From: Mobula hypostoma
Lineage: Eukaryota
NCBI RefSeq assembly: GCF_963921235.1
Contig: NC_086107.1
Coordinates: 115,756,001-115,820,000, forward strand
Direction of reading: 5' to 3'
Length of the DNA: 64,000 bases
Below are positions 1-64,000 of the stretch, piece by piece. The notes below the pieces were generated by a model. That model did no database searches and was not told where the DNA came from. It saw only the letters and a list, made by a program, of their open reading frames with translations. The number at the start of each line of letters is the position of its first letter. Position 1 is the stretch's first letter. Made by a program: the position numbers and the translations under genes.

Positions 1-99
1 CAGCCAGCTGAGAGACCGAGCAGCCCTTTTCAGGGCCACACTGCCGAACTCCGCAGCACAAAGAAGGGGTGAGAAAAGGATTGTTTACTTCATTCAGCC

Positions 100-820
100 C
101 CGATCAGGAAACCACTGCTGGCAGGGATCTCACTTCAACGATCGAAATCAAGGAAATCGAACAAAAGTGACACCACTCGGAATGGGCACATGGAACATGC
201 CAACCTTAATGGATGCCACCAAAACACCAAGTCTGTCAGCCCTGAGAGAAGTGGTGCTTTGGTGGAAAGAGAATTGGAGAGGTTCAAGATTAACATCGCA
301 GCTTTCTCAGAGACTGACCTGGCCAACTAAGGCCTACTGACAGAAGCAGGTGGTGGCTACACATTCTTCTGGAGTGGATGCAGCAGCACCGAACATCGTG
401 AAGCAGAAGTTGGATTTCCAATCAAGAACCACCTTGTCCGAAAGCTTACCAGTCTGCCAAAAGGATTCAGCAATCATTTAATGACCCTGAGGAACAAACG
501 TAATGTCACACTGATCGGAACCTGCAGCCCGACGATGACCAACCCAAAGACAAGTTCTATGGAGAGCCTGATTCCCTGAATGAGACTGTGCCAAGGTCAG
601 ACAAGCTCCTTGTACTTGGAGATTTTGTTGGTCGAGTGGGTAAAGACCACCATACCTGGGATGGAGTCCAGGGGCACCATGGGGCAGGCAAATACAACAG
701 CAGTCGCCTGTTTCTGAAAACCTGCGTCATACACAACCTGATAATCTCCAACATGGTCTTCTGCCTGCCAAACCGTAACAACACCTCACTCATCCTCACT
801 CTAAGCACTGGCATCTGATG
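100..820 (+). mobile_element. Degenerate RTE-clade LINE, endonuclease region
   Basis: IAAFSET, GGGYTFFWSG and LLVLGDF motifs broken by stops and frameshifts. Confidence 0.75.
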
Positions 821-1165
821 GACTCTCCTTGCCTGCCCATCGCCTCCCTCTGGTGCTTCTCCCCCCCTTTTCTTCTCTCCATGGCCTTCTGTCCTCTCTT
901 GTCAGACTCCCCCTTCTCCAGCCCTGTAACTCTTTCACCAATCAATTTCCCAGCTCTTTACCTCATCTCACCCCCTCCCAGTTTCACCTATCACCTTGTG
1001 TTTTTCTCTCCCGTACCCCTCCACTTTTTAAATTTACTCCTCATCTTTTTTTCTCCAGTCCTGGTGAAGGGCCCCTGCAGGAAACGTGGACTGTATTCTT
1101 TTCCATAGATGCTGCCCGGCCTGCTGAGTTCCTCCAGCATTTTGTGTATGTTGCTTGGGTTTCAA
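820..1165 (+). mobile_element. Penelope-like element 3'/pLTR remnant
   Basis: Same CT-rich body and gatgctgcc..gcctgctg terminal motif as 24400-24830; decayed hammerhead-like motif at ~1056-1094. Confidence 0.6.
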
Positions 1166-1480
1166 ATACCAGTAAACTTTCTCTTGTTTGGTCTGTAAGA
1201 CCCGTTTCTGTACTAAATGGCCATGACAAATGTAGCAAGAAATTTGCAAACTGGGAATGGGGTCAAAGATTAAAATTAGTGTGCATGCAGTTATGCACAG
1301 GAAGTCCAAAGGCAGATTATGGTCTGAGAGAAGAGGGCAAAGTTCAGAGAGTATTTATCAGGAAGGTATTTGGAGTTTACACCCAGGGTCCTAGACAGTG
1401 TCCTCTTGAACACTTTTCACTGCTTCAGTAATAATCAAAGACACCTGATGTTCTCTCTTCTCCCCTCTCCCATCAGACAG

Positions 1481-2230
1481 AACTTTAAACTTTATACTTT
1501 ATTGTCGCCAAACAATTGATACTAGAATGTACAATCATCACAGCAATATTTGATTCTGTGCTTCCTGCTCCCTGGATTACAAATCGATAGTAAATATTAA
1601 AAATTTAAATTATAAATCATAAATAGAAAATAGAAAAATGAAAAGTAAGGTAGTGCAAAAAAACCGAGAGGCAGGTCCGGATATTTGGAGGGTACGGCCC
1701 AGATCCGGGTCAGGATCCGTTCAGCAGTCTTATCACAGTTGGAAAGAAGCTGTTCCCAAATCTGGTCGTACGAGTCTTCAAGCTCCTGAGCCTTCTCCCG
1801 GAGGGAAGAGGGATGAAAAGTCTGTTGGCTGGGTGGGTCGTGTCCTTGATTATCCTGGCAGCACTGCTCCGACAGCGTGCGGTGTAAAGGGAGTCCACGG
1901 ACGGAAGATTGGTCTGTGTGATGTGCTGCGTCGTGTTCACGATCTTCTGCAGCTTCTTCCGGTCTTGGACAGGACAACTTCCATACCAGGTTGTGATGCA
2001 CCCTAGAAGAATGCTTTCTACAGTGCATCTATAAAAATTAGTGAGGGTTTTAGGGGACAGGCCAAATTTCTTTAGTTTTCTCAGGAAGTAAAGGCGCTGG
2101 TGAGCCTTCTTGGCAGTGAACTCTGCTTGGTTGGACCAAGTCAGGTCATTTGTGATATTGACCCCGAGGAACTTAAAGCTTTTGACCTGTTCCACTTGCG
2201 CACTACCGATGTAAATTGGGTCGTGCGGTT
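1481..2230 (-). mobile_element. 5'-truncated Rex1/Babar-like non-LTR retrotransposon
   Basis: ORF 1710-2195 (FKFLGV...KKAHQRLYFLRKL...SFFPTVIRLLN) and a short-repeat 3' tail. Confidence 0.75.
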
Positions 2231-3287
2231 CGCTAGCAAAACCAGAAAGCTTGTCTCACCAGGCTCGAGGTCAGCTTCTAACCCACTGTTATCAAACTAC
2301 CGAATGGGTCTCTTGTACAATGAGATGAGACTCGGCCCCACAATCTACCGAATTATGATCTCTCACCTGCCTGCACTGTAACTGTTACACTTCATTCTGC
2401 ATTCTGTTATTGTTTTAGCTCAATGCATTGTGTCACGGCCTGATCTGCGTGAACAGTATACAAGACAAGCTTTTCACTGTATCCTGGTAGGTGTGACGAT
2501 AATAAACCAATAAAGCACTGGAGAAGAGGATGGAGTGACACTGGAGGCAATCCAGTGGAGATTGACGGGGTCGTCCCAGCACCAGCAGATGCAGAAGTCA
2601 GGTTTGAGTCCTTCGATTTCAGGGCAACGAGGGTCGATCTTAAGGTTACTGACAGCAGACCCTGAGGGGGAGGTTGGGATGTTTCCAACAGTGCAAGAGT
2701 CTCAGGCTTGGTTCAAAGATTAAGGGGCGGGGGGTGGTTGTTTCAAACTAAGGGTGTGTAGGATCTACGGGCAGAGGGTGAGAGGATTAGTGAGGAGGGA
2801 CAAGAGAGTGGGGGGGAAGAGCGAGGGAAAGGAGGAGGGATGAAGATGGGGAAGAATAAGAAGGGGAGGAATAGGGGAAAAGGGGAAGAGAGGAGATGGA
2901 GAGGAAAAGAGAGAGGGGAGGGAGGTGGAAGTGCATGAGGATTGGGGGAAATGAGGATGGAGGGTGAGGGAGAGGGTGGATGGGGAAGAGAGTTTAGGAG
3001 GGAGAGAGAAGAGGAGGGATGGTAGTATTGGAGAGAGGAGGGGAGTTGAGGAAGGAGTGGAGGGAGGAGGGGATGGGGTAGAGAGGAGAGAAGGGTATTG
3101 GAGGGGATGGGAGGAAGTGAGTTGAGGGGAGAGGGTGGGGAGAAGAGAAAGGGGTTGGAGGGGGAGAGGGGCAGGGTGGTGGTGAGTAGAGGGCTGGGGC
3201 AACACTGGACAGACAAACAGAAGAACCTCAGACAACCCTCACCCTCCTTCCCCCAGCTTCCTCCCTCCCTTTGTCTCCTGGCCACAG

Positions 3288-3407
3288 CATAAAGCTGGAC
3301 TCTGCTTTCCCTGGAAACACGGTCACGTGAGATTTGGAATGTGAAACTGCTGAGAGGAAACCAAAATTTGCCAAGTTCAAAGGAGAGAGAGGATCAACAG
3401 AGTGCTG
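3288..3407 (+). other. Candidate non-coding 5'-UTR exon of the SULT1 gene
   Basis: Island of unique sequence between low-complexity tracts; pyrimidine tract plus cacag acceptor and a consensus G|gtaagt donor at 3408; all three frames closed. SULT coding exon 1 begins with an acceptor, so an upstream exon is expected. Confidence 0.45.
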
Positions 3408-4534
3408 GTAAGTTTCTCCGAAAGGCCTCAGTCCTAACTCTCCCATTCCACTATCGCCTCCTTCCTTTTCATTCTCTCCTCTCATCACCCTGAATCTCTT
3501 CTACCCCACTTTCCTCTTTGCTCATTCCCACCCTCTCCCTTTCCTCTCTCTCTCACTTTCTGTCCCCTTGTTTGTGAGACGTTCCAGACACTTCCCCACA
3601 TCCCCCCACTGCACCCCCCTGCATCTCCCTCCATCCCAGCATCGAGATCAAAATTCCCCGGACACTCTCCCCTTCACACTTTGTCAGGGACTGGGTGCTG
3701 TCTCTCCGAACCACATTCCATCTGCCTGTCTGCAGCGGGTGCCCCTAACTCTCGTTGCCCCCTCCCCTTCCCTCTGTCACCCTCACTGCCACTCTCCCTC
3801 CTCCTGTCACTGATTTCTTGCTCCTGCCCTCTCCCTCCTGTCATTTGATCTGTTTCCCACTCTCTCTCACACTCGCACGCACACCGTTAATCTCTATCGC
3901 CCCTCTCTCTCCCTCTTCCCAGCTCTCTCTTTCAATCTCTCTCCCTCCCTCCCTCCCAGCATGAGCTCTGTCCCACTCTCACCGACACACGCACACATCT
4001 TCTTTCTCCCCCTCCATCTCTCTCACAGACACACACACACACCAGGGATTTGTGACCTAACTTTCTTTGCCCGACTCTTCCCTTCTTCCCCATTCTTCCC
4101 CTTCGCTGTCTCCCATTCCTCTACGACTGATCGCATAATCAATTCTCATCCATGCCTCCCTCGTACCAGTTCCCTGATTCCTACCTAACCCCCCACCCCC
4201 CGCCCCCCGCAAGCTCCCCCACTTTGATCTGCTATTTTGATCACTAATTACACCTCGTTCAGCCGGTATAACCTGCGCTGCCGTGTACTCCTGGATACAG
4301 TCTCCGGCAGCAAGGGCCAGGGGAATATTGCCACCGCTGTCCGTAAGCAGCTTTGATCTTCTCCCTATCATTGTTCTCAGTCTTTTTTGTGCAGGGTGGG
4401 GATGGGGGGGGGTGGTTGTTACGCCTCTTCCATTTGTGTTCCTTTTTTTGGGCGGGGAGTGGGGTTTTGGGGTTTGATGTGCCTGTACCACGTAGTTCAG
4501 TATTTTTGTGCGGGGAGAGAGGATTTGAGGGTTG

Positions 4535-6915
4535 ATAGAAACATAGAAAATAGGTGCAGGAGTAGGCCATTCGGCCCTTCGAGCCTGCACCGCCATTTAT
4601 TATGATCATGGCTGATCATCCAACTCAGAACCCCGCCCCAGCCTTCCCTCCATACCCCCTGACCCCCGTAGCCACAAGGGCCATATCTAACTCCCTCTTA
4701 AATATAGTCAATGAACTGGCCTCAACAGTTTCCTGTGGCAGAGAATTCCACAGATTCACCACTCTCTGTGTGAAGAAGTTTTTCCTCATCTCGGTCTTAA
4801 AAGGCTTCCCCTTTATCCTCAAACTGTGACCCCTCGTTCTGGACTTCCCCAACATCGGGAACAATCTTCCTGCATCTAGCCTGTCCAATCCCTTTAGGAT
4901 CTTATACGTTTCAATCAGATCCCCCCTCAATCTTCTAAATTCCAGAGAGTATAAGCCTAGTCGATCCAGTCTTTCATCATATGAAAGTCCTGCCAACTCA
5001 GGAATCAATCTGGTGAATCTTCTTTATACTCTCTCTATAGCTAGAATGTCTTTCCTCAGATTAGGGGACCAAATTTGCACACAATACTCCAGGTGTGGTC
5101 TCACCAAGGCCTTGTACAACTGCAGTAGTACCTCCCTGCTCCTGTACTTGAATCCTCTCACTATAAATGCCAGCAGACCATTTGCCTTTTTCACCGCCTG
5201 CTGTACCTGCATGCCCACTTTCAATGACTGGTGTATAATGACACCCAGGTCTCGTTGCACCTCCCCTTTTCCTAATCGGCCACCATTCAGATAATAATCT
5301 GTTTTCCTGTTTTTGCCACCAAAGTGAATAATCTCACATTTATCCACATTAAATTGCATCTGCCATGAATTTGCCCACTCACCTAACCTATCCAAGTCAC
5401 CCTGCATCCTCTTGGCATCCTCCTCACAGCTAACACTGCCGCCCAGCTCTGTGTCATCCGCAAACTTGGAGATGCTGCATTTAATTCCCTCGTCTAAGTC
5501 ATTAATATATATTGTAAACAACTGGGGTCCCAGCACTGAGCCTTGCGGTACCCCACTAGTCACCGCCTGCCATTCTGAAAAGGTCCCGTCTATTCCCACT
5601 CTTTGCTTCCTGTTTGCCAACCAATTCTCTATCCACATCAATACCATACCCCCAATACCATGTGCTTTAAGTTTGCACACTAATCTCCTGTGTGGGACCT
5701 TGTCAAAAGCTTTTTGAAAATCCAAATATACCACATCCACTGGTTCTTCCCTATCTACTCTACTAGTTACATCCTCAAAAAATTCTGAGATTCATCAGAC
5801 ATGATTTTCCTTTCACAAATCCATGCTGACTTTGTCCGATGATTTCACCGCTTTCCAAATGTGCTGTTATCACATCTTTGATAACTGACTCCAGCAGTTT
5901 CCCCACCACCGACGTTAGGCTAACCGGTCTATAATTCCCCGGTTTCTCTCTCCCTCCTTTTTTAAAAGGCAGGGTTACATTAGCCACCCTCCAATCCTCA
6001 CAAACTAGTCCAGAATCTAAAGAGTTTTGAAAAATTATCACTAATGCATCCACTATTTCTTGGGCTACTTCCTTAAGCACTCTGGGATGCAGACCATCTG
6101 GCCCTGGGGATTTATCTGCCTTCAATCCCTTCAATTATCTAACACCACTTCCCCACTAACATGTATTTCTCTCAGTTCCTCCATCTCACTGGACCCTCTG
6201 TCCCCTACTATTTCCAGAAGATTATTTATTTCCTCCTTAGTGAAGACAGAACCAAAGTAGTTATTCAATTGGTCTGCCACGTCCTTGTTCCCCATAATCA
6301 ATTCAACTGTTTCTGACTGTAAGGGACCTACATTTGTCTTAACCAATCTTTTTCATTTCACATATCTATAAAAACTTTTACAGTCAGTTTTTATGTTCCC
6401 TGCCAGCTTTCTCTCATAATCTTTTTCCCCCTTCCTAATTAAGCCCTTTGTCCTCCTCTGCTGGACTTTGAATTTCTCCCAGTCCTCAGGTGAGCCACTT
6501 TTTCTGGCTAATTAGTATGTTTCTTCCTTGGAATTGATACTATCCCTAATTTCTCTTGTCAGCCACGGGTGCACTACCTTCCTTGATTTATTCTTTTGCC
6601 GAACTGGGCTGAACAATTGTTGTAGTTTATCCATGTGATCTTTAAATGCTTGCCATTGCATATCCACCGTCAACCCTTTAAGTGTCATTTGCCAGTCTAT
6701 CTTAGCTAATTCACGTCTCATACCTTCAAAGTTACCCTTTTTTAAGTTCAGAACCTTTGTTACTGAATTAACTATCTCACTCTCCATCTTAATGAAGAAT
6801 TCCACCATTTTATGGTCACTCTTACCCAAGGGGCCTCTCACGACAAGATTGCTAACTAACCCTTCCTCATTGCTCAAAACCCAGTCCAGAACGGCCTGCT
6901 CTCTGGTTGGTTTCT
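4535..6915 (-). mobile_element. 5'-truncated CR1 LINE, same family as 48331-52445
   Basis: RT fragments (YLDFQKAFD, QGSVLGP, FADDT) with frameshifts; TTTCTATG-type tail at ~4535. Confidence 0.92.
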
Positions 6916-7294
6916 CGGCATGTTGTATGCCTGTTCGGTTTGTGTTCAGTTTTTATTGTGCGAGGAGGGGGGATTTGGGGATTGTCCCTGTAACACACAC
7001 AAAATGCTGGAGGAACTCAGCAGGCCAGACAGCAGCTATAGAAAAAAGCACAGTTGACGTTTCGCAGCAAGTCCCTTCGGCAGGTGTTGCTTGGATTTCC
7101 AGCATCTGCTGATTTTCTTTTGTTTGTGATTTGATTTCCTGTAGTGTTTTGTTTGTTTTTTCGTGTGTGGAAAAGAATTTGGGGTTGAGGATGGTGCTGC
7201 CTTTTTATCATTTCTTTCTTCATTTCATGGGTACCTGGAGAAGAAGAATTTCAGAGTTGTATACTTTGATAATAATTGAAACTTTGGACCTCAG

Positions 7295-7550
7295 ACTGTT
7301 TGGGTTCCTTCAGGTACTCAAGTTTTCTTGCACAATCCAAAGATGTTCAGCTTGGTAGGTTATTTGGTCATTGTAAGTTGTCCTGTGATTAGGCAAGAGT
7401 TAAGTCAAGTCACGCCACGTCAAGAACGTGGATGAACTTTACACCCAGAAGCAACCGGCCAGAGCATGCTGTCCTCTTCGGAGCTCGGGGTTGCTGGGTG
7501 GATTCGGCTGAAGGGCCAGAAGAGCCAACTACGAACTTTATCTCGATAAA
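7295..7550 (+). mobile_element. Decayed V-SINE/HE1-like SINE
   Basis: Core gggttcct...ccaaagatgt...ggtaggtt..ttggtcattgtaagttgtcc resembles the V-SINE central domain. Confidence 0.5.
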
Positions 7551-7655
7551 ACGAAAGTAGATTATTGCTTTGATGCCTCGTAAACCAGACAGATGAGCCC
7601 CAAGTCCTGAAAAACAGGTTCAGGGACAGCTACTTCCTTTCAACCATTCAGATCG

Positions 7656-8040
7656 TGAACCGACTGTCACAACCCTAATCACTCCCTCAGTACAGAAACA
7701 CCATGACCCCTGAACCAACAGTCACAACCCTAATCACCATCTCAGTACAGAAACACCGTGACCCCTGAACCAACAGTCACAACCCTAATCACCATCTCAG
7801 TACAGAAACACTGTGACCCCTGAACCAACAGTCACAACCCTAATCACTATCTCAGTACAGAAACACCGTGACCCCTGAACCAACAGTCACAACCCTAATC
7901 ACTATCTCAGTACAGAAACACCGTGACCCCTGAACCAACAGTCACAACCCTAATCACTATCTCAGTACAGAAACACCGTGACCTCTGAACCAACAGTCAC
8001 AACCCTAATCACCATCTCAGTACAGAAACACCGTGACCTC
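7656..8040. repeat. 55-bp minisatellite, ~7 copies
   Basis: Unit gaaccaacagtcacaaccctaatcaccatctcagtacagaaacaccgtgacccct. Confidence 0.95.
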
Positions 8041-9193
8041 TCTGCTGACTGCATTTGTTGCTCTGTGTCATTGTTGTAAAAATTGTGCACAATTTGTGCT
8101 GTATTGATGTTTTAGTTCAGAACGTTGCTGCTCTGAGGCACTGACCTGTGTGCCTCAGTCTGTGTCTGATCAACAATCCAGATGTGTCCGTGTTGTTGCT
8201 GCAAGCAAGCTTTTCATTGCTTGAAAGAGTGCAGAGAAATTTTATGAGAATGCTGCTGGCACTTTAAAACCTAAGTTATAAGGAACGATTGAGTAGGTTA
8301 GGTGCAGGAGAATGAGGGGAGATCTTATAGATGTTCATAAAATTGAGTGGTACATACGGTGTGAATGCTGTCTTCCACCCAGGCTAGGTGAGACTACAGC
8401 TGGAGGTCATGAACTTGGGATGAAAGATGATTGGTGCAGGTAGTGGTACTGGCCGGAGGACCAGGTTGGCACAGACTCGATGGGCCAAAGGGCTTGTTTC
8501 TGTGCTGTGGAATGAAGAACAGTACAGGACATCACAGGCTCTTTGGCCACCATGTTGTGCCGACCCTATGAACTACTCTCAGATCAATCTCACCCTTCCC
8601 TCCCACATTTCCCCCCATCTTTGTTTCATCCACGTGCATATCTAAGAGTCTCTCAAATGCCCCATCACCACCCAGGCAGCTTGTTCCTCTGTGGAAAAAC
8701 CCTATCTGTGACATGCTCCCTCTACCTTCCTCTAGTCACCTGAACCACATGCCCTCTGGTATTGACTATTTCTGCCCTGGGATAAAGATCTCTAACTGTC
8801 CACCTCTCTCGGCCTGTTATCACCTTACAGCCCCCTATCAAGTCACCTCTCACTCTCCTTCATTCCAAAAGAAAAGCCCGAGCTCACTCAACCCATCCTC
8901 ATAGGACGTGCTTGCTAATGCAGGCAGCATGCTGGTAAACCTCTACTCCCTCTCTAAAGCTTTTACATGCTTCCTTTAGTGAAGTAATCAGAACCGACCT
9001 CTGATATCTCCCGTAAGACAGTGCAAAAAACAGACCGGAACAACGAGGTAGTGCTCATGGTCAACTCGACTATTTGGCACAGTCTAGGCGGAGGGAGGGA
9101 AATGTGCTGTTCCTCAGATGTTTCGTGTGGGGCTCCAGGATCCGAGGCCTCCCCTTACAATGAAATTTGATGATGAACTTGCTCTGTTCCAGG

Positions 9194-32377
<23,184 letters not shown>

Positions 32378-32426
32378 CCATTCTCTCCCCCCACCAAGCA
32401 AAGAAAAGCAGAAGCAAAAATGGTTA

Positions 32427-32445
32427 AGTAAACTGTGTCAGTAAA
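32427..32445 (+). terminator. Probable SULT1 polyadenylation signals (two AGTAAA variants)
   Basis: AGTAAA at 32427 and 32440, followed by a GT-rich stretch from ~32464; no AATAAA before the downstream CR1 fragment. Confidence 0.45.
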
Positions 32446-32509
32446 GAAACTTTATCCAGAGCACGGTGTGTCTGTCCTGTGTATCTGGAGAAAAGAGAGG
32501 GACTGAGAG

Positions 32510-33470
32510 ACTACAAGACATAGGAGCAGAATTAAACCATTGATCGAATGTGCTCCACCATTGCATCATGGCTGATTTATTATCCCTCTCAACCCCGTTC
32601 TCCTGTCTTCTCCTCATAACCTTTAATGCCCTGACTAATCAAGAGCCTATCAACCTCTACTGTAAATATGCTTGATGATTTGCCTCCCACAGCCATTTGT
32701 GGCAATGAATTCTGCAGATTCAATACCCTCCAGCTAAAGAAATTCCTTCTCATCTCTGTTCTAAATGAATGCCCCTCATCTGAGACTTTGCCCTCTGGTC
32801 CTAGAGTCACCCATTATAGGAGATATCCTCCCTACACCCACTCAATTCACACCTTTCAATATTCAATAGGTTTCAGTGAGATTTCCCCTTATTCTTCTAA
32901 ACTCCAGTGAGCAGAGACCAAGAGCTATCAAACGCTCCTCAAATGTTAACCCTCTTATTCCCGAAATAATTCTCGTGAATCTCCTCTGGACTTTCTCCAA
33001 TGTCAGCACATCTTTTCTGAGATAAGGGGCCAAAAACTGCTCACAATACTCCAGGTGTGGTCAGAGCAATGCTTTATAAAGCCTCAATGTTACACCCTTG
33101 GTGTTGTATTCCAGTCCTCTCCAAATGAATGCTAACATTGCATTTGCCTTCCTCACCACCGACCCAATCTGCAAGTTAGCCTTCAGAGAATCTTGCAAGA
33201 GAATCTTTGCACCTCTGATTTTTGAATTCTCCCCCCATTTAGAAAACTGTCTACGCCTTTATTCCTTCCATCGAAGTGCATGACCATACACTTCCCTACA
33301 CTACACTCCATCTGCCACCTCTATGCCCATTCTCTCAATGTCTAAGTCCCTCTGCAGGCTTCCTACTTCCTCAACACAACTTGTCCTCCCACCTGTCTTC
33401 ATATCGTCCGCAAACTTGGCCACAAAGCCATCAGTTCACATATAACATGAAAAGAAGCGGTCCCAACAAT
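32510..33470 (-). mobile_element. Decayed CR1 3' fragment
   Basis: [10 protein letters not shown]...NSLP motif and a CR1 3' UTR. Confidence 0.75.
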
Positions 33471-34529
33471 GACCCCTGGGATCAAAGCTGTCCTTGAGCC
33501 TGGAAGAGCATGCTTTCAAGCTTTTGTATCTTCTGCCCAGTGGGAGAGAGAAGAAGAGGCAAAGTCAGGGTGGGTGGGGTCTTTGATTATGCTGGCTGCT
33601 TTTCCAAGGCAGCAAGTCAAGTCAAATTTACTGTCACGTGTGTACAGGGGCGATGAAAAAACCTAATCATAGCAGCATCACTAGCACACAGCATCAGGGA
33701 AGCATTGTTCACAAGAAATACTATTAGGCACAGTTTATATAAGGAAGAACACAAATGAAGCAAATTCCATTTTAGTGCGAAGTGGTCACAGTGTTGCTGT
33801 ACTGAAACAGTGATTAGGGTCATGCTGGTTGGTTCAAGAACTGAATGGTTGAAGGGAAGTTGCTGTTCCTGAACCTGGTGGTGTGGGACGTCAGGCTTCT
33901 GTACCTCCTGCCTGATGGGAGCTGTGAGAAGAGGGCATGGCCCAGATGGTGGAAATCTCTGATGGGGGACGTAGAAGATATTGGTATGGATTACTGCAGC
34001 CTGCCTGCTCAGATAGAAGATGAGGTGTTGTGCTCAAATTTGATTTGGACCTTGTTGTAACAGTCCAGGAACCCAGAGAGAGGGGTCAGAGTGGGAGTGT
34101 GATGGTGAGTTAAAGAGACAGGGTACAGGAACCACAGAGTCTATGGAGGACGGGCTGGTGCAAAGTCCACAATTCTCTGCAGTTTCTCACAATCACGTTC
34201 AGAGCAGTTGCCGTGCCAGGCTGTGATGCTTTCGAAGGTGCTCCAGTAAAAACTGGTAAGACTCAATGTGGACATGACAGATTTTCTTAGTCTTGAGGAA
34301 GTAGATGCATTACTGACAGTTCTTGGCCATGGTGGTTGGATCAACAGGACAAGCAATTGGTGATGTTCACACCTAGGAACGTGATGCCCTCACCATCAGC
34401 ACCACTGACAATGGAGCAGGTGCAGACAACCCCCTTCCTAAAGTCAACCACCAGACGTTCATTTCACTCGCACCGAGGAAAAACTTGTTCTCATGACCCT
34501 CTGGCTCTCTATTTCCTTCCCAAAGGATA

Positions 34530-35000
34530 AGTGCAGTGGGGAGGAGAGAGGGAGAGTCTGAGCGGGGAGAAGGGAGGCATGAAGGGCAGAGGGGGCAAAG
34601 GAGGAGGCAGAGAAGGGGGAGAGATCACAGAGAGGTGGGAAGGGGAGACGGGGGAGGGAAGGGGGTGAGAAGGAGGTGGGAAGGGGGAGATGGGGAGGGA
34701 AGGGGAAACGGGGGGTGGGAAGGGGGAGACGGGGGAAGGGGGTGAGAAGGGGGAGGGAAGGAGAGACGGGGTGGGGAGGGGGTGCGGAGGTGGGAAGGGG
34801 GAGATGGGGAGGGAAGGGGAAACGGGGGGTGGGAAGGGGAGACGGGGGAAGGGGGTGAGAAGGGGGAGGGAAGGAGAGACGGGGTGGGGAGGTGGGAAGG
34901 GGGAGATGGGGAGGGAAGGGGAAACGGGGGGTGGGAAGGGGGAGATAGGGAAAAGGGGGAAGGATGGCAGACAAGGTGGGAGGGACGGGGAAGGGGTAGA
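34530..35000. repeat. G/A-rich degenerate tandem repeat upstream of the HIRIP3 promoter
   Basis: Recurrent ggtgggaagggggagatggggagggaaggggaaacgggg blocks. Confidence 0.8.
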
Positions 35001-35029
35001 GCGGAGGGTGTTGACTCCTGTGCTGGCCC

Positions 35030-35570
35030 ATCCTCATCAAGATGGCAGTCACCTCACAGCGGCAGCAGGACATGGCGGTTCTCCTCTCTCACGGACACCG
35101 TTCAACTGGGAGCTGAGGGCGGTTCCCCCCGCTCACGGACATTGGTTCACTGAGGAGCTGCGGCCACCGCCGCCGTAGTAAGCGACAGGGGAAAGGCGTG
35201 GGGCAGACGTCCCGTCGGAACGAACCGACCGCAGCAAGATGGCGTTCCTGCACATCTGAACCAGTCAGCGTCTTGTGACGTAATCGAAAACCCCTCACCA
35301 AGATGGCGCTACCGCCCGCCTCTTTGGCCGGACGTACGTCCGCGGCCATTGGCTGCAGGCCGGGGCAAAGGGCAGCGGCGAGGCCCCCATTGGTCGCCGT
35401 GCCGAGGCGGGAAGCAAAATGGCGGAGGAGATGCGGGAGTTTGTGTCGGAGCTGCTGAAGAGCGGCCTGAGGTAAATCCCCGCGTTAGGTACAGACATCT
35501 CTCGCAACGTGCGTGCCCCTCACCTAACATAAATAACCCCCGGCCACTGAAGCCATTTCGTTAGCCCACT
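35030..35570. promoter_or_regulatory. CpG-island promoter of HIRIP3
   Basis: Most CpG-dense unique stretch in the window. YY1-type AAGATGGC/AAATGGCG motifs at 35038, 35235, 35299 and 35416; CRE/ATF-like TGACGTAA at 35276; inverted CCAAT boxes (ATTGG) near 35141, 35348 and 35389. Confidence 0.75.
35419..35471 (+). CDS. HIRIP3: HIRIP3 exon 1
   Basis: aaaATGG start; [17 protein letters not shown]; donor gtaaat. Confidence 0.85.
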
Positions 35571-38500
35571 AACCTCAGGTGACAGAGAGCAGTTGTCCAA
35601 CTAAACTAAACCCTTTTGTCTGGACAATATTCCTCTCCATCTCTTTCCTGCACGTCCAGCGGTCATGAGCCTCAGTCCACCAGCATCCCTGGCAGCATTA
35701 CAGACATCCGCCGCTCTTTCTGCGAACATAAACTTGGCCCCCACATCTCCTTTGAACTTAACTCCCTCAACTTAAATGCAACACCTGGTATGAGACATTT
35801 ACTCCTGCTCATTACTGTCTGTACTCATTATAAACTTCCATCAGATCCGTCCTATCCATCGTGACACCGATAACAATCATCCCCCATTCTCTCTGTCTCA
35901 GTGACCTGACTCACTCCATCGTGCAGCAGAAATATCTGAAGCACCTCCAGAAGGAAACCCTGAGCAGCAAGGAGAAGGCAGAGTTGAAAGAGGTGGTGGA
36001 GAGAGCACTGATTGAATACCCGGTGAGTGAAGACAGGACTCATCGGGCACGCTGAGTCCTTTGGGAGCCCAGCCTTTCACCAAGAGGGCACATCATGCTG
36101 AATCCCAGCTGGCTGCACAATAACACACTCAGACATGCCCACATTCTCTCACTCTCACTCACATTCACAAGCTTACACACACACACAATCTCTCCCACAC
36201 ACTCAGACAACACCAGCTGTGTATATAAGGAGTTAGTCCACATGACTTTGTGTGTGGTAGGTCATATCTCACGAATCTTAGAGTTTTTCGAGGAGGTCAT
36301 GTTTGACAAATCTTATTGAATTTTTTGATGAGGTTACTAGGAAAGTTGACGAGGGTAAAGCAGTGACACACATCAAAGTTGCTGGTGAACGCAGCAGGCC
36401 AGGCAGCATCTCTAGGAAGAGGTACAGTCGATGTTTCAGGCCGAGACCCTGGGTAAAGCGGTGGGTGTTGTCTATATGGACTTCAGTAAGGCCTTTGACA
36501 AGGTTCCACAGGTTAGTTAGGAAGGTTCAATCGTTAGGCATTAATATCGAAGTAGTAAAATGGATTCAGCAGTGGCTGGATGGGAGACGTCAGAGAATAG
36601 TGGTGGATAACTGTGTGTCAGATTCGATGACGGTGTCTAGTGGTGTGCCTCAGGGATCTGTACTGGGTCCAATGTTGTTTGTCATATATATTAATGATCT
36701 GGATGACCCTTCATCCGGGTCTCGGCCTGAAATGTCGACTGTACCTCTTCCTGGAGATGCTGCCTGGCCTGCTGCGTTCACCAGCAACTTTGATGTGTGT
36801 TTATTGAATTCAGGAGTTGGGGTGTTATGTTGAAGTTGTAAAAGATGTCGGTGAGGTCTAATTTGGAGTATTGTATGCAGTTTTGTTCACCTTCAGGAAA
36901 GATGTAAATGAAATTGAATGAGCACAGAAAACTTACAAGGATGTTGCTGGGACTGAGGACATGAGTTGTAGGGAAAGTTTGAATAGGTTAGGACATTATT
37001 CTGTTGGAACAAGGATTCCAAACCTGGAGTCCACAGACCCCTTGCCTAATGACATTGGTCCAAGGCATAGAAAAAAAAAAGTTGCAACCCCTGCCTTGGA
37101 ACGTAGAAGATTGAGGGGAGATTTGATAAAGCTATAAAAAATTATGGGGGGAGGGTGGTACAGATAGAGTAAATGTAAGCAGTTTTTTTCCACAGATACC
37201 AGCTACACACACAGAGATACCCAGCTATACACACACACACACACACACACCCCCAGGTACACATACAGACACCCAGCTATACGCACACACATACCCCTGC
37301 TATATATTCAGAATCAACTTGCCCACAGAAGGCAGAGGCTGGTAGCAGATGGAGAATGTTCTACCTGGTGGTTTGTGACCAGCAGTGGGCTGCAGGGATC
37401 TGATCTGGGACCCCTGCTCTTTGTGATTTTTTTGTAAGTGGCTTGGATGAGGAAGAGAATGGGTGAGTTGAGAGGTTTACAGATGACACAAAGGTTAATG
37501 GATGTGTGGAGAGTGTAGAAGGTTGTCGTAGGTTACAACGGGACATTGACAGGATGCAGAGCTGGGCTTAGAAGAGGCAGATAGAGTTCAAGTGGTTCAC
37601 TTTGGAAGGTTGAACTTGAAGGCAAAAGACAGGGTTAATGGCAGCATTCTTAGCAGTGTGGAGGAGCAGAGCAATCTTGGAGGTCCACAAGCTGATAGGG
37701 TTGGTAAGAAGGAGTATGGTGTGTTTACCTTCATTAGTCAAGGGATTGAATTGAAGAGCCATAAGTAATGTTGCAGCTCTATAAAATCCTAGTTAGACCA
37801 CACTTGGGATATTCTGTTCATTTCTGGTCACCTCATTAGAGAGGAGATTTACCAGGGTGCTACCTGGACTAATGAGCATGTCTTATGAGGACAGGTTGAG
37901 CAACCTAGGGGTTTTTTCTCTGGTGTGAAGAGAATGAGTGGTGACTTGAAAGAGGTGTGTAAGCTGATAAACTGAGGCTGTCTACAAGAAGGGTCAGAGC
38001 CGTTTCTGTTTCCTGAGGAGACTGAGGTCCTTTAACATCTGCCGGACGATGCTGAGGATGTTCTACGAGGCTGTGGTGGCCAGTGAGATCATGTTTGCTG
38101 TTGTGTGCTGGGGCAGCAGGCTGAGGGTAGCAGACACCAACAGAATCAACAAACTCATTCATAAGGCCAGTGATGTTGTGGGGATGGAACTGGACTCTCT
38201 GACGGTAGTGTCTGAAAAGAGGATGCTGTCCAAGTTGCATACCATCTTGGACAATGTCTCCCATTCACTACATAATGTACTGGGTGGGCACAGGAGTACA
38301 TTCAGCCAGAGACTCATTCCACCGAGATGCAACACAGAGCGTCATAGGAAGTCATTCCCATCAAACTTTACAACTCCTCCCTTGGAGAGTCAGACACCTT
38401 GAGCCAACAGGCTGGTCCTGGACGTTTCATAATTTACTGGCATAATTTACATATTACTATTTAACTATTTATGGTTCTATTAATTACTTATGGTGCAACT

Positions 38501-41500
38501 GTAACGAAAACCAATTTCCCCGGGATCAATTAAGTATGACTATGACTATAAGGGGCAGAGATGAGTGGACAGCCAGAGACTGTTCCCAGAGTGCAAATGG
38601 CTTATACAAGGGGGCATAATTTTAAGCTGATTGGAGAAAAGTATAGAGGAGTTGTCAAAGGTAACTGTATTTTTTATACCGGGAGTGGTGGCTGTGTGGA
38701 GCGTGCTGCCAGGTGTGGTACAGGCAGGTACATTAGGGACTCTGAGATAGGCACATGGATGATAGAAAAATGGAGGACACAAGAGAAAGATTGAACTTGG
38801 AGTAGGTTAAAAGTTTGACACAATATTGTGAGTCGAAAAGCCTGTACTGTGCTGTTAAGTTCTACTGGAAACCTTGTGTGTGTGTGTGTCTCTCTCTCTC
38901 TCTCTCTCTCTCTGTCTGCCCCTGCCTCCAGTAAGATCACACATACTCACACAAATACCAGCTACATATGCTCAGACTCTCTCTCTCTCTCTCTCACACA
39001 CAAACTCTGTCACACACACAAACTCTCACGTGCACCACACTTTCTCGCTCTCTCTGATGCACACACTCTCTTGCACTCTCGCGCGCTCTCTCTCACACAC
39101 ACCTACATTCTCACACACACTCTCTCACACACACACACACACACACACATTCTCACACACGCTCTCTCTCACACATATCAGCTACGTATATACACACACA
39201 CACACACACACACACAATGATTCTTCCCCCCACCAATGCAGTTGAGGGGTGGGGTGGGAGCCTGCTCTGTCCTAGGATACCGCCCACTCATTCCACTCTT
39301 GTCCCTGCTTTACAGAGCAGTGACTCAAGTGATGACGAGCCCCTCAGCAGGAAGGCGGAGGCCCTAAAGAAGAAGAAGCAACAGCAGCTCTCTCGGAAAC
39401 GCCAGCGACAAGAGGGAGGTGGAAGTGGCAGTGAGAGCCCCCCTCCCCGAGGGGCAGCCCCTCAGAGGAAGAGGGGACGAATCGCCTCCACTGAGTCAGG
39501 TCGGACACCTAACCGTGGATTGCTTCATTGAAACAGACAAAATCTAGAGACAGAGGTTGGAAGGGATCATAGAGACAGGGAGGGGTGTAGGGGAAGGAGG
39601 GGGTGACAGAGGCAGGGACAGCTGTAGAGGGGGAGGGATTGACAGGCGGAAGCGTATAGGGGAGGGAAGGTGTCACAGAGATAGGAAGGAGTATGGGGGG
39701 GAGGGAGTTGCAGAGACAGGGAGGGGTGTAGGGAAGGGGTCTATGGAGATAAGGAGGGGTGATGGAGGTGGCAGGAAGTGTAAAGAGGGGGGGTGACAGA
39801 TGAGAGCTGTAGAGGGGTGGGGGTAACAGGCAGAAAGGAGTGTAGAGGGAAGAGAGGGTGACAGATGGGGAGGGGTGTAGGAGAGTGAGGGGTGACAGAG
39901 ACAGGCAGGGCTGTAAAGGGGAAGGAGGGGTGACAGGCAGGGAAGGGTTGGGTGGGAGACGGTGACAGACAAGGAGGTTATAGGGGAGAGAGGGGGAGGG
40001 ATGGGTAATGGATATGGGGGGGAGTCGTAGGGGGGGAAGAGACCGTTAGATATAGGAGCAAAATTAAACATTTAGCCCATCGCGTCTGCTCTGCTATTTC
40101 ATCCTGGCTGATACAATTTTCCTCTCAGCCCAACCCCTTCTCCCCGTACCCCTTCATGCCCTGACCAATCAAGAATGTGGCAACATCTGCCTTAAACATA
40201 TATAAAGATTTGGCCTCCATAGCTGCCTGTGGCCTTGAATTCCACACATTCACCACTCTCTGACCAAAGAAATTCCTCCTCATCTCTGTTCTAAAAGGAC
40301 ACCTCTCTATTCTGATGTTGTGTCCTCTGGTCTTAAGACTCTTCCACCATAGGAAGCATCCTGTCCACATCCACTCTATCAAGCCCTTTCACCATTTGAT
40401 AGGATTCAATGAGGTCACCACTCATTCTTCCAAATTCCAGTGAATACAGAGCCAGAGCCATCAAACCTCTTCATATGACAAGCCATTCAATCCTGGAATC
40501 ATTTTCGTGAACCTCCTTTGAACTCACCCCAGATTCAGAACATCCCTTCTAAAATAAAGGGGCTAAACCTGCTCACAATACTCTGAGAGGCCTCTCCAGT
40601 GCTTTATAAGGTCTTAACATTACAACCTTGCTTTTATATTCTAGTCCTCTAGTTCCTTATATTTTAGTCACCTCTCCTATGCCAATGGCTGAAGGATTTT
40701 TCTTCTCCGAAACATTCCAGACATCGGATCTGAGTCTCCCCGACGGGACGAGTCAGGTGATGAGCTGCGATGCAGGAGAGTTGGAGGAGATGAACCAGCC
40801 TCTGAGACTGACCGGAAGCCAGGAGCTCTTCCAGGGCAGGGGAGAGGTGCCGGAGAGGCGGTGGAGGGAAGAGATGGAGAGGAATCTGCAATGAAATCAG
40901 GGCAGGAATTATCAGAGTGCCTGGCGAGGTGTTCCCACGTGGACAGTCCCCGGAAGGAGGGCGACCGAGGTCCTGACTCACAGCTGAGCGGAGAGGAGGA
41001 GGGACACAAACGAGCTGGGAGAAAGTTCACCCAGAGCAGAAACTGGGCGGGTGAGGACGCTGATACTGCCCGAGGGGCACTGAGGAAACCCAGCCCCCGG
41101 CAGGTCGAGGTGCTGTCTGAGGCGGAGGAGGGTGGTGAAGGCAGTGAGAGGGAGGAGGAGAAGGCAAGGAGGGAGGGGAGACATAAGAAGGGTGTGCAAG
41201 GGTCCCAGCAGAAGGGAAGGTCCAAACTGAAGGAGGTGATGAAGACTGAGGAAATATCAGAAGCGAGTGAGAGTGAGGAGGAGTGGAGTGGGAAGAATGT
41301 GAAGGAGAGCTCAAGAGTAAGGCAGAAGGGCATGCAAGGGTCCCAGAGGAAGGCTGGGTCCAAACAGAAGAAGAAGGAGGTGTCAGAGGAGGACGAGAAT
41401 AGTGAAGACAGTGAAGAGGAGAGTGTAGAGAAGACGAAGAAGCAGACAGTCAAAGGGAAACAGAAAGGGTCCTGGAGGAAGAGTGGATCCAAACAGGAGA

Positions 41501-44500
41501 AGGGGGTGTCAGAGGAGGATGAGGACAGTGTAGGGAAGACGAAGAAAGAGATGTTCAAAGTGAAGCAGAAGAGTATGCAAGGGTCTAAGAGGAAGAGTGG
41601 ATCAAAACAGAAGAAGGAGGTGTCAGAGAAAGATGAGGATAGTGAAGGCAGTGAGGAGGAGAGAGTGCAGAAGACGAAGAAGCAGACTGGCAGAGAGAGG
41701 AAGAAGGGTGTGCAAGGGACCCAGAGGAACAACAGGTCCAAACAGAAGAAGGGAGCAGTGTCAGAGGAGGGGAGTGAGGAGGAATCAGAGGTGAGTGAGG
41801 GTGAGGAAGAATGGAGTAGGAAGCGTATGAAGGAGATCTCTGTGAGACAGAAGAGTGTGCAAGGATCCCAGAGGAAGAGTGGGTCCAAAGAGAAGGAGAA
41901 GGATGTGTCAGAGGATGAGGATAGTGAGGACAGTAAGGAGGAGGAAGCATTGAGAACAGTACCAAGGAACGGAAAGCTGGCAGGAGGGAGGGAGAGAAGG
42001 ATAGAGGGCCACAAGCAGAAAGCAAGGAACGGGAAGGGTGATGGCAGGAAGCAAGAGAGTGATGAAGAATCAGGAGATTCTTATGAGGAGCAAGGAACAA
42101 GAGGGGGAGAGACGGGGGAGGAGAAAGCGACAAGTGGAGGGAATTCATCAAGTGAGGAAGAGACGGACAGGGGCAAGTCACAGAGGTCACCACACAAGGA
42201 GGGATTGAAGAGGAACAAGGGTCACTCTGGGGACGAGGGTTCCTCGGATACAAGATCCACATCGGCCAGCGAAGTGGACAAAGAGGCTGACGGGCAGAGT
42301 GGGTCTCCCTCGAGGAAGAAAGCACAGCATAAGGAACACAGCAAGGTGAGATCATAACCAGGGAACTACACCAGGGTATGGGTTACACGCTGTAATATTC
42401 AATCAGCTTCATAGGTCAGAAATCACTCTCTGCAAATAGGTATGTTAATCATTTATCTACAAACAGTAAAAATTTGACCAAACATTTATGTTCCCCAAGT
42501 TACTGACACTACAAAGCTGAACATTCAACAAACATACTTAGTTAAAAGAGCAACACACACAAAATGCTGGAGGGGCTCAGCAGGCCAGGCAGCATCAGTG
42601 GGGGAGAAAAAGTTCAGCCGACGTTTCAGGCTGAAAGGTTTCAACCCGAAACATTGACTACTCGTTTCTATAGATGCTGCCTGGCCTGCTGAGTTTCTCC
42701 AGCATTTTGTGTGTGTGTGTGTGTGTGTTGCTCAGATTTCCTCTCATTAGTTTGTTAAAGGTGCACACATGGCATACTTTCCCAATGGCCTCACCTTGAA
42801 CAAAGTAAACAGAGAGAAAGCCCCTCCCACGTGCTGTTTTATACACCCAGGACATTTGAAACTGGACACCAGGCAGTTTTCCAATAGAAAAATCAGCTGT
42901 AGCGTCCAAACTAACCAATCACAATGGAAGCGACTTTCAACAATCAGAATAAGGCACGTCCTTACAGGCTGCATGCAGGAGGAGGCTCCATCCATACCGT
43001 CCCATCACACACTCCCGGGGTCAGACACGGAGTGAATCTCCCTCCACACCGTCCCATCACACACTCCCGGGGTCAGACACAGAGTGAATCTCCCTCCGCA
43101 CCGTCCCATCACACACTCCCGGGGTCAGACACAGAGTGAAGCTCCCTCCACACCGCCCCATCACACACTCCCGGGGTCAGACACAGAGTGAATCTCCCTC
43201 CACACTGTCCCATCACACACTCCCAGGGTCAGACACAGAGTGAATCTCCCTCCACGCAGTCCCATCACACACTCCCGGGGTCAGACACAGAGTGAAACTC
43301 CCTCCACACCATCCCATCACACACTCCCGGGGTCAGACACAGAGTGAAGCTCCCTCCACACCGTCCCATCAAACACTCCCGGGGTCAGACACAGAGTGAA
43401 TCTCCCTCCACACCGTCCCATCACACACTCCCAGGGTCAGACAGAGAGTGAAACTCCCTCCACACCGTCCCATCACACACTCCCTGGGTCAGACACGGAG
43501 TGAATCTCCCTCCACACCGTCCCATCACACACTCCCAGGGTCAGACACAGAGTGAATCGCCCTCCGCACCGTCCCATCACAGTGTCCCATCTCACACTCC
43601 CGGGATGGGTGTCTCATGCCCCAAGCTGACCAGTGGACATCGGATTACAGAAGCAGTCAGGCAGCAGGAAGGAGGAACACCCCACAGTCCGGCGGCTGAA
43701 GCGCTGTATCCTCGCCTGTGGGGTCCGCAGGAACTACAAGAAGCTCTTTGAAAACTGTCATTCCAACAAGTCCATGATTAGGGTGCTTCGGCAGGAGCTG
43801 GAGAAACTGGGGGTGGAAGGTGAGTCTTCCTCGTATACCGTTCTCTGTCCCCCTTCTGTACACATCTCCTGTGTCTCGGTAAATGCATCATGCTGTGCTG
43901 TCTCGCTGGACCATCCCCCGCTAATCTGTTCCTTATGTTCATGCCAATATCTACCAGCTCCGTCCCTTCTCCCCATCTTCCCTCACTTCATTTGCCCTCT
44001 CTGCCTCTTTCCCCATTAAACTCCCCTTTGTTCCCAATGCTCTCTGTCCAACGTACCACACTCTTAACCACACTGTTCCCCACCCTTTCCTCCCCCCCCC
44101 CGCAGGGAACCCCACCCTGGAGAAGTGTAAGGCTATACGGCTCAGACGGGAGGAAGAAGCAGAACTGGCTTCGCTGGATGTCAATAACATCATTGTGACC
44201 GAGGGTGGGTATCCTGTCCGTCTCCGTGGGACGGTTGTGTGGCTGTGAAGAGAAGGGGCCATGCCAGGAAAGGGAGGGGAGAGGGGGCTGGTAGAAAGGG
44301 GTGAGAAGGAGGCATGAGGGAGGATGGGATTGTGAGTTTTGCCAAGAGGGCTGTGGTCACGGGGTTACGGGTTGGGAGGTAGAGATGGCGTTGAGTGGTA
44401 CTTACAACTGTGAGGCTAAGCACTGCTCCAATGTCATATTTATGTTTGCTGACGACACCACTGTCGTTGGCTGAAACTAAAAGCCAATTTATACTTGTGC

Positions 44501-46908
44501 GTCAAATTGACGCCGTAGGTACGGTGTAGCTGTGTACCCTACGCCGTAGCCTGATGCGTACCTCCCCAAAAATGTAACTATGCATCGCGTTGACGCAGAC
44601 AGCAACAACTGTGATTGGTCTGCTTGGTAGCATCACATTTCCTCCTACGCTGCAATAGCTTCCCATTGGGCGACTGAAGGACAGGGAAGGAAATCTGACT
44701 GCAATGCTTTCCATAAAGCTTTACAGACCTCCAGAATTATGGAAGACCCTGTGCTTGATGCCAGTTTGTAGCTAGCTGCTACAGCCTGTTGACTTCCACC
44801 TGAAACTAAAACTGGAATGATGATTGCCAGTCTCTGAGTATACTGTGCGTACACTGATGCGAAATAAATGGTTGGAGACGATGAACCAAATCGTCAAACC
44901 TACCTGCAAACATCCGAAAATTTAGAAATGCATTTCCTCGTCCATGTCTCTCAGTGGCCGGACAAGCACAGAAAATTTACCCTCCTTCAGTTTCAGTCGC
45001 CATTGTTTGAAGTTTGAGTTTCTTCGTGTTGTTTCAACAACCTCTCACTAAATTTCAGCAAGACCGAGGAGTTAATTATTGACTTCAGGAGGAGAAAACC
45101 AAAGGTCCATGAGCCAGCCTTCATTAGTAGATCAGTGGTGGAGAGGGTTTCGGAGCTTTAAATTCCTCAGTGTTCTCATCCCGGATGATCAGTCCTGGCT
45201 CCAGTGTGTAACTGCTGTTATGAAGATAGCAAAACAGCGCCTCTACTTTCTTAGAATTTTGCAAAGATTCTGCTTGTCATCTAAGATTTTGACAACTTTC
45301 TATGGATGTGTGATGGAGAGTATATTGTCTGGCTGTATCACAGCCTGGTATGGAAACAGCAATGCCTTGTATGGAAAACCCTACTATGGCTCAGTCCATC
45401 ATGGGTAAAGCCCTCCCCACCATTGAGCACATCTATACAGAGCACTGTCACAGGAGAGCAGCATCTGTATCAGTAACCCCCACCACACAGGCCATGCGCC
45501 ATTCTCGCTGCTGGCATGAGGAACGAGGTACAATAGATAGATATACTTTATTGATCCCGAGGGAAATTGGGTTTCGTTACAGCCGCACCAACCAAGAATA
45601 GAGCATAAACATAGCAATACAAAAACCACAAACAATTACACAACAAAATGCAAACTATGCCAGATGGAAATAAGTCCGGGACCAGCCTATTGGCTCAGGG
45701 TGTCTGACCCTCCACGGGAGGAGCTGCAAAGTTCGATGGCCACAGGCAGGAACAACCTCCTGTGACGCCCAGTGTTGTATCTCGGTGGAATATGGCCGGA
45801 GTCCAACAGCAAAAAGTTCAATATCCGGTCTACAAACACGTTCCTCGATCGTAATATGACCCGGATTGCACCATCTGTTGTTAACCAGAACAGCAAGCCC
45901 CCAACTTTACGCTTACCGCTCTCAGTGCACTTCCGGTCAGCCCGAACGGTCCAGAAGCCATCCATGGAAAAGTTTTGGTCAGGTATGTCCTCCTGCAGCC
46001 CCGTTCCAGTGAAACACAAAACATTGCACTCCGGAAATGTTCTCTGACGCCTGGCTAGTGCCGTGAACTCGTCCATTTTATTACCCACCGAACTCCTCTT
46101 CTCCATAAGTCTCTGTTGTCTCGACCTGGTCCTCTTTCCTCGCCTTTGTGATCCCCCTCTGCATCCTCCAGATTTCAGCCGGGATGTCTGCCGCTCTGCT
46201 CGCTAAACAAGAGCTTTAGGACTCACACCACCAGTTTCAGGAACAGTTATTATGCTTAACTAGTAGGCTCTTGAACCAGAGGGAATAACTTCACTCATCG
46301 TCACTGAACTGTTCCCGTAAGCTATGGACTCACTTTCAACTCATGTTCTCGATATTTATTGCTTATTTATTTATTGTTATTTCTTTTTCTGTCTTTTTGT
46401 ATTTGCAGTCTGTTGTCTTTTGTTCATCAGTTGTTTGTCCTGTCGAGTGTGGTCTTTTATTGTTTATATTGTGTTTCTTGTATTGGCTGTGAATGCCCAC
46501 AATTAAATAAATCTCTGGGCTGAATATGGTGTCATATACATACTTCGATAATCATTTATTTTGAACTTGGAACTTTGTGGCTGTGGGGTGGGGAGACATC
46601 CCAGGCTTGTGGCCCTCAATTCAGACAATTCGCAGGGGTGGGTGTGGGGAGGCTGCTCAGGGTGGTGGGTGTTTGTATAGGAGTGTGATTTTGGGCGAGG
46701 GGGGATTATTCCTGGGCTCATGGTCGCTCTGTCCACAGGCCGCCCTCGCCGTCACTGTGATTCAGCCTGGGGCAGCAAGACCACCCCCACTCAGACCTAC
46801 CGACGCTCGTTGGGCTCCGATTCCGAGGGGGAGGATGATCCTCCCCGCAAGCTGACAGCCTGGTCCAATCTGAAGGGGCTCATCAGCGAGGAGTCTGACA
46901 GCAACTGA
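35419..46908 (+). CDS. HIRIP3: HIRA-interacting protein 3 (histone H2A-H2B chaperone); complete spliced CDS, 7 exons, 806 aa
   Basis: Exons 35419-35471, 35902-36022, 39316-39499, 40721-42345, 43651-43819, 44106-44204 and 46739-46908 are phase-compatible and total 2421 nt. N-terminal [15 protein letters not shown]-terminal [27 protein letters not shown]-like [19 protein letters not shown] and terminal [15 protein letters not shown] all resemble vertebrate HIRIP3. Confidence 0.93.
35902..36022 (+). CDS. HIRIP3: HIRIP3 exon 2
   Basis: [15 protein letters not shown]...[13 protein letters not shown]; ctcag/gtgagt boundaries. Confidence 0.9.
36255..38850 (+). mobile_element. Composite of decayed CR1 fragments with inserted Penelope ends (36366-36450, ~36708-36800) and a Rex1/Babar-like 3' end (37968-38548)
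   Basis: TNLIEFF and QGSVLGP remnants; ORF 38049-38402 matches 12672-13043; atgact-repeat tail. Confidence 0.75.
39316..39499 (+). CDS. HIRIP3: HIRIP3 exon 3
   Basis: [13 protein letters not shown]...; ttacag/gtcgga boundaries; phases fit the neighbouring exons. Confidence 0.8.
40045..40650 (-). mobile_element. Decayed CR1 3' fragment
   Basis: [19 protein letters not shown]. Confidence 0.75.
40721..42345 (+). CDS. HIRIP3: HIRIP3 exon 4 (1625 nt, K/E/S-rich, internally repeated)
   Basis: Acceptor ttccag ends at 40720, in frame with ORF 40861-42357; donor gtgaga at 42346. Confidence 0.88.
42985..43605. repeat. 52-bp minisatellite array C
   Basis: Same unit and orientation as arrays A and B, ~12 copies, in HIRIP3 intron 4. 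Confidence 0.95.
43651..43819 (+). CDS. HIRIP3: HIRIP3 exon 5
   Basis: [25 protein letters not shown]; donor gtgagt. The acceptor ttacag is weak, so the 5' boundary is less certain. Confidence 0.85.
44106..44204 (+). CDS. HIRIP3: HIRIP3 exon 6
   Basis: [30 protein letters not shown]; cgcag/gtgggt boundaries. Confidence 0.9.
44480..45035 (-). mobile_element. PIF/Harbinger-like DNA transposon remnant inside a Rex-like LINE
   Basis: ORF 44645-44854 ([16 protein letters not shown]....[10 protein letters not shown]...[10 protein letters not shown]) resembles the Harbinger transposase HTH region; host RT sequence flanks both sides. Confidence 0.6.
45535..46205 (-). mobile_element. Internally deleted Rex1/Babar-like LINE (EN start fused to the 3' end)
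   Basis: ORF 45687-46106 joins [14 protein letters not shown] to [25 protein letters not shown]. Confidence 0.75.
46739..46908 (+). CDS. HIRIP3: HIRIP3 last exon
   Basis: GRPRR...[15 protein letters not shown]; acceptor ccacag. Confidence 0.9.
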
Positions 46909-47296
46909 GGGAGCTCCCGCTCTCTTCCCCCTTCTCCTTCCCCTCCTATCCCTACCCTCATTCTTCATCCTAACCCTTTCCCTCCTTCGCCCTCCCACTA
47001 ACCATCTCTCCTGTCCCTGTCCCTTTCACCACTCTCTCTCCCCCTACCCTGATGCTCCTTTCCCTGTCCCTCTCCCTCCCACTAACCATCTCTCCTGTCT
47101 CTGTCCCTCTCACCACTCTCTCTCCCCCCACCCTGACGCTCCTGCTCCTGTCCCTGTCCCTTTCACCACTCTCTCTCCCCCCACCCTGACGCTCCTTTCC
47201 CTGTCCCTCTCCCCCCACTCTGACGCCCTGTCCCTCTCACCACTCTCTCTCCCTCCACCCTCACACTCCATTTGTACAGCTTTCTACAGTTCTGTA

Positions 47297-47302
47297 AATA
47301 AA
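47297..47302 (+). terminator. HIRIP3 polyadenylation signal
   Basis: First AATAAA after the stop codon, with upstream TGTA motifs and a downstream GT-rich stretch. Confidence 0.7.
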
Positions 47303-47474
47303 TGACGTGGATTCTGTGTTGAACGACAGCAGCAATTACAGTGGGTGTTTAAATGCCGTTCTGTACGTCATACTGCACAGCAGTCAACCAAGCCTTATAT
47401 ATAGAATAACAGACCCCTAGGAGTGGTTCGCGGGCTGGGACCTAGTTCAGGGGGTTTATATACAAAATATCAGA

Positions 47475-48080
47475 TAGAAACATAGAAAACCTACAGCACA
47501 GTAGAGACCCTTCGGCCCACAGAGCTGTGCCGAACATGTCCTTACCTAAGAACTACCTAGGCTTACCTATAGCCCTCTATTTTTCTAAGCCCTATTTACA
47601 CCACCACCACCAGCAGCCCATTCCACACACTCACCACTCTCTGCGTAAAAATTTACCCCTGACATCTCCTCTGTAGCTACTTCCAAGCACTTTAAAACTA
47701 TACCCTCTCGTTCTAGCCATTTCAGCCCTGGGAAAAAGCCTCTGACTATCCACACGATCAATGCCTCTCATTATCTTGTACACCTCTATCAGGCCACCTC
47801 TCATCATCCATCGCTCCAAGGAGAAAAGGCTGAGTTCACTCAGGCATGCTCCCGAATCCAGGCAACATCCTTGTAAGTCTCCTCTGCACCCTTTCTATGG
47901 TCTACACATCCTTTCTGTAGTGAAGCAACCAGAATTGAGCATAGTACTACAAGTGGGGTCTGACCAGGGTCTTATATAGCTGCAACATTACCTCTTGGCT
48001 CTTAAACTCAATCCCACAGAGTCAACCTGCATAACAGTTTTGAGTGTCCTATGGACTCGGATCCCGACCCCAAGATCCCT
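47475..48080 (-). mobile_element. Decayed CR1 3' fragment, subfamily of 14040-16290
   Basis: [21 protein letters not shown]; tagaaacatagaaaa tail. Confidence 0.8.
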
Positions 48081-48330
48081 CGGATCCAGGACTGGGTATC
48101 AGGCTAGGATCTCATCCAGAGGTTTATATATAGAACAGATCCCAAGGAGAGTGTAATGGTTTGGGATCTAATCCAGGGGTTTATATATAAAACAGATCCC
48201 TCAGAGAGTGTTATGGTTTGGGATCTAATCCAGGGGTTCAAGAGTTTATATATCGAATAACAGGTCCCCAGGAGTGTGTTATGGGCTGGGGTCTTGTCCA
48301 TGAATTTGGGAGTTTATGTCTAGAATAACA

Positions 48331-51300
48331 TAGAACCATAGAAAATAGGTGCAGGAGTAGGCCATTCGGCCCTTCGAGCCTACACCGCCATTTATTATGA
48401 TCATGGCTGATCATCCAACTCAGAACCCCACCCCAGCCTTCCCTCTATACCCCCTGACCCCTGTAGCCACAAGGGCCATATCTAACTCCCTCTTAAATAT
48501 AGCCAATGAACTGGCCTCAACTGTTTCCTGTGGCAGAGAATTCCACAGATTCACCACTCTCTGTGTGAAGAAGTTTTTCCTAATCTCGGTCCTAAAAGGC
48601 TTCCCCTCTATCCTCAAACTGTGACCCCTCGTTCTGGACTTCCCCAACATCGGGAACAATCTTCCTGCATCTAGCCTGTCCAATCCCTTTAGGATTTTAT
48701 ACGTTTCAATCAGATCCCCCCTCAATCTTCTAAATTCCAACGAGTACAAGCCCAGTTCATCCAGTCTTTCTTCATATGAAAGTCCTGCCATCCCAGGAAT
48801 CAATCTGGTGAACCTTCTTTGTACTCCCTCTATGGCAAGGATGTCTTTCTTCAGATTAGGGGACCAAAACTGCACACAATACTCCAGGTGTGGTCTCACC
48901 AAGGCCTTGTACAACTGCAGTAGTACCTCCCTGCTCCTGTACTCGAATGCTCTCGCTATAAATGCCAGCATACCATTCGCCTTTTTCACCGCCTGCTGTA
49001 CCTGCATGCCCACTTTCAATGACTGGTGTATAATGACACCCAGGTCTCGTTGCACCTTCCCTTTTCCTAATCGGCCACTATTCAGATAATAATCTGTTTT
49101 CCTGTTTTTGCCACCAAATTGGATAACTTCACATTTATCCACATTAAATTGCATCTGCCATGAATTTGCCCACTCACCCAACCTATCCAAGTCACCCTGC
49201 ATCCTCTTAGCATCCTCCTCACAGCCAACACTGCCACCCAGCTTCGTGTCATCCGCAAACTTGGAGATGCTGCATTTAATTCCCTCATCCAAGTTATTAA
49301 TATATATTGTAAACAACTGGGGTTCCAGCACTGAGCCTTGCAGTACCCCACTAGTCACCACCTGCCATTCTGAAAAGGTCCCGTTTATTCCCACTCTTTG
49401 CTTCCTGTCTGCTAACCAATTCTCCACCCACACCAATACCTTACCCCCAATACCGTGTGCTTTAAGTTTGCACACTAATCTCCTGTGTGGGACCTTGTCA
49501 AAAGCCTTTTGAAAATCCAAATATACCACATCCACTGGTTCTCCCCTATCCACTCTACTGGTTACATCCTCAAAAAATTCTATGAGATTCGTCAGACATG
49601 ATTTTCCTTTCACAAATCCATGCTGACTTTGTCCGATCATTTCACCGCTTTCCAAATGTGCTGTTGTCACATCCTTGATAACTGACTCCAGCAGTCTCCC
49701 CACCACCGACGTTAGGCTAACCGGTCTATAATTCCCCGGTTTCTCTCTCCCTCCTTTTTTAAAAAGTGGGGTTACATTAGCCACCCTCCAATCCTCAGGA
49801 ACTAGTCCAGAATCTAACGAGTTTTGAAAAATTATCACTAATGCATCCACTATTTCTTGGGCTACTTCCTTAAGCACTCTAGGATGCAGACCATCTGGCC
49901 CTGGGGATTTATCTGCCTTCAATCCCTTCAATTTACCTAACACCACTTCCCTACTAACATGTATTTCCCTCAGTTCCTCCATCTCACTGGACCCTCTGTC
50001 CCTTACTATTTCTGGAAGATTATTTATGTCCTCCTTAGTGAAGACAGAACCAAAGTAATTATTCAATTGGTCTGCCATGTCCTTGCTCCCCATAATCAAT
50101 TCACCTGTTTCTGTCTGCAGGGGACCTACATTTGTCTTTACCAGTCTTTTCCTTTTTACATATCTATAAAAGCTTTTACAGTCAGTTTTTATGTTCCCTG
50201 CCAGTTTTCTCTCATAATCTTTTTTCCCCTTCCTAATTAAGCCCTTTGTCCTCCTCTGCTGAACTCTGAATTTCTCCCAGTCCTCAGGTGAGCCACTTTC
50301 TCTGGCTAATTTGTATGCTGCTTTGGAATTGATACTATCCCTAATTTCTCTTGTCAGCCACGGGTGCACTACCTTCCTTGATTTATTCTTTTGCCAAACT
50401 GGGATGAACAATTGTTGCAGTTCATCCATGCAACCTTTAAATGCTTGCCATTGCATATCCACCGTCAATCGTTTAAGTGTCATTTGCCAGTCTATCTTAG
50501 CTAATTCACGTCTCATACCTTCAAAGTTACCCCTCTTTAAGTTCAGAACCTTTGTTTCTGAATTAACTATGTCACTCTCCATCTTAATGAAGAATTCCAC
50601 CATATTATGGTCACTCTTACCCAAGTGGCCTCTCACGACAAGATCGCTAATTAACCCTTCCTCATTGCTCAAAACCCAGCCCAGAATAGTCTGCTCTCTA
50701 GTTGGTTCCTCGACATGTTGGTTTAAAAAACCATCCCGCATACATTCCAAGAAATCCTCTTCCTCAGCACCTTTACCAATTTGGTTCACCCAATCTACAT
50801 GTAGGTTGAAGTCACCCATTATAACTGCTGTTCCTTTATTACACACATTTCTATTTTCCTGTTTAATACCATCTCCGACCTCACTACTGTTAGGTGGCCT
50901 GTGCACAACTCCCACCAGCGTCTTCTGCCCCTTAGTGTTACGCAGCTCTACCCATATCGATTCCACATCTTCCCGGCTTATGTCCTTCCTTTCTATTGCA
51001 TTAATCTCTTCTTTAACCAGCAACGCCACCCCACCTCCCCTTCCTTCATGTCTATCCCTCCTGAATATTGAATATCCCTGAACATTGAGCTCCCATCCCT
51101 GGTCACCCTGGAGCCATGTCTCTGTGATCCCAACTATATCATAATCATTAATAACAATCTGCACTTTCAATTCATCCACCTTATTACGAATGCTCCTTGC
51201 ATTGACACACAAAGCCTTCAGGCGCTCTTTTACAACTCTCTTAGCCCTTATACAATTATGTTGAAAAGTGGCCCTTTTTAATGCTTGCCCTGGATTTGTC

Positions 51301-52445
51301 GGCCTGCCGCTTTTAATTTTCTCCTTAGTACTTTTTGCTTCTACCCTCACTTTACACACCTCTGTCTCTCTGCACTGGTTCCCATCCCCCTGTTGTGAAC
51401 TAACCTCCTCACGCCTAGCCTCTTTAATTTGATTCCCACCCCCCAACCATTCTAGTTTAAAGTCACCTCAGTAGCCCCCGTTAATCTCCCTGCCAGGATA
51501 TTGGTCCCCCTAGGATTCAAGTGTAACCTGTCCTTTTTGTACAGGTCACACCTGCGCCAAAAGAGGTCCCAATGATCCAAAAACTTGAATCCCTGCCCCC
51601 GCCCCAATCCCTCAGCCACGCATCTATCCTCCACCTCATCGCATTCCTACTCTCACTGTCACGTGGCACAGGCAGTAATCCCGAGATTACTACCTTTGCG
51701 GTCTTTTTTCTCAACTCCCTTCCTAGCTCCCTATATTCTCCTTTCAGGACCTCATCCCTTTTCCTACCTATGTCATTGGTACCTATATGTACCACGACCT
51801 CTGGCTCCTCACCCTCCCACTTCAGGATATCTTGGACATGATCAGAAATATCCCGGACCCTGGCACCAGGGAGGCAAACTACCATCCGGGTCTCTGGACT
51901 GCGTCCACAGAATCACCTATCTGACCCCCTTACTATCGAGTCCCCTATCACAACTGCCCTCCTCTTCCTTGCCCTACCCTTCTGAGCTACAGGGCCGGAC
52001 TCTGTGCCGGAGGCACGGCCGCTGTCGCTTCCCCCAGGTAAGCTGTCCCCCCCCAACAGTGCTCAAACAGGAGTACCTATTGTCAAGAGGCACAGCCACC
52101 GGGGTACTCTGTATTACCTGACTCTTCCCCTTCCCCCTCCTAACCGTGGCCCCAGCGTGACCACCTGCCTGCAACTGCTCTCTATCAACTCCTCGCTCTC
52201 CCTGACCAGACGAAGGTCATCGAGCTGCAGCTCCAGTTCCGTAACGCGGTCCCTTAGGAGCTGCATCTCGATGCACTTGGCGCAGATGTAGATGTCCGGG
52301 AGGCTTGGAGACTCCAGGGCCTCCCACATCCGACACCGAGAACAGCAAACTGCTCTCACACTCATACTGCCCCTCTCCTCAAATAACAGAAAATGAATGC
52401 CAAACCTTCCTCGCCTCGCCCGTTTCTGCCTAAGCCCGTTGAGAC
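48331..52445 (-). mobile_element. Near full-length young CR1 LINE with uninterrupted ORF2 and broken ORF1
   Basis: ORF2 48420-51461 has an APE endonuclease (NARS, GITETW, GDFN, SDH) and RT (FADDT). ORF1 pieces have a CxxC..CxxC zinc finger, a coiled coil and an SGNH esterase (HIGTND, LHLN). Confidence 0.96.
48420..51446 (-). CDS. CR1 ORF2 endonuclease/reverse transcriptase (open frame, no initiating ATG)
   Basis: 1008-codon open frame; the track's start codon is TTG; the first ATG is at 50819. Confidence 0.9.
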   Translation of the reverse strand: MGGGNQIKEARREEVSSQQGDGNQCRETEVCKVRVEAKSTKEKIKSGRPTNPGQALKRATFQHNCIRAKRVVKERLKALCVNARSIRNKVDELKVQIVINDYDIVGITETWLQGDQGWELNVQGYSIFRRDRHEGRGGGVALLVKEEINAIERKDISREDVESIWVELRNTKGQKTLVGVVHRPPNSSEVGDGIKQENRNVCNKGTAVIMGDFNLHVDWVNQIGKGAEEEDFLECMRDGFLNQHVEEPTREQTILGWVLSNEEGLISDLVVRGHLGKSDHNMVEFFIKMESDIVNSETKVLNLKRGNFEGMRRELAKIDWQMTLKRLTVDMQWQAFKGCMDELQQLFIPVWQKNKSRKVVHPWLTREIRDSINSKAAYKLARESGSPEDWEKFRVQQRRTKGLIRKGKKDYERKLAGNIKTDCKSFYRYVKRKRLVKTNVGPLQTETGELIMGSKDMADQLNNYFGSVFTKEDINNLPEIVRDRGSSEMEELREIHVSREVVLGKLKGLKADKSPGPDGLHPRVLKEVAQEIVDALVIIFQNSLDSGLVPEDWRVANVTPLFKKGGREKPGNYRPVSLTSVVGRLLESVIKDVTTAHLESGEMIGQSQHGFVKGKSCLTNLIEFFEDVTSRVDRGEPVDVVYLDFQKAFDKVPHRRLVCKLKAHGIGGKVLVWVENWLADRKQRVGINGTFSEWQVVTSGVLQGSVLEPQLFTIYINNLDEGIKCSISKFADDTKLGGSVGCEEDAKRMQGDLDRLGEWANSWQMQFNVDKCEVIQFGGKNRKTDYYLNSGRLGKGKVQRDLGVIIHQSLKVGMQVQQAVKKANGMLAFIARAFEYRSREVLLQLYKALVRPHLEYCVQFWSPNLKKDILAIEGVQRRFTRLIPGMAGLSYEERLDELGLYSLEFRRLRGDLIETYKILKGLDRLDAGRLFPMLGKSRTRGHSLRIEGKPFRTEIRKNFFTQRVVNLWNSLPQETVEASSLAIFKRELDMALVATGVRGYRGKAGVGF

Positions 52446-53352
52446 TCAAGGGAGTATGTTACAGGGCAGGATCTAATCCAGAGATTCGGAGAGTTTATAC
52501 GTAGAATAATAAATCTTTAGGAGTGGGTTACAGGCTGGGGTCTAATCCAGAAATTCATAACTTCTGAATTTTATGTAACAGATCCGTGGATATGGAATGT
52601 GAAGTCTCTGAGTCTTACAGCAATGCCACAGCGATACAGGCCATTTGGCCCAAAAAGGGGGTGTCTATCTAACTGGTCTTAGTAGAGACCAACATCCACA
52701 AAGAAAGCTGAGACATAAGCTGATTTATCATTGATAGTTGTGAAGTGAAACGGCTTGGGAGGTCAAGTGAGCCTGGTTAAACACTGTGAATGGCCGTGTG
52801 CTGGGGAATGTTGAAGAACAGAGAAACCTTGGTGTACAAGTCCAAGGATCACTGTAGGTGGTTACACAGGTAAATGGTTTGCCGATTTGCGAGTAGGGGT
52901 TGATAAAGGAGCACAAGATACTTCCCTTCCCCGGACAGGCGGTAGAATGTAAGAAGAGGAATGGGTATAAAAGTGAACTCTGGTCAGACTCAGACCCCAG
53001 CTGGAGAACCATGTGCAGTTCTGGTCCCCACAACACATGGGGAGGTCTGGATGCTGAGGGGACAACCCCACCCCCAAAGCTCTTTTCATCTCAGAGGCTG
53101 TGTCTGTTCCCCTTGTAGCAGGGGGGAAGAGGATAATAGAGGTGGGCACAATCACAGAGGGTGCAGGTGTGTGGTCAAAAATCAGAGTGTGTGGGTTGAG
53201 GGGGTAGGGTCCAGAGGTTTAGAGGTGATCTGGGGGGGGGGGTGGATTTTCCTCCAGTGGGTGGGGTTGGAATCAGGAACGCACTGGCTGAGAGGAGTTT
53301 GGAAGGACAGGGCCCCCTGAGTGTCTCCCTATTTCCCTTTGTTCTAAACATA

Positions 53353-54950
53353 CAGTGCCTATTAAAAAGTATTCAGCCCCCCCGACCTTGGAAGTGTTTT
53401 ACAATATTGAATCACAGTGGATTTAATTTGGCTTTTTTTAATACTGGTCAACAGAAAAAGACTTTCGTGTTGAAGTCAAAACATCTCTACAAATTGATTT
53501 AAATTAATTACAAATATAAACAAACTAATTGCATAAGTATTCACCCCCTTTAATATAACACCAAATGTTCGCTGGTGCAGCCAATTGATTTTGGAAGTCA
53601 CATAATTAGTTAAATGCAGATCACCATGTGCAGTCAAGGTATTTCAATTGATTATAATAGAATCACAACAGTATCTGGAAGGTCCAACTGTTGGTGAGTC
53701 AGTATCCTGGCAAAAAATACACCACAAAGACAAAAGAACACTCCAAGCAACTCTGAAAAAGTTAGAGAAAAGCACAAGTCAAGAGATGGATGCAAGGAAA
53801 TTTCCAAGTCACTGAATATCCCTTGGAATACAATTAAGTCAATCACCTAAGAAATTAAAAGAATATGGCACAGCTGTAAATCTGCCTGGAATGGTCCATC
53901 CTCAAAGACTGAGTGACTGTGCAAGATGGGGACTGGTGAGGGAGGCCACCAAGAGACCTATGACAATTCTGGAGGAGTTACAAGCTTCAGTGGCTGAGAT
54001 GGGAGAGACTGCGCATACAACAACTGTTGCCCGGGTGCTTCACCAGTCGCAGCTTTATGGGAGAGTGGCAAAGAGAAGCCACTGTTTTAAAAACTCACAT
54101 GAAATCTCAGCTAGAGTTTGCCAGAAGGCATGTGGGAGACTCTGAAGTCAGCTGGAAGAAGGTTCTATGGTCTGATGAAACCAAAATTGAGCTAGTTGGC
54201 CATCAGACTAAACGTTATGTTTGGCCAAACACCACACATCATCAAAAACACACCACACCATCCCTACTGTGAAGCATGGTGGTGGCTGCATCACACTGTG
54301 GGGATGCTTCACTCCAGCAGTCCCTGGAAGGCTTGTGAATGTAGAGAGTAAAATGAATGTAGCAAAATACAGGGAAAACCTGATGCAGTCTGCAAGAGAA
54401 CTGCAACTTGGGAGAAGATTTGTTTTCCAGCAAGACAATGACCCCAAGCATAAAGCCAAAGCTACACAGGAATGGCTTAAAAACAACAAAGTTAATGTCC
54501 TGGAGTGGCCAGGTCAGAGACAAAACCTCAATCCAATTGAGAATTTGTGGCTGGACTTGAAAAGCGCTGTTCACTCACAATCACTGTGCAATCTGACAGA
54601 GTTTTTGAGCAGTTTTGTAAAGAAAAATGGGGGGAAATTGCAGTGTCCAGATATGCAAAGCTGATAGAGACCTATCCACACAGACTCAAGGATGTAATTG
54701 CTGCCAAAGGTGCATCTACTAAATACTGTCTTGAAAGGGGTGAATAATTATGCAAACAATTAATTTTGTGTTTAATAATTGTAATAAATTTTAGACAAAT
54801 TTAGAGAAATTTGTTTTTACTTTGACACGAGTAGTCTTTTCTGTTGATCAGTGTCAAAAAAGCTGAATTATATCTACTGTGATTCAATGTTGTAAAACAA
54901 TAAGACGTAAGAATTTCCTGGGTTGGACAGGGGTGAATATATATGCTCTG
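53353..54950 (+). mobile_element. Full-length decayed Tc1-family DNA transposon with long IR/DR-type termini
   Basis: TA|CAGTG start and CTG|TA end; ~200-bp inverted repeats with repeated attcacccc/ggggtgaat motifs; transposase remnants WSDETK, VKHGGG, FQQDNDPKH and LNPIENLW. Confidence 0.9.
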
Positions 54951-55234
54951 TATTTGTAGAACCTTGTGGGTTTTACCTTTACCTTTTCTATAACCTAGCA
55001 CACGGACAGGTACAGGTCTTTTGGCCCACAGTTTTGTACCAATCTCATGAAATTTGTGATCCAACGGTCAACTAAATTAATCACTTCTGCCTATACAGTG
55101 TTCATATCACTCCATTCCCTGAACATGCATGTGTTTGTCTAATAGCCTCTGTCGAATTTGCCCCCACCACCACCCTTGGCACCACTCTGTGTTAACAGAA
55201 ATACTAGTCCTGCACATCTCCACAGTTTTTCCAC

Positions 55235-55944
55235 TTTTTCGCGATGGACTGCACTGAGCCCTGAGGTATGTTCAGTGCCTTTGAGATGATCTTGTACCCT
55301 TCCCCAGATTCGTGCTTCGTTATTATTATTTCCCTGACTTGACTTGAATGCTCTTTTGCCTTCATTTTGGTTTGGTGTGTTGAAAATCTACCATACTGTT
55401 GAACTTTATGGAGAGAGATGGGGTATTTATTCTTATGAATTCACCGAAAACAGGTGATACTCCAATTTTCTACACCAACAAATTGGGTGAGTTGGTAAGG
55501 TAATACTGTAAATTACACCTGAGGAAAGTTAGTGTAGTACTTAGAAATAGGAATGAATACTTTTTCAGCTTCACAATTTTGGGTTTTAATTTTTTGTAAA
55601 TTGCTGCCAGGTTTTGGAATTTTTCTTTTGATTTGACATGATGCACAATGTTTTGTAGATTCGCTGTACTTCAGTAAAATCCTACCACAATATATTTTAA
55701 AAACGCAAACAACAGGAATTCTGCAGATGCTGGAAATTCAAGCAACCCACATCAAAGTTGCTGGTGAACGCAGCACCGGGTTTTGGCCTGAAACGTCGAC
55801 TGTACCTCTTCCTAGAGATGCTGCCTGGGTTGCTGCTTTCACCAGCAACTTTGATGTGTGTTGCTACTATATATTTTAAGTTCAGAAAATGAGACAGTAA
55901 AATGTGAAAATAGCTGTGGGGCTGAGTACTTTCTTAAGCCACTG
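55235..55944 (-). mobile_element. 5' fragment of a second Tc1-like element with a Penelope-end insertion at ~55700-55865
   Basis: Terminus reads cagtggcttaagaaagtactcagccc on the minus strand; N-terminal GEGYKIISKAL remnant near 55270-55295. Confidence 0.6.
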
Positions 55945-57456
55945 CAGAGCTATGGCCAAAAAGTTCACCAGTACCTTCTACTTCCACAGAAGATTAAAGA
56001 AATTTTAGTGTGCCCCTGTCAACCCTCACCAATTTTTATCAATGCACCATAGAAAGCATCCTGTCCAAATACAACACCACTTGGTATGGCAACTGCCCTG
56101 CCCTTGCCTGTAAGAAATTGCGGGGAGTTATGGACACAGCTCAACACATCATTGAAATCAGCCTACCCTGTGCTTCCTGTAGCCTGTCTCTTTCATTCAT
56201 CATCTCACTCCATCTAACCCCTCTCTCTGGGTTCCTGCACTGTTACAACAAGGTCCAAAACAAATTTGAAGAATAACGCCTCATTTATAAGCACTCAGGC
56301 TACAGAAGTCAATACCAAAATCTCCAGCATCCCCCATCACAGATCCCCACCATCCAGGTCCTGCCATCGGGCAGGAGGTACAGAAGCCTGAAGTCCCACA
56401 CCACCAGGTTCAGGAACAGCGACTTCCCTTCAACCGTTCGGTTCTTGAACCAACCGGCATGATCTTAGTAACTGCCTCAGCACTCTGACCACTTTGCACT
56501 AAAATGGAATTTGTTCCTTGTATAAACTGTGCCTAATAGTATTTCTTGTGAACTCTGCTTCTTTCATCGCCCCTGTGACAATAAATTCGACTTGACTTGC
56601 TGCCTAGGTAAAGCATCCAGCATAATCAAAGACCCAACCCACCCTGACTTTGCCTCTTCTCCCCCTCCCATCGGGCAGAAGATACAGAAGCCCGCAAACA
56701 TGTACCACCAGTCTCCAGGACAGCTTCTAGCTCGCTGTTATAAGAATCTTGGCCCCACAGTCTACCTCTACGTGACCCTCGCACCTCTCTGTCCGCCTGC
56801 ACTGCACTTTGACTGCAGCTCTAACACTTCATCTGCGTTTTTTTGTTGTTCCGCCTTGTTCTACCTCAATGCACGGTGTAACGATCTGATCTGTGAACAG
56901 TTTGTAAGACAGGCTTTTCACTGTACAATAATGACGTGTGACAATAATGACCCGATTCCTATTCCTTCCTCCCAGCGCCCCTGGAACATGAAGAATGTCA
57001 CTCGTTGCACAGGAGTCAGAGAAGAGCCTTCGGTCACCTGGAGGAGCCTTCCTGATGCCCGAGGGACAGAAACAATGCTTCGGGCTGGGGGCAGGTTCCT
57101 CGAACCCCGGGGAGGATGTGTCGGAGGATTGGGGAGGGGGGTGCTCCCTTGCTCCTATAAGAGACACAGATACCGGAGACTCGGGAGGTTCTGAGTTTAT
57201 GGTTTATTTCTCTTCTGGAGATGTACAGATCGTGAATTCAAAAACCCTCCATGGTGAGGGGGTGGGTGGGGAGTGGGAGAGCAGGGTTTAGGGGAAAGAT
57301 CGGAGGATAAGGGAAGGAGGAGAGAGGAGGTGGAGGGAAGGCAGATGTTGAAGATAGGGTGGAGTGGGTATTTCTGATAGGTAGAGAGAAGGTGAAGAGG
57401 ATGGAGGGGTGTGGGGGGGGGAGGGCGGTGCCAGTGAGGGGTGTGGCTTCCCCAGG

Positions 57457-63574
<6,118 letters not shown>

Positions 63575-64000
63575 CTGTGTGAAAACAGCAGAGAGGTGAT
63601 TGAGAAAGTGCGCGAGAATTGTCATTGTCCTGTGTTTCAAACTCTGCTGAGATTCCAGGAGAGGGGCTCTCCACTGCCAAACTGGGAGAGAAACTCACAC
63701 ACAAACAAAATATCCTAATGCATTAGCTTCTACCATCATCCTCAGCAGTGTGTACCATTCTCTGTCTGAAAAAAACTGACATTCCCCGCCCCCCCCCCGG
63801 TACTTTGCTCCAGTCACCTTGAAATTACCTCCCCCCTCGTGTTAACCCTTTCCACGCTGGGAAGAAGTGTCCGACTCTCCACTCGATCTACGCCTCTTAT
63901 CATTTTGTACACCTCTGTCAGGTCATCTCTCACCCTCCTTTGCTCCAAAGAGAAGCGCCAGCTCACTCAACATTCTGTCTAATCCAGGCACTGTCTCAGT

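What the first reader, a model, noticed from the sequence alone, without database searches (positions are those of the whole stretch)
51400..51475. Candidate -1 programmed ribosomal frameshift (U-UUA-AAC) fusing CR1 ORF1 to an AUG-less ORF2
Seen: on the minus strand ORF1 ends GAG GTG ACT TTA AAC TAG. The heptamer T-TTA-AAC (51461-51455) is in the X-XXY-YYZ phase required for -1 slippage, directly before the stop. The -1 frame (TTT AAA CTA GAA TGG TTG GGG...) is the >1000-codon ORF2. That frame is closed by TGA only two codons upstream of the heptamer, so the small ORF overlap is essentially the slip site. The first in-frame ATG (50819) lies 214 codons downstream, inside the endonuclease (IMGDFN) and after the NARS and ETW motifs. 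The ATG just after the ORF1 stop is in the third frame and closes after 7 codons. A G-rich tract starts ~6 nt after the heptamer, where a stimulator would sit. Established: UUUAAAC is the coronavirus slippery site; -1 frameshifting is typical of retroviruses and LTR elements, whereas mammalian L1 ORF2 is made by termination-reinitiation. Inference: this CR1 family makes an ORF1-ORF2 (zinc finger/esterase-EN-RT) fusion, like Gag-Pol. I cannot tell whether this has already been shown for CR1.
Basis: partly seen in the sequence, partly recalled or inferred. Interest (0 to 1): 0.82.

Follow-up and report, generated by a model that had tools for sequence, protein, structure and literature searches.

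The report
Conserved frameshift site in CR1 LINEs
The two genes of this CR1 jumping gene are joined by a classic "slippery" seven-letter site that is kept letter for letter in CR1 elements from rays to birds, so the enzyme gene is most likely made when ribosomes slip back one base at the end of the first gene.

Summary
On the minus strand ORF1 ends ACT TTA AAC TAG. The heptamer T_TTA_AAC (51461-51455) is in slip phase. The 1015-codon ORF2 is in the -1 frame, closed by TGA two codons upstream, with its first ATG at 50819.

The window copy is dead in ORF1, with three frame-changing indels, but the layout belongs to the family: 30/30 near-identical copies carry the heptamer.

The same T_TTA_AAC followed directly by TAR ends ORF1 in at least six further diverged CR1 lineages of this genome and in 7/7 unrelated metagenome contigs with amniote-type CR1. 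Synonymous sites there are invariant, although TTA is only about 15% of Leu codons.

ORF1 proteins of rays, sharks, frogs and birds end in "LN".

The -1 frame has no stop from the slip site to the endonuclease in 14/14 copies, and in-frame ATGs are absent or not conserved.

A G-rich tract sits 9-10 nt downstream in 14/15 lineages, but no stable hairpin is predicted.

Most likely this is a conserved -1 programmed frameshift that makes an ORF1-ORF2 fusion. It has not been shown experimentally. Eight literature searches found no report of it for CR1, and older papers were not available to me.

The parts
48327..52443 (-). One copy (about 4.1 kb) of a young CR1-clade LINE family
   Evidence: 5' end: homology to six full-length family copies starts at 52443. 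3' end: about 39 of 40 scored genome copies stop matching at query base 192-205, which is about 48327. ORF2 has Exo_endo_phos + RVT_1 and ORF1 has an SGNH/GDSL esterase.
51452..52365 (-). ORF1 (Cys-rich N-terminus, coiled-coil-like region, SGNH esterase), broken in this copy
   Evidence: tblastn of an intact family ORF1 matches 52365..51580 and 51604..51455 in two frames. Frame-changing indels lie near 52148, 52054 and 51600 relative to an intact copy. Intact 311-aa versions are found in 5/30 family copies. Pfam PF13472 E=1.2e-16. PDB 4c1b ZfL2-1 ORF1 esterase E=8.7e-27.
51455..51461 (-). Slippery heptamer T_TTA_AAC in X_XXY_YYZ phase of ORF1
   Evidence: Present in 30/30 family copies. Invariant in 15/15 lineage representatives, with 14 T and 1 G at position 1.
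51452..51454 (-). ORF1 stop codon TAG, directly abutting the heptamer
   Evidence: TAR directly follows the heptamer in 29/30, 14/30 (old decayed family), 17/18 and 7/7 sequences of the four sets.
51468..51470 (-). TGA closing the ORF2 (-1) frame two codons upstream of the heptamer
   Evidence: Present in 30/30 family copies. In other lineages a stop lies 1-5 codons upstream in most, while the frame is open for 37 codons or more upstream in three.
51435..51444 (-). Proximal G-rich tract GGGGGGTGGG, 10 nt after the heptamer; candidate frameshift stimulator
   Evidence: A run of 4 or more G starts 9-10 nt after the heptamer in 14/15 lineages (7 nt in L080), and a second G run follows in 13/15. 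G4Hunter is 0.72-1.64 against 0.17-0.90 upstream. The codon phase of the tract differs between lineages.
51378..51392 (-). Second copy of the G-motif (CAGGGGGATGGGAAC), 54 nt further downstream than in the sister lineage
   Evidence: The motif starts 69 nt from the heptamer start here and 15 nt in lineage D (L075), and the downstream protein then aligns. Sequence.
48420..51461 (-). ORF2 (AP-endonuclease + reverse transcriptase) read in the -1 frame from the slip site; 1013 codons plus stop
   Evidence: Pfam Exo_endo_phos residues 102-225, Exo_endo_phos_2 188-290 and RVT_1 573-783 of the 1015-aa stop-to-stop frame.
50817..50819 (-). First in-frame ATG of ORF2, inside the endonuclease domain
   Evidence: Codon index 216 of the stop-to-stop frame. 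No family copy has an ATG in the first 100 codons.
62056..62065 (-). Same TTTAAAC-TAG junction in a second, 5'-truncated copy of the family
   Evidence: ORF1 residues 172-311 match 62478..62059 at 93%.

Best explanation
CR1-clade LINEs with an esterase-type ORF1 express ORF2 (endonuclease + reverse transcriptase) by -1 programmed ribosomal frameshifting.

A ribosome translating ORF1 reaches U_UUA_AAC with tRNA-Leu on UUA in the P site and tRNA-Asn on AAC in the A site. Both tRNAs slip back one base onto UUU_AAA. Reading then continues with CUA (Leu) across the former stop into ORF2. This gives an ORF1-ORF2 fusion (junction ...TLN|LEW...) in a minority of rounds. Ribosomes that do not slip terminate at the very next codon and release ORF1p.

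The stop that abuts the site and a conserved G-rich tract 9-10 nt downstream are the likely stimulators. The tract could act as a G-quadruplex or as a binding site for a factor.

Shown here: the signal, its phase, its deep conservation at synonymous sites, and the open -1 frame. Inferred: the slip itself, its efficiency, the fusion protein and the role of the G-tract.
For: (1) Heptamer, phase, adjacent stop and -1 ORF2 are as described.

(2) Family level: 30/30 copies have the heptamer, 29/30 have the TAG, 30/30 have the upstream TGA, none has an ATG in the first 100 ORF2 codons, and 5/30 have an intact ORF1 ending there.

(3) Diverged lineages in the same genome, with ORF1 42-60% identical: 17/18 small junction windows read NNT TTA AAC TAR. 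So do 14/30 copies of an old decayed family; the rest differ by single-base changes or deletions.

(4) Independent DNA: 7/7 metagenome contigs that reach the ORF1 end, six with amniote-type ORF1 (...LAGLIERALN) and one distant, read [T/G]TTAAAC TAG.

(5) Among 15 lineage representatives, positions 1-9 (T TTA AAC TA) are identical in 14-15/15 while flanking columns agree in only 6-13/15. Leu(-2) is TTA in 15/15 and Asn(-1) is AAC in 15/15, whereas the conserved Leu 20 codons upstream uses five codons. TTA is 14-15% of Leu codons and AAC 20-30% of Asn codons in these ORF1s.

(6) Protein-only evidence from named taxa: 50 of the 59 ORF1 relatives that reach the C-terminal helix end in LN. In 48/50 the residue before LN has a U-ending codon, while residues without such a codon (K, E, Q, M, W) make up 19.7% of background. 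Taxa include rays, sharks, Xenopus and Leptobrachium. Clusters with hoatzin and turkey proteins end ...ALN and ...CLN.

(7) The -1 frame has 0 stops over the 39-86 codons between the slip site and the endonuclease motif in 14/14 copies of at least 7 lineages, against 1-7 and 3-12 stops in the other two frames. There is no in-frame ATG in that stretch in three lineages, and ATGs lie at differing codons elsewhere.

(8) The G-tract keeps its spacing (9-10 nt in 14/15) but sits in different codon phases (QGDG against RGVG). This points to an RNA-level element.

(9) Contigs of four coded organisms cover the junction with no listed substitution or indel at 51452-51470, so nothing suggests a copy class with ORF1 and ORF2 in one frame.
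Against: There is no experimental evidence of any kind.

No stable downstream hairpin or pseudoknot is predicted. MFE z-scores run from -0.89 to +1.60 in 14 lineages. A G-quadruplex at the tract is in the MFE in only 5/14, and only as a two-tier form. No long-range partner for the tract stands out: best duplex -23.1 kcal/mol against a null of -20.6 +/- 2.2. Rfam finds nothing.

Ka/Ks of the 57-codon linker between two lineages is 0.99-3.68 with noisy controls, so translation of the linker is not shown by that test.

Some lineages have an ATG in the ORF2 frame 3-4 codons after the slip site. Lineage D reads CTA ATG, a UAAUG stop/start overlap, and two of five amniote-type contigs have one too. 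Reinitiation could work there.

Mammalian L1 shows that an ORF2 can be translated without its AUG by an unconventional route (cited in the passages read).

9 of 59 C-terminus-reaching ORF1 relatives do not end in LN. Three groups (...KEFFR...VQGN, and a 22-member cluster ending ...SRALR) may be lineages without this site, and I could get no DNA for them.

Lineages are related by descent and horizontal transfer is reported for this group, so the 15 representatives are not independent trials.
Confidence: 0.72

Rival explanations
1. Termination-reinitiation, or L1-like unconventional AUG-independent initiation. Ribosomes finish ORF1 at TAR, stay on the RNA and restart a few bases away in the -1 frame, at an AUG where one exists or at a non-AUG codon. 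The G-rich tract would then hold the post-termination ribosome. ORF2p would be made as a separate protein.
For: The ORF1 stop is always within 3 nt of the start of the open -1 frame. Lineage D has UAAUG, the SART1-type overlap (SART1 as described in the passage read). Two of five amniote-type contigs have an ATG two codons after the stop. ORF2 translation of L1 is reported as AUG-independent (passages). No classical frameshift-stimulating structure is predicted.
Against: It does not explain why T_TTA_AAC is invariant at synonymous sites and in slip phase in 15/15 lineages, when nearby conserved codons vary. The ATG is absent between the stop and the endonuclease in three lineages and sits at different codons in others. 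At the position where two amniote-type contigs have ATG, the others read TCG, TGG and GTG. No conserved near-cognate codon follows the stop.
Confidence: 0.15
2. The TTTAAAC-TAR-G-tract block is conserved for a reason other than translation, for example a binding site on the RNA for ORF1p or packaging, or an internal DNA regulatory element. Alternatively the C-terminal Leu-Asn is needed by the esterase fold. ORF2 would then be translated by some unrelated route.
For: The distance from the last conserved helix motif (..ILAG..) to the stop is fixed at 11 residues in most lineages, so the C-terminus is also constrained as protein. The G-tract has no demonstrated role in frameshifting.
Against: A protein-level constraint does not fix synonymous sites: TTA 15/15, AAC 15/15, and a U-ending codon before them in 14/15. 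The block sits exactly where the -1 frame opens, and its phase is the one required for tandem slippage in every lineage.
Confidence: 0.06
3. Transcript-level frame change. RNA polymerase slippage or editing at the junction puts ORF2 in frame in a fraction of RNAs.
For: None found.
Against: TTTAAAC has no long homopolymer run of the kind used in transcriptional slippage (established knowledge; reviewed in the paper read). Contigs of four runs show no indel at 51452-51470 at a share of 10% or more. None of these runs is confirmed to be RNA, so this is weak.
Confidence: 0.02

Closest known systems
Coronavirus / arterivirus ORF1a-1b -1 frameshift site U_UUA_AAC (equine arteritis virus uses G_UUA_AAC; recalled, from no call)
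   Same: Identical heptamer, including the one variant seen here (G_TTA_AAC in L080). Same tandem-slippage logic, giving a longer polymerase-containing fusion.
   Different: Those sites rely on a pseudoknot 5-7 nt downstream. Here no stable structure is predicted, the 0-frame stop abuts the heptamer, and a G-rich tract lies 9-10 nt downstream.
Gag-Pol -1 frameshifting of retroviruses and LTR retrotransposons
   Same: An upstream structural/accessory ORF and a downstream RT ORF in the -1 frame, joined at a heptanucleotide shift site. 28 of 51 animal LTR elements surveyed have pol in the -1 frame (passage read).
   Different: CR1 is a non-LTR element with no protease to separate the fusion. ORF1p is a zinc-finger/coiled-coil/esterase protein, not Gag.
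Dictyostelium TRE5-A and TRE3-A (APE-type non-LTR retrotransposons)
   Same: [quoted passage not shown]
   Different: Different clade and host. I saw no slip-site sequence or conservation data for them, and nothing links them to the CR1 motif.
SART1 (silkworm) UAAUG termination-reinitiation and human L1 unconventional ORF2 translation
   Same: Bicistronic LINE RNA. The ORF1 stop and ORF2 start are adjacent, and a downstream RNA element is needed in SART1 (PMC3708506 passage). One ray lineage here has UAAUG.
   Different: Neither has a conserved slippery heptamer. The window family and two other lineages have no AUG before the endonuclease.
Frameshift sites with 'linear' or protein-dependent 3' stimulators set 12-15 nt downstream (Atkins et al. 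2016, PMC5009743, passage); luteovirus/dianthovirus shift sites that abut the 0-frame stop (recalled, from no call)
   Same: A longer-than-usual spacer to a non-hairpin element, and a stop codon directly after the shift site.
   Different: The element here is G-rich and its partner, if any, is unknown. It is not a member of those viral systems.

Membership tests
Canonical eukaryotic -1 programmed ribosomal frameshift signal | Slippery heptamer X_XXY_YYZ in the phase of the upstream ORF | tested here: met
   T_TTA_AAC with TTA and AAC as ORF1 codons. Same phase in 15/15 lineage representatives.
Canonical eukaryotic -1 programmed ribosomal frameshift signal | Downstream ORF in the -1 frame, open from the shift site, lacking its own conserved start | tested here: met
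   1015-codon -1 ORF closed 2 codons upstream. 0 stops from slip site to endonuclease in 14/14 copies. ATG absent in 3 lineages and not conserved in position elsewhere.
Canonical eukaryotic -1 programmed ribosomal frameshift signal | Stable stem-loop or pseudoknot 5-9 nt downstream | tested here: not met
   MFE z-scores -0.89 to +1.60 in 14 lineages, with the G-tract unpaired in the MFE. No long-range partner. Pseudoknots were not predicted explicitly. A conserved G-rich tract 9-10 nt downstream takes that place.
Canonical eukaryotic -1 programmed ribosomal frameshift signal | Conservation of the heptamer at synonymous sites across diverged relatives | tested here: met
   Positions 1-9 identical in 14-15/15 against 6-13/15 in flanks. 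TTA 15/15 and AAC 15/15 against five codons at another conserved Leu.
Canonical eukaryotic -1 programmed ribosomal frameshift signal | Trans-frame protein product or reporter activity | not testable with these tools
   No proteomic, ribosome-profiling or reporter data were available. No run on record as RNA was listed.
CR1-clade LINE (non-LTR retrotransposon) | ORF2 with AP-endonuclease and reverse transcriptase domains | tested here: met
   PF03372 E=2e-09, PF14529 E=1e-05, PF00078 E=1.6e-28.
CR1-clade LINE (non-LTR retrotransposon) | Esterase-type (SGNH) ORF1, the only ORF1 type reported for vertebrate CR1 and L2 (PMC13343379 passage) | tested here: met
   PF13472 E=1.2e-16. ZfL2-1 ORF1 esterase 4c1b E=8.7e-27.
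CR1-clade LINE (non-LTR retrotransposon) | Placement within CR1 rather than L2 by RT phylogeny | not tested
No tree was built.
Termination-reinitiation (SART1 / calicivirus type) | Restart AUG overlapping or within a few nt of the upstream stop | tested here: not met
   Window family: no in-frame ATG for 214 codons. Met only in lineage D (UAAUG) and in 2 of 5 amniote-type contigs.
Termination-reinitiation (SART1 / calicivirus type) | Upstream or downstream RNA element that tethers the 40S subunit | tested here: inconclusive
   A conserved G-rich tract exists downstream. Whether it binds ribosomal RNA or a factor cannot be told from sequence.

The most novel reading that the evidence does not exclude
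CR1 LINEs, the dominant retrotransposons of many vertebrates, have used a Gag-Pol-like ORF1-ORF2 fusion strategy since before rays and birds diverged. It would be driven by a new kind of frameshift cassette: U_UUA_AAC, an abutting stop codon, and a linear G-rich element 9-10 nt downstream that works without a hairpin. The element would act through a G-quadruplex or through a bound protein, possibly ORF1p itself just made in cis. In that case the amount of ORF1p would set the rate of ORF2 synthesis and tie the enzyme to its own RNA.
Probability: 0.12. Interest if true: 0.9.

Novelty: new variant of a known kind. Interest (0 to 1): 0.74.

Why it matters
How the second ORF of LINE elements is translated is a long-standing open question. 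[quoted passage not shown]

For the CR1 group this finding turns the question into a simple, testable claim. One 10-letter signal, kept unchanged in every lineage sampled from rays to bird-type elements, should make a fixed fraction of ribosomes enter ORF2.

If that is right, four things follow. CR1 ORF2p is made as a fusion with ORF1p, which would explain how the enzyme is recruited to ORF1p-coated RNA. The ORF1:ORF2 ratio is set by the frameshift efficiency. Annotation pipelines that look for an ORF2 start codon mis-model thousands of CR1 copies per genome. And the conserved G-tract offers a candidate non-hairpin stimulator of eukaryotic -1 frameshifting.

If older papers that I could not read already state this, the value here is the comparative evidence.

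Tried and rejected
- Ka/Ks of the slip-site-to-endonuclease linker between the window family and lineage D: only 15-20 differences, ratios 0.99-3.68, controls just as noisy. Inconclusive.
- RNA structure: single-sequence folds with shuffles for 14 lineages show no stable element. A duplex scan of the G-tract against the whole element is no better than shuffled probes. Rfam gives only a sub-threshold chance hit to a lncRNA model. I did not run an alignment-based covariation fold, because sequence beyond the G-tract is not alignable between lineages.
- Expression: no RNA holder listed. The four runs laid are contigs of uncertain type, so they say nothing about transcription.
- More DNA from other collections: viral contigs gave no relative.
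- Counter-example hunt: own-genome searches with the non-LN relatives P0084 and P0092 returned only the known CR1 lineages at 40-45% identity. The ...SRALR cluster matched only LN-type loci at 32-42%. These lineages remain unexamined at the DNA level.
- The third CR1 copy in the window (25343-28999, + strand) was checked as another junction, but a deletion has removed it.
- Earlier scan notes: nothing on this family by sequence or by words, apart from one parallel LINE case.
- Literature: eight searches found no statement on frameshifting in CR1. Kapitonov & Jurka 2003 and Khazina & Weichenrieder 2009 are not held. The original chicken and turtle full-length CR1 papers (Haas 1997, Kajikawa 1997; recalled titles only) were not seen.
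Full report
**1. What is in the window**

Read on the minus strand, 51469-51452 is GAG GTG ACT TTA AAC TAG. The heptamer T_TTA_AAC occupies 51461-51455, with TTA and AAC as codons of the upstream frame. The TAG follows directly.

The frame one base back (TTT AAA CTA GAA TGG ...) is a stop-to-stop ORF of 1015 codons, 48420..51467. It carries Exo_endo_phos, Exo_endo_phos_2 and RVT_1 domains. A TGA at 51470-51468 closes it two codons before the heptamer. Its first ATG is at 50819, inside the endonuclease domain.

Two details need correcting. The G6 run begins 10 nt after the heptamer, not about 6. ORF1 of this copy is broken: relative to an intact family member it has a 22-nt deletion near 52148, a 1-nt insertion near 52054 and a 1-nt deletion near 51600. 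Only the last 62 codons are in the frame that ends at the TAG.

The element runs from about 52443 to about 48327.

**2. The layout belongs to the family, not to this copy**

The window's genome (3.48 Gb) holds at least 790 candidate matches to the junction, and the 40 that were scored are 97-100% identical. In the 30 loci fetched:
- 30/30 carry TTTAAAC.
- 29/30 have TAG directly after it.
- 30/30 have the TGA two codons upstream.
- None has an ATG in the first 100 codons of the ORF2 frame.
- 5/30 keep an intact ORF1 of 311-316 aa that ends at this TAG.

ORF1 has a Cys-rich N-terminus and an SGNH/GDSL esterase domain (PF13472). Its closest solved relative is the ZfL2-1 ORF1 esterase, 4c1b. At 98% identity, conservation within the family carries no information, so I looked further out.

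**3. Diverged lineages**

A search with the intact ORF1 found 103 relatives. They come from rays and sharks (Mobula, Leucoraja, Hypanus, Hemitrygon, Pristiophorus, Mustelus, Pristis, Stegostoma, Narcine), from frogs (Xenopus, Leptobrachium) and from unnamed sources.

Of the 59 that reach the last conserved helix, 50 end in Leu-Asn, while the residues before that vary. In 48 of those 50 the residue before LN is one that has a U-ending codon. Residues without such a codon (K, E, Q, M, W) make up 19.7% of these proteins. Two of the most distant clusters (27-29% identity) contain hoatzin and turkey proteins and end ...ALN and ...CLN.

DNA confirms what this suggests.
- In this genome, an old family with ORF1 42% identical reads GCT TTA AAC TAA in 14 of 30 decayed copies. 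The rest differ by single-base changes or deletions.
- Eighteen 640-base windows from at least four further lineages read NNT TTA AAC TAR in 17 of 18.
- Outside this genome, all 7 metagenome contigs that reach the ORF1 end read TTTAAAC TAG, or in one distant relative GTTAAAC TAG. Six of them carry an amniote-type ORF1 tail...LAGLIERALN.

Among 15 lineage representatives:
- Positions 1-9 (T TTA AAC TA) agree in 14-15 of 15, while flanking columns agree in 6-13.
- Leu(-2) is TTA in 15/15 and Asn(-1) is AAC in 15/15.
- The other conserved Leu, 20 codons upstream, uses five different codons.
- In these ORF1s TTA is only 14-15% of Leu codons, AAC 20-30% of Asn codons and T 22% of third positions.

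The constraint is therefore on the nucleotides, in the phase needed for tandem slippage.

**4. The -1 frame**

In 14 of 14 representative copies, from at least seven lineages, the -1 frame has no stop over the 39-86 codons between the slip site and the endonuclease motif. The other two frames have 1-7 and 3-12 stops over the same bases.

Upstream of the heptamer the -1 frame is closed within 1-5 codons in most lineages.

In-frame ATGs in this stretch are absent in the window family and two other lineages. Elsewhere they lie at codons 3, 4, 19, 22, 24, 28, 38 or 41. One lineage has CTA ATG, a UAAUG stop/start overlap. Two of five amniote-type contigs have an ATG two codons after the stop, where the others read TCG, TGG and GTG.

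**5. The downstream element**

Every lineage has a run of G (4 or more, usually 5-6) that starts 9-10 nt after the heptamer (14/15; 7 nt in the distant L080). In 13/15 a second G run follows after 1-3 bases: GGGGGATGGG, GGGGGGTGGG, GGGGGAAGGGG.

Its codon phase differs between lineages: CAG GGG GAY GGG gives QGDG, and AGG GGG GTG GGT gives RGVG. It is therefore not conserved as a peptide.

It does not form a predicted hairpin. MFE z-scores against dinucleotide shuffles run from -0.89 to +1.60, and the region is purine-rich and poor in C. With G-quadruplexes allowed, a two-tier quadruplex at the tract enters the MFE in 5 of 14 lineages. G4Hunter is 0.72-1.64 there, against 0.17-0.90 upstream. 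No long-range pairing partner stands out and Rfam has no match.

The stimulator is thus unresolved. The review passage I read notes that a minority of 3' stimulators lie further downstream and can be 'linear' RNA that works with trans-acting factors (PMC5009743). The CR1 tract would fit that class.

**6. Mechanism**

The best reading is tandem -1 slippage on U_UUA_AAC. This gives an ORF1-ORF2 fusion, with termination at the abutting stop as the default outcome.

Shown here: the signal, its phase, its conservation at synonymous sites over lineages as far apart as rays and bird-type elements, and the open -1 frame that begins at the site.

Inferred: the slip, its rate, the fusion protein, and any role of the stop or the G-tract.

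The main rival is termination-reinitiation, or an L1-like AUG-independent restart. It fits the adjacency of stop and frame opening, and the UAAUG of one lineage. It leaves the invariant heptamer unexplained.

Weaknesses:
- There are no experimental data.
- No classical structure is predicted.
- The Ka/Ks test is inconclusive.
- Nine of 59 ORF1 relatives lack a C-terminal LN. These include three possible lineages for which I could get no DNA.
- The lineages are not independent, and horizontal transfer is reported in this group.

**7. What is known**

Eight full-text searches found no statement that CR1 uses frameshifting. From the passages I read:
- The 2016 recoding review mentions only HeT-A, TART and L1 among non-LTR elements.
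- Odon et al. 2013 call the ORF2 translation mechanism unclear and cite SART1 reinitiation.
- A 2026 survey of CR1-group elements contains none of the words frameshift, overlap, start codon or stop codon.
- A 2014 ORF1 survey is silent on the point.

Kapitonov & Jurka 2003 and Khazina & Weichenrieder 2009 are not held. The first full-length chicken and turtle CR1 papers were not seen, so an older statement cannot be excluded. No supplements were consulted.

It is a parallel, not support, and was not tested here.

**8. Verdict**

I rate it as a new variant of a known kind: a -1 frameshift at the coronavirus-type heptamer, in a LINE, with an abutting stop and a G-rich non-hairpin element.

Confidence in frameshifting as the route to ORF2 is about 0.72. 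Interest is 0.74, held down by the lack of experimental evidence and by the older literature that I could not read.

Noticed in passing
window 61700-62478 (-): A second, 5'-truncated copy of the same CR1 family. ORF1 starts at residue 172. It has the identical TTTAAAC-TAG junction at 62056-62065, and its G-tract carries one G-to-T change (tttggggg).
   Followed up: partly
window 25343-28999 (+): An older, decayed CR1 copy of another lineage (ORF1 51% identical). A deletion has removed the ORF1/ORF2 junction, including the slip site.
   Followed up: partly
window 51378-51445 (-): Compared with its sister lineage, the window family has a 54-nt insertion between the slip site and the CAGGGGGATGGGAAC block. 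The insert begins with its own G-tract at the usual spacing, so the motif is present twice, as if the stimulator region had been duplicated.
   Followed up: partly
L074, L075, L076 (own genome, lineage D): This lineage reads TTTAAAC TAA TG, so the ORF1 stop overlaps an in-frame ORF2 ATG (UAAUG) as in silkworm SART1, while also keeping the slip site. Both routes might operate there.
   Followed up: no
window 53816-54664 (+): Overlapping open frames whose translations look like a decayed Tc1/mariner-type transposase (for example ...DNDPKHKAK...NLNPIENLW...). I recognised this from memory and did not run it against Pfam.
   Followed up: no
window 47631-47894 (-): A 3'-terminal fragment of yet another CR1 lineage, lying directly downstream of the studied element.
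   Followed up: no
proteins P0019, P0026, P0060/P0062, P0086: Public records name CR1 ORF1 sequences, or chimeras with them, as 'SGNH/GDSL hydrolase [Pseudomonas aeruginosa]', '40S ribosomal protein S24 isoform X2', 'transmembrane protein 204 isoform' and 'ABHD14A-like'. These are probably contamination or gene models that swallowed a CR1 copy.
   Followed up: no
proteins P0093, P0102: ORF1 relatives with the L2-like 'DGLHPS' motif do not end in LN, so the slip site may be specific to CR1 and absent from L2. No DNA was available to check.
   Followed up: no
protein P0037: One annotated ray protein runs from the ORF1 esterase through ...LN straight into the endonuclease start (..YLNARSVRNK..). 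This is either a copy fused by an indel or a gene model that bridged the frames.
   Followed up: no
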